Positions 1 through 52,494 of a stretch of DNA of 52,494 nt are shown here, one piece after another. This DNA comes from Candidatus Uhrbacteria bacterium (GTDB taxonomy: Bacteria; Patescibacteriota; Patescibacteriia; UBA9934; GWF2-40-263). Within the stretch, counting starts at the first letter, position 1. Every line of letters begins with the position of its first letter. Under the pieces are notes generated by a model. The model was not told the origin of the DNA and did not search any database. It saw only the letters and a program-made list of their open reading frames with translations. The position numbers and the translations under genes are program-made. The stretch is taken from the NCBI GenBank assembly GCA_016206085.1, contig JACQSF010000003.1:1-52494 (forward strand), given 5' to 3'.

Positions 1-248
1 ATGGAACCCATTCCTAGTACGAGAGGACCGGAATGGACGAACCTCTAGTGTACCGGTTGTCCTGCCAAGGGCATCGCCGGGTAGCTACGTTCGGCTCGGA
101 TAAGCGCTGAAAGCATCTAAGTGCGAAGCCGTTCCAAAGATAAGTCTTCATTTGAGTCCCCTCAGAGATGATGAGGTTGATAGGCCGTAGGTGTACGCGT
201 CGTAAGACGTTCAGCCGAGCGGTACTAATAGGACGAGCTCTACAACCA
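1..248 (+). rRNA. rrl: 23S rRNA, 3' end (partial)
   Basis: Sarcin-ricin loop AGTACGAGAGGACC and the conserved GGATAAGCGCTGAAAGCATCTAAG; 3' boundary approximate. Confidence 0.96.
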
Positions 249-441
249 CTTCTGTATTTGATCCAAAACTGGCGATCTGCTTGCTTTTCGAACAAAAATT
301 CTTTCACCGACCACTTGGTCGGCTCAAGAACTTTTTGTCCTGCAGAGCTGCGCATCTCATCCAGTTTAGAATCAAATCCAAACTTGATTCCCAAAATCTT
401 GTCACTACCCTTTTCAGTTACAAATTAATCGAGTTCAATGT

Positions 442-552
442 TTCCGGTGCCTCTTGCTGTGAGGTCACACCTGTTCCCATCCCGAACACAGCCGTTAAGC
501 TCACATGCGCCGATGGTAGTGCGATTGTGCGAGAGTAGGTTGGTGCCGGGAA
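442..552 (+). rRNA. rrf: 5S rRNA
   Basis: CCCATCCCGAACAC and GCCGATGGTAGT...GAGAGTAGG motifs; ends pair; flanked by processing stem GAGTTCAATGTT/AACATTGAACTT. Confidence 0.95.
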
Positions 553-611
553 CATTGAACTTGATTTTTTGTTTGGGCCGATGCTGGAAGTGAACGAGCG
601 TATAGATCACT

Positions 612-738
612 TTGAATTACGAAACTCGATGAGATTTGCGTGAACGGGCTGACGATCCCCGCGAACCCTATGAAAACATAGGGAGAGCGGGGTCGGCGGG
701 CGCCCGTGAACGCAAAGATCGCGAGTTTCGTAATTCAA
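612..738. repeat. Long imperfect palindrome (~127 bp hairpin)
   Basis: TTGAATTACGAAACTCG (612-628) is the exact reverse complement of 722-738; inner stems close on CCCTATG-AAAA-CATAGGG. Confidence 0.85.
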
Positions 739-803
739 CATAGATCAAGCCTCGCTTGGTCTATACCGAGTGAACGACAACAATCTGGAGGCGCTAGCCG
801 ACA

Positions 804-843
804 GATGGTAGTGCGTTTGCGCGAGAGTAGGTCGGCGCCAGGA
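804..843 (+). pseudogene. Second, partial 5S rRNA copy (3' portion)
   Basis: 35/40 identity by eye to 512-551 of the intact 5S. Confidence 0.7.
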
Positions 844-876
844 CAAAGGATTTTTTGTTTTGTATAATGCGGACAT

Positions 877-987
877 ATGGATTCTCAACCAAAGAAAGAC
901 TGCACGATCTGCCGCCTCTTTAAAAATGTCTTTATCTTCACCTTTGGGGTGTTGGTGGGAATTATTGGAACCACCCTGTTCGCCTAG
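877..987 (+). CDS. Small membrane protein (36 aa, CxxC plus hydrophobic helix)
   Basis: Manual translation MDSQPKKDCTICRLFKNVFIFTFGVLVGIIGTTLFA; TATAAT at 863-868, 8 nt before ATG; below the ORF-track cutoff. Confidence 0.55.
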   Translation: MDSQPKKDCTICRLFKNVFIFTFGVLVGIIGTTLFA

Positions 988-1036
988 TTGTCAACCTTGT
1001 AAAAAAAGCGCTTCTTGTTACTATAGAGGCGCTTTT

Positions 1037-1789
1037 ATGACATTTCGATTTATCATTCTCGCGGCTGGAAAAGGCACGCGCATGAAACAAGAACTTCCTA
1101 AGGCGCTTACCCCCATTGGGGGGAAGCCCATCCTTCAGCATCTCTACGAATCAGTCGAGGCGTCTGGTGTTGATGGGGTTCCTGTGATCGTGATCGGTTC
1201 GGATCAGCCAAAATTATGCGAGGCGTGGAATGGGGTATGCGAATACGTCGTGCAGCATGAACAATTAGGTACAGCTCATGCGGTGAATGTCTGTCGCGAT
1301 GCCGTCACAAATGCGGACGCGATTATTGTTTTGTACGGTGACCACCCTTTCATTTCCAAAGAGACACTTCAGCGACTCGCGCACCTTCACGAAACAAGCG
1401 ACGGCATGCTCTCCATGATGACGACAACGGTTCCCTCATTTGATGCATGGCCTATCTATTTTCATTGGGGACGTATTGTTCGCGATAAGCATGGCCAGAT
1501 CATGGCGATTCGTGAATATAAAGACGCGATGGAAAGTGAGCAGGCCATCACAGAGGTAAATCCAGCGTTGTATTGTTTCAATACAACGTGGCTCTGGAAC
1601 AATATTGGTCAGGTGAAAAATTTGAACGCAAAGGGTGAATATTACCTCACAGACCTCGTGGAGCTTGCCGTCGCACAAGGGCACGATATTGCCAGTATGC
1701 GCATTCCACCGGAAGAAGCAGTCGGGATAAATAGCCAAGAGGAACGCATGATTGCAGAGGAACTCCTCACACGACGACATGGCTCCTAA
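1037..1789 (+). CDS. GlmU-like nucleotidyltransferase (uridyltransferase domain only)
   Basis: LAAGKGTRMK..LPK, QLGTAHAV, YGD and EYYLTD motifs; no hexapeptide acetyltransferase domain; start reassigned to ATG 1037. Confidence 0.85.
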   Translation: MTFRFIILAAGKGTRMKQELPKALTPIGGKPILQHLYESVEASGVDGVPVIVIGSDQPKLCEAWNGVCEYVVQHEQLGTAHAVNVCRDAVTNADAIIVLYGDHPFISKETLQRLAHLHETSDGMLSMMTTTVPSFDAWPIYFHWGRIVRDKHGQIMAIREYKDAMESEQAITEVNPALYCFNTTWLWNNIGQVKNLNAKGEYYLTDLVELAVAQGHDIASMRIPPEEAVGINSQEERMIAEELLTRRHGS

Positions 1790-2324
1790 GCTCATCATCA
1801 TCGGGGGTTCGCTTGCCACAGGGAAGTCGACCCTTTCAAAAAAAATTGCAGACGCGTTGGGAATCCAGCGCGTTTCTTTGGATGAAATCAAGGAAGTATT
1901 ATTCGATGTTGGGGGCTATCGAGATCGCGAATGGTCAAAGGAGATCGGTCGACTTGCGTTTCCGGTGTTTCGTGATCTTGTTGAATTACATCTTAAACGA
2001 GAGGAGAGTGTGCTCGCAGAAGCGACGTTCTTATGGCCAAGCGATCGCGAGTGGCTTCACGCGTTTTCACAAATGTATGATGTTGAGCTTGTACAGATTT
2101 GGCTCACAAGCGATCCGCACGTAGCGCGTAAGCGTTTTATTGAGCGAGCCAACTCAACACGACATCCAGGCCACAATGATTCGCTTGAGGAAGTCATGGA
2201 TGAATTTGATCAGCGGTTTTTCAATAAAACCTTCGTTCCACTTCCTATCGATGGGAAAACAAAAATCGTGGACACGACGGATTTCGCCACCGTAGACCAC
2301 GATGAAATTTTGAAATGGATTTAG
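1779..2324 (+). CDS. P-loop kinase, AAA_33-like
   Basis: Walker A GSLATGKST; RHPGH motif. Confidence 0.8.
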   Translation: MAPKLIIIGGSLATGKSTLSKKIADALGIQRVSLDEIKEVLFDVGGYRDREWSKEIGRLAFPVFRDLVELHLKREESVLAEATFLWPSDREWLHAFSQMYDVELVQIWLTSDPHVARKRFIERANSTRHPGHNDSLEEVMDEFDQRFFNKTFVPLPIDGKTKIVDTTDFATVDHDEILKWI

Positions 2325-2650
2325 CGGTTGTCTCCGTCGCCTCCGAGGGTTCCTCGTTCTTTTCGCGAAAACAATTTCTCTAGGTTTGCTTGCGCGATGT
2401 CGTCAAGATTGAGGTTGAGTTCTTTTGCGAGGGCGGCGAGATACCACAACACGTCTCCAAGCTCACTGCGGAGAATCTCCCGGTACTCGTCGGTGACCTT
2501 TCCGCCGTGATCACGCATCACCTTCTTTATTTTGTTGAGCACCTCGCCCGTCTCGCCTCCTAAACCGAGTGCAGGATAGTAGAGGTTTTGGCCAGCATTT
2601 GGATACAGAGCGGTCGTTTTGGCTTTTGTTTGATATTCAGAAAAATTCAT
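2321..2650 (-). CDS. MazG-like nucleotide pyrophosphohydrolase
   Basis: LGLGGETGEV...ELGDVLWY motif. Confidence 0.9.
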   Translation of the reverse strand: MNFSEYQTKAKTTALYPNAGQNLYYPALGLGGETGEVLNKIKKVMRDHGGKVTDEYREILRSELGDVLWYLAALAKELNLNLDDIAQANLEKLFSRKERGTLGGDGDNR

Positions 2651-2982
2651 AGGGCAAAGTGTTTGCGTAGGTATCCGCGCACCTTTCGTAAGACGGGACT
2701 GTTGGCCTCACCGACCCTTTTGATAAATCGAACTGAGTCAAAGGAAGAGATTTGTCTTACACGGATGACCGAATCGCTTGCTAGGCGGTTTTTTGAATCT
2801 TTTCCGATAAAAACATCAGGCTCCTGCCATGTCTGGATTTTCGAAGAGATAGGCATGACCGTCACCAGCGATGAGGTGTCAAAAATTTCATCAGATTGGA
2901 TTACAAGAGCTGGCCGAACCTTGCGGCACTCGTGCCCGATACTCGGCTCAAAGTTTACTAAGTAGATTTCTCCTTGCCGCAT
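2647..2982 (-). CDS. MazF/PemK family toxin
   Basis: GEIYLVNFEPSIGHE..KVRPALVIQ signature; start placed at MRQGE, next to the antitoxin stop. Confidence 0.9.
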   Translation of the reverse strand: MRQGEIYLVNFEPSIGHECRKVRPALVIQSDEIFDTSSLVTVMPISSKIQTWQEPDVFIGKDSKNRLASDSVIRVRQISSFDSVRFIKRVGEANSPVLRKVRGYLRKHFAL

Positions 2983-2983
2983 A

Positions 2984-3217
2984 TCACTTAAGGGCAAGGT
3001 AATAGGCAATCTCTTCCTTCGTCAGAAAATCATTTCCCATATCTGTTATCGCCGCCTGTTCAATATCAGAATCAGTCGCCTCTTCGAGGGTTTCGATTGG
3101 GGTTAATTTTGCAATCGGTTTGCTCTGGTGGATAAGAAAGAATTCTTCGCCTTTAGCGAGTCGCATGCGAATCGCCGGCAAGTCAGTACGTAGTTCTTTT
3201 GTTGAGATAAATTTCAT
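2984..3217 (-). CDS. Phd/YefM-like antitoxin
   Basis: ISTKELRT..GEEFFLIHQSKPIAKLTP N-terminus, acidic tail, directly upstream of the toxin. Confidence 0.8.
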   Translation of the reverse strand: MKFISTKELRTDLPAIRMRLAKGEEFFLIHQSKPIAKLTPIETLEEATDSDIEQAAITDMGNDFLTKEEIAYYLALK

Positions 3218-3297
3218 ATTCAAAACAAGATCAACTTTAGTTTATCATCGAACACATTTCTGTCAATTCATTTTGATCGTGTTACACTATCGTCGTT

Positions 3298-4554
3298 ATG
3301 CGCACCATTGTCGACTGGCATATTCATTCCAAGTATTCTCGAGCGTGCTCGAAGCAACTTGAGTTACCGGTGATTGATCAGTGGTGCGCACGCAAGGGGA
3401 TTGATATTGTGACGACGGGGGATTGGACGCATCCGGCATGGTTGGCGCACATTAAGGAGAATCTCGAGGAAAAACGGCAGGGAATTTTTGGGCTCAAGAG
3501 TGGTGGCACGCGTGAGTTCATGCTCGTGCAAGAAGTGAGTCAGATCTATAAAAAGGGCGATAAGACACGACGCATCCATAACCTCGTGTTCTCCCCATCG
3601 ATTGAAACCTGCGAGAAGGTCATCGCGGAGTTTACACGTCGCAATTTCAACTTGAAGGCGGACGGCCGTCCCATTCTTGGGATCGACTCTGAAGACCTCT
3701 ACAAACTCCTCAAAGATATCGACGAGAAGATTATTCTTATTCCCGCGCACGCATGGACACCGTGGTACGCCGTGTTTGGGAGCAAATCAGGTTTCGATTC
3801 CCTGGAAGAATGTTTTGGCTCCATGAGTAAGTACATCTACGCGATCGAAACAGGACTTTCCTCCAACCCCATGATGAACTGGCAACTCTCAGGACTCGAT
3901 TCGGTTGTCATGATTTCAAACTCCGACGCTCATTCGCCACGAAATCTTGGTCGTGAAGCAAATGTGTTTGAGTTTCCAGAACCACCAACGTATGACGAGT
4001 TCGTCCGTGTGTTGCGTGAACAAGATGCGAGTCGATTCAAGTACACGATTGAATTCTACCCCGAAGAAGGAAAGTATCACTTTGATGGATGTGCGAGCTG
4101 TCAGTTTTCGTGTGAACCGGAAGAATCAAAACGGATCGCCAAGCGATGTCCGACCTGTCATCGTCCTCTGACGCTTGGTGTGCATCATCGTGTGGAAGAA
4201 CTTGCGGATCGTGATGCGTCGTCTGTATCGAATCGAAAGATTCCATTTAAGTCGATCGTTCCGCTTGCGGAGATTCTTGCGGAGGTCTACGGAGTATCAT
4301 CAACGCAATCAAAGAAAGTTGAGACAGAGTATCTGCGATTGACGGATGAACTCGCCGATGAGTTTACACTTCTTCTAGACACACCTATTGAGGCCATTCG
4401 TTCAAAAGCTTCCAGCACATATCTCGCCACGGCTATTGAAAAAATGCGTGTAGGGGATCTCAAGATTCAACCTGGATATGATGGTCTATACGGAACGGTA
4501 AGGATCTTTGGGGAGAATGGTCCCCCTGCAGCAAAACAATCAAGTCTTCTATAA
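3298..4554 (+). CDS. Endonuclease Q family (PHP domain) protein
   Basis: DWHIHSKYSRACS, NSDAHS, EEGKYH, Zn-ribbon cysteines, PGYDG motif. Confidence 0.9.
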   Translation: MRTIVDWHIHSKYSRACSKQLELPVIDQWCARKGIDIVTTGDWTHPAWLAHIKENLEEKRQGIFGLKSGGTREFMLVQEVSQIYKKGDKTRRIHNLVFSPSIETCEKVIAEFTRRNFNLKADGRPILGIDSEDLYKLLKDIDEKIILIPAHAWTPWYAVFGSKSGFDSLEECFGSMSKYIYAIETGLSSNPMMNWQLSGLDSVVMISNSDAHSPRNLGREANVFEFPEPPTYDEFVRVLREQDASRFKYTIEFYPEEGKYHFDGCASCQFSCEPEESKRIAKRCPTCHRPLTLGVHHRVEELADRDASSVSNRKIPFKSIVPLAEILAEVYGVSSTQSKKVETEYLRLTDELADEFTLLLDTPIEAIRSKASSTYLATAIEKMRVGDLKIQPGYDGLYGTVRIFGENGPPAAKQSSLL

Positions 4555-4593
4555 AAAACACCCTTCCGCGCGTCCGGGAGGGTGTTTTCTTTT
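4555..4593. terminator. Bidirectional intrinsic terminator
   Basis: AAAACACCCTTCCG...CGGGAGGGTGTTTT stem between convergent genes. Confidence 0.7.
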
Positions 4594-4605
4594 GTCTTAG
4601 AAAGA

Positions 4606-4704
4606 CTATTTGCGCTTCTTAGCTGCCTTGCGCTTTGCTGGTCGCTTCGCGGCTTTTCGCTTTGGAGCTGCCTTGCGCTTGGCGACCTTTTTCTTTGCTG
4701 CCAT
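4606..4704 (-). CDS. Small basic K/A/R-rich histone-H1-like protein (32 aa)
   Basis: Manual translation MAAKKKVAKRKAAPKRKAAKRPAKRKAAKKRK; absent from the ORF track. Confidence 0.75.
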   Translation of the reverse strand: MAAKKKVAKRKAAPKRKAAKRPAKRKAAKKRK

Positions 4705-4916
4705 AGAATGTTTGAAGTTCTGAATCACCTCCCTGATGACAAGGGTCATCAGTCAGAACCCTACGGTTCCTCCTTGAGGTGCAGAATGGTTAACGTGCTC
4801 GATCGAGCACTGCACTTGAAATTAATGAACGTGCAGTTGATGGTCGTTGATGAAAGACGCGCTTCATCTCCGATATAGATATTGTAAGAGAAAAAAAAAA
4901 TTCCAACAAGAGTTGA

Positions 4917-6218
4917 TTACGTTTTTACTTCAACAGGTGTTTCCACAACAGTCCACTCATACAACCACTGAATGTTTGTAAGATTCACATTCACACACCC
5001 GTGTGACATTTGATGTCCAAAGTTATTGTGCCACGGCGCATAGTGAATATAGATGTGCGGGTAGATACGAAGATTGTACGGGATCCATCCGAGATCGTAA
5101 TTCCGTGGATCGTTTTCTCCATAGCTCCACGCGTAGTGTACGAGAGGAACTTTTTCAAGCACTGTGTGCGTACCAAGAGGTGTGGCGTTGTTGAGTCCGC
5201 TTGAAATGAGAAAGGAATTCTGCAGAATTCCGCGTTCAAATGCATAAAGACGCTGTTCGGATACATCGACTTCGATTCGTTGTTCTTCTACATTGTCATC
5301 AAAAAGAAATCGACCTGGTGCAAAGAGAAGTTGATTTCCAAATGAGGCGAGAGAGGCGTGTTCAACTGAGAGAGTTTGTGTCGAGGCATTCATGAGATTG
5401 TAGAGTGTTGAGCTCGAACTCGTTGAGAGGAAGATTTCATTCTGTACCACCGTGAGTGACTCTACTCCACGCCCATCAATGGAAAGAGTTTCTTCCGAAG
5501 TTGTTGTTGGCGAGGTGTGGATAACTACGTTTTTGATCGTTGGTGTGGAAGTGAATTGTTGTACGAGAGTGAGTCTTGAATCGTTTATCACACCGATAAG
5601 TCCGGATCGATCACTCGCGGCAAACGCGAAAAAATTTTCTTCAAGCTGTTGGGTTCCGTTCCATGACCAGATACGTACATGCGGCCCCCCGCCTGATGCG
5701 GGGAGTGTTACAAGCTCTGCGCGATCATCATCTATCAGATTTCCACACGCAAGATTTACTCCCGCGCGCATTCCTTTGTCATAGGCAAAGAACCCGCCAT
5801 CATCGATTGCTTTCCCATAGCGATCAAAGATGCGGATATGCGGTCCACCTCCACGTTGAGGAGCCACGATGATCTCGGGGTATCCATCCCCGGTCAGATC
5901 GCAGGTCGTGACATTGATTCCTACTCCCAGCGTTGGGTCGTAGGCAAGAAAATTTCCAATTTCACTTCCATCTTGCCGGAGAACTCGTACGCGAGGTTCT
6001 AATCCCATCCCGTTGCCAACAATGATCTCAAAGACACCGTCGTCACCAAGGTCAGCAACGGCAAGACTTACCCCTGAGACATCATTCATGTTCGGGAGTT
6101 CAAGCGAAATGGTGCCGTCGATTGAATCGAGCCAGATACGTGTCGAATGATAAGCCAGGGTCAGTCGACCAGGCGTGAGCAAACTCAGGCAGCACAGCAC
6201 GACGAACAGGCGTTTCAT
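4917..6218 (-). CDS. Secreted FG-GAP-repeat protein with C-terminal L,D-transpeptidase (YkuD) domain
   Basis: Signal peptide; DLGDDG/GGGPHIRIF repeats; YIH...SHGCVN catalytic motif. Confidence 0.88.
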   Translation of the reverse strand: MKRLFVVLCCLSLLTPGRLTLAYHSTRIWLDSIDGTISLELPNMNDVSGVSLAVADLGDDGVFEIIVGNGMGLEPRVRVLRQDGSEIGNFLAYDPTLGVGINVTTCDLTGDGYPEIIVAPQRGGGPHIRIFDRYGKAIDDGGFFAYDKGMRAGVNLACGNLIDDDRAELVTLPASGGGPHVRIWSWNGTQQLEENFFAFAASDRSGLIGVINDSRLTLVQQFTSTPTIKNVVIHTSPTTTSEETLSIDGRGVESLTVVQNEIFLSTSSSSTLYNLMNASTQTLSVEHASLASFGNQLLFAPGRFLFDDNVEEQRIEVDVSEQRLYAFERGILQNSFLISSGLNNATPLGTHTVLEKVPLVHYAWSYGENDPRNYDLGWIPYNLRIYPHIYIHYAPWHNNFGHQMSHGCVNVNLTNIQWLYEWTVVETPVEVKT

Positions 6219-6272
6219 AAGTCGGGTGGGTACTCTACGTATTCCACCATTATAACCAAAAACCACCGTTCA

Positions 6273-6348
6273 TGGTGGACCAATGGGGACTCGAACCCCA
6301 GACCCTCTGCTTGCAAAGCAGATGCTCTACCAACTGAGCTATTGGCCC
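6273..6348 (-). tRNA. tRNA-Ala(TGC)
   Basis: GGGCCAATAGCTCAGTTGGTAGAGC...TTGCAAG...GTTCGAG...CCACCA; G3:U70 pair; encoded CCA. Confidence 0.96.
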
Positions 6349-6485
6349 ATCAAGAACGATGGTTTTGATCGGCGCAATGATAACAACCAGGGAGTCGGTC
6401 GTCAACGAACCATTGACAAAACTTGTATATTTGCTTACTCTTCGTCGTTCTGCGGGTATGTCGCCCAAAGATAAGGAGACCGGAA

Positions 6486-7844
6486 ATGCCCAGATTCTTG
6501 AAGGGTTTCGCCGCTGCGTTGCTTGTCACGCTCATTGTCGTGCTGCTTATTGCGGTGGTGCGATCCTGCGGGCAGGAGGGTCAACCTTCGGCTCCGCAGA
6601 TTCCGCCCCCACCACCAGCTGTCCCCGTCCAGATCGACGGGCACACGGCGTTTGTCCCTCCGGGTCCACAGCGTCTTCCCGATGTACCCCAAAAGCTCGT
6701 CGATGCGATCCGACGCGGCACCCAGAGTGTTTCCAAACTTCGACTAGACAAGGACAAGTGCGTTCCCCAGAAGAAGATTCAGCTGGGCTGGAGGCGCTGT
6801 CTGGGTGACTACCTAGTCGCGGCCGTCGACGAGACGGGCAAGCTTCAGATCGTCGATGTCTACGGCGGAGTCTCTACTTCTCCAGTCGGCTTCTCCGTCA
6901 CCTGTGAGCGTGAGAACGCCTGCAACGGTGGCGTCAATCCACCGTTCGTCATCACAGCCCCACCTGGTTGGACGGCAGTGGCCATCCGTACCGCTGTGTT
7001 TGGCGATGGGGAAGATGGGATCGAGGCGGCCGTGTACGTTCCCTACTCGTCACGTCTTAACGATCCAGAATTGCGTCAGGCAGGTCTGGAGTACCTCCAC
7101 GATGCGGTTCTTGCCGCCTACTACGAATTGCGTGCCAAGGATGTGCGCAGCCAGTTCTTCCCCGATAAGTACGTTACGGACTTTGGAACCCCTGACCATG
7201 TGATCACGTTGATTCTCACCGAGCAGATGTGGTCGGACACAGGGTTCGCCAACGGGACTGACCTGGACCGTCTTGCGATGGTTGATCGGGCTCTGGTGAC
7301 GTTGGGTGTGAATCGCTGGAAGAGTTACCAGTACACGGCTTCCTGGGCCGGTGCCCGCGGCATCGGACAAATTGTCGGAAAGCCCTACAAGGCGATCCGT
7401 GAACAATACCCGCGTGTCGACCTTCCGGCGGACGACATATGGGGTCGTACCGACCACCACAGCGCGATCAAGACCATGATCGCGCACACGGACGCAGAGT
7501 TCTGGGCGATCAAGCAGGAAGGGCATCGGACCCACCTGCTGGAAAACGCCGCCAGCCGCCGACTGGTCCTGGCCGCTGGCTACAACGCCAACATTGCGAC
7601 TGTTATCAAGGCAATCGCTGCGTGTGGTGAATCCTGGCGACACGAGATCTGTACGCAACTTCCCAATGAGACCCGTCTGTACCTCGTGAAATACGAGTGG
7701 ATCTACGGCGTTCTCTTTGATCCCGTGCAGCGCGCCATGGTCGAGGCAAATGTCTGGCCCACCCTGTACCAGAACGACCAGGCCGCCAAGGCCGAATACG
7801 AACAACGCAAAGCGGCCCTCGCGGCCGCTCCGGCGACGAAGTAA
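6486..7844 (+). CDS. Membrane-anchored protein with lytic-transglycosylase-like C-terminal motifs
   Basis: N-terminal TM helix and Pro linker; SWAGARGIGQI, LAAGYNA and ETRLY resemble SLT motifs; AAGGAG SD; TTGACA-17-TACTCT promoter upstream. Confidence 0.65.
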   Translation: MPRFLKGFAAALLVTLIVVLLIAVVRSCGQEGQPSAPQIPPPPPAVPVQIDGHTAFVPPGPQRLPDVPQKLVDAIRRGTQSVSKLRLDKDKCVPQKKIQLGWRRCLGDYLVAAVDETGKLQIVDVYGGVSTSPVGFSVTCERENACNGGVNPPFVITAPPGWTAVAIRTAVFGDGEDGIEAAVYVPYSSRLNDPELRQAGLEYLHDAVLAAYYELRAKDVRSQFFPDKYVTDFGTPDHVITLILTEQMWSDTGFANGTDLDRLAMVDRALVTLGVNRWKSYQYTASWAGARGIGQIVGKPYKAIREQYPRVDLPADDIWGRTDHHSAIKTMIAHTDAEFWAIKQEGHRTHLLENAASRRLVLAAGYNANIATVIKAIAACGESWRHEICTQLPNETRLYLVKYEWIYGVLFDPVQRAMVEANVWPTLYQNDQAAKAEYEQRKAALAAAPATK

Positions 7845-7871
7845 CCCTTCGTCGTTTTTTCTATTTTACTT

Positions 7872-7960
7872 CTCGTTATTGCGAGGGAGCGAAACGACCG
7901 AAGCAATCCTCGAAGATTGCTTCGTCAGTCGACGACAGACTCCTTCCTCGCAATGACGAG
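7872..7960. repeat. REP-like palindromic element
   Basis: CTCGTTATTGCGAGG...CCTCGCAATGACGAG ends with an inner GAAGCAATC/GATTGCTTC stem. Confidence 0.8.
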
Positions 7961-7961
7961 G

Positions 7962-8951
7962 CTACTTGATGACGTTTTGAGGGGTCTTTCCTTTCACAAA
8001 TGCGAGGATATTTTCGGCGGCTGTGCGGCTCATGGCTTGTCGCGTTTCAATCGTTGCGCTTGCTGTATGCGGAGTCAGAATGACGTTCCAGGCATGCTGG
8101 AGGTAATCTGCATCAGATTTTTTTCGAGCAAATTGTGGTTCACCCTCGAAGACATCGATCCCAGCGCCCGCAATTTTGCCTTTTTTGAGTGCCCGCACAA
8201 GCGCCGCGGAATCGACGACTGATCCGCGCGCGGTGTTGATAAGAAACCCGGTTTTTTTCATAAGGTTGAGAGCCTTGTCATCAATGAGGTGTTTTGTCGA
8301 CGGCAAGAGAGGCACATGTAATGAGACAAAGTCAGATTCGCCCAGAAGTTGCTCCTTTGTCCTGAGCTTAGCTCCGGACATTTTTTCAAATGCTGGATTG
8401 CGTTTCACGTCCGTGTAGATGATCTTTACGCCGAACCCTTCATGCATACGTCTGGCCACCATCCCACCGATCGCACCACCGCCGATAAGTCCCAGCGTTT
8501 TTCCCATCACGTCTGTACCGAGCAACAGCTGTGGTTCCCAACCTTTATATTTTCCTGCTCGAGTAAAATGGTCAGCTTCGACTATACGGTGGGCAAGCGC
8601 AAAGATGAGCGCGACCGCATGTTCTGCGACCGTTTCGGAGACGTTTGGATGGGTGGCGTTGGTTATGACGAGCTTGCGCTTGGCTGCTTCTTTTAGGTCG
8701 ATATTATCGAACCCAACGGCGTAGTTGGCGATCATTTTGAGAGATGGGCCGGCAGCATCCATCACCTCGCGGTCGATCTTTTCTGTGAGCATTGAGAGGA
8801 TGACGTTCTTTCCTTTCACACGACGGAGCAACTCGCGGCGAGGGATGAGTTTGTCGCCCTCGTAGATTTCAATCTTTAGATGTTTGTCGCGTCGGAGCAT
8901 CTTGAGTCCTTCGTCGGGAATTTCTCGTGTGACAAAAACTGAAGCGGTCAT
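7962..8951 (-). CDS. D-glycerate dehydrogenase / glyoxylate reductase family
   Basis: NYAVGFDNID, GxGxxG, INTARG, TPHTAS. Confidence 0.9.
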   Translation of the reverse strand: MTASVFVTREIPDEGLKMLRRDKHLKIEIYEGDKLIPRRELLRRVKGKNVILSMLTEKIDREVMDAAGPSLKMIANYAVGFDNIDLKEAAKRKLVITNATHPNVSETVAEHAVALIFALAHRIVEADHFTRAGKYKGWEPQLLLGTDVMGKTLGLIGGGAIGGMVARRMHEGFGVKIIYTDVKRNPAFEKMSGAKLRTKEQLLGESDFVSLHVPLLPSTKHLIDDKALNLMKKTGFLINTARGSVVDSAALVRALKKGKIAGAGIDVFEGEPQFARKKSDADYLQHAWNVILTPHTASATIETRQAMSRTAAENILAFVKGKTPQNVIK

Positions 8952-9919
8952 AGGGCAGAGATTTTTACTTGTCGTTTCTTGAGCGTTGAGGGCCACGTTT
9001 TGAGAATGCCGTTCTTGGCGCCGTACTTCAAAATGACAGATTCCGCGTTGATCATGCCCACACGTAGAGCCTCTATCAAATCCTGTGTCTTGATGAGCCC
9101 TGCAACAAACCCCGAACCAAACGCATCACCTGCGCCAGTGCGAGATACAGACTTCACGCCTGTGGTTGCGGCATGTGCCATCCAGCCGTCACGATAGACG
9201 GTCGCGCCATTGGTTCCGTCGGTGATGAGTCGGACAAGGCCGTCGGTATGAACGAGTTTAAAAATGTCCACGAGCTTTTTCTTTCCTGTGAGGAACATCG
9301 CTTCTTCTAAGTTCATGTTGAGTACGTCGACCATGGGGAGCAGGGGAGCAAACGTCTTGAGCCCGCTCTCGAGTTCTTTGTGACCTGGATTCCAAGCGAC
9401 CTTCACACCGGCTTTGTGGGCTGTGATGATGATTTTTTTCGCGAGTCCAAGGTTTCCACCCAGGCTTGTGAGATAGATCCAGTTCGTATTTTTGATGGCT
9501 GTCTCGGGCACGTCTGCCGTGATAAATTTCGAGCTCGTGCCACGATAGACCAGTACGGTGCGCTCGCCGTCCTTCATGGTAAGGATCGTTGAGTACGCCG
9601 TCTCCCCATTTTTTATCTGTCTCACGAGGTGCGTGGAAACACCAAAGCGCGAGAGGTCTTCTACGACGTCTTTGCCAGGAGAGTCATCACCCACGCGGCA
9701 GATTATCGCGGTTCGAAATCCTAATCGACCAAAGGTCGCAGCCGCATTTGTTGCTCCTCCTCCCGTTGTGAGCACTAACTCGCTCACTTCGATTTTTGAG
9801 CCAAGGGCGACGCACTCGCCCGCGCCCGTGGCAAACTTTTTCGATTTGATCGCGACGAAGGCGTTGGAAACCAAGAACACGTCCCGCGTCGCTGCACCGA
9901 TAGTAATGATGTCGTACAT
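8948..9919 (-). CDS. PfkB family carbohydrate kinase
   Basis: GGGATNAA and TGAGDAFGSG signatures. Confidence 0.92.
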   Translation of the reverse strand: MYDIITIGAATRDVFLVSNAFVAIKSKKFATGAGECVALGSKIEVSELVLTTGGGATNAAATFGRLGFRTAIICRVGDDSPGKDVVEDLSRFGVSTHLVRQIKNGETAYSTILTMKDGERTVLVYRGTSSKFITADVPETAIKNTNWIYLTSLGGNLGLAKKIIITAHKAGVKVAWNPGHKELESGLKTFAPLLPMVDVLNMNLEEAMFLTGKKKLVDIFKLVHTDGLVRLITDGTNGATVYRDGWMAHAATTGVKSVSRTGAGDAFGSGFVAGLIKTQDLIEALRVGMINAESVILKYGAKNGILKTWPSTLKKRQVKISAL

Positions 9920-9920
9920 A

Positions 9921-10844
9921 TTAAGCTTTGTTGGATGAACCAAGTGTTTTCATTTTGTGTCTCACCACCTTCGTCATCAGTTCCTTGGCCGGTTTTAAAA
10001 TTTCACGCGGGTCGATGACCTCGGGGCGTTCTTTGAGGAATTTGCGGATGCCGGCGTCGAAGGCAAGGCGCAGATCCGTATCGACGTTCACCTTGCGCAC
10101 GCCCAGGGTCACGGCTTTTTTAACCGCCGTATCTGACACACCCTTTGCGCTTGAAATCTCACAGCCATACTGAGTGCAGATGCGCTTGATGTTTGCTGGG
10201 ACACCTGAGGCGCCATGGAGTACAAGTGGCACGTCGACCGCTTCAGCGATACGTTTTAGACGTCCGTAATCAAGTTTGGATTCGCCTTTGAATTTGTAGG
10301 CGCCGTGCTTTGTTCCAACCGCCACGGCAAGAGCGTCACATCCCACTGCCGCAACGAATTCGCGAGCTTGTTTTGGATCGGTAAGGTGTGCATCGCGATC
10401 TTCGACTGAGATAAAGTCCTCAATACCCGCGATGGCACCAAGTTCTGCCTCGACACTCATTTTTCTTTTGTGTGCCATTTCGACAATCCACTTTGTCTTC
10501 TTGATGTTTTCGTTAATAGGGAGAGAGGAGCCATCGTACATCACACTTGTGTACCAGCCGCTTTTGATCGCTTTCACAACAAGATCATCATTCTTTCCAT
10601 GATCGAGATGGAACACCACCGGGAGTTTGGTCTTGCGCGCGGCAATGTGCGCGAGGCTTGCAAGTTCTTCCATGCCGGCGTATTCGATCGCGCCCTCTGA
10701 GGTAGATAAAATAACAGGTGAGCGCTCAAGCTCTGCCGCCTCCATGATCGCCTGAAGCGTCTCGAGGTTATTGATGTTGAACGCGCCCACCGCGTATGTG
10801 CGGCGTTCGGCTTTGGCGAGGACATCGTTGAGAGTGACGAGCAT
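9921..10844 (-). CDS. fba: Class II fructose-bisphosphate aldolase
   Basis: HLDHG, EAELG, GTKHGAYK, LVLHGAS, KVNVDTD. Confidence 0.95.
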   Translation of the reverse strand: MLVTLNDVLAKAERRTYAVGAFNINNLETLQAIMEAAELERSPVILSTSEGAIEYAGMEELASLAHIAARKTKLPVVFHLDHGKNDDLVVKAIKSGWYTSVMYDGSSLPINENIKKTKWIVEMAHKRKMSVEAELGAIAGIEDFISVEDRDAHLTDPKQAREFVAAVGCDALAVAVGTKHGAYKFKGESKLDYGRLKRIAEAVDVPLVLHGASGVPANIKRICTQYGCEISSAKGVSDTAVKKAVTLGVRKVNVDTDLRLAFDAGIRKFLKERPEVIDPREILKPAKELMTKVVRHKMKTLGSSNKA

Positions 10845-10845
10845 A

Positions 10846-11817
10846 CTAAACGGTTTTTACGTTGAAGGTTGGTCTTGCTTTCAATCGTTTACGGATTTCG
10901 GTGGCGCTCAGAAGTCCCTTAGTCGGACCCACATGTCCCACGACCGAGGAGGAATTGATTGCTCCCCAACGTAATGCGTCCGAGCATGATTCGCCATGGA
11001 TAAGCCCTCCAAGATACCCGCTTGCAAACGAGTCTCCTGCTCCCGTAGCCTCCACAAGGTGACCTGGAAAGATGGGACAGAATCGAAGTTCGTGTCCACC
11101 GTATTCGTACGCTCCATTTTTTCCGTCTGTGATGATGACGTGTTTGGGGCCGTATTTATAGAGCGCGCCAGCAAGCTTATGCACCTCGTTGGATTTTTCT
11201 CCAGAAAGAATTTGTGCTTCCTCACGGTTCACAAAAAGGACTTCGAGACGCGGGAGGAGGAAGTAAAGAGATTTCTTTCGTTGTTCGACTTGGATACTTC
11301 CTGGGTTCATAGCAATGAGGACACCATCTTTTTTTGCATAGTCGGTTACTTGCCTATACACCTTTTCATATCCTTCTCCCATCTCGCCTACATAAAGCCA
11401 GGTTGGTTTTGGGAATCGGGTTGGCAGGTGATATTCGTGTGTGATATGGCCTGTGAGGATGGTTTTCTCACCTTTGTAATTGAGTACCACCGAGTACGTG
11501 CTCCTCTCGTGTTTTACAATTTCAATAAACGAAGTGTTCACGCCCTCGCGTTTGAGGTGCTCGATGGCGAGCGGGCGTGTTGTGTCCTCCCCCATGACCG
11601 AGAGGATGGAAGTCTTTTTTTTCATGCGTGCCAGGCCGACCGCCACGTTGGGAGCAGAACCAGCAATCTGAGAGTCCACGATTTTTACGTCGATCTTTGC
11701 GCCGTAGTCCAAACAGAGCTTGCACTCAGGCATTTTAAGTTCACACGAAACGTTTGTTTCATCCAAGACCACGAAGGTGTCAAGCTTAATGTCGCCGATG
11801 GTGATAAGGTCATACAT
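10846..11817 (-). CDS. PfkB family carbohydrate kinase
   Basis: AGSAPNVA and TGAGDSFASG signatures. Confidence 0.92.
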   Translation of the reverse strand: MYDLITIGDIKLDTFVVLDETNVSCELKMPECKLCLDYGAKIDVKIVDSQIAGSAPNVAVGLARMKKKTSILSVMGEDTTRPLAIEHLKREGVNTSFIEIVKHERSTYSVVLNYKGEKTILTGHITHEYHLPTRFPKPTWLYVGEMGEGYEKVYRQVTDYAKKDGVLIAMNPGSIQVEQRKKSLYFLLPRLEVLFVNREEAQILSGEKSNEVHKLAGALYKYGPKHVIITDGKNGAYEYGGHELRFCPIFPGHLVEATGAGDSFASGYLGGLIHGESCSDALRWGAINSSSVVGHVGPTKGLLSATEIRKRLKARPTFNVKTV

Positions 11818-11927
11818 ACAAAGAATATGGTATCAAATGTTTGACGCTTCTGCGATTTTTTGGTATACTCTTTTTATAAAGACGTGGGAAAACCTCGTCT
11901 TTTTTACGAGTTATTAATCCTGTGTAT

Positions 11928-12830
11928 ATGTCAGAAATAGCATGTAAGGTTTGCGGGATGGAAGGACATCGGACGGGCGAATGTACACAGATCGAGCAGT
12001 CAGTCGAGCTGCCCAGGATGCTTACTCCAGAACGTCTTAAGGAAATTTTTTCTCTTGAGTCAGAAGTGCACGCGGATTTTGATCCGTTGCTTGCAGCGGT
12101 CAACCAGCGGCTTGGGTTGAATTTAGCAAAACGTCCGGATGGGTTCCATGTGACGATCATCGGGCCCGCGGAATTTGACGTGGTCAAGAAATTGGGGTCG
12201 GAGAAAATTTTGGAGCTTGAGAAACTGAACGAAGAAATTCAGCGCGGGGAGGGAGTGGTCGTGCGCGGCGTTGGATTCATCGACGGGGCAACGCTCAATG
12301 TCCGCGACGCGGACAAGACAAAACGCGCTGCGTTCATTGCGATCGACGTGCCTAAGCTGCAGGCATTCCGCGTGTCCATCGGCCTGCCTCCGAAGGACTT
12401 TCACATTACACTCGGATTCGAAACGGCCGACCTCCATATGCAGGTCGTCGGGACGAACGAAAAGGGAAAACCCATACTCGAGCCGGTCAAAAAGAAAGCC
12501 GATTCGCGTTTCGATGACCTGTTGACGTTGGTGGAGGTGAGCGGGATGAGTTTCGGATCCCTTTCGGGCGTCGCCAAGGAACAGCCGAAGGAAAAGCATC
12601 CAGAAGCGCGGGCTGTGGAACAGAAGCCCGCCATTGCGTATGATACAGAGGCTCTTCGGGGTCGCCTGGAAGGAATCGCGTCCCTCGGTTTCGATGATCT
12701 TCAGCGTCTCGTGGAAGCCGCGGCCTCGGGAGCAGAGGCACTCGCGCCCATTATGAAGGATCTCGGTGCGAAACTGAAAGCGGATACGCGTCTGGTACGC
12801 GACGCCCTTGCCCAAAGTGAGATTAAATAG
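11928..12830 (+). CDS. 2H-phosphoesterase-like protein with N-terminal CCHC zinc knuckle
   Basis: Two HxT motifs (FHVTII, FHITLG); CKVCGMEGHRTGEC. Confidence 0.65.
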   Translation: MSEIACKVCGMEGHRTGECTQIEQSVELPRMLTPERLKEIFSLESEVHADFDPLLAAVNQRLGLNLAKRPDGFHVTIIGPAEFDVVKKLGSEKILELEKLNEEIQRGEGVVVRGVGFIDGATLNVRDADKTKRAAFIAIDVPKLQAFRVSIGLPPKDFHITLGFETADLHMQVVGTNEKGKPILEPVKKKADSRFDDLLTLVEVSGMSFGSLSGVAKEQPKEKHPEARAVEQKPAIAYDTEALRGRLEGIASLGFDDLQRLVEAAASGAEALAPIMKDLGAKLKADTRLVRDALAQSEIK

Positions 12831-12862
12831 AATGGATCTCTTAAATAAATCTAAGAAACGAT

Positions 12863-13468
12863 ATGCCAGAGAAAATGACCAGAGAGCCACGGGAAAATTT
12901 ACAGATAGAATACATGAAGGTTCCCAAGGGGAGTGTCGGTGAACAAGCGGATTTCCTTTTGTCCAATATGGAGCGTAATCGCCGTTATTGCGAACGAAAG
13001 CTTCTTGAACTTTTTCCGTTGATTGAGAAGGCCTTGAATGATGCCCTGGCCGACCGCGCGAAGATGATTAAGGCGGCGGTAGAAAGTAGGATTCTTTATG
13101 ACTACTACGTGGAATTTGATAGATTGAGCGAGCGTCAGAGAACAAAGATCGGTGGGTTTAAAGGTTTCGTTAAGGCGCAATTTGAAAAGGAGACCGAATA
13201 TTCCTCTTATGAGCAACCACCTTTGTTGAGACGGCTTCTTTCCAGAGCCCAACGAACCTATTATGATGATCGAGGGACTGAAGCCAGGGACTTTGGAGAT
13301 CCACCGAGATTTCGTTCGCAGCGCGAAAATTATTTAAACAGTTTGAGTTTGGAGGAGAAAGCAGTAGCAGACGCCGCTGCACGTTCTACAAGGTACGCTC
13401 AGATTTTTCGTGAAATCGAGAAAAGGCTTGGTATCCAGGATGAGGATCGGGAAGATATGTCGAATTAG
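12863..13468 (+). CDS. Hypothetical protein
   Basis: 201-aa charged ORF filling the gap between genes; no motif recognised. Confidence 0.6.
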   Translation: MPEKMTREPRENLQIEYMKVPKGSVGEQADFLLSNMERNRRYCERKLLELFPLIEKALNDALADRAKMIKAAVESRILYDYYVEFDRLSERQRTKIGGFKGFVKAQFEKETEYSSYEQPPLLRRLLSRAQRTYYDDRGTEARDFGDPPRFRSQRENYLNSLSLEEKAVADAAARSTRYAQIFREIEKRLGIQDEDREDMSN

Positions 13469-13848
13469 GTGCTAATGCGTTGCGCGAGCTTGGCGAGGTC
13501 TGCGTGATCGCCTGGTTTGGCTAAGCGAGAATCAAGTTGGTGAGGTCCGGTGATTGGTACGAGGTGGATATGAACGTGGTCTACGCCAAACCCCTCAACG
13601 ACCGCACCGATGCGGGGAACCTTGAACACCTCTTTGAGTCGTGCGGCGACCATTTTACTGGCGGCGAGGAGTGACTGATAGCTTACATTGTCCATCTCAA
13701 AGAGTTCGGTGGCATGAGATTTGGGGATCATCATCGTATGACCAACGGCAACTGGGTTGATATCCAAAAATGCCAGGTGATTGTCATCCTCCCAGACCTT
13801 GTGACAGGGAATTTCACCCGCAATGATTTTGCAAAAGAGACAATCCAT
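13465..13848 (-). CDS. HIT family protein
   Basis: MDCLFCKII start; HVHIH triad. Confidence 0.92.
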   Translation of the reverse strand: MDCLFCKIIAGEIPCHKVWEDDNHLAFLDINPVAVGHTMMIPKSHATELFEMDNVSYQSLLAASKMVAARLKEVFKVPRIGAVVEGFGVDHVHIHLVPITGPHQLDSRLAKPGDHADLAKLAQRIST

Positions 13849-13849
13849 A

Positions 13850-15001
13850 TTATTTTTTTCCACCCCACATTCTTGGCGTGCGCGAGAGTGCCTCGTCAAG
13901 AATCTGTTTTTGCATTTTGGAAAGCCGTTCCTGTGCGGCCGCGATGTGCACAGGGATCGCGGGGACGGGTTTGCCGAGCTTGCGCTGGAGCACGCGGTCG
14001 GCTGCCAGGGCGATGAAGGGAGCTGTGAGACCAAAACCTTCCTGAATCTCTCGAGGATTTCCAGATTCACCGAACCGGTCAGGCACACCGATTCGTTCTA
14101 TTGGGACAGGAACGGTGAGAGTGATCGTCTCGGCGACAACACCTGCCAGTCCACCTGCGACCTGGGCTTCTTCAACCGTTACGATCGCTCCGGTTTGTTT
14201 GGCTGCTGAGACGATCGCACGGATATCGACAGGTTTGATCGTGTGCATATTTACGACACGGCATTCGATCCCATGGTCTTTGGAAAGCATTTCCGCCGCG
14301 ACTAGTGCCTCGTATAAAAGAGGACCAGCACCGATAATAGTGAGATCATTTCCATGGCGATAGATTTCTGCGCGACCGACTTTGAATGGTGTTTTTTGAG
14401 TCGTAAATACAGGTGACTTTTCACGCGCAAAACGCAGGTAGCATGGGCCAGTCAGTTTGGCTGCGGCAAGAGTCATTTTGCGTGTTTCGATGGCGTCACA
14501 GGGTACGAACACGCGCATATTTGGCATCACTCGCATGATCGCGATGTCCTCGACCATTTGGTGGGTCGCGCCATCGGGACCCACCGACACTCCCGCATGA
14601 GCTCCAGCGATATTGACATTCGTGTTATTGAGCGCGACGGTCGTGCGGATCTGTTCCCAGTTTCGTCCTGGAGAGAAACAGGCATAGCTCGAAATAAACG
14701 GCACCTTGCCCGCCATGGCCATTCCGGCCGCGATCGACGCCATGGACTGTTCTGAAACGCCCATCTGCACAAATCGATCTGGGTACGCTTCTTTGAAAGC
14801 AAGCGAGCGCGTCGATTCTGTTAGATCGGCGCACAGAACAACGATATTTTTGTCGTCCTTGCCCGCTTCAACTAGCCCATCTCCATAGCCGTTGCGTGTG
14901 GGGATTTGTTTGAGTTTCTTGTCGTCAAACAGATCGCGCACTAAATATGCTTCGCGGTTGAGGCCTGGTTTAGGTTGCTTTACACGATTTGACGTATGCA
15001 T
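13850..15001 (-). CDS. Transketolase, C-terminal subunit
   Basis: GVSEQ, GPDGATHQ, YLRFAR, TVEEA. Confidence 0.93.
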   Translation of the reverse strand: MHTSNRVKQPKPGLNREAYLVRDLFDDKKLKQIPTRNGYGDGLVEAGKDDKNIVVLCADLTESTRSLAFKEAYPDRFVQMGVSEQSMASIAAGMAMAGKVPFISSYACFSPGRNWEQIRTTVALNNTNVNIAGAHAGVSVGPDGATHQMVEDIAIMRVMPNMRVFVPCDAIETRKMTLAAAKLTGPCYLRFAREKSPVFTTQKTPFKVGRAEIYRHGNDLTIIGAGPLLYEALVAAEMLSKDHGIECRVVNMHTIKPVDIRAIVSAAKQTGAIVTVEEAQVAGGLAGVVAETITLTVPVPIERIGVPDRFGESGNPREIQEGFGLTAPFIALAADRVLQRKLGKPVPAIPVHIAAAQERLSKMQKQILDEALSRTPRMWGGKK

Positions 15002-15017
15002 AAAGACATGATATTTT
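14989..15017 (+). promoter_or_regulatory. Sigma70-type promoter for NYN-antisense sRNA 1
   Basis: TTGACG-17 nt-TATTTT with extended TG. Confidence 0.65.
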
Positions 15018-15023
15018 ACTTAT

Positions 15024-15079
15024 ATCACCACGAAGAAGACCCCTGTGCGGTTCCGTCCGCATCGGGGGCTTTTTCTTTT
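15024..15079 (+). ncRNA. Candidate small RNA antisense to the NYN gene 3' end (copy 1)
   Basis: ATCACCACGAA leader, long hairpin and U tract; covaries with the copy at 37795-37851. Confidence 0.7.
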
Positions 15080-15576
15080 CGGAACTCTAGCAGTGGTCGC
15101 AAACGCGACTGACCAAGGTAGGTGATAGGAGCATTGGATCGCTTTAGTAAAATAGAGCACTTTTTTTCTTGTGCTGGAGAAACAATCATCTCAAGAGCCT
15201 TATGGCTATGGAGCATTTTAACGAGTCCGGCATAATCACCATCACTCGTAACAACGACTGCCTTTTGAAATGCTTTATGGAAGAAATCTATCGTTGCTTG
15301 TAAGACAAGGTCGGCATCACAGTTTCCTTTTGGTTTTCCATCTCGATCGAAGACTACTTCTTTAAAGACCAAAATAAATCCAACCTCTTGAAGAGATTGA
15401 TAGAGCATTCGATGTTTTGGAATCATTCCAAGAAAGAGATAGGCATTTTTTACACTGTGTTTTTCTCGTAACCAGATTCGAAAACGTCGATAATCAAGAA
15501 TCCAACCTTGAGATTGAATTCCACGGTGCAAGTTTGCTCCGTCAATGTATGCGTTGTTTCGCTGTTCTTTCTGCAC
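15025..15576 (-). CDS. NYN domain (LabA/DUF88, PIN-like) ribonuclease
   Basis: YIDGANL, KGNCDADL, TSDGDY acidic catalytic motifs. Confidence 0.9.
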   Translation of the reverse strand: MQKEQRNNAYIDGANLHRGIQSQGWILDYRRFRIWLREKHSVKNAYLFLGMIPKHRMLYQSLQEVGFILVFKEVVFDRDGKPKGNCDADLVLQATIDFFHKAFQKAVVVTSDGDYAGLVKMLHSHKALEMIVSPAQEKKCSILLKRSNAPITYLGQSRLRPLLEFRKEKAPDADGTAQGSSSW

Positions 15577-15721
15577 AGATTACTTTTTTAGTTTCATGAT
15601 TTCTTTCTATCCAAGCCATGCTTCACGGTTGATGCCAGTCTTTTGCTGTGAATTTGTCATATCGATCAAAATCATACCAGATTTTTTGCTTTGCTGCAGT
15701 TTTGAGCTAAACTGTGCCTGT

Positions 15722-18700
15722 ATGTTACCCGAACGAACAAGAGGAGAAGAACCAGGAGTGGAATATGAGCTAGCGCGTGAGCGGGAACGTGGTCCAATCC
15801 AGGCGGTTGAATCTTTGCGAAAAGATACTCAACGCATGATCAGATTACATGCGCTCTGGGATAAATTTGCTCAGCCACCGGAATCTCCACTATCAGACAT
15901 TACAACCTCGACTCTTGTTGAGAGAGACATACAAGATGCCATGGAACTTCTTCGGGCACCGGAAGTCCGTCTGAAAGAATTTTCACTTCTGGTTATCGAT
16001 AGGCTCGTGTCCTTTTTTTCTGCAGAGGGGAGTCTTCAAATTTTTCTTACTGAAGTCGTACGGGTTACTCAGGATTATTTCTTTCATTTCTCGACTGTAT
16101 CCGGGATTCGTCAACGACTACGCACGCTTATGCACACTCTCCCGGTGGATGACAGACGTTTTTTTCAAGATGGATTTATTCCAACAAAGGGTGATCCATT
16201 CGGGGTCTTGGATCCTGATGTCCGAGACGAGACGCTGTTGCGTATTGTGGAACTTCCCGCTGGTGTAAAACGACTAAACGCGGTTTTGTCTTTCTTGACT
16301 ATTGATGCAAACGCCTGCCTCCAGCAAATCGATCGGTTTGAACTGACAAATCAAGACCGCGAAACGGTATTTCGTGCTGTCGCGGTGCACTCGCCAGATG
16401 TGCTTCCACCGTATCTTCCTTTTTTGGCTGAGCAAGATCCTCATTTGGCACGGGATCTCCTTTCCCAGGTTGTTGAGCATAGTTTCGTGGTTGGTGTCGA
16501 TGCCATAACCCGATTCCCGTTAACACACGCGCAACGTGGAAAGGTTGAATCTCAACTCATTGCCTCGCATCCGCGGGATTTTTTTCTGCATTTTGAGGAG
16601 CTTTCTCAATTTCTTACATCCCTTTCCGTACCCAAGGCTCTTGAGATAGCTTTATCGCACCTTGAGTCCAACCTTCCGGAGGATCCGGTGGAGCGTCTTC
16701 ATATTCTTGATAGTTTGACGCAAGACGATACTGGTTTTACTGATGAGATCACACCAATAATCCGCCGTGCACTTGGCGAAGCACTCAAGGAGTTAACCCC
16801 TGTGCTTGAGGAACTTCGTCGTGACATCGCCCAGATGCGACAGGTGCCGAAAGATCAAGTGTCCTGGTCTTTTGATCTTTTGGATACACTCTCTTGGGAA
16901 TTAAAAACAGAGGATCAGGAGAACGCGCGCATCCGTCAGGCGCAACAACGATTGGGATCTTCCCGTGTGAGACCGCTCCTTTTATCGGCATTCGCTGTAT
17001 CTGTTGGCGAATCTCCCATGGGGTTTGGAAGTAAGGATAGGCCTTTGTCTTTGGCTCAGCGAAGGGTGATCCTTGAGGAGGCGTTGGAAGCCGGCCAAGT
17101 GAACGGTCCCCCACCTGATGAGCAAGCAGAATGGACAGGGTGGGGTGAATTTGCCTACCAACCACGGTCGTCACAAGAGGCCAAAAATATGCGGGTTCTG
17201 CTTGATCGTCTTGTTCAGGTCTCACCAACGGATTTTGTTATTGCCTGGGCATCGCAAAAGGGAGAAATTGCTCGCGCCTATAAACCAATCCTTCTGACGG
17301 TTGCTCAAGAACATCTTGAAAACGCATTGCATTTTATCGATGTATCTGGTCAGGCGATCGTTTTTGCCAACATGGATCTCAAAACAACCAAGTGGTTGGT
17401 TGATAAAGTGTTTGGATCCAACACGCTCACTAGCTTCCATATACCCCACATTCCTCAAAATGTACGTCCATTGTTGCGTCCGTATATTGAGCGTTATCGT
17501 AAACAAGAAGAAATGCCGTATGCGGCATTTCCAGACGTTGCAACGGCCTTGTACGCGTTTGATGTCAGTCCCACATTTGCCAGTCAGATTGCGAATCTTC
17601 CAGAGTCCGAACGCCTCTTAAGAATAGAGGAGTTTTCGGCACTGATGAACGCACATCCTAAGCGGGGGATCCGGGCTCTTCAATCGTTGGGACTCAAAGA
17701 CGAATACACATTGCGTCGGGGAATATTGCGTACGATTGGAATGTTGTTAGACAGATTTCCCGACGCGTTTCTTGATCCCAAGCCTGAAGCACCCGTGCAA
17801 CCTCAGCGTTCTGGAGGGACGTCTTTTGATGAGAAATGGCACCGAATGTTGATGTTTATTCCTTTTTGTCCCCCTGAGCGTTTTGGGGAATTAGTAGGCG
17901 AGTGGGAGCCATGGCTGAAACGTCAACAGCAAAGAAGAGAGACATGGGGAGGAAAATATTTTTCAGATTTTTTCTTAATGGCTTTTCGATTACACAAAAA
18001 ACCACAGGAGGCAGTGGATGCGTTCTCGTTTTTTCTTGACCCTGGATCACCAGTAATAGTAAAACCGTATGAGCTTGCCCATGCGGTATCCATCGAGGAG
18101 TTGTTTGCGCTCACGAAGACCCATGGTGATGAAATGGGGGAATTATTAGGTAATCCGGATACGCGTGGTCGGATCATTCAATATCTCAAAGAGTCGGAAC
18201 ATCCCAAAGCGACATGGGAAATGATCAGGCGATTTGCTGACTCGTATCGGAGCATGATCCCGGAAGCAGACAGACGCGCAAAGATTACGAGCGAGTTGGT
18301 ATTAAAAGGAAATAGAACGCGCCTTTCTGGATCGATCCGTTATGCAACCGTTGGTTCGCAAGTACTCCCCGTGACGCATGTGGGTGTACGTGAAGCTTTT
18401 GTACATCCTCAGGTGACGGATGGGCGATTGGAGCTTACCTCGCTGACAAAGGTAGAACTTGAACGAGTGGTACGCGATCGATTGCAACGTGTGTTTACTC
18501 CTGACATCAATTCTTGCTTGGGGGCAGATGCACACAATCGGGATATCGCACGTCAGGTTAAAGAAGGCGGGTGGCAAGTTCCGGCTGGAACACTCATCCA
18601 TTATACGAGTCCGGCCGTGTTGCCCGCGATTCTCGCGGAAGGAAACTGTTGCGGTGAAACGATTGGGATTCAAAGCCGTGCGGATTCCTTTCCGTTGTTT

Positions 18701-19669
18701 GTTGATGTCTTGCGCGTGCGCGATCAGGATGGATCAGTAAAAGTTCCAGACCTTATGGAACATCCAGAGTACCACGAGAATTACGGTTCCTTTGATAAAG
18801 GTGTCGCATTGGTCTATCCAAGACGATGCAGGACGTCCTTTTTTCCTGGAGAAGAAAAAATAGCAAGTACCTTTGGTCCCGACATCCATCATTTAGTCTT
18901 TGTGGGCATTCCCCATACCGAATTGGGAGTCATTGTATTGACCAATGCTGTTGAAGCCAGGTCATTTGATGATGTGTTAGAGCGGACGAAGACCGCGGTG
19001 GTAAAGTCTGGGGTGTATGTGCCTATCGTCCGTGCCTCAGGTGATCTCTTATTCACTCCTGAAGAGTACGATAAACGTGAAGCGTTTGCGCATCCATACG
19101 CGACGCTTGAGGATTTTTTTCGCGACGCAACGGCCTTTAACACACTTGATCGTCCGCAACCATCCGCGGTACATGAATTTACATTGAAAGAACATCTGCT
19201 TGCTGCTGAACGGAATGTCATGGCTCTTTCAGAGGATTTGCAGGTGCCGTTTGAGATGCGAGATCTCGTGCGCGCGGCGGCGCGACTTCACGATGTAGGA
19301 AAGTTTGACGCGGTAAAGAGCGGTCAAGAGATTGCAAATGTCATCGCCGCCGAACGAGAACTTAACAAGGTGCGAGGATTGGATCCGGAATGGAAACGGA
19401 GGATCCTTGTTCTCATTCATCATGACGAACTTCTGGGGGATATTTTGAAGGGAACAAGTATTGATCCTGATGGGACCATGACTCGCACTCCAGAAGTGAC
19501 CAGAAAAATACAACTGTTTCACGACCGATTTCCGTCCCAGACGGATCGATTGCTTTTACGCGTTCTGTATGAAGCGGATGTCTTGGCGATTGGAAATAAC
19601 ATGTATCAAGAATGGCAGATACAAGAAAAACTGCGGGGACTTGAATTTCATTTATCGTCGATTTCGTAA
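15722..19669 (+). CDS. Large hypothetical protein with C-terminal HD domain
   Basis: ~1315 aa; H..TLKEH, LHDVGK, HHD, EAD near the C-terminus; start reassigned to ATG 15722. Confidence 0.75.
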   Translation: MLPERTRGEEPGVEYELARERERGPIQAVESLRKDTQRMIRLHALWDKFAQPPESPLSDITTSTLVERDIQDAMELLRAPEVRLKEFSLLVIDRLVSFFSAEGSLQIFLTEVVRVTQDYFFHFSTVSGIRQRLRTLMHTLPVDDRRFFQDGFIPTKGDPFGVLDPDVRDETLLRIVELPAGVKRLNAVLSFLTIDANACLQQIDRFELTNQDRETVFRAVAVHSPDVLPPYLPFLAEQDPHLARDLLSQVVEHSFVVGVDAITRFPLTHAQRGKVESQLIASHPRDFFLHFEELSQFLTSLSVPKALEIALSHLESNLPEDPVERLHILDSLTQDDTGFTDEITPIIRRALGEALKELTPVLEELRRDIAQMRQVPKDQVSWSFDLLDTLSWELKTEDQENARIRQAQQRLGSSRVRPLLLSAFAVSVGESPMGFGSKDRPLSLAQRRVILEEALEAGQVNGPPPDEQAEWTGWGEFAYQPRSSQEAKNMRVLLDRLVQVSPTDFVIAWASQKGEIARAYKPILLTVAQEHLENALHFIDVSGQAIVFANMDLKTTKWLVDKVFGSNTLTSFHIPHIPQNVRPLLRPYIERYRKQEEMPYAAFPDVATALYAFDVSPTFASQIANLPESERLLRIEEFSALMNAHPKRGIRALQSLGLKDEYTLRRGILRTIGMLLDRFPDAFLDPKPEAPVQPQRSGGTSFDEKWHRMLMFIPFCPPERFGELVGEWEPWLKRQQQRRETWGGKYFSDFFLMAFRLHKKPQEAVDAFSFFLDPGSPVIVKPYELAHAVSIEELFALTKTHGDEMGELLGNPDTRGRIIQYLKESEHPKATWEMIRRFADSYRSMIPEADRRAKITSELVLKGNRTRLSGSIRYATVGSQVLPVTHVGVREAFVHPQVTDGRLELTSLTKVELERVVRDRLQRVFTPDINSCLGADAHNRDIARQVKEGGWQVPAGTLIHYTSPAVLPAILAEGNCCGETIGIQSRADSFPLFVDVLRVRDQDGSVKVPDLMEHPEYHENYGSFDKGVALVYPRRCRTSFFPGEEKIASTFGPDIHHLVFVGIPHTELGVIVLTNAVEARSFDDVLERTKTAVVKSGVYVPIVRASGDLLFTPEEYDKREAFAHPYATLEDFFRDATAFNTLDRPQPSAVHEFTLKEHLLAAERNVMALSEDLQVPFEMRDLVRAAARLHDVGKFDAVKSGQEIANVIAAERELNKVRGLDPEWKRRILVLIHHDELLGDILKGTSIDPDGTMTRTPEVTRKIQLFHDRFPSQTDRLLLRVLYEADVLAIGNNMYQEWQIQEKLRGLEFHLSSIS

Positions 19670-20599
19670 TCGTGCCACACCTTTCCAACCAAGCCAGACG
19701 ATCAGAGCGAGAGGAATACCTATACCGATACCAACAATCACAATCCACAGAATCGCGACAACAAGGGCTTGTGCGATTGCGACGACGGCTTGAGCGGCTT
19801 GCTTCACGGTTGTGCCAGGACGGAATTCCTTGCCACCGACGGTGATCACAGGTTCTTCGGACAGAGAAATGGTGATTGAGGAGAAGCCCGTGAGGCTATC
19901 GAGGTATTGAAGTTGACCTTGGAGAGATTCGATGTAGCCTCGGATATTTCCCAGCGCGGATTCGATCTGGAGAATTTCTTCGACGGTCTTGGCGACATCG
20001 AGGATCTCCACATATCGCGTCTCCTGAGCTTGGGCATTTTTGAGACGAGCGGCAAGGTCGATGTACTGCTCGGTTACGTCTTGTGCGCTACTTGTTTCAC
20101 GCTCGACGATTAGAGCGAGTTCCTTGATCCCTGCCATGCTCGCATCGAACTGTTCCGATGGCACGCGAATCGTGACGTACCCGGAATGTGTACCATCCTG
20201 ATGCTCCTGCAAAGTTGATGTCTCGATGTACCCTCCGTTTGCTGTTGTATGCGTGTCGATGTCCGACAGAGTCTGTACCGCATCGTCCACCACCAAGTCG
20301 AGGCTTCCAGTCTTAATAATCTTCTCGTCGATTTCGGCGGCGATCGCTTCGTCGTAGAGGAGTCCGCCTGGTTCAGGGACTATCGACCGTTGTGCAAACA
20401 CCGTTGAATCTGTCGACAATGACGCGAATTCTTGTGAATCGACCTGATACCCGCTATCGACTTGATACCCACTAAAGGAAGAGGAAGTTGTACCGGAGAA
20501 GACGCTCAAAAGACTTTGTCCGACAAAGGTGATGATGGCAACCAGGCCAACAACGGCGAGTCCGCGTTGGAACCAGGGGAGAACGGTTTTGAATGTCAT
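19652..20599 (-). CDS. DUF4349-type membrane protein
   Basis: KIIKTGSL, GGYIE, IRVPS, DVTEQYIDL, C-terminal TM helix. Confidence 0.88.
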   Translation of the reverse strand: MTFKTVLPWFQRGLAVVGLVAIITFVGQSLLSVFSGTTSSSFSGYQVDSGYQVDSQEFASLSTDSTVFAQRSIVPEPGGLLYDEAIAAEIDEKIIKTGSLDLVVDDAVQTLSDIDTHTTANGGYIETSTLQEHQDGTHSGYVTIRVPSEQFDASMAGIKELALIVERETSSAQDVTEQYIDLAARLKNAQAQETRYVEILDVAKTVEEILQIESALGNIRGYIESLQGQLQYLDSLTGFSSITISLSEEPVITVGGKEFRPGTTVKQAAQAVVAIAQALVVAILWIVIVGIGIGIPLALIVWLGWKGVARLRNRR

Positions 20600-20600
20600 A

Positions 20601-21500
20601 TTATTCGTGTTCGCTTACAATGCGGCCGGCGAGAGTCCGCAATTGGTTAATGGCGAGTTTTGCCTCTTCTCCAGGTGAGGGGGGTTTTCCGTGCCAGAGG
20701 AAGTCGTGCTCCATATAGGTGACACCGTAGCCAGGAATGGTGTCGGCGATGATCACCGTGGGTTTTTCGCAGACCCCATGGGCACGCTCGATGGCGGTGA
20801 CGAAGTCACGGATTGAGTTCCCGGCACAGCGCACCACGTTGAGGTTGAAGCTTTCAAATTTAGCTGTGAGAGGTTCAAGGGGCATGATCTCTTCTGTGGT
20901 GCCATCGATCTGGATGTTGTTTCGGTCGATGATGAAGGTGCAGTTGTAGAGCTTATTGCTTCCGGCAAAGAGCATGGCTTCCCAGGTCTGTCCGGCCTCA
21001 AGTTCGCCATCGCTCATGACGCAGTATACACGCCAGGGTTTGTGATCCAACAGCGCTGTGTAGGCAAGGCCTACGGCTTGTGATGATCCTGATCCCAGAG
21101 GTCCCGACGTTGTTTCAACTCCAGGAAGTCGTTCACGTTCGGGATGACCTTGCAGAGGCGATCCAAATTTACGCAGGGTCATAAGCCATTTTTTTGGGAA
21201 GTATCCTGCATGTGCCATCGTGACATAGCGGATCGGACAGATGTGGCCGTTAGAAAGAATGAGCCGGTCTCGGTCACCCCAATCTGGGCGTTTGGGGTCA
21301 TGAACCATGACGTGGAAATAGAGGGCTGTGAAAATATCAGCCATTCCAAGCGGACCTGCCGAGTGACCCGATCCGGCCTCGACCAACATAGTGATCAAAT
21401 CTTCGCGAATGTGCGATGCCTTCTCCTCAAGCTGTTTGAGCTTTTTGTCGTGGAGATGGAGAGGTTGTCGAACCTTAGGACCTTGTGTCAGGTTTGGCAT
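20601..21500 (-). CDS. Transketolase, N-terminal (TPP-binding) subunit
   Basis: SGH, DRLILSNGH, LQGHP, SDGEL...DRN. Confidence 0.93.
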   Translation of the reverse strand: MPNLTQGPKVRQPLHLHDKKLKQLEEKASHIREDLITMLVEAGSGHSAGPLGMADIFTALYFHVMVHDPKRPDWGDRDRLILSNGHICPIRYVTMAHAGYFPKKWLMTLRKFGSPLQGHPERERLPGVETTSGPLGSGSSQAVGLAYTALLDHKPWRVYCVMSDGELEAGQTWEAMLFAGSNKLYNCTFIIDRNNIQIDGTTEEIMPLEPLTAKFESFNLNVVRCAGNSIRDFVTAIERAHGVCEKPTVIIADTIPGYGVTYMEHDFLWHGKPPSPGEEAKLAINQLRTLAGRIVSEHE

Positions 21501-21525
21501 AGTGCGTCCATTTTAGCATGAAATC

Positions 21526-21554
21526 AAAAACCAGAGCGAAAGGCTCTGGTTTTG
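21526..21554 (-). terminator. Intrinsic terminator
   Basis: AAAACCAGAGC/GCTCTGGTTTT stem. Confidence 0.65.
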
Positions 21555-21558
21555 TCAG

Positions 21559-22374
21559 TTATTCAACGATGAGAGTTCCGGTCATGCTGTCATGGTAGGC
21601 ACAGTGGAAGTCATAACTGTCTTCTTCGTCAAAGTACCGTGTGAAATTCTCGCCTGGATTGAGCGTGCCTGTTCCCCAGGAGCCATCGTCTGCAGATGCC
21701 GTGTGCTTGGTATCTCCGTCATTGACGAAGCGAACCGCGCGTCCGGCATCGAGCTCAAGCGTGCTTGGGCTGTAGGAATTGTCTTGGATCGACACCGTCA
21801 GATACATCTGGAGACCCTTGTCTGCGTCGATGGAAAAGGCGTCAGCCTCCTCTGCATCAGGATCATACTGAGAGGCCATCTCGAGATCCGAGCCCATGGT
21901 GTAGTTTGAGAAGAATCCATCTGGGACGTCGTCAATCTGTTGGTTCCAGGTTGAACCGTAGAGGTCTTCGGCCACTTCCTCTGAAGGAATGCCCATGATT
22001 TCTCCACCCTCTCCAATGACGTAGACGGTTGGATCAGAGTTGATCTTGATCATCTTCACGCCCGGTTTGTAGGTGACGTTGCCGCCGATCTGGATGTCCG
22101 CGAGGTCTCCGTCGGAGATCCATTTCACATCATCAAAATCCTCGTACCAGGTGAAGTAGGTTTTGTCGTTTGGGAACACGTACCGGAAACCGTCCAAACC
22201 GTAGTAGTACACAGCGGAATAGGATTCTCCACGGATCAGGTCGCCAGATTCGAGATCCGTAAGACCCACGAGGGTTTGGGCGTTCGCTGAAGGGACGACG
22301 CTTACAAATGTCATGGCCACAAGACCTAGCATTGCAAGCACAGTAGCTGACAAAAGAGTCGTTGTTTTTGTCAT
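21559..22374 (-). CDS. Secreted acidic protein with C-terminal cupredoxin domain
   Basis: Signal peptide; HTA...FHCAYHDSM type-1 Cu ligands. Confidence 0.85.
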   Translation of the reverse strand: MTKTTTLLSATVLAMLGLVAMTFVSVVPSANAQTLVGLTDLESGDLIRGESYSAVYYYGLDGFRYVFPNDKTYFTWYEDFDDVKWISDGDLADIQIGGNVTYKPGVKMIKINSDPTVYVIGEGGEIMGIPSEEVAEDLYGSTWNQQIDDVPDGFFSNYTMGSDLEMASQYDPDAEEADAFSIDADKGLQMYLTVSIQDNSYSPSTLELDAGRAVRFVNDGDTKHTASADDGSWGTGTLNPGENFTRYFDEEDSYDFHCAYHDSMTGTLIVE

Positions 22375-22454
22375 AAGGGTGCGAGTGATTAAAGAGGTGA
22401 ACGAGGGAAAGTATAGCATAGAAAAAACACGGACTAAAGCCGTGTTTTCCCCAG

Positions 22455-23276
22455 TTACTCAACAATGATGGCTCCTTCAAAGATATTGCGGTCGCCGTAG
22501 GTTGAGTAGTAGTGCCAGGTTCCAGATTCGTCGAAATAACGGGTGAAATGATCGCCTGATCCCATCGTTCCGGATCCCCAGACGCGATCCCATTCGGTTG
22601 CGGAGTGGTTTTCGTTGGTCGTATTGAGGAATCGGACAGCGGTTCCACTGGAGATTGTAACCGTTGAGGAGCTATAACCTTGGTCGGTGATTTCCACGAG
22701 TGTATATGCCTCGAGGCCTTTGTCAGCGGCGATGGAGAAGGCATCGGCTTCTTCCGCGTCTGGGCTGTACTGTGAGGCAAGTTCGATGTGACTGCCAATC
22801 TCGTAGTTTCCAAAGAATCCGTCTGGGACATCATCGATCTGTTGGTTCCAGGTTGACCCATAGAGTTCGATGGCGATTTCCTCAGAGTCGATCGCGCGCA
22901 GTTCGCTCCCACCCGCTACCGCATAGACGGTTGGGTCTGAGTTGATTTTGAGCATCTTCACCCCTGGCTTATAGGTGACGTTTCCGCCGATCTGGATGGT
23001 TGCGAGTGTGTCGTCTGAGATCCACTTCACGTCATCGAAGTCCTCATACCAGGTGAAATACGTTGTGTCGTTTGGGAAGATATAGCGAAGACCGTCGTCC
23101 CCGTAATAGTAGACAGACGAGTAGGTTTCCCCGCGGATGAGGTCGCCCGCTTCAAGTTCAGACTCGGCAAGCGTGAGCGCATGGGCAGAAGAGGGAAGGG
23201 TGAGAATGGGTAGAAGGACTAGCAGGGTTAGGAGGTAGCCGCAGGCTTTAGCCTGCGTGAGTTTGAGAAAGTTCAT
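22455..23276 (-). CDS. Paralogous secreted cupredoxin-like protein lacking Cu ligands
   Basis: Long near-identical stretches with 21559-22374; YYSTYGDRNIF replaces HCAYHDSM. Confidence 0.85.
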   Translation of the reverse strand: MNFLKLTQAKACGYLLTLLVLLPILTLPSSAHALTLAESELEAGDLIRGETYSSVYYYGDDGLRYIFPNDTTYFTWYEDFDDVKWISDDTLATIQIGGNVTYKPGVKMLKINSDPTVYAVAGGSELRAIDSEEIAIELYGSTWNQQIDDVPDGFFGNYEIGSHIELASQYSPDAEEADAFSIAADKGLEAYTLVEITDQGYSSSTVTISSGTAVRFLNTTNENHSATEWDRVWGSGTMGSGDHFTRYFDESGTWHYYSTYGDRNIFEGAIIVE

Positions 23277-23940
23277 AGACGAGTTTGTTCATTTGTTTGA
23301 GCGTACCAGTGGGGTCATCAGTCTTGAATATCGCTGAGCCGATACACAATCGATTCGCACCGGCACGGACAAGGGGTTCAATGAGATCGCGTGTGATGCC
23401 TCCATCGACCTCGATTGTGAGATCTTTACGGTGAGCTCGAGCCGCGCGAACTTTCTCAAGGACGGACTCGATGTCTCCTCCGTGCATGGGATCCCCGAAG
23501 GTCTGTCCTTGGAATCCAGGATGGACACTCATCAGAGTGAGTTGATCCACGACGTGGAGGACTTCTTCAACCTCTGAAAGGGGAGATTCGGGATTAAGGG
23601 CGATACCGACTTCGAGCTTGAGCTCGTCATGGATAAAGCCGGTAATGACTCCACTAGGGCGATGCATTTCTGTGTGCACGATGGCGCGTGTGAATGTCGG
23701 CACATATTTTTTCCACGCCTCGATGATTGGGATGGGGTTTTCGACCATGAGGTGGAGTTCCATTTCGACATTCGTTTTGAGTACCCCGATGCGCTGAGGG
23801 TCGTACCAACAGGTGTTGGGAAAGAGACTCCCGTCTAAGACATCGACCTGGATAAGCACACAGTCGTTTTCAACGAGCCGAAGATTGCGTTCAAATTCTT
23901 TCTCTGATTCGACCAAGAAGGCCGGGACGATTTGGGTCAT
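23248..23940 (-). CDS. rpe: Ribulose-phosphate 3-epimerase
   Basis: DVLDG, LHLMV, MSVHPGFQGQ, EVDGGI. Confidence 0.9.
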   Translation of the reverse strand: MTQIVPAFLVESEKEFERNLRLVENDCVLIQVDVLDGSLFPNTCWYDPQRIGVLKTNVEMELHLMVENPIPIIEAWKKYVPTFTRAIVHTEMHRPSGVITGFIHDELKLEVGIALNPESPLSEVEEVLHVVDQLTLMSVHPGFQGQTFGDPMHGGDIESVLEKVRAARAHRKDLTIEVDGGITRDLIEPLVRAGANRLCIGSAIFKTDDPTGTLKQMNKLVYELSQTHAG

Positions 23941-23941
23941 A

Positions 23942-24166
23942 CTATTTTGCATTTATCATCATGTTCCATTCCTCTGAGGAGATCTCAGCTTGCCGTAGAA
24001 TTTGAGAGAGGAGATGCTTTGATACTTCGCCACTATGCGGGTTTGGTATGTGTAACTTCAGCGTTCCTTTGACCATAAATAAATGACGGCCGCCAGAATA
24101 CGGACCGTCAAATCCAAACTGTCCGAGCACCTGGACGAGTTTCCTCCATGAGATGCTCTTAGGCAT
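23942..24166 (-). CDS. hicA: HicA family toxin
   Basis: GF..GGRH..IPNPH..LL.QIL.QA pattern. Confidence 0.88.
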   Translation of the reverse strand: MPKSISWRKLVQVLGQFGFDGPYSGGRHLFMVKGTLKLHIPNPHSGEVSKHLLSQILRQAEISSEEWNMMINAK

Positions 24167-24407
24167 ATTTTTTTACCATGCGCCGTCGGTCGAAATCGAT
24201 GCGCAGGCCGGGAACTTGTTCCTGTGAGCGAATCTTCAAGAGCGTCCAGTCCTCGAGTACCTCTTGTAGCTCACGACGGCACGCTTCAAGCGATTTTGCA
24301 TTTGCCCAGACACCCTTTACGCCAGGGATTTCACCAAAGAAAGAGCCATCCTTGAGGAGCTTATATTTTGCGAGAGCCATTTTTTTCGCGATAAAGAGGG
24401 AAAACAT
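24159..24407 (-). CDS. hicB: HicB family antitoxin (short form, no DNA-binding domain)
   Basis: FFGEIPGVKGVWANAKSLE...LQEVLEDW. Confidence 0.88.
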   Translation of the reverse strand: MFSLFIAKKMALAKYKLLKDGSFFGEIPGVKGVWANAKSLEACRRELQEVLEDWTLLKIRSQEQVPGLRIDFDRRRMVKKYA

Positions 24408-24574
24408 AGTGCTTTGATTCTATCAACTTTTGACTTTTCCGCCAAACTAAAGGGCAAATACTCATTTTGGTTTGTTCCAAAGTACGAATGCCCGAACATA
24501 TAGCGTGGCCAAGACAGTATTCGCGAGAAGTAATCCAGTCGATTTGGTTAGCAGACCCAAAACAAGCCAGGGTT

Positions 24575-25042
24575 TTAGGTTCCAAACTCTTGCCTCTCGA
24601 TCTCCTCGACTTTCTTGAGCCGTCGGACGTGGCGGGCGGCGCCGCTAAATTCTGTGGTGAGCCACATGTCGACGATCTCGACCGCTTCTTTTTTGTTGAT
24701 ATGTCGTCCTGGCAAACAGAGAATATTGGAGTTGTCGTCTTCACGGGCGGACTTGGCAACGTCTGCGTTGAATCCTGTTGCGGCTCTTACTCCTTTTACT
24801 TTGTTCGCGACAATGCAGATTCCTTGAGCGTTCCCGCAGATGACAATGCCATGGGCATTTTCGTCCGTCGCCACACGTTTGGCCACGGCGTATCCGAAGT
24901 CAGGATAGTCGTCGTCGTTCACGAGGTTTTCGTTGCCCATATCCGTAACCAGGTACCCCTTCTCTTTAAGGTATTCCTCGAGCGTCTCTTTAAGCTCCCA
25001 GCCGGCATGGTCCGCACCGATGTAGATGATAGGTTTCTTCAT
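24575..25042 (-). CDS. rpiB: Ribose-5-phosphate isomerase B
   Basis: GADHAG, DYPD, ICG, ANKVKGVRA, RH.RR. Confidence 0.92.
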   Translation of the reverse strand: MKKPIIYIGADHAGWELKETLEEYLKEKGYLVTDMGNENLVNDDDYPDFGYAVAKRVATDENAHGIVICGNAQGICIVANKVKGVRAATGFNADVAKSAREDDNSNILCLPGRHINKKEAVEIVDMWLTTEFSGAARHVRRLKKVEEIERQEFGT

Positions 25043-25103
25043 ACAGGCCGAATTCTACCATATTCGTTGATTTTTCTCTTGAAGATTGGCATACTCATGT
25101 CGT

Positions 25104-27947
25104 ATGAATTTCTCCGAACGTGAATTAGAAGTCCTTTCTTTTTGGGATGCAGATAAGACATTTCAAAAATCTCTCACGAAACCATCTCCAAATGGGCCGT
25201 TTGTGTTTTATGATGGTCCGCCGTTTGCGACAGGTTTGCCTCACTATGGACACATCGTGGCAAGTGTCATGAAAGATGTTGTTCCTCGTTTTTGGACGAT
25301 GCGCGGGTATCACGTGGATCGAAAGTGGGGATGGGATTGTCATGGTCTTCCCATTGAAAACATCGTGGAGAAAAAGTTCGATTTAGGATCGAAGAAAGCG
25401 ATTGAGGATTTTGGCGTGGCGAAGTTTAACGATTCCTGTCATGCGGAAGTGATGACGTATGCCAAGGAGTGGAAAGCCGTCATTGAAAGACTTGGACGAT
25501 GGGTCGACATGGAGAACGATTATAAGACCATGGATCTTTCGTTCATGGAGTCGATTTGGTGGGTGTTTAAATCCTTGTGGGACAAAGGAGATATTTATCA
25601 AGGACACAAACCGATTCACATTTGTCCTCGATGCGAGACCGTTCTTTCAAAGTTTGAGGTGAACCAAGGATATCAGGATGTGAAAGACATTTCGGTCACG
25701 GTGACTTTTCCCATCAAGAGTGGTGTCTATGAAGGAGCAAACATTCTTGCCTGGACGACCACTCCGTGGACCTTGCCGGGGAACGTGTTGTTGGCTGTGC
25801 ATTCTCAGACGATCTATGCCCTCGTCACTTTTGAGGGTGAACGATATTTCGTTGCAAAAGAATTAATTGAAAAAGTTTTTGCTGGAAAGGAATTCCGTTT
25901 GGAGAAAGAGGTAAATGGTTCAGAACTTTTGGGTGTCACCTATGAACCCTTGTTTCCATTTTTTAAGGATCACGAGCATGCCTTTCGCGTGGTAGCGGGA
26001 GATTTTGTTACAACACAGGAAGGAACCGGGATCGTACACATTGCTCCAGGGTTTGGTTCAGACGATTATGATCTTGGGAAGAGAGAAGATATAAAGCCCA
26101 TTTTTCATGTTCGTATGGATGGGCATTTTGTTGATGAAGTTGCTGAGCCATTATCTCAAGCGGGCTATGCAGTGAAGGACGTTCCGGTGAAGAAAAAGGG
26201 TGACACCATGTCTGTTGATATTGAGCTGGTGAGAGCCTTGGCGCATGCAGGACGGCTGTTTAGTAAGGAAAAACTTGAACACAGCTACCCTCACTGCTGG
26301 AGATGTGATACGCCGCTTCTTAATTATGCGACATCTTCTTGGTTCGTTCGGGTTGAGTCAAAGGTGACGGAACTCATGAAGAGCGCACAGGAGATCCATT
26401 GGGTTCCAGAGCACATCAAAGATGGACGTTTTGGAAAAGGACTTGAAGGTTCTCCAGATTGGTCCGTTTCTCGTTCGCGCTTTTGGGGGACACCGCTTCC
26501 GGTTTGGAAGAGCGAGGATGGGGATTTCTATGTCGTTGGGTCAGTCGCGGAACTTCAAGAGTTGACTGGCAAGACGATCACTAATCTTCACAAGCAGTAT
26601 GTTGATGCCCTGACGTTTGAAAAAGAAGGTAAGACGTTTACGCGTATCCCAGAGGTGCTTGACTGTTGGTTTGAATCTGGATCGATGCCTTACGCCCAGC
26701 TCCATTATCCGTTTGAGAATAAAGAACAGTTTGAGAAAGGATTTCCTGCGGAGTTTATTGCCGAAGGGGTTGATCAAACAAGTCTTTGGTTTCATAAACT
26801 TCACGTGATCGCGAATCTCTTATTTAGCAGGCCAGCTTTCAAAAACGTGATTGTGAATGGGATTGTCTTGGCGGAAGATGGAAAGAAAATGAGTAAGCGA
26901 CTGCGCAATTATCCTGATCCGATGGAAGTGATGGAAAAATACGGATCCGACTCCGTACGTTATTATTTGATGTCGAGTCCTGTTGTTCAAGCAGAGAACC
27001 TACGATTCAGCGAAAAGGATGTTGCAGAAGTTTCTCGCAAGTTCGTGAATATTCTATTGAACGTGGTTTCTTTTTACCAATTGTACAAGGAAGAGAAACA
27101 TGGTGCTGAACCATCGACACATGTGTTGGATCGTTGGATCATGGCGCGACTGAATGAAAGTTTGAGAGAAGAAACGCAAGCGATGGAGGTATATGATCTT
27201 CAGGGAGCCGCACGTGTTTTACAAGCGTTCGTCACAGATTTGTCTACGTGGTATGTACGCCGTTCACGTGAACGGATGAAGGTTGAGGGACATGATCGTG
27301 AACAAGCACTCTCTACACTCAGAGCGGTTTTGGAAACGCTTGCGAAGATGTGTGCACCCTTCACACCATTTTTGGCAGAAATGGTCTTCCACGACGTAGG
27401 ACACGAGACTTCTGTTCACCTTGAAGACTGGCCCATTGCAGATGCGTCCCTCATCGACGAGAAGGTTCTAGAAGAGATGGGACGTACACGCTCGATCGTC
27501 TCCAAAGCGCTTGAGCGTCGATCCGATGCAGGGATCAATGTGAGACAGGTGTTGGCTGGCATGACCGTGACGGTTCCGAATGGAGAGTTTGCTTCAGAGT
27601 ATCAGGAACTCGTGAAAGATGAGGTGAACGTAAAGACGATTGAAGTACAAAAAGGGGAGTATCTCGTCGAGTTGGATCTCGCGCTCACACCTGCATTGGT
27701 GCGAGAGGGAACCGTGCGCGAGATTATTCGTCGTGTGAACGACTTGCGCAAACAGTCAGGGCTTACGATTGAGGATCGAATCGAGTTATTTGTTACGGGT
27801 TCAAAGGAGGTTCTGCTTGCCGTACAAGAACACGAGGCAGCACTCCTACAAGGAACCCTCGCTAAGTCGGTTCGCACTTCGGGTGACATGCCAACCAACT
27901 CGAGCGAATTCAAGGCCAATGAGTTTCAGATTACAGTTGGGTTCTAA
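25104..27947 (+). CDS. ileS: Isoleucyl-tRNA synthetase (type 2, eukaryote/archaea-like)
   Basis: DGPPFATGLPHYGH, GWDCHGLP, WTTTPWT, YPHCWR, KMSKR; no C-terminal Zn finger. Confidence 0.96.
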   Translation: MNFSERELEVLSFWDADKTFQKSLTKPSPNGPFVFYDGPPFATGLPHYGHIVASVMKDVVPRFWTMRGYHVDRKWGWDCHGLPIENIVEKKFDLGSKKAIEDFGVAKFNDSCHAEVMTYAKEWKAVIERLGRWVDMENDYKTMDLSFMESIWWVFKSLWDKGDIYQGHKPIHICPRCETVLSKFEVNQGYQDVKDISVTVTFPIKSGVYEGANILAWTTTPWTLPGNVLLAVHSQTIYALVTFEGERYFVAKELIEKVFAGKEFRLEKEVNGSELLGVTYEPLFPFFKDHEHAFRVVAGDFVTTQEGTGIVHIAPGFGSDDYDLGKREDIKPIFHVRMDGHFVDEVAEPLSQAGYAVKDVPVKKKGDTMSVDIELVRALAHAGRLFSKEKLEHSYPHCWRCDTPLLNYATSSWFVRVESKVTELMKSAQEIHWVPEHIKDGRFGKGLEGSPDWSVSRSRFWGTPLPVWKSEDGDFYVVGSVAELQELTGKTITNLHKQYVDALTFEKEGKTFTRIPEVLDCWFESGSMPYAQLHYPFENKEQFEKGFPAEFIAEGVDQTSLWFHKLHVIANLLFSRPAFKNVIVNGIVLAEDGKKMSKRLRNYPDPMEVMEKYGSDSVRYYLMSSPVVQAENLRFSEKDVAEVSRKFVNILLNVVSFYQLYKEEKHGAEPSTHVLDRWIMARLNESLREETQAMEVYDLQGAARVLQAFVTDLSTWYVRRSRERMKVEGHDREQALSTLRAVLETLAKMCAPFTPFLAEMVFHDVGHETSVHLEDWPIADASLIDEKVLEEMGRTRSIVSKALERRSDAGINVRQVLAGMTVTVPNGEFASEYQELVKDEVNVKTIEVQKGEYLVELDLALTPALVREGTVREIIRRVNDLRKQSGLTIEDRIELFVTGSKEVLLAVQEHEAALLQGTLAKSVRTSGDMPTNSSEFKANEFQITVGF

Positions 27948-27951
27948 ATGT

Positions 27952-27978
27952 AGTGACAATGTGATATGAAAAAATCAC
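27952..27978 (+). repeat. Direct repeat, left copy (27 bp)
   Basis: AGTGACAATGTGATATGAAAAAATCAC; 25/27 identical to 33235-33261. Confidence 0.8.
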
Positions 27979-28074
27979 GGGTGGTTCAGGTGGATCGATA
28001 GATCTCCACTCTCGCTGGGTACATCAATGGAATTCTGAACTACTCGTGCGATCACAATATAGGATACTCATGAT

Positions 28075-28857
28075 ATGAAATATCCATCACTTGCAAGCTT
28101 GATAGAAAAGTTAAAATCTTCCCCAAGAGTAAAGGGTATTTTTTGTGCTGGTACAACAGCCACAACATTGACTCCGTCAAGTGACATTGACCTAGTGATA
28201 ATAATTGATAAAAATTCTGAAGGAATCAAATCAATTTTTACAACAATTGAAAATCATTTTTCTGACCTTTATTTTTTTGATATGGATTTTCTAAATCAGT
28301 TAAAAGATAAAGACGAAATTTTTGGAAATAATTTTGACGGCATATTTTTGACCTGGTTAGCAACAGGGAAAATTGAATATGACCCAGAAAATGTGTTGTC
28401 AGAAATTAAACACAAAGCTACTGCAACCTTAGCTACGCAAAAAGTACCCGATTCAGAAAAAAGAGATTTTTGGGTAAAGATCAACTATAATTTTGTAGCC
28501 AATTCAAGATATTACAGTTCAAAAGACAAAATTTACCACAAAGCTCTTGAACTTAGACTACTTCATAGTGTCATTGAACTAATTACGGCATATTTTGCTT
28601 TCCGCGGTATTCCGTGGCGTGGAGAAAAGTCTACTGTTAAATACCTACAACAGAATGATCGAGAATTTCTTGCTATATTTGAAAGATATACAAATAGTAC
28701 TTTACTGACTGAAAAAATGAAATTTTATATAGAACTATTCAACGGTGTTCTCTTTGGTGAGTATCGAAAATGGGAAGATGATTTTTTAGTTGCTATTTCA
28801 AACAAAAATCAATATGACCAAAACTTAAATAAGTTTTGGGACAGCTTATTTTATTGA
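28075..28857 (+). CDS. Pol-beta-like nucleotidyltransferase domain protein
   Basis: GT...SDIDLV motif; markedly AT-rich relative to the window. Confidence 0.75.
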   Translation: MKYPSLASLIEKLKSSPRVKGIFCAGTTATTLTPSSDIDLVIIIDKNSEGIKSIFTTIENHFSDLYFFDMDFLNQLKDKDEIFGNNFDGIFLTWLATGKIEYDPENVLSEIKHKATATLATQKVPDSEKRDFWVKINYNFVANSRYYSSKDKIYHKALELRLLHSVIELITAYFAFRGIPWRGEKSTVKYLQQNDREFLAIFERYTNSTLLTEKMKFYIELFNGVLFGEYRKWEDDFLVAISNKNQYDQNLNKFWDSLFY

Positions 28858-28946
28858 GTGTATAAAAAATCAAAAGCCGATGGAGGAACCATCGGCGAAT
28901 AGAGAAGACGATGTAAGAGAGAGCACAGTACCCCCCGTAGCAGGGC

Positions 28947-30623
28947 CTAGAGAGAACGCAAGAGGCGCTTGGCACGCACTTCCGCCTGCTCGAGGTAGTG
29001 TGCGAAGTCCGCGATCGGCGTGACGGTACCCTCACCAACGATTGAGATCTGGTCGAGTCGCGCGTGCTCCATGAAGTAGCGATCGTGGGAGACGATGATC
29101 AGCGTTCCGCAGAAATTCTCCAGAGCTTCTTCGAGCGCTTCCATCGCTTCCAAGTCCAGATGATTCGTCGGCTCGTCGAGGACGAGCGCATTGACCCGCC
29201 GGGCGGCGAAGATCGCGAGCAGAAGGCGGGCGCGAGCGCCGGGGCTCAACGTCGCCACCAGTTCTTTGGCCCGAGTGGGATCCATGCCGAACTGCGCAAC
29301 GAGTGCATAGCGTTCGGAAAGATCCAGATCCGTTTCCCGCGCGAGAACGTCGAGCGGTGACAGATCGCGAGGCAGGGAGTCGTGTTCCTGCATCATGTTG
29401 CCGATCCGGAGACCGGATCCGAGCTCCACCCGACCGGAGAGCGAGGCGAGCTGACAAGTGATCGTCTTTAGCAAGGTCGACTTCCCCGATCCGTTCATAC
29501 CGAGGATCCCGACACGCTGGCCGAAGGGGATGGTCAGAGAAATCGGCCCCACCGTGAATGCGTCGGAGTAGCCCGAGACGACGTCGACGAGACGGATCTC
29601 CCGGCCGCCTTCTCCCATCTCCCGATGAAGATGGATGTTGAGCGGCACACGCTCGAACGGCTTTTCGCTGCGGTCCATCTGTTCCAGGCGCTGTTCGATC
29701 GCTTTGGCTCCGCGAGCGGAACCCGCGGCCTTATCACGCTTGAAGCCGCGCTGGAACTTGTCATTGTCCGTGCCGACGTACCCGGCTCCAGCACTCGCCC
29801 GTCGCCTCAACGATTCAGCGCTCTCGCTCAGTCGATCGATCTCCGCTTGCTGGATGATGTAATCGAGACGCTGTTGTTCGCGGCGCCTGGCACACATGGT
29901 GAGGTAGTCGGTGTAGGTACCGTGGGTCGTGGTGGTCGTACGCAGACGCCAGTCGAGCTCGATCACCTTGTCGGCGATGCGGTCGATGAAACGCCGATCG
30001 TGAGAGACGACCAGTACGGTGGCGTCGGACTTCTTCAGGTAGTCTTCGAGCCAGATAAGTGCCGGAAGGTCGAGATTATTGGTAGGTTCATCGAGAAGCA
30101 GAACGTTATCCTGCCTCAAGAGCATGGCGATCAACGCGACCTTGCTCTTCTGGCCACTGGAGAGCTCTGAAAGTGAGGTTCCCATCCCCAGCTGCTCGAG
30201 CCCGAACCCGGCGAGCATGACCTCGACACGGTAGTCGAACTCATAGCCGTTCATGTGGTCGAAGAGATCTTGTGCCGCTTCGTAGTGACACCTGGCTTCC
30301 GGCTGGTCGAGCTTGACGACGCACTCGGCCATGGTCGCTTCAGCGGCGGCGAGCCCGCTGACTTCTTTGAGGTAGCCGAGAATCGACTGCGTGCCGACGA
30401 GGGAGGTGTCCTGCGGCAGGTAGCCGATCCGCGCACCCGGGGCGAACTCGATCTTTCCGGCATCGACCTCTTCGAGGCCCGCCAGAATCTTGAGGATCGT
30501 TGTTTTCCCCGTGCCATTGTAGCCGACGATCGCCGCCCGCTGGCCGTTGCCGATGATGAAGTCGACACCAGCAAGGACGGTCGCCGTACCGTAGGTCTTA
30601 TACAATCCTTTCACGCTGATCAT
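28947..30623 (-). CDS. ABC-F family ATPase
   Basis: Two ABC domains (GYNGTGKT/LSSGQ/LDEPTNNLD and GMNGSGKS/LSPGA/LDEPTNHLD); no TM segment. Confidence 0.93.
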   Translation of the reverse strand: MISVKGLYKTYGTATVLAGVDFIIGNGQRAAIVGYNGTGKTTILKILAGLEEVDAGKIEFAPGARIGYLPQDTSLVGTQSILGYLKEVSGLAAAEATMAECVVKLDQPEARCHYEAAQDLFDHMNGYEFDYRVEVMLAGFGLEQLGMGTSLSELSSGQKSKVALIAMLLRQDNVLLLDEPTNNLDLPALIWLEDYLKKSDATVLVVSHDRRFIDRIADKVIELDWRLRTTTTTHGTYTDYLTMCARRREQQRLDYIIQQAEIDRLSESAESLRRRASAGAGYVGTDNDKFQRGFKRDKAAGSARGAKAIEQRLEQMDRSEKPFERVPLNIHLHREMGEGGREIRLVDVVSGYSDAFTVGPISLTIPFGQRVGILGMNGSGKSTLLKTITCQLASLSGRVELGSGLRIGNMMQEHDSLPRDLSPLDVLARETDLDLSERYALVAQFGMDPTRAKELVATLSPGARARLLLAIFAARRVNALVLDEPTNHLDLEAMEALEEALENFCGTLIIVSHDRYFMEHARLDQISIVGEGTVTPIADFAHYLEQAEVRAKRLLRSL

Positions 30624-30646
30624 GGGAGCTCCAAACGTTATGCTGA

Positions 30647-31459
30647 CTACTGCTTGTAGTATTCAGCGATGAGATGTTGTGCACAGCCGCATCTGAACGA
30701 TCCGAGTCGTTCGATGAGGCGAAGGACGGTCGTGCGCGTGACCTGGACATTGCGCCGGAAGATGGCGAGCACCTGATCCATGTTGCTAGGATCCATACTG
30801 AGCGTCTTGCCAACACCTACGTCCCAGTCGGTCACTGAGGCAATCGTAGCGTAGCACAGGCCAAGCTCGCGAGCGAAGTAGCATTCTGGGTATTGGGTCA
30901 TGTTGACCACATCCCAGCGGTTGCGGATGAAGAATTGGCTCTCCGCCTTGGTCGAAAACCGCGGGCCCTGAATGACGACGATCGTTCCCTGGCCGTACAC
31001 CGTTGCCCCTTCGTTCAGAAGAGCCGTGCGGGCTTCCTGACGCAAGGCCTGGCAGAACGGTTCCGCCATCGGCAGATGGATGAACACCCGTTCGTCGCCA
31101 CCATCGTCGCGGCCGTGGGTGAAGTGTACGAACTGGTCGGGCAGAACGAACGCCCCAGGGGCGATCTTCTTCTTCAAACTCCCGACGATGCAGGTGCTGA
31201 TGATCGTTTTCACCCCAACGGCTTTGAGAGCGAACACATTCGCCTTGTAGGGAATGCGATGCGGGGCATGCTGATGCACCATGCCATGGCGTGGCAGGAA
31301 GACGATTGGCACTCCTTGATACTCCGCGAACCACAGGGCTTCAGACGGTGGGCCGTACGGCGTTTTTACCAGACGGCTCTCGAGAATCGTCAGCTCCGGA
31401 AAAGTTTCCAATCCGGTGCCGCCGATAATCCCGATAGGTGCAGGATGCTCAGTCGACAT
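30647..31459 (-). CDS. MTAP family purine nucleoside phosphorylase
   Basis: IGIIGGTG, TPYG, LPRHG, GPRFSTKAES, VNMT..PE, VTDWD. Confidence 0.92.
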   Translation of the reverse strand: MSTEHPAPIGIIGGTGLETFPELTILESRLVKTPYGPPSEALWFAEYQGVPIVFLPRHGMVHQHAPHRIPYKANVFALKAVGVKTIISTCIVGSLKKKIAPGAFVLPDQFVHFTHGRDDGGDERVFIHLPMAEPFCQALRQEARTALLNEGATVYGQGTIVVIQGPRFSTKAESQFFIRNRWDVVNMTQYPECYFARELGLCYATIASVTDWDVGVGKTLSMDPSNMDQVLAIFRRNVQVTRTTVLRLIERLGSFRCGCAQHLIAEYYKQ

Positions 31460-32789
31460 GGTTTGGCTCTCCGAATTCAGACCAGATGAGTTGTTCGAAC
31501 ACTGCTTGCGAGAACGTCGTGAGCACCCGGTCAGCGCTCAAGAAGTTCCCGCTGAGGTCGTTGCCGCCCCAGGCGCATCCGAGTCCGGACAGCGCTTTGC
31601 TGTCGTCGTCCCGATGAGCCGGGTGCAGGAGCGGTGAACGCTGGCGCCACTGTGCCACGATCGGGGCTTGGCTGATGCGAAAGTCAAGACCGACTTCGCG
31701 CACGGCCCCGAGATTGGCTGGATGGAACGGGCAGTTGGAGATCTGGCCGTCAGGCCGAATCACCAACTGGTTGCCGTAGCAGGTACAGTCATGGGGATGC
31801 GGATCGCGATCGCGGAACGCGGCCACCTTCTTCCCCATCTGGAACTCGAAGCCGGCTTCTCCGGTGGAACGAGCACTGGCGATCACCCCTTCCACGCAAC
31901 GTGCTTCGAACGCCGCATGTCCCCCTACGGGGAGAAGCTCGATCACGGCGTGACCGCGCAGGAAGTTGATCCCGAACTGTTCCACGCCGAGGGCCCGGTA
32001 GAAGCGCCCGAGCTCCGACAGCTCGTTCACGTTGCCCGGGTTAGCGATCGCGGAAACCGCCACGCGCAATCCTGCGGACTGCAGGCGTTGAATGGAAGCG
32101 ACGATCGCATCGAACGATCCGCGCCCACCGGCATAGCGGCGCGCCCGATCATTTTCTATCCGATCGCCATCCAATCCGACGACCGTCAGGACGTTGTGCC
32201 GCACACAGGCAGCGATCGTCTCGTCATCGAACAACGTTCCGTTGGTGACGATCATCGCTTCGGTGCTCGCAGGTAGACGTCCGCTCTGACGCAATCGCCG
32301 CATCTCTTCGAGAGCGCCCAGGAAAACCGGTTTATTCAGAAGCGGCTCCCCGCCGTAGAAGATGATGTGGTTTTGCGCCATCGGATCTGCCGCGTCCCGT
32401 AGATGCTCGCACCACAGCTCCAAGCCGCGGACAGCATCTTCGCGGGAAAGCAGATTCTCGCCGTAGCGCATGGCCATACCGGGCACCGGACAGTAGGTGC
32501 AGGTGAAGTTGCATCCTTGCGCGAGCATCAGGTAGAGAATCAGCGGCTGATTGAGCTTGCGCTCGAGCCGAGCCGCCGCTTCACGCCAGATGGCATCGTC
32601 ATCCGCTTCGGACGAAACGACCAGCTTGCGTTCGGCAAGCTTGCGAAGAAGTGCATCATCACAGACACCTTCCTTGAACGCGCGCCAACGGTCAGCGCGG
32701 CAGTAAACGGGATCGGGCTGGAGTTCGTGAAAGATCACGAACCAGCCATCCCGTTCACGCGAACGCAGGTACCGAGAGAACTGGGTCAT
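31449..32789 (-). CDS. Radical SAM protein with SPASM/twitch-like C-terminus
   Basis: CNFTCTYC, FYGGEPLL, TNG; C-terminal CTC...IRPDGQISNC; N-terminal extension. Confidence 0.9.
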   Translation of the reverse strand: MTQFSRYLRSRERDGWFVIFHELQPDPVYCRADRWRAFKEGVCDDALLRKLAERKLVVSSEADDDAIWREAAARLERKLNQPLILYLMLAQGCNFTCTYCPVPGMAMRYGENLLSREDAVRGLELWCEHLRDAADPMAQNHIIFYGGEPLLNKPVFLGALEEMRRLRQSGRLPASTEAMIVTNGTLFDDETIAACVRHNVLTVVGLDGDRIENDRARRYAGGRGSFDAIVASIQRLQSAGLRVAVSAIANPGNVNELSELGRFYRALGVEQFGINFLRGHAVIELLPVGGHAAFEARCVEGVIASARSTGEAGFEFQMGKKVAAFRDRDPHPHDCTCYGNQLVIRPDGQISNCPFHPANLGAVREVGLDFRISQAPIVAQWRQRSPLLHPAHRDDDSKALSGLGCAWGGNDLSGNFLSADRVLTTFSQAVFEQLIWSEFGEPNHVD

Positions 32790-32878
32790 GGATATTCCTT
32801 CTCAAGATAAATTGAAGGGGGCCACCGCCGTACGCGATGAGCCCCCTTGGTTTAGCCACCCAGCCCGCTTGTTGACGC

Positions 32879-33076
32879 CTACACCTCCACGTTGGCGGCC
32901 GCGGAGCCCGCCTGCTGGAGCTCGGCGAACTCTGCCGCGCTGAGGTTGACCTTCCCGCCGTGATCGTCCGTGATCTCGACGTTCCCGTCGAGGCTGATCT
33001 TCACGGTGGGACAGCACCCCTGCACGCCGCAAAGGGTGATGATGGTGTTGCCGTCTTCGTCGATCCTCCGTTCCAT
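32879..33076 (-). CDS. Small Cys-motif protein (65 aa), candidate radical SAM substrate or partner
   Basis: AAGGAG SD; MERRIDEDGNTIITLCGVQGCCPTV...; first gene of the operon. Confidence 0.75.
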   Translation of the reverse strand: MERRIDEDGNTIITLCGVQGCCPTVKISLDGNVEITDDHGGKVNLSAAEFAELQQAGSAAANVEV

Positions 33077-33234
33077 ACTCGTACTCCTTGGGTTCAGCGT
33101 CACAATGGGTCGACGCTCCCCGTACCGTATACCGAGTCAAAAAAAGAATCAAACTAAACACCTTGGAATCCACGGAGGATCAGGTTTCATAGTAGGATAC
33201 CTTCAGTCTACGATTTTAATAAAAACATGACCAA

Positions 33235-33261
33235 AGTGACAATGTGACATGAAAAAACCAC
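33235..33261 (+). repeat. Direct repeat, right copy (27 bp)
   Basis: AGTGACAATGTGACATGAAAAAACCAC. Confidence 0.8.
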
Positions 33262-33450
33262 TAACTGTCCACCCCCGACGCTCATGTGGGGTCGGGGCTC
33301 CGACCAAAGCGTCGGAGCTGGTCCGTTCGTGGTTTTTTGTTCGGAAGTCATTGCCTGCTATACTGTAAACATTCACTGGACAATTATCCCCAGTCGCCGC
33401 TTTCTTGAGACGTTTTCTTTGCTCGTAACTATCTTTCGTGCAACTTGTGT

Positions 33451-34206
33451 ATGTCTGTTGATTTCATGAAGCTCCTGACCGAGCTCGGACTGACGCCAAC
33501 CGAGACCCGTGTCTACCTCTCTTCACTCAAGCTTGGGCCAACGTCTGTACAGGAAATTGCGAAACGCGCCAAACTTTCTCGTACCGCAACATATGATGTG
33601 ATTGCCGCGCTCCAAGATCGAGGACTCATGTCCACCTTCGATCGAGGCAAGAAGAAATTTTTTGCTGCCGAAGAGCCAGAGCGGGCTGTGGCGTATTTCA
33701 AAACGCGTGTAGCAGATTTGTCCGAACGTATTGAGACGTTTAGTCGTTCGCTCCAGGAGATGAAAATGCTTGCCGGAGGCGAGCGGCCAGTTGTACGATT
33801 CTTTGAGGGGCGGGAGGCGCTTTATGCCCTCTTCAGTGATCTTGTTTCGCAGCATCCTCAAGAACTTCTTGAACTCGCCAACATCGATGTCGTCTACGAA
33901 GGGCTTGATCAAAATGTGTTGCTGGATGCGCGCAAGGCACTGGACGACTCACGGGTAAAGATTAAAATGTTGCACCGGGGAGAGTTGCGCAATCCGCGTA
34001 AGAACGCAGAATATTGTCGGCTTCTCCCGGAGTTTGGGGATTTTTCTGGAGAGATTTGGATTTATGAAAATCGTGTGGCGTTTGTGGAGTTTGTAGGAAA
34101 GATGGTGACGGTCATTATTGAGAGTAAAATTTTTGCGGACATGGCACGCGTGCTTTTTAATGCCGCATGGGCGGTGTGTCGTGCTGATCCGTACCGAAAT
34201 CGATAA
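33451..34206 (+). CDS. TrmB family transcriptional regulator
   Basis: LGLTPTETRVY wHTH, PVVRFFEG, IWIYENRV; start uncertain (33451 or 33466). Confidence 0.88.
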   Translation: MSVDFMKLLTELGLTPTETRVYLSSLKLGPTSVQEIAKRAKLSRTATYDVIAALQDRGLMSTFDRGKKKFFAAEEPERAVAYFKTRVADLSERIETFSRSLQEMKMLAGGERPVVRFFEGREALYALFSDLVSQHPQELLELANIDVVYEGLDQNVLLDARKALDDSRVKIKMLHRGELRNPRKNAEYCRLLPEFGDFSGEIWIYENRVAFVEFVGKMVTVIIESKIFADMARVLFNAAWAVCRADPYRNR

Positions 34207-34210
34207 ATGT

Positions 34211-34495
34211 AAAAGAAAACCCGCCGTTGCTCGAGTCGAGCTATGGCGGGCAGGCCGATCGGGAAGCGATCGGGACGTTCCGGCGTAACCGGGGTGGCCG
34301 TAGAGCCGAGGGGGTGTTAGCCGCCCATGTGACAACCTCCGCGAGGGAGTGGGAGACAGGACGAGGAGTGTCCCATCAATTCGTACATACGGGAGCGAAG
34401 TCCCGTCTGGGAGAATGACTCCCGAGCCTATTTCTTAGTACCTGAATTTGTGGTTCATGCCTCTATGGCAGTCACCCGTTCATTGTTCCTCCTCA
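34211..34495 (-). ncRNA. Candidate multi-hairpin non-coding RNA
   Basis: TACACT -10 box at 34502-34507, a string of short hairpins, terminal stem plus TTTTCTTTT; no credible ORF. Confidence 0.4.
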
Positions 34496-34593
34496 TCTGT
34501 CAGTGTAGCGCGATGCGAATTTTTGGAAAGTCCTTTTCCCACACCTCTCATGTCCAATTTTTCTGAACACTATTTCTGTTATCATGCTCGCGT

Positions 34594-35460
34594 ATGGCCT
34601 ATAGAAAAAGGGTTCTTCTCATCCCGCCCAATGACGCAGAAGCGATCATGATCCGTCAGCTTGCGGACAAACTTGGGTTACCTGTTATTGAGTCGCACCA
34701 GCTTCACGGGGCTTCTTTGGATAAGGGGAACAACTATGTCGGTGCGGTGAAAGAGGGCGGATACACACGGGTGATCGTCGTGGAAATGCCCGGACCCAGG
34801 GCTGAGGCGAAGCTTTGCAAGATGGGAATCAAGCTTGAGATCATCGATCACCATCACTACACCGGACTCTCACGGGCGCATGACTCGGATGGTCGATTAC
34901 TTCCGTCGTCGCTTGAACAGTTTTTGAAGATGTTTAAGGTGACTGATGGGCAACTCACGCAATGGGGTTTTGTCCCCAAGCTTGTGCGCGGCATTGGGAT
35001 TCAGGATCGAGGATATGTGTGGGCTCTGCAAGACGAGGGGTACACGACAAAGGAGATCGATGAGGTCATGGCGTTTCACGATTCACTCATTGCGCATCTT
35101 CACAATCCAAAGACAGAGGCACGCAAGGAACGTCTCGCGAAAGCTGCCTGGAAACGACGCAAAAAGTGGCGGGAGTTCTGGGTCGTGACGACACGCGCGG
35201 ATGTACAGCTGCGTCCTCGCCTCTCCCGGTTCGTTGCACAGAAAATTGGAAAGCCAACCTCGATGATTATCGTCGAGCATGGCCGCGGCCTCATCTATGT
35301 TCAAGAGTCTCCCTATGCCTTACACCTATTCGAACGTTTCGGTGGTTTCACGTTTGGGTTGGATCGCAACTGGGGACATAAGAACGAACCACACAAAAAA
35401 AAAGTGACCTTGCGTGACGTGAAGCAGGCAATTAGTCTTGTGCATCGGAGCAACGGCTAA
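34594..35460 (+). CDS. Hypothetical protein with DHH-like motif
   Basis: NDAE..., IIDHH; 288 aa. Confidence 0.7.
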   Translation: MAYRKRVLLIPPNDAEAIMIRQLADKLGLPVIESHQLHGASLDKGNNYVGAVKEGGYTRVIVVEMPGPRAEAKLCKMGIKLEIIDHHHYTGLSRAHDSDGRLLPSSLEQFLKMFKVTDGQLTQWGFVPKLVRGIGIQDRGYVWALQDEGYTTKEIDEVMAFHDSLIAHLHNPKTEARKERLAKAAWKRRKKWREFWVVTTRADVQLRPRLSRFVAQKIGKPTSMIIVEHGRGLIYVQESPYALHLFERFGGFTFGLDRNWGHKNEPHKKKVTLRDVKQAISLVHRSNG

Positions 35461-35469
35461 TGCGTCAGT

Positions 35470-36069
35470 ATGCAAAGTTTTTTAATTGGTCTTGCGGGAC
35501 TTTCAGGGGCAGGGAAGTCGACTCTTGCCGATCATCTTGAAGCCCAGGGCGGGGTGAAGCGGTTTCGATTCGATGCCTACTACAAGACCGCGCAGGACTG
35601 TCCGAAACTTGCCGATGGTCGACCACATTGGGACTTGCCTGATAGTCTCTATCTCGACGAGCTCTATGACGCGCTTGTTGAGCTCAAAGTGGGGAACGAT
35701 ATCTTTCTCCCAATTTATAATCGTCGTCTGTGCGACCGCACGGGACGTATGCTCTACAAACCTGCTCCCGTGTTATTCGTTGAAGGACTGCAACTCTTTG
35801 CCGATCCACGTGTGCGAGAGCTTCTTGATCTACGACTCTGGCTGGACATCGATGAAGGGACAGCTCTTGCGCGTCGCTTGCAACGCCAACCGGATTACGA
35901 CGTTGACTATCATCAAACCGTGGCGCTTCCAGCCCAGCGCAAGCACGTCTTACCCCTTCGTGCCTACGCCCATGGCATTATTGACGGATCTCAGACCATC
36001 AAGATGGTGGCAGAAACAACAGATGAGATTATCCAGAGATTTTTTGGGTTCAGCGATACAATAGCGTAA
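35470..36069 (+). CDS. udk: Uridine kinase family
   Basis: GLAGLSGAGKST, DAYY, WDLPDS, VEG, RRLQR. Confidence 0.8.
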   Translation: MQSFLIGLAGLSGAGKSTLADHLEAQGGVKRFRFDAYYKTAQDCPKLADGRPHWDLPDSLYLDELYDALVELKVGNDIFLPIYNRRLCDRTGRMLYKPAPVLFVEGLQLFADPRVRELLDLRLWLDIDEGTALARRLQRQPDYDVDYHQTVALPAQRKHVLPLRAYAHGIIDGSQTIKMVAETTDEIIQRFFGFSDTIA

Positions 36070-36081
36070 AATAAGAGCGCT

Positions 36082-37299
36082 ATGTGGCGGTTTGAATCCA
36101 CTCACGAACGCGCAGAATCTCACTATCTCGATCAGATGATCGCGAAGATTGAGGCTGACCCCCACCTGTTCAGACATGCCGAGGCTCTATTGGATGCCAT
36201 GGTGCATCAAGAGCCACTGATCGCCCAGAGCCTTAAAACACCACAGGATGTTCGATACCATGCCGAAGGACCGTTCATGCGCGATCATCTGCGGCTCATG
36301 CTCATGTTTTTGTTTGCTCTCTCTGAAGAAAAAATACATCTTGTCGACATTGAGGAGTTTCGTCGTCTGAAGGGGTATGAGGGTGAAGTGCAGGAGCTCG
36401 AGGATACGATCAAAGAGCATGTCGCCTTTTTTCAGGTGTTCGCCTTGTGTCATGATGTTGCGAAGTGGGTGACCGTCACGTTTAGTTCCAAGCCGGGTTC
36501 TCGTGGAGAGGCGCTTGGATTCAACACGCCTCGCCTCCATCACTTTGACGATGCGGCGCACGAGCGAGCGAATAAGCGTTCAGAGTATCTTGAATTGTAT
36601 AACACATTTTCAACGCGAGAGTTCACTGGGACGGATCGCGAGACACAGACACAGTTTTACCTCCAGTACGGGGTGAATGTGCACTACCCTACCCATGCTC
36701 GAAAAATTGATGCGCCCGTGTTTGCCGCTCTTTTGACCCGCCTGTGCCATGCGCACGATATATCTGATCATGATCGGTCTATGATCGGGGATCTCATTGT
36801 GCAACACATGGAGTGTGGGTTTGATTTCAAAATTCGTCGTCCTGCCCGCATTCGTCGATACACACATCTGGCCTTCAAGCGCGGGTACGATGCGGATGAT
36901 TTTATTGATCTCGCTCAAGGATGTCTGTTGCTCGATCAAGTCGTTGGATCACGGCGCCTTTCTGCCCATGGTTATTGGCATGATCCTCGGTCACTCATTC
37001 ATTTCTTTCAGAGCGAACACGACTTCGCGCCGCATCGTCGAGCACAGAAAGAGGCCGTCAGAGAGGGACAAGAAAAGAAAGAGCGTAATCGGGTCTTGCG
37101 TGAAGTTGGATTAGACGGCATAGCTATGATGGATGTGCTCGGGATGGAACCTGGATCTGAGTTTGGACTGGCTCTGCGTCGCATCCATGCCGCGGTGTTG
37201 GGTCAGGGAGAGATGCCAGGTTTTGGGAAAAAGATCGATGCAGAGATTGAACGCCGTGCCGGAGAGTTTTATCAAAAGATGTTTGAAAAAGGGGAGTAA
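36082..37299 (+). CDS. HD-domain protein
   Basis: YHAEG..DH, HDVAK, HYPTHA, HM; tail resembles tRNA nucleotidyltransferase C-termini. Confidence 0.75.
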   Translation: MWRFESTHERAESHYLDQMIAKIEADPHLFRHAEALLDAMVHQEPLIAQSLKTPQDVRYHAEGPFMRDHLRLMLMFLFALSEEKIHLVDIEEFRRLKGYEGEVQELEDTIKEHVAFFQVFALCHDVAKWVTVTFSSKPGSRGEALGFNTPRLHHFDDAAHERANKRSEYLELYNTFSTREFTGTDRETQTQFYLQYGVNVHYPTHARKIDAPVFAALLTRLCHAHDISDHDRSMIGDLIVQHMECGFDFKIRRPARIRRYTHLAFKRGYDADDFIDLAQGCLLLDQVVGSRRLSAHGYWHDPRSLIHFFQSEHDFAPHRRAQKEAVREGQEKKERNRVLREVGLDGIAMMDVLGMEPGSEFGLALRRIHAAVLGQGEMPGFGKKIDAEIERRAGEFYQKMFEKGE

Positions 37300-37300
37300 T

Positions 37301-37801
37301 ATGGACGAGAAGAATAAAAGTGTTGCATACATCGATGGCGCGAACCTTCACAAAGGGATTTCTGGATTGGGCTGGAAGTTGGACTATCGGAAATTTAGGT
37401 CTTGGATTCGGCAGAAGTATGGAGTGTCTGATGCCTGTTTGTTTATTGGATTAATAACGAAACATGCGTCCCTTTATACCTCCTTGCAGAGCGCAGGATA
37501 TAGATTGATTTTTAAAGAGGTTGTCTATGATGGAGACGGAAAGGCAAAGGGAAACTGTGATGCCGATTTGGTTCTCAATGCGGTAAGGGATTTTTTTGAG
37601 AATAATATTACGCAGGTCATTCTTGTTTCAAGCGATGGAGATTATGCTCCTCTTGTAAAATTTTGGCAGGAAAAATCCGTTTCCTGTACGGTGGTTTCAC
37701 CTGCTCCACGAAAACGATGTTCGATCCTCCTGAAAAAGACGGACGTCTCCATTTTGTATCTCGAGGAGGTTAAGCATAAGTTGTCATATACTCCAAAATA
37801 A
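37301..37801 (+). CDS. NYN domain (LabA/DUF88) ribonuclease, paralog of 15025-15576
   Basis: YIDGANL, KGNCDADL, SSDGDY; start reassigned to ATG 37301. Confidence 0.9.
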   Translation: MDEKNKSVAYIDGANLHKGISGLGWKLDYRKFRSWIRQKYGVSDACLFIGLITKHASLYTSLQSAGYRLIFKEVVYDGDGKAKGNCDADLVLNAVRDFFENNITQVILVSSDGDYAPLVKFWQEKSVSCTVVSPAPRKRCSILLKKTDVSILYLEEVKHKLSYTPK

Positions 37802-37851
37802 AAGAGCCCCCGGTACGGACGTATCCGTACAAGGGTCTCTTTCGTGGTGAT
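37795..37851 (-). ncRNA. Candidate small RNA convergent with the NYN gene (copy 2)
   Basis: Same leader, hairpin and U tract as 15024-15079; 39/47 ungapped identity. Confidence 0.7.
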
Positions 37852-37857
37852 ACTTCA

Positions 37858-37886
37858 AAGATAGGCTATTTCTTTATGAAAGTCAA
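37858..37886 (-). promoter_or_regulatory. Sigma70-type promoter for NYN-antisense sRNA 2
   Basis: TTGACT-17 nt-TATCTT; same 6-nt gap to the RNA start as in copy 1. Confidence 0.65.
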
Positions 37887-37931
37887 GTCCTTTTCTACAT
37901 TCAGTTGTAAGGTAATTTCTAAGAGAAAGGT

Positions 37932-38477
37932 ATGATGGCGTATCTACAAGGCAGAGTGCTCTATCATGGCGTTGGGTATGTGATCGTGGAAAACGCAGGA
38001 ATTGGGTTTAAGATTACGGTACCAGAGTCCATCGCCCATGAGATTCAAGAACCGACGACTCTGTACCTTCATGAGGCCATTCGCGAAGACGGAAGTGAAC
38101 TCTTTGGATTTTTGTCGATGGCTCAGCTCGAGCTTTTTTGGAAGCTCATCGCCGTCTCAGGGGTAGGTCCTAAGAGCGCTCAGAAAATCGTGTATAGTGA
38201 CGCGGTTGAGCAGGTAAAGGCAAAGATTATGATCGGGGATCTCGCCGCACTCACAGACGTCCCTGGCATCGGTAAGAAAACCGGGCAGAAGATTATCCTT
38301 GAGCTCAAAGGGATCCTCGTGGAAGAACCGGGGATGAGTGCACTGGATGGCGATGCGATCGAGGCACTTATTGGACTTGGTTACTCTCGAAGAGACGCGG
38401 AAGCAGCATTGTCAGGCATCAAGGAAGGGGACACCGAGAGTCGGATCCGTCTGGCACTGAAGCGCTTGTCCCGATAA
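37932..38477 (+). CDS. ruvA: Holliday junction branch migration protein RuvA
   Basis: IRED..LFGF, VSGVGPKSA, VPGIGKKT, ALIGLGY. Confidence 0.95.
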   Translation: MMAYLQGRVLYHGVGYVIVENAGIGFKITVPESIAHEIQEPTTLYLHEAIREDGSELFGFLSMAQLELFWKLIAVSGVGPKSAQKIVYSDAVEQVKAKIMIGDLAALTDVPGIGKKTGQKIILELKGILVEEPGMSALDGDAIEALIGLGYSRRDAEAALSGIKEGDTESRIRLALKRLSR

Positions 38478-38479
38478 GT

Positions 38480-39418
38480 ATGGATCATCCTGCATGGAAT
38501 CAGTTCATCTTTGAACACGGCCCTCTATCGGGTCGGTTTTTGCAATCGTGGGAATGGGGGGAATTTCAAAAGGCCGTCGGAGAGGACGTGCGGCGTGAAG
38601 AGTTTGTTGAGGATGGGGAGACGGTGGGGATTGCCCAATGGATAGATCGAACGTTGCCACTGTTTCCCGGGTACAGCTTTTGTCCAAAAGGTCCCGTTGG
38701 CGCATGGCAACCGCGAGAGTTTCGTCAGATGTTCTTGCGAGTTGAGCCATTTGACTCACGTCTCCCAGCGTATGCACGCAAGACCATTGACCTGAGTCCT
38801 GCGCACACGCGTATCACGGACTTGTCGGTGAGCGAGGAGGATCTGCTTTCCTCCATGCATCCAAAGACTCGATACAACATTCGCGTTGCACAAAAGCATG
38901 GGGTGAAGGTTCAACTTGAATCTTCTGACTTCGAATCCGTTTGGTCACTGTTTGAGCAGACATCCTCTCGTGGGTCTTTTCGTCTGCATGGGGAAACGTA
39001 CTACCGAAAGATGCTCGAGTCTTTGAGGACGAGCCCCTGTCGAGCATTTCTCGCAACAGCATCTCATGGGGTCAATCTTCTTGCTGCCAACATCATGATT
39101 GACTTTGGGGACACCAGAACATACTTGCATGGGGCGAGCTCAAATGAGCATCGCAATTTCATGGGACCCTATCTTCTCCACTGGGAGCTCATGCGCGATG
39201 CCAAAGAACGAGGATTCACTTTTTATGACTGGTGGGGTGTGGCTCCATTGGACGCTCCAAAGACTCACCCATGGTCTGGCATCTCCCGTTTTAAACGAGG
39301 CTTCCCAGGTGTAGAATACGCCTCGCCTGGAACATACGATCTGATTCTCAAGCCCGTCTCGTATGGTGTCTATCAACTCGGTCGCTCACTTCTAAGGACG
39401 GTTCGTCACTATGTTTGA
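38480..39418 (+). CDS. FemAB/FemX peptidoglycan bridge aminoacyltransferase
   Basis: FLQSWEWG, KTRYNIR, YLHGAS, YDWWG, RFKRGF. Confidence 0.92.
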   Translation: MDHPAWNQFIFEHGPLSGRFLQSWEWGEFQKAVGEDVRREEFVEDGETVGIAQWIDRTLPLFPGYSFCPKGPVGAWQPREFRQMFLRVEPFDSRLPAYARKTIDLSPAHTRITDLSVSEEDLLSSMHPKTRYNIRVAQKHGVKVQLESSDFESVWSLFEQTSSRGSFRLHGETYYRKMLESLRTSPCRAFLATASHGVNLLAANIMIDFGDTRTYLHGASSNEHRNFMGPYLLHWELMRDAKERGFTFYDWWGVAPLDAPKTHPWSGISRFKRGFPGVEYASPGTYDLILKPVSYGVYQLGRSLLRTVRHYV

Positions 39419-40331
39419 AGGCTTCATCGTTATCCTGGGTCTCATCGTGTTTGAGGTGATTTCCTCGGTAGATAATGCGATCGTCAACGCACATGTCTTG
39501 AAGACGGTTCCGGAGAAGTATCGGAAGTTTTTTCTGTTTTGGGGATTGTTGTTGGCGGTCTTCGTGATGCGTGGTGTGTTGCCATTCGTGATCGTTTGGA
39601 TTGCTAACGCCGGCATCCCTCTCAAAGAGCTCGTCCACCTAGTGTTCTCCGATCCAGCTCTCATGGAGGAATCCCTGGAACATTCCAAGCCGTTACTCCT
39701 TTTGGGTGGCGGTGTTTATTTGTTCTTTGTGTTCCTTGCATGGCTGTTTCTCGAGGAAAAAAAGTACGCGTTTTTTGTGGAGCACTTCATTCATACACAG
39801 AGTGTTTGGTTCTACGCGATCTCATCTATCTTTATCACTTTGGTTATCTACGCGTCCGTCAAAATTGATCCACTCCTTGCTCTCGCCGCTTCCATCGGTG
39901 CTTCCGCATTTTTTCTCACGGACGGTTTCCGTCACAATGCCGAGCAAAAAGAAAAAGAACTCCATAGGTCGTCCATGAGTGTGTGGAGTAAACTTCTCTA
40001 CCTCGAAGTGTTGGATGCATCGTTCTCGATCGATGGGGTGATTGGAGCCTTTGCCTTCACCATGTCTGTACCGCTCATCTTGATTGGAAATGGGATTGGC
40101 GCGTTTGTTGTTCGCGAAGTGACGGTGAGAGGAATCAACACAATCTCAAAGTTCGCGTACCTTAAGAACGGGGCGATGTACTCTATTGGCATGCTTGGCG
40201 GACTCATGATTTTGGAAAGCCTTGGGCGTGAGTTCGATTTTTGGGTGGCACCAGTGAATACCGTCGTTCTCTTGGTCGTCTTCATGTACCTGTCGATTCG
40301 TGAAATTCAAATGGCAAAGAAGATTGTATGA
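39411..40331 (+). CDS. DUF475/TerC-like membrane protein
   Basis: SVDNAIVNA, LYLEVLDASFSIDGVIGAFA. Confidence 0.9.
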   Translation: MFEGFIVILGLIVFEVISSVDNAIVNAHVLKTVPEKYRKFFLFWGLLLAVFVMRGVLPFVIVWIANAGIPLKELVHLVFSDPALMEESLEHSKPLLLLGGGVYLFFVFLAWLFLEEKKYAFFVEHFIHTQSVWFYAISSIFITLVIYASVKIDPLLALAASIGASAFFLTDGFRHNAEQKEKELHRSSMSVWSKLLYLEVLDASFSIDGVIGAFAFTMSVPLILIGNGIGAFVVREVTVRGINTISKFAYLKNGAMYSIGMLGGLMILESLGREFDFWVAPVNTVVLLVVFMYLSIREIQMAKKIV

Positions 40332-40996
40332 AGACCGTTCTCGTCACCGGTGTCGATAAGGGGATTGGCCATGCACTCATGGAGACGTTTCTTGCGGAAG
40401 GGTATTTCGTGATCGGAACGTTTTTTTCTGATCGTCCAAAGATACACGAGCACTTCAAAGATTTTGCTCTCGATCTTGGGAAACCAGAGTCGATTGCGTC
40501 GTGCACGATGGCGATCACGAATTTCGGGAAGAATATCGACATCCTTATCAATAACGCTGGCATCTTGGCTGATGAGGAAGAGACGCAGATCGTCGTCGAG
40601 AAGCTGCGCAAGACGCTCGAAGTAAATCTCATTGGCGCGATTGATTTCACTCAGCGACTTTTACCGCTCCTGAGCGAGGACGCTCACATTGTGAATATTT
40701 CCTCGACCGCCGGTTCACTCGAGCTCGTCGGGAAGGTCTCGCACTTCATGGGTCACTATCCCGCGTACAAAATTTCTAAAGCGGCGCTCAACATGTATAC
40801 TCGCACGCTCGCCCTTGAGCTGAAAGATCGAGGAATAATCGTCTCGTCCGTTCACCCGGGTTGGACGAAAACCGACATGGGAGGAGAAGAGGCAGAACTC
40901 ACTCCCACACAAGCCGCCAAAGATCTCTATCGACTCGCCGTATCAAAACCAGAATCTGGAGGATTCTGGTTTGCTGGAGAGAGACTTCCTTGGTAG
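40328..40996 (+). CDS. Short-chain dehydrogenase/reductase
   Basis: TGxxxGIG, NNAG, YKISK, HPGW. Confidence 0.92.
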   Translation: MKTVLVTGVDKGIGHALMETFLAEGYFVIGTFFSDRPKIHEHFKDFALDLGKPESIASCTMAITNFGKNIDILINNAGILADEEETQIVVEKLRKTLEVNLIGAIDFTQRLLPLLSEDAHIVNISSTAGSLELVGKVSHFMGHYPAYKISKAALNMYTRTLALELKDRGIIVSSVHPGWTKTDMGGEEAELTPTQAAKDLYRLAVSKPESGGFWFAGERLPW

Positions 40997-41008
40997 GTTA
41001 TTGGTCAC

Positions 41009-41085
41009 GCACCCGTAGCTTAGCTGGATAAAGCGTTTCCCTCCGAAGGAAGAGACCAGACGTTCGAATCGTCTCGGGTGCACCA
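41009..41085 (+). tRNA. tRNA-Arg(CCG)
   Basis: GCACCCG/CGGGTGC acceptor stem, anticodon loop CTCCGAA, GTTCGAATC, encoded CCA. Confidence 0.95.
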
Positions 41086-41112
41086 AAAAATACCGAATTT
41101 CGGTATTTTTTT
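41086..41112 (+). terminator. Intrinsic terminator after tRNA-Arg
   Basis: AAAAATACCGAA-T-TTCGGTATTTTT palindrome. Confidence 0.7.
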
Positions 41113-41178
41113 GACATTTAAGTAGAAGTTGATAAGTTAGGAGTAGTTCGTTACATCAACAACACATCGGGGTGAAAG

Positions 41179-41763
41179 ATGTCTTACGATTTTTCTCAGT
41201 ACTCTAGATTTTGTACCGTCTGCTGGGAGGAGATGCCTAGTTGGCAGGCGGGTTATGTGTGTCTCCACTGTTCAACGGAACAGCTGTTGATCAAATTCAG
41301 AACGAAACAGCTGTCAACAAAACATTGTACTACCTGCGGAGAGGAACTAGACAGTAACTGGTCATTTGAAGAGTGTGCTTGTTGTATAGTAGAAAGACGA
41401 AGGAGGGGATGGTGGTTTCCTTCTTCCCCAACCCCGTCGCTGCATCGAACATGGTGCAAAGTCTGCTTCGCGCCGATTCGGAGCGACTCGGCATCCTGCG
41501 ATCATTGCTGTTACCACGGAGTGATTGTGCCGCGCTGGGATCTCGTCTACCCCTCCAAGCCCCTGCCTCACTACAACTTCAATGAATGTTGCCCTCAACG
41601 TTCCATCGAGCCGCCACTGGGATCGCGTGTCATCCGCGCTGTGGGAAGACGGGTGTTGAAGGAGGTCGCCATCGCTTCGGCGATCTCTCTCCTAGGCATT
41701 CCGCCTGGTCTTGAGCGTGTGGCAATCGCGATCTTCGACATCGCGGATGAAGTACTGCTCTGA
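41179..41763 (+). CDS. Cys-rich hypothetical protein (repeated CxxC pairs)
   Basis: About six CxxC motifs; hydrophobic C-terminus; TTGACA promoter at 41111. Confidence 0.55.
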   Translation: MSYDFSQYSRFCTVCWEEMPSWQAGYVCLHCSTEQLLIKFRTKQLSTKHCTTCGEELDSNWSFEECACCIVERRRRGWWFPSSPTPSLHRTWCKVCFAPIRSDSASCDHCCYHGVIVPRWDLVYPSKPLPHYNFNECCPQRSIEPPLGSRVIRAVGRRVLKEVAIASAISLLGIPPGLERVAIAIFDIADEVLL

Positions 41764-41841
41764 TGCTTACGACGTAGATACGATTTCTATGTCGTTTTTT
41801 TATTCGCTGTTGCAAATTTTCTTTAAAGGTCTCGTTTTGGT

Positions 41842-43665
41842 TTAGTTGATGACGACACCTTTTCCAAGCGCGAAGTCGTCGTCCGGAAGTTCGCTGGTGA
41901 GTTCTGGGAGAGACTCGCTTATCGATTCAGTTGTTGTGGAGTCCTTGGCTTCAAAGCTTGTGGTCGAGGTGAGCTTCATGAACCGACCTACATCTGCTGA
42001 GTCTGGGCTGATGGCGATATCAAACCACGCTCCCGCGTGTCCAAGTTCCGCGAGAAGTTTGGGAATCGTCCACGTAATTTGTCTGGTGGTCGAGTTGTAA
42101 TTCACCGTACCAATATCCGTGTCAGTCCTCTCAAGCCACGCAACATCTTGGGGGAGGGTGGCCGTCATTCGTACGTTTTCGATGGTGTGGAGAGAGTTCG
42201 AGAGATTCCAGTACACACGATAGCTCGTCGTCTGTCCGACCTGCGGTGGGATGGGTCCTGAACCGATTGCTGTTCCTGACTCCGAGTAGTATCGCGCTTG
42301 CGCATTGAGGGAAACATCCGAGTTGAGGGTGATCACAATAGGAGTCGCTTCGAGAGTTCGTGTTGAAGTGATCGTTCCAACTTTATTGAGCGTGAGCACC
42401 ACCGCGATTGTGAACGAATCAGCCTCGCCGGGATCCAGTAGGGCATAGATCGGGAGACTCAGATCAATCACGCTCGAGCTTTCCGGAGCAAGTTCGGGAA
42501 GACTCTCCCAACTCACCTCGTTTCCCACCCGCGTGCCTGTGCCTACGTTCGCCTTGTTCCAGTCGACTGGCACGGTGCCTGCGTCACTGGAAAGGGTCAT
42601 GGTAAAACTCATGTCACGCGCGGTCTCTTGGCTTTGGTTGGCATAGTCCAGACTTACACGGAGGGTCTCCCCCAGGTCTGCGGTTTGGTTTTGGCTTGAA
42701 CCATTAACAATGACAGAGAAGGAAATGGATCCTCCCAGGACGTCGGTGACAAGCTCTTGGACACGTTGGACAAAGACGAGGTCTTGATCCACGAACCCGA
42801 CGACGACCGCGAGCCTTTGTTCACCTGAGGCGGTGGAGGTGTAGGAACCTTCGATCGTGATGGCGGCGAGTTCGCCAGGTTCAAGGGTATCGATTGCCCA
42901 GTAGGTCTGACCTTCGGCCATAGCAGGTTGTGCATTCGTGGTTATGAAGTCTGTTGGAAACGTTGGAATAACACGCAGGTTGAACACGGGGTCAGAGCTG
43001 GTATTCTGCACATTTACGACATACTCGGAGGTGTCTCCCGCGAGGGCTTTTTCAGGACCCGTAAACGAGAGAGCGACGACCGAATTCGTCACCTCCACTT
43101 TTTGTGTGAGAATGTCTTGGAAGTTCGAACTGAAATTTGCTGGTTTGTAGGTGAAGAGGGCTTGGAGGCGTTGAGAGGAGGGAACCTCGGCGAGAAATAC
43201 GCCCGTCACCGTCACGGCTCCATCTGACCCAGCGCTCAAACTCCCGATTGTCCATGCAAGATTTCCCTCTGGTTCTGGGACACTCGAGTAGACATGGAAG
43301 GTTGAAGGAATCGTGAGTTTTAGGGCGAGCGATGCGATCGGAACAGTGCCCGTGTTTTCGTAGCGGAAGGTGTAGGAGACTTCTTCACCGGATTTCACTT
43401 CCTCAGGTCCTTGGGTGGTGAGGTGCAGGGTTTCGCCTTCTTGAAAGAGTCCCTTTGTAAAGACAAAAAAACCTATCCAGGCGATGAGCGACAGGACGGC
43501 AAGCAGGCCGATGGTCTTGAGGAGAAATTGCGTGAGTCGCGAACGTTGTCCACGTTCAAGTTTGGAGAGGTCTGGAACACGACCATCAGATCCTTCGTAA
43601 ATCGAACGAAGCTGTCGACGGATTTCTCGGGCGCTTCGGCGTTTGGGAGTTTTGCGGGTGCTCAT
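41842..43665 (-). CDS. Membrane-anchored Ig-like (DUF11-like) repeat protein
   Basis: N-terminal TM helix; repeated Y..NTG/W.IG.L.G beta-sandwich motifs; GPIPPQVG. Confidence 0.8.
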   Translation of the reverse strand: MSTRKTPKRRSAREIRRQLRSIYEGSDGRVPDLSKLERGQRSRLTQFLLKTIGLLAVLSLIAWIGFFVFTKGLFQEGETLHLTTQGPEEVKSGEEVSYTFRYENTGTVPIASLALKLTIPSTFHVYSSVPEPEGNLAWTIGSLSAGSDGAVTVTGVFLAEVPSSQRLQALFTYKPANFSSNFQDILTQKVEVTNSVVALSFTGPEKALAGDTSEYVVNVQNTSSDPVFNLRVIPTFPTDFITTNAQPAMAEGQTYWAIDTLEPGELAAITIEGSYTSTASGEQRLAVVVGFVDQDLVFVQRVQELVTDVLGGSISFSVIVNGSSQNQTADLGETLRVSLDYANQSQETARDMSFTMTLSSDAGTVPVDWNKANVGTGTRVGNEVSWESLPELAPESSSVIDLSLPIYALLDPGEADSFTIAVVLTLNKVGTITSTRTLEATPIVITLNSDVSLNAQARYYSESGTAIGSGPIPPQVGQTTSYRVYWNLSNSLHTIENVRMTATLPQDVAWLERTDTDIGTVNYNSTTRQITWTIPKLLAELGHAGAWFDIAISPDSADVGRFMKLTSTTSFEAKDSTTTESISESLPELTSELPDDDFALGKGVVIN

Positions 43666-46331
43666 AATGATTCAAACAGGATCGCAAAAAGAGCATCCGT
43701 GTCATTGGTAATCTGTGAATCCAGAGAATCGTGTGAAGTCCACAGAGGATTCAGTCCCTCGGGGAGATTTACGTGGATCTGTGTCGTGCGATCCAGAATC
43801 CCCGGTTGTTTTTGAATGGTGAGGGAGTACTGATCTGTTTGTGGCATGCCCACCAATGACTTGAGACTTCCTATGATTCCTCCTGCGCTCTGGAGCATCT
43901 TGATTTGATAGGGAAGTGTATAGCGCACCGTGACGGTTGAGGTAGAGCCGGGCATCGTCTGCACCCAGTTTCCAAACACCGCTTTGCCCTGTTCTTCACT
44001 TATGATCGTTCCACTGTGGGGATCCACACGTGTGGTCAGAAGTCCATAAGCAAGGTCGTCATCGATCGTCCACTCCTCATCTGGTATGTCAAACAGAGAT
44101 TCATCCGGAATGCTAAAACCTGTTGCTTCCAAAAGCGTACTGCCTTTTGGGACGTACACACGAAGGTAGTCTACGTTATTCACGCCCGTGAACAGGAGTC
44201 CTTGAATGCCATGATGCGTGCGCGAGATCTTGACGGTGTTCGTGATCGTTCCGTCTGAGTCAATATCCACCTGGACATCCACCTTCTGTTCAATAACCCC
44301 GTCCGTTTTTCCTCCTCCCAAGTTTGTATCAACGATCATGAGGTAGTCGTCATGGGTCTGTTTCAACTCACCTCCCCATCCCTGCTTTATGATCTGCCGT
44401 TGCAGTGTTTCATCGGTAAGATAGAGTTGGAGATCCTTGCTGGAGAGTCCAAGATTGAGGGAGTCAACGATCGCCAGGAAGTCTTCAGAGGTTTTTTCAA
44501 TGGTGCGTTCCACGAGCTTGGGAGCAAGGTCGCCAATGAACGCTTTGGGCGTATTCGCCTCCTTATCGTATTCGTACTCGACGATTTTTTGTGCTTCGAA
44601 AATAAAATTTTCCTCATTGACGGTCAGTCCATACGCTTCCATCTGGATAGGTCCCAAGAGTCCTATGAGGTTAGAAATAAACGTCGCGTTGACGGCTAAG
44701 ACGCCATCGACGCTGGGACCACCGGCATCCTGGTAAAACTGCATGAGCTGGCGTGCGGAAGTAGGGAAGTCGGGGAACCAGTTTCCATCTTGGAATTCCC
44801 ACCGAGCGGAAAGCAGTTGGAGCGGCTCTGGCGCGCGGAGATTTTCCTGGAGGGATCCTTGGAGGTCATATGAACCTCCTCCTGGAATATTGAGGTGTTC
44901 GATATTCCCATCGCGAATTTTTATTTCGGCAAAGCTACCGATAAAACCACCGGTTGGACGAATTTCCGTGTTGTTTTGGAAGACAATGAGATAACGCTTT
45001 GAGCCATTCGCGCCCAAGATGTGTTTTGCCAGTGTATAGTGCGTTTCAAATTCTTCTATGGTGGCGACGAGAGCGGGAAGGCTGGTCTGTGCACGAACAA
45101 GGGTCTCTTGATGTTGTTTGGGAACAGCATCAAGGTCTACGTGATCAAGAGCCGACTGCGCGGTTTTGAGGTGCACAACGGCTGAGGAAAGGTAGGTTTC
45201 CAAGATGGTTAAACGAGAGAGAGGGGTTGGGAAGAGTTCCTGTTCCATGGTCGCGTACCCGTCGCTCAGACGACTCGCGGCGATGGAAAGTTCCTTGCCG
45301 GCCTCTATGAGTGCGGCGCTAGAGGTGTAGGACGATTGCGTCACCGGAAGGACGGAAAGCAGAACGTTGGTTCCTACCCCTAAATCGTCGATTGAATTTT
45401 TTGCGGTTTGAAATTGACGACCAGCTGCTTTGAAATCGGATTGGGCACGAGGGACATCTCGAGCGAGCGCCGCTTGTGCTCCAGAGGAGAGGAGTGAGAC
45501 GGCTTGAAGTCCGGTGTGTTCGAGATCGGTTTTTGTCTCCCGTACATCTTGGACAACATTCATGGCATGAAGAGGGAGAACGAACAAAAACGACAAACCG
45601 ATAAATGAGGCCACGGCTCGTTGCCAAGAGTGAGAAGGAGAAAAAGGAACAACGGTCTCCTCCAGATCATCGACGTCAAGTGGAACCTGCGCCATCTCTG
45701 CCATATGCGCCATCTCCTCTCCCTCCTCTTCTTCGGGAAAGTCAAAATACGCAAAGATATCTTCGGGAAGTGTATGTGCAATGAATGCGTCTGACGAGAA
45801 GCTCTTGTTTGATGAGGTGTTGTATCGGAGGGCTCCTTGGAATGCCTGAGAAATGTGTGTGTGGAGCTTGGGAAGTTTTGGAAGCGTTGTGGGTGTTCCT
45901 TGCTCAAGAATATCCGCTGGTGATAACACTAAATCACCGGTGAGATCGGGTGACCGCGTTGGCTGCGGATAGGGATGACCATCAAGCAAGTTTACTCGAA
46001 GCGATCGACGTCTGGTTTCTTCAAGAAGTTCTGTTGGTGTGGGGAACGTCGCCTTGAGCGACAAGATGAATGGAGACAACGCATGATCTCCCGTCATGAC
46101 GAAGGGTCTGGTCAGAGTCGAATAGATGGGAATCACACGGAGAGAGGGAACCGTTTCTGGAACGGCGTGATCGCCCACGGCTGTGTGCGTTTGGCGTTTT
46201 GAACGGCGGGAAAGAGTACGTTTACGTTTAGGAGTCTGGGCTTTGCTTGTCACAATCGCGGGAGACGAAGCATGCGCTCGGGTGTTTGAACGGGTTTTGG
46301 TCGATTTGGTTGTGGCGGTTTTTTTAGGCAC
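43662..46331 (-). CDS. DUF4012 domain protein
   Basis: YLIVFQNNTEIRPTGGFIG, NWFPDFP, YLRVYVPKG, QKQPG; start placed at GTG 46331 (uncertain). Confidence 0.85.
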   Translation of the reverse strand: MPKKTATTKSTKTRSNTRAHASSPAIVTSKAQTPKRKRTLSRRSKRQTHTAVGDHAVPETVPSLRVIPIYSTLTRPFVMTGDHALSPFILSLKATFPTPTELLEETRRRSLRVNLLDGHPYPQPTRSPDLTGDLVLSPADILEQGTPTTLPKLPKLHTHISQAFQGALRYNTSSNKSFSSDAFIAHTLPEDIFAYFDFPEEEEGEEMAHMAEMAQVPLDVDDLEETVVPFSPSHSWQRAVASFIGLSFLFVLPLHAMNVVQDVRETKTDLEHTGLQAVSLLSSGAQAALARDVPRAQSDFKAAGRQFQTAKNSIDDLGVGTNVLLSVLPVTQSSYTSSAALIEAGKELSIAASRLSDGYATMEQELFPTPLSRLTILETYLSSAVVHLKTAQSALDHVDLDAVPKQHQETLVRAQTSLPALVATIEEFETHYTLAKHILGANGSKRYLIVFQNNTEIRPTGGFIGSFAEIKIRDGNIEHLNIPGGGSYDLQGSLQENLRAPEPLQLLSARWEFQDGNWFPDFPTSARQLMQFYQDAGGPSVDGVLAVNATFISNLIGLLGPIQMEAYGLTVNEENFIFEAQKIVEYEYDKEANTPKAFIGDLAPKLVERTIEKTSEDFLAIVDSLNLGLSSKDLQLYLTDETLQRQIIKQGWGGELKQTHDDYLMIVDTNLGGGKTDGVIEQKVDVQVDIDSDGTITNTVKISRTHHGIQGLLFTGVNNVDYLRVYVPKGSTLLEATGFSIPDESLFDIPDEEWTIDDDLAYGLLTTRVDPHSGTIISEEQGKAVFGNWVQTMPGSTSTVTVRYTLPYQIKMLQSAGGIIGSLKSLVGMPQTDQYSLTIQKQPGILDRTTQIHVNLPEGLNPLWTSHDSLDSQITNDTDALFAILFESL

Positions 46332-47448
46332 AGGATTCGTAGATGTTGAGGATGTCACGAGCCATGGAAGTCCAGGAGTAACGTTTGAATTGCTCAAAGC
46401 CCTTACGCACGAGGGAATCGCATAGAGGCTTGTCTGTGAGAACCGTTTCCATCGCCCCTATCATCTCTTCGATATCATCCGGATCAAACCAGAGAGCGGC
46501 GTCACCAAGAATTTCTGGAAGAGAGCTTCGTCGAGCCGCTGCGACCGGAACCCCGAAGCTCATGGCTTCCAGCGGTGGAAGGCCGAAGCCTTCGCTGCGA
46601 GAAGGGAAGAGGTAGAGAGTCGCGCCTCGGTAGAGATTGGCCAAGTCCGCATCGCTCGGGTTCTGGATGAACTCAACCGCATCGGGAGCCACATCGATTT
46701 CGTTAAGCTCCTTCTTGAGTCGCTCGTAGAAAATATCATTGCGTCCCGCTAAAACCAGTCGGATCTCAGGGTGGAGTTTGTGAAAGAAAGAAAAGGCGTG
46801 AAGGAGTGTTTCGAGATTCTTGTGGGGGTAAGCGTTGCCGACGTAAAGAAAATAGGGGGAGGTCGAAAGATGGGAAGGTGGCGCAGGTGGGAAGGTGGAG
46901 AGGTTTGTTAGGCCTTCGTAGACGACGTGGATTTTTTCTGCGGGGATCCAAGGGAAGTAGTTCAAAATGGATGACTTGGTGTACTGGGAGACCGCGATGA
47001 TGGCGCGTGAGCGTTTGAGGGCAGAGCGTAGGACGATTTGGTAGGCTAGACGCTTGAGGAAGAAGACAAGCGGGTGATGGGTCGTAATTTTTGCGGAGCG
47101 GGGCTCTTCCAGCAAGATGAGATCATGGATCGTGACAATGAACGGGGTGCGAAGAAGGACGGGAACATTCCAGTGAGGAAAGTGAACGAGGTCGAGTTTC
47201 TCGCGGTCGATGAGTCGAGGCAGGACAAGCTGTTCCTTGAGGGTGTACCAATGGATATTCGTGATCCTCTTTTCCACCTGTGCCACCTCGTCCACCTTTT
47301 CTCCCTGCTCCTCATTTTTCAGGAATAAAACATAGCGGTTCTTGTGGTCAAGTTGTCCGAGCTCCTTTGTCAGCTCTTCAACATAGCGCCCAAGACCGCC
47401 ACCCCCCACGTTTGGACCCAACATCCTGGCATCGATACCGATTCGCAT
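46324..47448 (-). CDS. Glycosyltransferase family 4
   Basis: MRIGIDAR, TIHD, YPHKN, EGFGLPPLEA. Confidence 0.93.
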   Translation of the reverse strand: MRIGIDARMLGPNVGGGGLGRYVEELTKELGQLDHKNRYVLFLKNEEQGEKVDEVAQVEKRITNIHWYTLKEQLVLPRLIDREKLDLVHFPHWNVPVLLRTPFIVTIHDLILLEEPRSAKITTHHPLVFFLKRLAYQIVLRSALKRSRAIIAVSQYTKSSILNYFPWIPAEKIHVVYEGLTNLSTFPPAPPSHLSTSPYFLYVGNAYPHKNLETLLHAFSFFHKLHPEIRLVLAGRNDIFYERLKKELNEIDVAPDAVEFIQNPSDADLANLYRGATLYLFPSRSEGFGLPPLEAMSFGVPVAAARRSSLPEILGDAALWFDPDDIEEMIGAMETVLTDKPLCDSLVRKGFEQFKRYSWTSMARDILNIYESCA

Positions 47449-47514
47449 GGTTCAATTATAGCAAAATATCCCGAACTTGCGCTCAGGATATCCACATAAA
47501 TTTGCTCGAAATAA

Positions 47515-47688
47515 AGGCCGTTGCGAATGTCGTCTTCAAAACACGCGGTCGCCAGGGCATTTGGTGGTTAACCAACGTTTTTATTCGGCGCCGCTCGTAC
47601 CTCGGCCGGCCACGGAGTTCGTCGTAGGAATTTATGGAACAGAGCCGGCCTGCGGTGGCGGTTTTTCAGACAACATTCGCAACGGCCT
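47515..47688. mobile_element. MITE-like element (174 bp) with 28-bp terminal inverted repeats
   Basis: AGGCCGTTGCGAATGTCGTCTTCAAAAC versus the reverse complement of 47661-47688: 25/28; no credible internal gene. Confidence 0.75.
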
Positions 47689-48832
47689 AGACCAACATTA
47701 CTTGCTTGAACACTTCGAGCGTCTCCTTTGCAGTTTTTTCCCACGTAAACTCTTTTGCACGCTGGATTCCTCGGTCGCGAAGTTGTTTGTGAAGACTCGA
47801 TGAACCTATGAGTCCTCGCAGAGCCTCGCTTAGGTCGCGACTGTTGTAGGGGTCGACGTAGATTGCCGCGTCACCTCCAACTTCGGGCAGGGAAGAGGTG
47901 TGTGAAGTGATGACGGGTGTTCCGCTTGCCATGGACTCAAGAATGGGAAGACCAAAACCCTCGTAGATGGATGGGAAAACGGTTGTGACTGCAGAGCGGT
48001 AGATTGCAGGAAGGTCGCGCATCTGGACATATCCAATCTGATGCACCCAGTCGTAGGTATCTCTTTTCCAAAGTCGTCGACGCACAGTGTGTGAGCGCCA
48101 GCCCCAACCACCAACGATCACCAAGTGGAGATCGTCATGTGTTCGATCGCGATAGTCTTTTATGCCTTCGATGAGCGCGAGGAGATTTTTTCGTGGTTCG
48201 ATCGTTCCAACAAAGAGGGCAAAGCGTTTGGGAAGCTTGAGACGCGAGCGAACACCATGATCGGAGGCGAGCATCTTCTCGCTAAAGTGAGGAGCCACAC
48301 CGTGGGGGATGACGTGCGTCTTTGTCTCTGGTGTTGAGTAGAGCCGTTTTAGGTCGTGCTTGGTTGATGAGGAAGGCACGATGATCGACGTACTTTGCGC
48401 GATGAGATCGTGAGGGCGTGTCGCCTTGTGCCAGAGTTGCATCTTATGTGAGTAGAAGTCTGGATACAGATTCCAGGAAAGATCATGCACGGTGAGAACC
48501 GTAGGAATATCCGTCGGCAATGTGGCGATGTTGAGGTTGGGGAGGAACAACAAATCAACCGGTTCGCGCACTCGCCAGTTGAGCGACGGGTGCCGCAGAA
48601 GAAGCGTTCGAAGATTCAGAATTTTGTTGGGGAGCGAGATATGAACATGAGTGATCCCCCCCCTGCCTGAGGGGGGGCTAGGGGGGGTGGGAGCAGCGTA
48701 CCCTGAGGACAGCAACACATATTCATTTTCTTTATCAATTTCAAAAAGGGCGCGCAGAAGAGATGTTGTGTATCCCCCCACGCCCGCCATCTGAGGTGAT
48801 AAAAGATGTCGAATATCAACGAGGATGCGCAT
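47687..48832 (-). CDS. Glycosyltransferase family 4
   Basis: TVHDL, GTIEPRKN, YEGFGLPILE. Confidence 0.93.
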   Translation of the reverse strand: MRILVDIRHLLSPQMAGVGGYTTSLLRALFEIDKENEYVLLSSGYAAPTPPSPPSGRGGITHVHISLPNKILNLRTLLLRHPSLNWRVREPVDLLFLPNLNIATLPTDIPTVLTVHDLSWNLYPDFYSHKMQLWHKATRPHDLIAQSTSIIVPSSSTKHDLKRLYSTPETKTHVIPHGVAPHFSEKMLASDHGVRSRLKLPKRFALFVGTIEPRKNLLALIEGIKDYRDRTHDDLHLVIVGGWGWRSHTVRRRLWKRDTYDWVHQIGYVQMRDLPAIYRSAVTTVFPSIYEGFGLPILESMASGTPVITSHTSSLPEVGGDAAIYVDPYNSRDLSEALRGLIGSSSLHKQLRDRGIQRAKEFTWEKTAKETLEVFKQVMLV

Positions 48833-48859
48833 AAGAACATTCAGGAGCCTAGCAAATCC

Positions 48860-48888
48860 TTGACTTTTTAGCCAAACGCGAGTACTTT
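48860..48888 (+). promoter_or_regulatory. Sigma70-type promoter (duplicated at 51891-51919)
   Basis: TTGACT-17 nt-TACTTT. Confidence 0.65.
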
Positions 48889-49104
48889 CTCAAGTCGTTT
48901 GCATGACCGTCCGCCGTCGCCATCCCAACTACCCCCTTGGGGCTTCGAGGGACAAGAGGCTATGGCGGATCCGGCCTTCAGGCCGGAAAATCCGTCGGTT
49001 TTGCATTCACACCGGCACGGCGGAACCGTGCAGTGTCTGTTTTTGGGAGACCTTTTGGCTGGCCAGTGGCTGTCCTATAAGGCGTACCAAAGATGGAGGA
49101 AGCA

Positions 49105-49818
49105 ATGCCGAAGCTGACAACTGGCCAGATTTGCCAACTCATCGAGATCGATCGAGCCGGTGACGGTATCGGAAATCTCGTTCAGGAGCTCATCATTCGC
49201 CTCACCTCCGGCGGGGTTGCGGGCAAGATGACCGACCCGCGTGGAACCATGGCCAAGCGTCTGTGGGATCGCGGTTTCGGCCGCGACTCGGCGATCAAGG
49301 CCAAGAACTTCAAGGCCTACCTCGCCGCGATTCCCCAGATCCCCGCGAGCCTCATTGCGGAGGATTCCGACCTCTCCCTTCTCTCCCTCGCCGACCCGCG
49401 GCCTGGTCTGCTGCGAGCTTGCCAGCTCCTCGGGATCCAGTACGAGGAGCTGGGCTACGCGGATGGCGACGCCGAGCCCTTCGACGAGCGGTTCATGATC
49501 CCGGCCGCCCCCTTCTGGTTCCGCCACGACGACGGTCGCGCGAACAGCAACCGGCGTCCCGACCACTGCCGTGACGAGCTCGCCACCGGCGACATCCAGG
49601 TCGGCACGGCGACGGAAGGCATCTTCGCCTTCGCCCACCACCCGCAGATCGTGGTGGAGGGAGAACACATCATCGACCTTCCCGGAACGGTGCACCACTC
49701 CAGGCGCGTGCACTGCGCGTACCTCAGGGTGTGGAGCGGTCGGGTGGGGCTCGACCTCAGCGGGGACTCTGGCTTTGCCGACCCGAGCTACGGTGCCCTG
49801 CGCGTTCGCCGGAAGTGA
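49105..49818 (+). CDS. GC-rich hypothetical protein with CLec/DUF5701-like C-terminus, possible DGR target
   Basis: GGAGG SD; TATEGI..HP..DLPG...YG..R terminus. Confidence 0.7.
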   Translation: MPKLTTGQICQLIEIDRAGDGIGNLVQELIIRLTSGGVAGKMTDPRGTMAKRLWDRGFGRDSAIKAKNFKAYLAAIPQIPASLIAEDSDLSLLSLADPRPGLLRACQLLGIQYEELGYADGDAEPFDERFMIPAAPFWFRHDDGRANSNRRPDHCRDELATGDIQVGTATEGIFAFAHHPQIVVEGEHIIDLPGTVHHSRRVHCAYLRVWSGRVGLDLSGDSGFADPSYGALRVRRK

Positions 49819-49930
49819 GGCGCTCGACCCTTGAATCTCTGCACTCCTCGAGTTTCGACCCTCAACTTTTTCTTCCTCAGGACTGGAGAACCTGAGGCTT
49901 TTTCTTTACGATGCTTTTTCAGAGGTCTCT

Positions 49931-51037
49931 CTAACCTATAGGGTCTTGATGACGACGTGACCATTCTTGTGTGACAAAACGGATCAGCTCCTGTTCAAAT
50001 CGCGCACGCGAGAATGTTTCTGCGTGCGCCTTGATGGCCTGTGGGTTCCAGTCTGCTTCGCAAAATCGGATCATAAAGTCGGCAAGCTCTTCCCAACTCT
50101 GCTCATCGAAGAATTGTCCAGAAAGTCCCTCCTTAACCGTCTCGGTGGCACCTCCTTTGCGCCAGGCAATCACCGGACGTCCTGCCGCCATGGACTCCAC
50201 GGGGGTGATTCCAAAGTCCTCTTCTTGCGGATGGATGAACGCACGTGCGCCAGCGTAGAGCCTGGCTTGTTCCTCGTCGCTCACACGACCAAGAAACTCG
50301 ATGTGTGGTTTGGCCATGCGCTTGAGATCTCGTTCCACTGGACCGGAGCCAAAAATTTTGAGCGGGATGCCGGTTCGGTTGGCAGCTTCGATCACAAGGT
50401 CGTAGCGTTTGTACGCGACTAGTCGTCCGCCCGTGAGGAAGTAGGTTTTTGGCTCGTTTGAAATAGAGAAGCGGTGCGTGTCCACCGGTGGATGAATGAC
50501 CGTGGCCTCACGGCCGTAATATTTTTGGATGCGACGTTGGACGGTTTGCGAGTTTGCGATAAACACGTCAACCCGGTCGGCGGCTTGTCGATCCCACATG
50601 CGTAACCGTGACAACAAGGGAGGAAGCATCATCTTCACCAAGCGGGGGACACGGAGTTCCTCAATGTATGAGTGCGTGTCGCTCCAGAGGTAACGTGTGG
50701 GCGTATGGCAGTAGCAAATATGGAGCGTATCCTCACGTGTGAGAACTCCTTTGGCAAAGGCGCTTGTTGAAGAAAGCACGACGTCATAATCGGACAGATC
50801 GTAATGTTCCGTCGCGGTGGGCATGAGCGGGAGGTACCACTGGTACTTACGTCGGCCAAGCGGAAGGCGCGCTAAAAACGATGTACGAATATCCCTTCCC
50901 GCAAACGCAGGAAGGGATGTTGGATCAAACAGGAGCGTGTAGAGCGGTGCGTCGGGCCAAAGACCATGCATGACGTCTACCACCTTTTCCGCCCCACCGT
51001 CTTGGATCAAATAGTCGTGGACGAGGGCCAACTTCAT
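49931..51037 (-). CDS. Glycosyltransferase family 4
   Basis: ALVHDYL..GGAE, YCHTP.RY, EDFGITPVE. Confidence 0.93.
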   Translation of the reverse strand: MKLALVHDYLIQDGGAEKVVDVMHGLWPDAPLYTLLFDPTSLPAFAGRDIRTSFLARLPLGRRKYQWYLPLMPTATEHYDLSDYDVVLSSTSAFAKGVLTREDTLHICYCHTPTRYLWSDTHSYIEELRVPRLVKMMLPPLLSRLRMWDRQAADRVDVFIANSQTVQRRIQKYYGREATVIHPPVDTHRFSISNEPKTYFLTGGRLVAYKRYDLVIEAANRTGIPLKIFGSGPVERDLKRMAKPHIEFLGRVSDEEQARLYAGARAFIHPQEEDFGITPVESMAAGRPVIAWRKGGATETVKEGLSGQFFDEQSWEELADFMIRFCEADWNPQAIKAHAETFSRARFEQELIRFVTQEWSRRHQDPIG

Positions 51038-51687
51038 ATATCCAGGACGTTGGGGAGTAATTGTTTTGCTTGATTCGTAAAGAAGGCATGTAGCTCGGTT
51101 GTCGTCAAAGGCTTGACCATGCGCGGGAGTGCCTCAATGCGCTTCACCTTCGCGAGCTCACCTCCCAAGAAGAGCGAAGAAAGTTTAAGTCCGAATTTTT
51201 GTTCAGTATCTCGTCGCACGTCCTCTAAGGGTGTCTGTTGAAGGATGAAATAGAGATCGACGAAATCTTTTGGGTCGAAACGGTCAATGAGCGCGGCGAG
51301 TTTGTTAGCCGACACGTCACGCAGGCTGTCGACTTGCACCCCACGGACTGTTTCAACTGGATTCAGTTGAGCAAAGGGATACTTCGTGAATTCAAGTTTG
51401 AGTTCCCCGACGTTTGTCTTTAAAAAGAACATCCGTCGATCGTGGAGCTTTTCGAATCGAGTCTCAAGAGCCCCGACGATTTGTGAGATTGTTTTTACCC
51501 CTCCTTCAATGGCTATCGGGTCTGGATCTTCGGTGATAAAAAAATCGAGGTCATCTGAAAAACGGTGATGAAGGTAAAACGCTGCCAGGGCGGTTCCGCC
51601 ACTCAAATAAAAATGATTCAGCTCTGGAGCCTGGTTTACCAGCGCCAAGACCTGCTGTTGCAGGGGCGTTAGAATGGTTTGTTCCAT
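51034..51687 (-). CDS. AbiEii/AbiGii-family nucleotidyltransferase toxin
   Basis: FYLSGGTAL, HRFSDDLDF, NKL.A...KDFVDLY. Confidence 0.9.
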   Translation of the reverse strand: MEQTILTPLQQQVLALVNQAPELNHFYLSGGTALAAFYLHHRFSDDLDFFITEDPDPIAIEGGVKTISQIVGALETRFEKLHDRRMFFLKTNVGELKLEFTKYPFAQLNPVETVRGVQVDSLRDVSANKLAALIDRFDPKDFVDLYFILQQTPLEDVRRDTEQKFGLKLSSLFLGGELAKVKRIEALPRMVKPLTTTELHAFFTNQAKQLLPNVLDI

Positions 51688-51869
51688 AGAAGCAGCTCCA
51701 AGAAGTCTCGACGATTATCCGGAATGTTGAGTTGCGGGAGGTATTTTTCCAGGAGGGCACGGTTGAGTTTCACTTCCTCACCACCATAGTTAATCAAACG
51801 CTCTAGCCCCCACACCGGGTCAGCCTGCGCCTGTTTTTGAAACGCTTCGTTATCGTAGTCCCATGTCAT
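51669..51869 (-). CDS. Small putative antitoxin (66 aa) upstream of the AbiEii toxin
   Basis: MTWDY...LERLINYG; overlaps the toxin start. Confidence 0.7.
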   Translation of the reverse strand: MTWDYDNEAFQKQAQADPVWGLERLINYGGEEVKLNRALLEKYLPQLNIPDNRRDFLELLLWNKPF

Positions 51870-51890
51870 ATAGGCAGATACTACCAATTC

Positions 51891-51919
51891 TTGACTTTTC
51901 CGCCAAACAGGAGTACTTT
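51891..51919 (+). promoter_or_regulatory. Sigma70-type promoter (duplicate of 48860-48888)
   Basis: TTGACT-17 nt-TACTTT. Confidence 0.65.
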
Positions 51920-52058
51920 CTCCAGTCGTTTGCACAGCCGTAATCCTTCGGTTTTGCACTCGCGCCGTACACGGCGGAACCGTGTAACACACTGTTTGTC
52001 GGCGTGACCTTGCGTAGGGCTGAGGCTCTTGTGAGGATACCGGCTTACGGAGGTTCAA

Positions 52059-52494
52059 ATGAGTCTGTTCGATCTGGCCCACGTGGCCAAACTTTACGAG
52101 ATCCAGAGGGCGCGTCTGAGCGCCGGCCAGGAGGGCATCGGGGATGAAGTCTCCAAGCTGATCCGTCGCCTCGAGATGGGTGGCGTGAACCAGTGGAGGA
52201 TCCAGGCCAAGCGCCTGTGGGACCGTGGCTTAGGCCGCGACTCGGCGGTCAAGGCCAAGAACTTCAAGGCCTACCTCGCGGGCATCCCGCAGATCCCCGC
52301 GAACCTCCTCGCGGAGGATCCAGACTTCCACCTCCTCTCCCTGTGCGACCCGCGGCCGGGACTGCTCCAGAGCTGCAAGCTCCTGGGGATCAAGTACGAG
52401 GAGCTGGGCTACACGGACGAAGACGCTGTCCCTTTCGACGACCGGTTCGTCACGCCCACCACCCCGTTCTGGTTCCGGCACGACGACGGAAGAA
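52059..52494 (+). CDS. Paralog of 49105-49818, truncated by the window end
   Basis: Manual translation MSLFDLAHV...AKRLWDRGLGRDSAVKAKNFKAYLAGIPQIP...FWFRHDDGR; GGAGG SD; missed by the ORF track because there is no stop. Confidence 0.85.
   Translation, partial: MSLFDLAHVAKLYEIQRARLSAGQEGIGDEVSKLIRRLEMGGVNQWRIQAKRLWDRGLGRDSAVKAKNFKAYLAGIPQIPANLLAEDPDFHLLSLCDPRPGLLQSCKLLGIKYEELGYTDEDAVPFDDRFVTPTTPFWFRHDDGR

Follow-up and report, generated by a model that had tools for sequence, protein, structure and literature searches.

A stand-alone NYN nuclease gene paired with a convergent small RNA gene: a candidate RNA-antidote module of Patescibacteria

Introduction

Most Patescibacteria (CPR) have yet to be cultured; their genomes are very small, and few regulatory RNAs, toxin-antitoxin systems or defence modules have been recognised in them. 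The DNA analysed here (the window; 52,494 nucleotides of contig JACQSF010000003.1 from a Candidatus Uhrbacteria bacterium) carries two genes for stand-alone NYN proteins, each with an inverted repeat at its 3' end that faces it from the opposite strand. A first-pass annotation, made from the letters alone, had read this arrangement as a two-part module in which a small RNA neutralises or regulates a ribonuclease. Here, we ask whether this RNA gene is a conserved unit, whether it belongs to the nuclease gene and how it could act on its product.

Results

Anatomy of the two loci

At the first locus, the NYN gene occupies positions 15025..15576 of the minus strand (183 aa). Its last ~18 codons are crossed by the small RNA gene at 15024..15079/15080 of the plus strand, which is about 56–57 nt long and matches R1, our covariance model of the small RNA, with 70.9 bits (E 1e-12). 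The promoter of this RNA (14989..15017, plus strand) consists of a -35 box TTGACG (14989-14994), a 17-nt spacer and a TG-extended -10 box TATTTT (15012-15017), and the RNA follows 6 nt further on. Boxes, spacing, the 56-nt RNA string and its overlap with the end of the NYN gene had all been described in the first-pass annotation and were found unchanged at 14989-15079. The same promoter overlaps the annotated start (15001) of the ORF for a transketolase subunit, which lies downstream and is read from the opposite strand.

The second NYN gene (37301..37801, plus strand; 166 aa from the ATG at 37301) is met by an RNA gene of about 56 nt at 37796..37851 of the minus strand (R1 match 69.4 bits, E 2.3e-12), with its promoter at 37858..37886 of the same strand (TTGACT, 17-nt spacer, TATCTT) and again a 6-nt gap. 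The earlier statement that this locus repeats the cassette of the first holds for promoter, gap and RNA, but not for the 18-codon overlap: the hairpin lies just past the NYN stop codon (37799-37801), and the overlap is confined to the stop codon and the U-run. The RNA promoter is located between the NYN gene and ruvA (37932..38477), while the NYN gene itself starts 1 nt past the stop codon of an upstream 405-aa ORF. Next to the NYN genes, the window encodes proteins of 405 aa and 1374 aa that show no relationship to each other; a Pfam search with the former gave no match.

A convergent unit of the same build thus stands at the end of both NYN genes and comprises a TTGAC-type promoter, a single-stranded 5' tail starting with AUCAC, a long hairpin with a 6-nt loop and a U-run (intrinsic terminator). 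The predicted folds have energies of -28.4 (copy 1) and -25.3 kcal/mol (copy 2) on the antisense strand (z -4.7 and -4.9), compared to -22.9 and -22.8 kcal/mol on the sense strand. The two RNAs are identical at 45/56 positions over the full length and, as noted earlier, at 39/47 without gaps over the first 47 nt; the proteins (85/158 identical) and their coding DNA (55%) are indeed more diverged. On the minimum-energy folds, we recovered the reported compensatory pairs 13:48 (A-U/G-C) and 24:37 (G-C/A-U), the wobble-compatible pairs 12:49, 20:42 and 22:39 and the loop changes at positions 28 and 30. Taken alone, a promoter match of such quality does not exceed chance level in the region (4 found versus 4.1 expected from shuffles), so that the support for the promoter comes from the comparison with other genomes.

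The NYN proteins

Both proteins match Pfam PF01936 (40.2 and 59.0 bits; cut-off 24.2), and a search of NCBIfam gave nothing above cut-off. For an AlphaFold2 model of copy 2 (pLDDT 92.9), the best folds were 2qip (TM 0.77/0.80) and the NYN domain of MARF1 (TM 0.64/0.71). In a subfamily alignment of 49 sequences, D13, D88 and D115 are invariant and D113 is conserved in at least 90%. Copy 2 is modelled as a PIN-like fold, the acidic metal-binding residues are conserved in the subfamily, and ribonuclease activity would be expected from the family. Domain, fold and acidic active-site residues are shared with stand-alone or CRISPR-associated bacterial NYN/LabA-like nucleases (2qip and, in the accessible part of its description, the NYN protein of B. 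fragilis). One bacterial NYN protein is presented as a sequence-nonspecific, Mn-dependent single-strand RNase in the excerpt available of that report (10.1101/2024.04.08.588522).

Within the searchable papers, which cover the literature in part and exclude supplementary files, no small RNA gene is described for such nucleases, and no paper was found that links NYN to an RNA antitoxin or an antisense RNA; the one paper in which both NYN and RNA antitoxins are named has the NYN-domain publication among its references and draws no such link. The defence libraries yielded merely weak PADLOC matches, to NYN and HEC-09; the latter is an NYN candidate that gave no phage defence in E. coli according to the accessible section of the study (10.1101/2024.01.29.577857). 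The third NYN gene of the genome belongs to another subfamily and lacks the RNA in the R1 search.

A structured RNA family on the strand opposite NYN

Building a covariance model across Patescibacteria had been proposed as a check, and it recovered a small RNA family of 161 distinct sequences with a hairpin supported by covariation. In A4, one of the alignments A2–A4 fitted to R1, 98% of cells pair and 12/16 pairs are compensatory, which was matched by 0/500 shuffles, and the score of 0.407 compares with 0.06–0.13 in slid controls. Alignment A2 gave 14/16 compensatory pairs, with outer-stem counts that understate pairing since R1 misaligns the outer stem of an RNA subclass with a 3-nt bulge. 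RNAalifold on a plain MAFFT alignment returned 7/9 compensatory pairs. The comparison to Rfam 15, likewise proposed at the outset, gave no match at gathering thresholds for the two loci and, at E up to 10, chance-level matches alone (12–18 bits versus cut-offs of 39–74).

The family is clearly oriented. The antisense strand folds more stably than the sense strand in 78/84 cases, a U-G pair is conserved in 53/65 RNAs, and related RNAs contain 93 G-U versus 11 A-C cells, in line with the earlier claim that the G-U pairs work on the antisense strand only. A U-run (at least 6 T in 10 nt) is present in 112/161 sequences on the RNA strand versus 17/161 on the sense strand; an intrinsic (rho-independent) terminator is thereby predicted on the RNA strand and only a weak one on the sense strand. 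The promoter, which lies outside the R1 model, keeps a nearly fixed place: its -10 box ends 6–9 nt upstream of the RNA in 68/83 distinct related loci, as opposed to 1.1% of 2253 random windows. Given the G-U bias, the U-run and the promoter, we rejected the reading in which the functional element is a sense-strand hairpin in the 3' UTR of the NYN mRNA.

These observations also bear on the idea that the element is just an insulator, where a bidirectional terminator ends the NYN transcript, the convergent promoter acts by interference or as a roadblock, and the RNA is a functionless by-product. The hairpin does fold on the sense strand, too, with the energies given above, and the next gene is close and co-directional in 35 of the 52 loci with an assessable flanking ORF (61 loci examined), so insulation could matter. 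However, stem covariation, G-U bias and U-run favour one strand, and a good U-run in the sense direction is found in merely 17/161 sequences. Furthermore, the RNA is better conserved in sequence than the protein, to the depth of the phylum, and tandem extra RNA copies, each with its own promoter, are located away from any NYN end. We therefore consider pure insulation improbable. Far more improbable still is a role at the DNA level, for example as a recombination site or an integron attC-like cassette site ending a mobile NYN cassette. Such a site would fit in that the inverted repeat is imperfect and closes a gene seen in many contexts, but the promoter at fixed distance (TTGAC/-10) and the U-run would be left unexplained, the genome has only two copies without any array of different cassettes, and the conserved neighbours include no integrase; on these grounds we rejected it.

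Linkage of the RNA to NYN genes

The first-pass annotation had named occurrence of the motif away from NYN genes as a point against its proposal. In the 877-kb genome of origin, R1 has two matches at E<=1, both at NYN genes. Starting from the protein, all 25 loci from this genome and its relatives carry the RNA, and 61/61 loci picked by the NYN protein alone in named Patescibacteria MAGs have it antisense at the 3' end of the gene; for these counts as for the covariation, related genomes are not independent samples. Two seeming exceptions in the order (G015:C62 and G042:C29) turned out to contain a variant RNA, and no intact NYN gene of the subfamily without the RNA was seen among the loci examined. 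In the other direction, the link is looser: 66 of 84 RNA matches have a convergent NYN gene, and the rest stand beside NYN remnants or alone. The RNA is retained where the neighbouring NYN gene has internal deletions (L058, L062, L069, L074 and L076) or nonsense codons (L128 and L164). This persistence of the RNA next to broken NYN genes, with no reverse case seen among the loci examined, represents an antidote-like asymmetry.

The position of the overlap is kept as well. The NYN stop codon falls within the RNA-complementary stretch in 57/62 loci, although its exact position is not conserved. In copy 2 and in 26/62 related loci, the overlap with the ORF amounts to merely a few nt, and pairing at such loci would rely on a putative 3' UTR. 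The annotated absence of an obvious protein antitoxin extends to the relatives: after clustering ORFs of at least 70 aa from 61 NYN loci, no family besides NYN occurred in more than 6 loci. Altogether, the comparative data strongly support the proposed two-part design: a small stand-alone, putatively metal-dependent NYN nuclease and a convergent RNA of ~56–60 nt under a near-consensus sigma-70-type promoter appear to form a self-contained module of two genes found widely across Patescibacteria. The RNA is conserved, promoter-equipped, structured and present with every examined subfamily member.

Matches to R1 were obtained in 56/150 genomes at the level of the order, 47/151 of the class and 22/151 of the phylum. 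The spread is patchy and multi-copy, with about 1/4 to 1/3 of the sampled genomes carrying the RNA in up to 4 copies and in varied contexts. Some contigs predicted to be viral also carry the module.

If the RNA were a cofactor or substrate of NYN (a processing target, guide or specificity subunit) in harmless RNA metabolism, without any toxin-antidote pair, the strict co-occurrence and the conservation of unpaired motifs would fit too. In the accessible parts of the respective sources, bacterial PF01936 proteins have no established function but neighbourhood links to tRNA/rRNA processing (PMC5499597), and a CRISPR-associated NYN protein trims crRNA. This explanation is at odds with the patchy, multi-copy spread in varied contexts, with NYN pseudogenes beside intact RNAs and with the 11-nt 5' tail, for which the genome offers no conserved target: exact 11-mer matches occur solely at the two loci, and allowing up to one mismatch adds only scattered coding matches. 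We judge a harmless partner RNA unlikely.

Variant RNA classes

More distant NYN clades have variant RNAs of the same build, and R1 recovers 17 of the 30 RNAs beside such genes. Among the unpaired nucleotides, a 5' AUCAC is conserved in 108/161 sequences and a loop ending in GU in most; the 5' tail motif is common to all RNA classes, while internal motifs are class-specific and distinct between NYN clades. Mapped on the NYN tree (FastTree), RNA class requires 4 changes compared to 19–20 in the 5 label shuffles listed out of 200, with 94 of 111 rows assigned by patterns that we defined ourselves and the 17 unassignable rows left out. Two RNA classes coexist in single genomes (G015 and G042).

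Discussion

We favour, with somewhat better than even confidence, the interpretation that the RNA is a dedicated antidote of NYN, i.e. an antitoxin-like negative regulator. NYN would then be toxic when unchecked, and the module could serve defence or addiction. As an antidote, the RNA would extend the list of RNA-controlled toxins by a nuclease fold and an architecture that are both new to it. Irrespective of its role, it gives the stand-alone NYN nucleases of bacteria, for which a survey of the PIN superfamily records no known function (PMC5499597), a first dedicated partner, and the 161 distinct sequences with strong covariation constitute a new, well-supported structured RNA family without an Rfam entry.

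As to mechanism, our first choice, by a narrow margin and held tentatively, is type I-like action. The RNA would pair with the 3' end of the NYN mRNA, to which it is fully complementary; the 5' tail would serve as a toehold, and the complementary loops of both transcripts could kiss. In most loci, the resulting duplex would span the stop codon, and the NYN mRNA might then be cut, destabilised or stripped of its stop codon. As long as the RNA is transcribed, little active NYN would be made; once its supply ends, NYN would accumulate and degrade RNA.

By definition, the toxin of a type I system is a small, usually hydrophobic peptide. Antisense RNAs overlapping the 3' end of the toxin gene are known from several such systems, including txpA/RatA, bsrG/SR4 and the E. 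faecalis par locus, the last with a shared bidirectional terminator. For yonT/SR6 of B. subtilis, the accessible literature likewise describes a convergent RNA with its own promoter over the 3' end of the toxin gene, as observed here. Also shared with these systems are a terminator hairpin common to both transcripts and an RNA perfectly complementary to the mRNA; in our set, complementarity is given by position (57/62 and 61/61 loci) and pairing is predicted. In contrast to their small membrane peptides, the protein here is a soluble nuclease of 166–183 aa, the RNA of ~57 nt is just a tail plus terminator hairpin, and its unpaired nucleotides are conserved across a phylum. Complements of the 5' tail in NYN start regions, inspected by eye at 27 loci, amounted to a partial match in two related loci only; a second pairing region at the translation start, as in par-like systems, was not found, which counts against the type I-like mechanism. 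The first six bases of the tail resemble the 3' end of 16S rRNA, a lead that was dropped as this end lies outside the assembly.

Nuclease-like toxins are not foreign to type I systems, RalR/RalA being one such pair, again with a fold unrelated to NYN; in SymE/SymR, it is the 5' end of the toxin's mRNA that the antisense RNA overlaps. The available text on SymE/SymR (PMC1891008) describes a nuclease-type protein under a cis-encoded antisense RNA, similar to what is proposed here, but with an unrelated protein fold instead of NYN and with SOS control, which we did not see.

Action purely as a cis-antisense RNA leaves the conserved unpaired nucleotides and the clade-specific internal motifs unexplained. 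The conservation of the unpaired nucleotides suggests additional recognition of the RNA by a protein, which is probably NYN itself. Taken further, this leads to a type III-like mechanism, which we rate only just behind the type I-like one: the RNA would bind the NYN protein as a pseudo-substrate or inhibitor via loop and 5' tail and sequester the nuclease, and the antisense placement would merely keep the genes linked and sharing one terminator. Its attraction is that NYN is an RNA-binding nuclease fold and that unpaired positions are deeply conserved while stems drift with compensation. The tail motif shared by all classes, the internal motifs tracking NYN clades and the two classes side by side in G015 and G042 fit as well, although simple co-inheritance would likewise make classes track clades. 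Promoter and fold are preserved in orphan and tandem copies that have no complementary NYN mRNA alongside, which counts against cis-antisense action and favours binding. Yet the convergent overlap is retained in 61/61 loci, which binding alone would not need. There are sequence indications for each of the two modes, antisense pairing and protein binding, and they may act together. A full type I/type III hybrid, rather speculative at present, would have the RNA both antisense to the NYN mRNA and bound by NYN as a sequence-specific inhibitor, diversified into several orthogonal classes and ranking among the commonest addiction or abortive-infection modules of Patescibacteria. If the RNA is an antidote, the module could yield compact RNase/RNA-inhibitor pairs in several apparently orthogonal classes.

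The type III systems ToxIN, CptIN and TenpIN are, in the accessible accounts, similar in that an endoribonuclease is held in check by an adjacent structured RNA without a protein antitoxin, and the conserved unpaired motifs are suggestive, though only that, of the RNA binding and inhibiting NYN in a comparable way. The toxin fold differs from NYN, however, and the antitoxins described there are tandem repeats on the sense strand upstream of the toxin gene, which the toxin processes. Here, instead of an upstream direct-repeat array on the same strand, we find one unit only, placed at the 3' end and on the opposite strand, and where tandem arrays do occur, which is rare, each member is a whole RNA gene with a promoter of its own.

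Two convergent NYN–RNA units in one contig

At the 3′ end of two genes encoding NYN-domain proteins (PF01936), the window carries a small RNA unit on the opposite strand. For copy 1, inspection of the sequence revealed a promoter on the plus strand (TTGACG at 14989–14994, a 17-nt spacer, TATTTT at 15012–15017), followed after 6 nt by a 56-nt RNA sequence (15024–15079), which is antisense to the final ~18 codons of the NYN gene, a 183-aa ORF with a Pfam NYN match on the minus strand (15025..15576). The first-pass annotation had placed promoter, gap and antisense RNA in the same way. It had also described the same cassette at the second NYN gene, 22 kb away. At that gene (plus strand, ATG at 37301, stop at 37799–37801) the unit is indeed present on the minus strand, with the promoter TTGACT-17-TATCTT at 37886–37858 and, 6 nt further on, the RNA at 37851–37796 facing the gene, but the overlap is limited to the stop codon and the U-run.

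The two RNAs are identical at 45/56 positions (39/47 over the stretch originally compared, the same count as before), and the base-pair changes named between them are all as stated; the NYN copies share 54% identity as proteins and 55% as coding DNA. In the predicted folds of the two RNAs (−28.4 and −25.3 kcal/mol, z about −4.8), a single-stranded tail of ~8–11 nt leads into a long hairpin, which is followed by a U-run; folding of the sense strand is weaker in both copies. Since a single promoter match of this quality is no excess over chance within one region, the case rests on the comparison across genomes.

In the window (14989–15001) and in L009, L012 and L016, the co-directional gene that comes next has a start codon that touches or overlaps, on the opposite strand, the −35 box belonging to the RNA. 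The start of a transketolase-subunit ORF in the window falls inside the promoter spacer; since the Pfam domain of this ORF does not begin before residue 32, the true start may lie further in. A 405-aa ORF without Pfam match (36082–37299) ends 1 nt before the start of NYN copy 2; homologous upstream sequence occurs in one relative (L143), but NYN genes in general lack it as a neighbour.

Linkage between the nuclease and the RNA

Using NYN copy 2 as a query against 60 related genomes, we found full-length subfamily members in 24 (read off the match table), and a convergent promoter–RNA unit in the same orientation was present in the 3′ flank of all 25 readable loci (23 from relatives and the two own copies). 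A covariance model, R1, was built from 25 RNA sequences with the promoter excluded; comparison of the two match tables showed that all 24 subfamily-bearing genomes also have R1 matches. In addition, a second set of 61 loci was picked by protein alone from named Patescibacteria MAGs, which are the closest named relatives of these loci (Uhr-, Nomura-, Pacei-, Azam-, Buchanan-, Colwell-, Komeili-, Taylor-, Kerfeld-, Gracilibacteria and others). All 61 bear an R1 match at the NYN 3′ end on the opposite strand. The observation of the first-pass annotation holds and extends far beyond the window, and the two-part module it put forward is real. Two NYN genes of the order sample gave no R1 match (G015:C62, G042:C29), and both bear a variant RNA of the same build; no intact NYN gene without an RNA was seen among the loci examined.

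Counted from the RNA, the linkage is looser. The source genome (877 kb in 34 contigs, 51% G+C, 83% estimated completeness; the window is contig 29) contains only two R1 matches at E ≤ 1, both at NYN genes; a third PF01936 gene, of another subfamily, has an ordinary hairpin only. The suggested covariance search across Patescibacteria yielded matches at all levels, namely in 56/150 genomes of the order, 47/151 of the class and 22/151 of the phylum. Within the order, 84 matches were gathered; a convergent NYN match accompanies 66 of them (short or partial in 5 cases) and is lacking for 18. Several of these 18 are weak matches; in L080 masked bases conceal the NYN gene, and in at least two others (L058, L076) the NYN gene is present but has internal deletions. 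In the class and phylum samples, 19/22 matches are NYN-linked, and one of the remaining three arises as an echo, on the reverse strand, of a true match.

In L128 and L164 the NYN gene contains in-frame stop codons beside an intact RNA; the RNA gene can thus outlive the nuclease gene. Decayed NYN genes beside intact-looking RNAs also occur with internal deletions (L058, L062, L069, L074, L076) or truncations (L184, L176), and in L047 it is an unrelated ORF of 340 aa whose end the RNA overlaps. RNA genes also occur two or three in tandem, every one complete with promoter and terminator, in L151 (1984–2271), L026, L083 and L120. Such arrays adjoin one NYN gene, and L174 contains several NYN–RNA cassettes in a row.

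Structure and strand of the RNA

Base-pair covariation shows that the small RNA is structured, and base-pair type, U-run and promoter assign it to the antisense strand. In the protein-chosen alignment (65 sequences), 98% of cells are paired and 12/16 pairs show compensatory change (125 cells), values reached by none of 500 shuffles; the covariation score of 0.407 fell to 0.06–0.13 when partners were slid. The order-level set showed compensatory change in 14/16 pairs. Both alignments are fitted to R1; on a plain MAFFT alignment, RNAalifold already found such change in 7/9 pairs. The stems drift freely, with compensation. For all these counts, related genomes do not represent independent samples. 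As proposed earlier, G-U pairs point to the antisense strand: the inner stem holds 93 G-U versus 11 A-C cells, one U-G pair is kept in 53/65 sequences of the protein-chosen set, and the modelled strand is more stable in 78/84 sequences. At least six T within 10 nt after the hairpin occur on the RNA strand in 112/161 distinct RNAs versus 17/161 on the sense strand.

Outside R1, a promoter pattern (TTGAC-type −35, 16–19-nt spacer, TAnnnT −10 ending 6–9 nt before the RNA) precedes 68/83 distinct sequences versus 1.1% of 2253 random windows, and with exact TTGAC 64/83 versus 0.13%; 37 of the RNA promoters have a TG extension of the −10. Of 161 RNAs, 108 begin their 5′ tail with AUCAC, and the commonest loop is UUCCGU, closed by GG/CC, with GU at the loop end in most. 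The NYN stop codon lies within the RNA-complementary stretch in 57/62 loci, at positions ranging from the tail to the U-run, so coding is not what constrains the RNA sequence.

Variant RNA classes in the wider family

NYN homologues with 32–46% mutual identity occur in 80/301 sampled genomes of the phylum. Thirty such loci bear a convergent promoter–RNA unit, 22 by the strict pattern and the other eight by eye, and R1 recognises 17 of the 30 RNAs. Common to the RNAs it misses are the promoter, an outer purine/pyrimidine stem, the U-run and a tail that starts with AUCAC or AUUAC and continues GA-rich; their internal modules differ. In distant NYN clades the inner hairpin is swapped for other conserved modules, forming at least three further classes (L202–L207, L232 at 430–700, L233 at 720–1000, L189–L191; R1 misses most). 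RNA class follows the NYN tree, with 4 changes versus 19–20 in the five reported out of 200 label shuffles (94/111 rows, author-defined class patterns, FastTree tree), for which co-inheritance alone would suffice. Two classes co-occur in genomes G015 and G042. On predicted viral contigs we found 16 NYN relatives, the three closest with an R1 match in the expected place. A profile search retrieved 341 cluster representatives at E ≤ 1e-30, a number that rises to 1650 when the threshold is relaxed to 1e-10.

The nuclease and possible roles of the RNA

The subfamily consists of a bare NYN domain. Four of its residues (D13, N16, D88, D115) never vary among 49 sequences, and D113 hardly does. The structure model (pLDDT 92.9) best matches LabA-like 2qip (TM 0.77/0.80) and the MARF1 NYN RNase domain (TM 0.64/0.71). 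In line with the earlier remark that a protein antitoxin is not obvious, the neighbourhoods of the 61 loci share no recurrent protein family besides NYN, and the window's two neighbours are unrelated. Among the 61 loci, the gene that follows past the RNA promoter runs co-directionally in 35 and convergently in 17.

Bacterial PF01936 groups are listed without a known function in a PIN-superfamily survey (PMC5499597), a CRISPR-associated NYN protein is a non-specific Mn-dependent ssRNase (10.1101/2024.04.08.588522), and the NYN candidate HEC-09 gave no phage defence (10.1101/2024.01.29.577857). No Rfam 15 family matches the RNA, a comparison that the first-pass annotation had advised. In the partly covered full-text literature no report was found that pairs a NYN nuclease with an antisense RNA or an RNA antitoxin; the sole paper containing both “NYN” and “RNA antitoxin” merely cites a NYN-domain paper.

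There is good motivation to infer that the RNA would be the antidote of the nuclease. A nuclease checked by a dedicated RNA would fit the linkage, in which NYN depends strictly on the RNA, and the persistence of the RNA where NYN genes are broken; it would also fit a distribution that is patchy, multi-copy and context-free, the strong predicted promoter of so short an RNA, and the intact active site. A ribonucleoprotein with a harmless function is rather unlikely, and a mere insulator slightly more so. As to the mode of action, we tentatively put antisense action on the NYN mRNA slightly ahead, since convergent overlap is found in every case, the duplex region includes the stop codon and type I precedents with 3′ overlap exist. 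Direct recognition of the RNA by the NYN protein ranks close behind; conserved unpaired nucleotides, clade-specific internal motifs and the intactness of orphan and tandem copies would favour it. A combination of pairing and recognition is plausible.

Other features of the window

The contig opens with the end of a 23S rRNA and a 5S rRNA (1–551), and the final 40 nt of the 5S region (512–551) are repeated at 804–843 with 88% identity. Two adjacent stretches 902 nt apart (21808–22257 and 22710–23159; 73–79% identical) are probably tandem paralogous genes. A promoter-like motif (TTGACT, conserved spacer with GCCAAAC, TACT..) occurs in three copies upstream of different genes (24416–24447, 48855–48919, 51877–51950), the latter two copies as part of a larger duplication (49251–49535 versus 52205–52489, 82% identical).

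Follow-up and report, generated by a model that had tools for sequence, protein, structure and literature searches.

At two places in a 52,494-nt stretch of DNA from a Candidatus Uhrbacteria bacterium (the window, by which we mean the whole of the stretch analysed), a short motif is repeated at the 3' end of a gene for a NYN-domain protein. The question raised by this locus is whether the motif is kept as part of a peptide or as an RNA and, if as an RNA, what such an RNA does beside a predicted nuclease. The features of the cassette in question, copy 2, are as follows.

37301 to 37801, plus strand: NYN-domain gene, copy 2, 166 aa (ATG at 37301, TAA at 37799-37801; Pfam PF01936)
37795 to 37852, minus strand: small RNA gene, copy 2, about 57 nt, probable start A37851 (covariance model R1)
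37851 to about 37795, minus strand: parts of RNA copy 2, namely the unpaired tail AUCACCAC (37851-37844), the hairpin (37843-37800) and a U-tract (to about 37795)
37858 to 37886, minus strand: sigma-70-type promoter of RNA copy 2 (TTGACT at 37886-37881, 17 nt, TATCTT at 37863-37858)
37876 to 37935, plus strand: stump of a RibD_C-like gene, 19 codons (MKVKSFS...), with an intact counterpart in the relative L021
37300 to 37929: presence/absence block of 630 bp, comprising the NYN gene, the RNA gene, the RNA promoter and the gene stump

The RNA gene (37795-37852) and the NYN ORF (to 37801) overlap at their 3' ends, such that the RNA takes in the NYN stop codon. On the minus strand, 6 nt separate TATCTT from AUCACCACG, which begins at 37851, and this promoter was recovered independently by a promoter scan; the ATG and first codons of the RibD_C-like stump fall within it. 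The other cassette, copy 1, occupies 14989-15576 as a whole.

15025 to 15576, minus strand: NYN-domain gene, copy 1, 183 aa (TGA at 15025-15027; Pfam NYN)
15023 to 15080, plus strand: small RNA gene, copy 1, with AUCACCACG from 15024 (R1 78.8 bits)
14989 to 15017, plus strand: promoter of RNA copy 1 (TTGACG, 17 nt, TATTTT), from the promoter scan and from the sequence and ORF list

The NYN proteins of the two cassettes are 54% identical. The first-pass annotation of this DNA had stated that the NYN ORF stops ahead of the motif in copy 2 and that the motif is translated in copy 1, and the ORF coordinates confirm both statements; the copy 1 ORF reads across the RNA motif to give a C-terminus of ...KEKAPDADGTAQGSSSW. 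It had also listed a word shared by the two promoter spacers, CATAAAGA, among the conserved features. This word is not a feature of the family, being the reverse complement of a downstream gene start, TCTTTATG, which belongs to the transketolase C gene in copy 1 (where the RNA promoter overlaps the start codon of that gene on the opposite strand) and to the 19-codon RibD_C-like stump in copy 2. By R1 search, the 877-kb assembly holds only two copies of the RNA, both in the window, and no such RNA lies beside the third NYN gene of the window, which is of another subfamily.

The hairpin of the RNA consists, in order, of an AU-rich lower stem, a bulged A, a CCCU/GGGG stem, a variable 6-bp upper stem and a 6-nt loop that ends in GU. 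RNA copy 2 scores 80.5 bits with R1 (minus strand) and folds at -25.3 kcal/mol (z = -5.3), and RNA copy 1 folds at -28.4 kcal/mol with the same z. Across 61 aligned sequences, 98.9% of cells in the 17 base pairs are paired, against 89.7% in shuffles and 45-73% in slid registers; 10 of the 17 pairs show compensatory changes, and the observed values were reached by none of 500 shuffles. This alignment has 14 invariant columns, and between hosts RNA identity is about 80% where that of the NYN proteins is 50-60%. The hairpin and U-tract fold on either strand (-25.3 and -22.8 kcal/mol for copy 2), and the structure was assigned to the strand opposite NYN because G.U pairs are frequent; the U21.G42 wobble, for example, is present in 51 of the 61 sequences and reads as C-A from the NYN strand. 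R1 scores 58.6-85.7 bits antisense to NYN and at most 32.6 bits sense over the 61 loci. In the 54 cassettes that are intact, the NYN ORF terminates ahead of the hairpin in 22 cases, within it in 20 and past it in 12, and it is therefore the RNA, and not a peptide, that is under selection, as had been proposed from the two copies alone. The RNA gene is thus genuine, and selection maintains its product as a structured RNA encoded opposite NYN. Searched against Rfam at gathering scores, the window yields rRNA and tRNA only, with no match to the RNA, and at E up to 10 only three chance-level matches were retrieved.

An outcome set beforehand as telling against such an RNA gene was that the hairpin acts only as the NYN terminator and that the convergent promoter is not conserved. 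This fails because the convergent sigma-70-type promoter, whose conservation the first-pass annotation had claimed, is kept in 63 of 63 cassettes (a count made without a shuffled control). The 6-nt gap reported for the two window copies likewise extends to the family, in that the -10 hexamer ends 6 or 7 nt ahead of the conserved A in 56 of the 63. The promoter is strong and near-consensus, and similarity from cassette to cassette stops at its -35 hexamer. We therefore regard it as barely credible that the promoter is a chance match and that no RNA is made: the hairpin is terminator-like on the NYN strand as well, but the promoter stands at a fixed distance in every one of the 63 cassettes, the G.U pairs and model scores point to the opposite strand, and metagenome contigs of other organisms share similarity confined to just the ~57 nt of the RNA. 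A plain bidirectional intrinsic terminator was also considered and is ruled out by the conserved promoter and the 14 invariant columns.

The unpaired 5' tail had been described as invariant and as resembling the 3' end of 16S rRNA. The tail is indeed identical in both window copies, but across the family positions 4-7 vary (AUCACU, AUACUU, AUAACC and AUUACU all occur), and 24 of the 61 members, counted from the alignment rows, deviate from AUCAC. The likeness to 16S rRNA, judged without the host's own 16S gene (which is absent from the assembly), is probably a coincidence because it runs only to AUCACC, the CCUCC core is missing, and so many members depart from AUCAC. The complement of the tail has 15 matches genome-wide, including 2 self sites, against about 6.7 expected, which we count as chance-level, and none of these matches extends beyond the tail. 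A 12-nt repeat (37739-37750 and 37815-37826) considered as a second pairing site within the NYN ORF is attributed to chance; the family-wide search for a second site gave a best match of 8.79 of 14, against 8.72 for shuffled probes. Pairing of the RNA with the NYN start region has no cognate specificity either (-4.53 kcal/mol for cognate and -4.51 kcal/mol for non-cognate pairs).

Across the family, R1 locates the RNA at a constant position and in a constant orientation, antisense to the 3'-terminal part of NYN, in all of the related loci (61 of 61), which is far more than chance would give; 59 of these loci were seeds of R1, the two non-seeds being L004 and L043. At each of the 20 more distant NYN loci retrieved, an RNA with this layout is present in diverged form, recognised in 10 by weak R1 matches in the expected place and in 10 by motif and by eye. 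When metagenomes were searched with the RNA pattern, an antisense NYN gene adjoined the RNA in 68 of 80 loci, at a median distance of 12 nt, and of the remainder 5 were not judgeable and 7 were without NYN. No NYN gene of this subfamily without the RNA was seen in the loci examined, and in these the RNA accompanies the subfamily without exception. Tandem arrays occur in L044 and L053, and extra tandem RNA-like units only in L029 and G031. Of 150 genomes sampled from the phylum, 42 carry the subfamily, some of them in several copies. CPR bacteria have tiny genomes, and because so many nevertheless carry this NYN subfamily, something maintains it there.

The RNA also outlasts its partner. The NYN gene is broken in 9 of the 61 loci (3 nonsense, 3 frameshift and 3 truncated, although some of the frameshifts may be assembly errors in metagenome bins), and all nine retain the RNA, at R1 scores of 65-83 bits, together with its promoter. 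Solo RNAs, which sit terminator-like at the ends of other genes, account for 7 of the 75 judgeable metagenome loci and for 2 genome loci. These observations bear on the idea that the roles are reversed, with a harmful RNA that NYN degrades. The strong promoter of the RNA and the predicted RNase activity of NYN would suit such an arrangement, but the persistence of RNA and promoter beside nine broken NYN genes, and of the RNA by itself, makes it very improbable.

The placement of the solo RNAs would suit a reading as plain expression control, in which the convergent RNA and a shared two-way terminator would only dampen NYN and insulate the downstream gene, NYN being an ordinary accessory RNase. 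That the hairpin and U-tract can fold on either strand agrees with this, and NYN is often coupled to an unrelated upstream gene, starting no more than 30 nt after the upstream stop in 14 of 40 co-directional cases. However, a cis-antisense RNA or a terminator needs no fixed sequence, and the invariant columns and cross-host identity of the RNA, along with the absence of cognate-specific pairing with the NYN start region, lead us to consider plain expression control quite unlikely.

As for the protein, its sole Pfam match is NYN (PF01936), at 59.0 bits for copy 2 and 40.2 bits for copy 1 against a cut-off of 24.2. The AlphaFold model of the copy 2 protein (pLDDT 92.3) has a NYN/PIN-like three-layer alpha/beta fold, and its best fold matches are 2QIP (TM 0.80, E 9e-12) and the NYN domain of MARF1 (TM 0.65). 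Residues D12, N15, D87, D89 and D114 are invariant in 42 homologues and D112 is conserved in at least 90%; from knowledge of the family, we take the conserved acidic residues to be catalytic. The NYN product is accordingly a predicted metal-dependent endoribonuclease, and its invariant acidic residues make the enzyme look active. The NYN enzymes studied other than MARF1 are known to cut RNA. Of the fold matches, MARF1 alone has been characterised, and it is likewise an RNase in the accessible part of its description (PMC6217404). The accessible portion of Matelska et al. 2017 (PMC5499597) lists bacterial LabA-type NYN members as 'function unknown', with no functional studies, and that portion makes no mention of a partner RNA. 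Within the full-text literature available without subscription, no description of a NYN-linked small RNA was found.

That the cassette is a self-contained unit, as the first-pass annotation had inferred, is borne out by empty sites. A metagenome contig (441 nt, run X4, depth 3.45) fuses 37299 to 37930 and so has this region without the cassette, with 7 differences in 393 nt; the runs listed for this DNA were four DNA runs from one groundwater study, with no RNA-seq run among them. The proposed synteny check before ruvA also finds the filled state, in L021, where the order is ORF405 (77% identity), NYN, RNA, a RibD_C gene beginning ATGAACGTCAAG, and ruvA (86% identity). The der|pth junction of the window's own genome is empty, and a close relative, L003, has a 600-bp cassette insertion there, without terminal repeats or target duplication; further empty sites were found in relatives. 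To the nucleotide, the insertion separates the stop codon of one gene from the start codon of the following one and duplicates no target sequence; no recombinase gene, terminal repeats or target duplication were found at the window cassettes. The contexts are unrelated, as had been noted for the two window copies: their upstream or divergent neighbours (an ORF of 405 aa and an HD-domain protein of 1374 aa) show no relationship, the genes around the cassette are unrelated between loci with nearly every locus a different site, and no conserved partner protein was found among the neighbours across loci. The RNA and NYN pair, a block of about 0.6 kb, is thus gained and lost together at unrelated sites. 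Searches of IMG/VR by protein or RNA pattern and of a phage collection retrieved no relative, and a plasmid search retrieved only ~31%-identical NYN genes on three plasmids, all of these collections holding few CPR elements. Shallow searches for intein-borne relatives yielded, among longer proteins, just 4 fusions, all of them lacking an intein domain, and in the Atlas clusters of NYN alone.

This mobility raises the possibility of a free-standing, homing-type selfish nuclease, in which NYN would cut DNA at empty sites, the cassette would be copied in, and the RNA would only throttle expression. The exact stop-to-start insertion without target duplication is as expected for such an element, as are the filled and empty alleles at a precise site (the 37299-37930 contig and der|pth) and the frequent degeneration (9 of 61), which recalls the life cycle of homing genes. 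Additionally, L003 and L047 have the cassette at the same der|pth site, where it is more alike than the flanking genes (NYN 86.7% at the amino acid level and RNA 58 of 58 nt, against 70.5% for Der and 59.9% for Pth). However, both the only characterised fold match and the other studied NYN enzymes cut RNA, the protein has no DNA-binding domain, and homing would need many specificities, given that almost all loci differ in their insertion site. Homing would also leave unexplained why the primary sequence of the RNA is conserved, and we judge a homing nuclease to be unlikely.

Alternatively, the two products could form a ribonucleoprotein with a positive job, for instance in defence or RNA processing, with the RNA serving NYN as a cofactor, scaffold or short guide and not as an inhibitor. 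The linkage is tight, the conserved single-stranded tail and loop resemble recognition elements, and tail positions 4-7 differ among cassettes as a specificity element might. Several cassettes also lie amid restriction, toxin and conjugation genes, and PADLOC returned weak matches for the protein, and only these, to NYN (1.2e-8) and HEC-09 (1.3e-5). Nevertheless, the tail is just 8-9 nt long with its complement at chance level in the genome, the window cassettes share their tail despite the divergence of their proteins, and the RNAs persist alone or beside dead NYN genes. On balance, a ribonucleoprotein of this kind seems fairly unlikely.

The reading we favour, tentatively and at a little under an even chance, is that of a toxin-like nuclease neutralised by the RNA that faces it, the two genes forming a unit of about 0.6 kb that is complete in itself. 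One of them encodes a small NYN-fold nuclease, predicted to cut RNA. The other has a strong promoter of its own, on the strand opposite NYN, from which the ~57-nt RNA would be made, and a single stretch of DNA provides the terminator hairpin of both genes. The NYN protein would be harmful and the RNA its neutraliser. Most likely the RNA would attach to the protein and serve as an inhibitor or decoy, which is how type III toxin-antitoxin pairs work, and base pairing with the 3'-terminal part of the NYN mRNA may contribute. We favour recognition by the protein over pure antisense action because the tail, the bulged A, the CCC/GGG stem and the GU-ending loop stay fixed, and do so while the proteins drift to 50-60% identity. 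The one-sided decay, in which NYN is broken or gone and the RNA is kept but never the reverse, fits a toxin with an RNA antidote, as it does the addiction-type unit proposed in the first-pass annotation, although this argument is weakened because the RNA, at about one ninth of the length of the NYN gene, would outlast it by chance under neutral decay. We would like to note that two further points tell against a neutralised toxin. By comparison with the systems discussed below, the layout appears to be that of no known RNA-antitoxin family, and the likeness of the L003 and L047 cassettes, with the precise gene-junction sites, would fit a homing-type selfish nuclease equally well.

More tentatively still, the cassettes may represent a phylum-wide, undescribed class of selfish RNA-protein modules in CPR bacteria, in which a hairpin RNA binds the NYN nuclease, a PIN-superfamily member, directly and so restrains it. 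The RNA would be a single unit, transcribed independently and with a constant 5' AUCA tail; RNA and protein would fall into three or more subgroups that have diverged together, and the cassette would insert precisely into core-gene operons. If true, such modules would add a new architecture to the RNA-antitoxin systems. The constant RNA partner gives a first testable handle on the bacterial LabA-type NYN proteins, a large family according to the accessible part of PMC5499597. If the RNA neutralises the nuclease, the cassette would offer a new RNA-antitoxin layout and a compact, portable nuclease-inhibitor pair, and were the nuclease instead to promote its own insertion, the cassette would count as a homing element of a new kind. 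Independently of these readings, the ~57-nt RNA is well supported as a new RNA family and is fit for annotation pipelines.

Free-standing homing endonuclease genes are known from phage T4 (seg and mob). The cassette is like these in that a small nuclease gene is inserted at an exact point between conserved genes, occurs as filled and empty alleles, and often decays; it is unlike them in its conserved partner RNA, DNA cutting by NYN is only hypothetical, and we know of no homing-nuclease family that has the NYN fold. Among type I systems, Bacillus txpA/RatA and bsrG/SR4 are convergent pairs with 3' overlap, and the cassette resembles them in its cis-encoded, convergently read antisense RNA, whose gene overlaps the 3' end of the putative toxin gene and has a terminator in common with it. 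In contrast, type I toxins are mostly small membrane peptides, whereas the product here is a 166-aa globular soluble enzyme, and the RNAs of those Bacillus pairs are not known to keep their sequence between distant hosts, as the cassette RNA does. The protein itself has the same domain and the same fold as LabA-like NYN proteins (PF01936, cluster NYN.COG1432; PDB 2QIP). In VapBC, as described in the accessible part of PMC5499597, a small PIN-superfamily RNase is the toxin of a two-gene selfish module; its antidote, however, is a protein encoded upstream, whereas the constant partner in the cassette is an RNA and there is no conserved partner protein. Type III systems (ToxIN, CptIN and TenpIN) join a nuclease to an adjoining small structured RNA in the accessible parts of PMC5086642, PMC8860590 and PMC13682666. 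The cassette is similar to these in combining a nuclease with an adjacent non-coding RNA, in having a terminator between the genes to set their ratio, and in its sporadic distribution, and that the RNA would bind and hold the nuclease is a likeness in proposed action only. By Pfam and PADLOC, however, the protein is NYN/PIN-like and not ToxN/AbiQ, CptN or TenpN, and while type III antitoxins consist of direct repeats in tandem, encoded on the toxin strand ahead of the toxin gene, the cassette RNA has one unit and its own promoter, and its gene lies downstream of the nuclease gene in convergent orientation.

Two copies of the cassette, in which an NYN-domain gene faces a small RNA with its own promoter, lie in the window, and these hold the only two copies of the RNA in the 877-kb assembly (34 contigs, a CPR/Patescibacteria bin, 83% complete):

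37301-37801, + strand: NYN gene of copy 2, an ORF of 166 aa with its TAA at 37799-37801
37886-37858, - strand: RNA promoter of copy 2, TTGACT (37886-37881), 17-nt spacer, TATCTT (37863-37858)
from 37851, - strand: RNA of copy 2, starting 6 nt past the -10 with AUCACCACG, hairpin 37843-37800, then UUUUAUUUU
14989-15576: cassette copy 1, with promoter 14989-15017 and RNA 15024-15080 on the + strand
15576-15025, - strand: NYN gene of copy 1, an ORF that continues through the RNA motif

The copy 2 protein matches the Pfam NYN family (PF01936) at 59 bits (cut-off 24.2) and is 54% identical to that of copy 1. The copy 2 promoter was also returned by a promoter scan, and its 57-nt RNA has a predicted fold of -25.3 kcal/mol (z = -5.3), with none of 200 shuffles as stable. 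AUG is absent from the small RNA in both copies. A third NYN gene of this genome (contig 7, 4187-4630, - strand), which scores much above the cassette NYNs (112.5 bits against Pfam) and is without the RNA, belongs to a different NYN subfamily, possibly a core one.

Comparative analysis shows the small RNA to be a conserved gene, encoded on the opposite strand to NYN. A one-genome-per-species search yielded 61 loci with NYN relatives at 49-80% identity, all from Patescibacteria-type bins, and the RNAs of 59 of these were aligned with the two window copies over 60 columns (mean column identity 80%, 14 columns invariant). RNAalifold predicted 17 pairs, with compensatory changes in 10; 98.9% of cells were paired, versus 89.7% in shuffles, none of five pairing measures was reached by any of 500 shuffles, and slid registers gave 45-73% pairing. 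Of the 61 sequences, 51 have U.G at columns 21/42, and G.U at columns 10/53 and 14/49 occurs 14 times each among 58 distinct rows; such pairs become C-A mismatches if read on the NYN strand. A covariance model of the RNA (R1) matched antisense to the NYN 3' end at 61/61 loci (58.6-85.7 bits; 59 match by construction, L004 and L043 being outside the seed alignment), and its top score on the NYN strand was 32.6 bits. The convergent promoter, which the first-pass annotation had described as conserved with the motif, is present as a -35/-10 pair in 63/63 cassettes by direct count, the -35 being TTGACA in 27 and TTGACT in 17, with spacers of 16-18 nt and 6 or 7 nt from the -10 end to a conserved A in 56. 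No Rfam family matches the RNA, and full-text literature searches turned up no account of it. At two loci (L029:3125-3180 and 3216-3272; G031:C6:32940-32996) the main RNA gene is followed in tandem by additional, more diverged RNA-like hairpin units. Just upstream of the RNA promoter, 4-20 nt from its -35, 15 of 63 cassettes (L005, L012, L015, L022, L024, L026, L031, L036, L042, L043, L051, L054, L058, L060 and L062, neither of the window copies) carry the 9-mer TTATCCACA, which we take to be the DnaA-box consensus, or its complement, with at most 1 mismatch (9 exact; the background of these loci predicts ~0.8 cassettes). This 9-mer may couple RNA expression to DnaA.

The same annotation had held that the motif is selected as RNA and not as peptide, and this is borne out by the position of the NYN stop in the 54 intact-frame cassettes, which precedes the hairpin in 22, lies within it in 20 and comes after it in 12, so that from locus to locus the conserved bases are translated wholly, in part or not at all.

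The association of NYN and RNA holds in both directions and reaches distant relatives. In an even sample of the phylum, comprising 150 further genomes, 42 have the NYN subfamily (E <= 1e-10) and 19 have R1 matches under strict filters; by coordinate comparison the two adjoin in 12 (G071, G104, G139, G073, G140, G031, G053, G142, G029, G044, G145 and G115). Short, weak R1 matches without a nearby NYN (G005, G008, G018, G037, G040 and G080) are probably ordinary terminators. We retrieved 20 distant NYN loci without an R1 match; at the corresponding position and on the corresponding strand, each of the 20 shows a promoter and then an RNA with a 5' AUCA(C/U) start, hairpin and U-tract. Ten of these RNAs were recovered as weak R1 matches, six by motif ('group B', AUCACGAUGA ... 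GGUUUCGUCC) and four by eye only ('group C', AUCAUNAGGAGG ... CCUCC and a U-tract). By eye, the outer stem of the group C RNAs (L104, L107, L108 and L112), GGAGG/CCUCC followed by a U-rich tail, bears a loose likeness to a Shine-Dalgarno/anti-Shine-Dalgarno pair. When metagenome contigs were searched by RNA pattern alone, at least 120 stretches were found; of the 80 retrieved, 68 show an antisense NYN homologue directly on the 3' side of the RNA (median 12 nt), five are not judgeable at contig ends, and seven lack NYN despite at least 450 nt of room.

NYN is disrupted at 9 of 61 loci, by nonsense (L007 and L014, TGG to TGA at Trp codons; L042, CAG to TAG), frameshift (L058, L060 and L063) or truncation (L054, L059 and L062), and the RNA is retained in all nine (65-83 bits), counts that come from bins with assembly errors and concern an RNA that presents far less target to mutation than the NYN gene does. 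G053 and G104:C15 likewise have a disrupted NYN with the RNA kept, and solo RNAs follow unrelated genes in G069 (74.9 bits), G044:C6 and 7 metagenome loci. An intact NYN of the cassette subfamily without RNA was not seen in the loci examined. The TGA codons at L007:2558 and L014:190, in two independent NYN genes, replace a Trp (TGG) found in all relatives, and may represent plain nonsense mutations or else leaky stop codons that reduce nuclease dosage.

Genes flanking the cassettes are unrelated across the 61 loci, and no recurring partner protein was found among them. They include core genes (der/pth at L003 and L047, atpG/atpD at L012, tRNA synthetases, gyrB, murD, dnaB and uvrB) as well as restriction-modification, PemK, Fic, TrwB-type, GIY-YIG, IS200-transposase and reverse-transcriptase genes; L044 and L053 have additional NYN copies in tandem. 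By crude gene calls, the cassette is co-directional with its neighbour in 40/55 cases upstream and 42/54 downstream, and starts at most 30 nt past the upstream stop codon in 14 of the 40. Four database proteins (P0001-P0004) have the NYN domain fused to an upstream enzyme (inositol monophosphatase, 'nucleotidyltransferase', AAA_33), probably through read-through or gene-calling effects of a cassette directly after another gene.

Empty counterparts were seen for three sites, in a strain variant, the window's own genome and a relative, two of them at the genes where synteny had been proposed as a check of a mobile unit. At ruvA, a 441-nt contig of groundwater metagenome run X4 (98% identity across 393 nt) runs from 37299 straight into 37930 without the 630-bp block, a junction that is a single contig of depth 3.45 with a 48-nt anchor; the NYN gene is present on other X4 contigs. 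On contig 32 of the window genome der and pth abut, and at L003, whose Der is 95% identical, the two genes are separated by a 600-bp NYN-RNA insertion that fits exactly between the stop codon of der and the ATG of pth and has produced no target duplication. The DUF4349 and transketolase C genes are immediate neighbours in G046, a genome of the same order; in the window they are separated by an insertion of ~4.6 kb with cassette 1 and the gene for a 1374-aa HD-domain protein. The sole domain of this 1374-aa protein (15545-19669, + strand) is the C-terminal HD. That NYN is a homing nuclease is a reading we keep alive, as insertions sit precisely at gene junctions, and L003 and L047 share one site with cassettes more alike than their flanks. 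Relatives within inteins were not found, either among longer proteins, where the four fusions recovered lack an intein domain, or in the Atlas, whose clusters contain NYN alone.

The ruvA site has a third state in the relative L021 (ORF405, NYN, RNA, RibD_C gene, ruvA), where NYN is only 59% identical to that of the window, versus 77% for ORF405 and 86% for RuvA. The RibD_C-like gene, intact in L021, is a 19-codon stump in the window (37876-37935, + strand). Its start lies inside the RNA promoter, and the spacer word CATAAAGA, noted earlier as shared by the two promoters, is indeed there but in copy 2 originates from this gene start. ORF405 (36082-37299, + strand, 405 aa) has an HD-like 'CHDVAKW' stretch and no match in Pfam, NCBIfam or PADLOC. 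In none of 5 class-level relatives does ruvA adjoin a cassette. Metagenome depth in four runs rises solely in bin 37778-37911 (206 versus ~30 in X1), and contigs of other organisms align only over 37793/4-37850/3, the RNA alone.

At the level of sequence, these comparisons establish a structured RNA gene coupled to an NYN gene within a movable cassette. We infer that NYN, a putative nuclease, would be harmful when unchecked, and that the RNA would hold it in check. We favour recognition by the NYN protein rather than pure antisense action, because a cis-antisense RNA is fully complementary to its target no matter how the sequence changes, and in this family the tail, bulged A, CCC/GGG stem and loop GU are nonetheless constant; what all three RNA groups retain is 5' AUCA. 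No support emerged for pairing with the NYN start region, and neither a second pairing site within the NYN ORF nor a trans target was found.

Bacterial PF01936 clusters are given as 'function unknown' by Matelska et al. 2017 (PMC5499597). The AlphaFold model of the NYN protein is confident (pLDDT 92.3), 42 homologues share residues D12, N15, D87, D89 and D114 without exception, and the fold matches the LabA-like NYN structure 2QIP (TM 0.80) and the NYN domain of MARF1 (TM 0.65). MARF1, the sole characterised protein among these matches, is an RNase, which speaks against homing; to our knowledge, other studied NYN enzymes likewise cut RNA.
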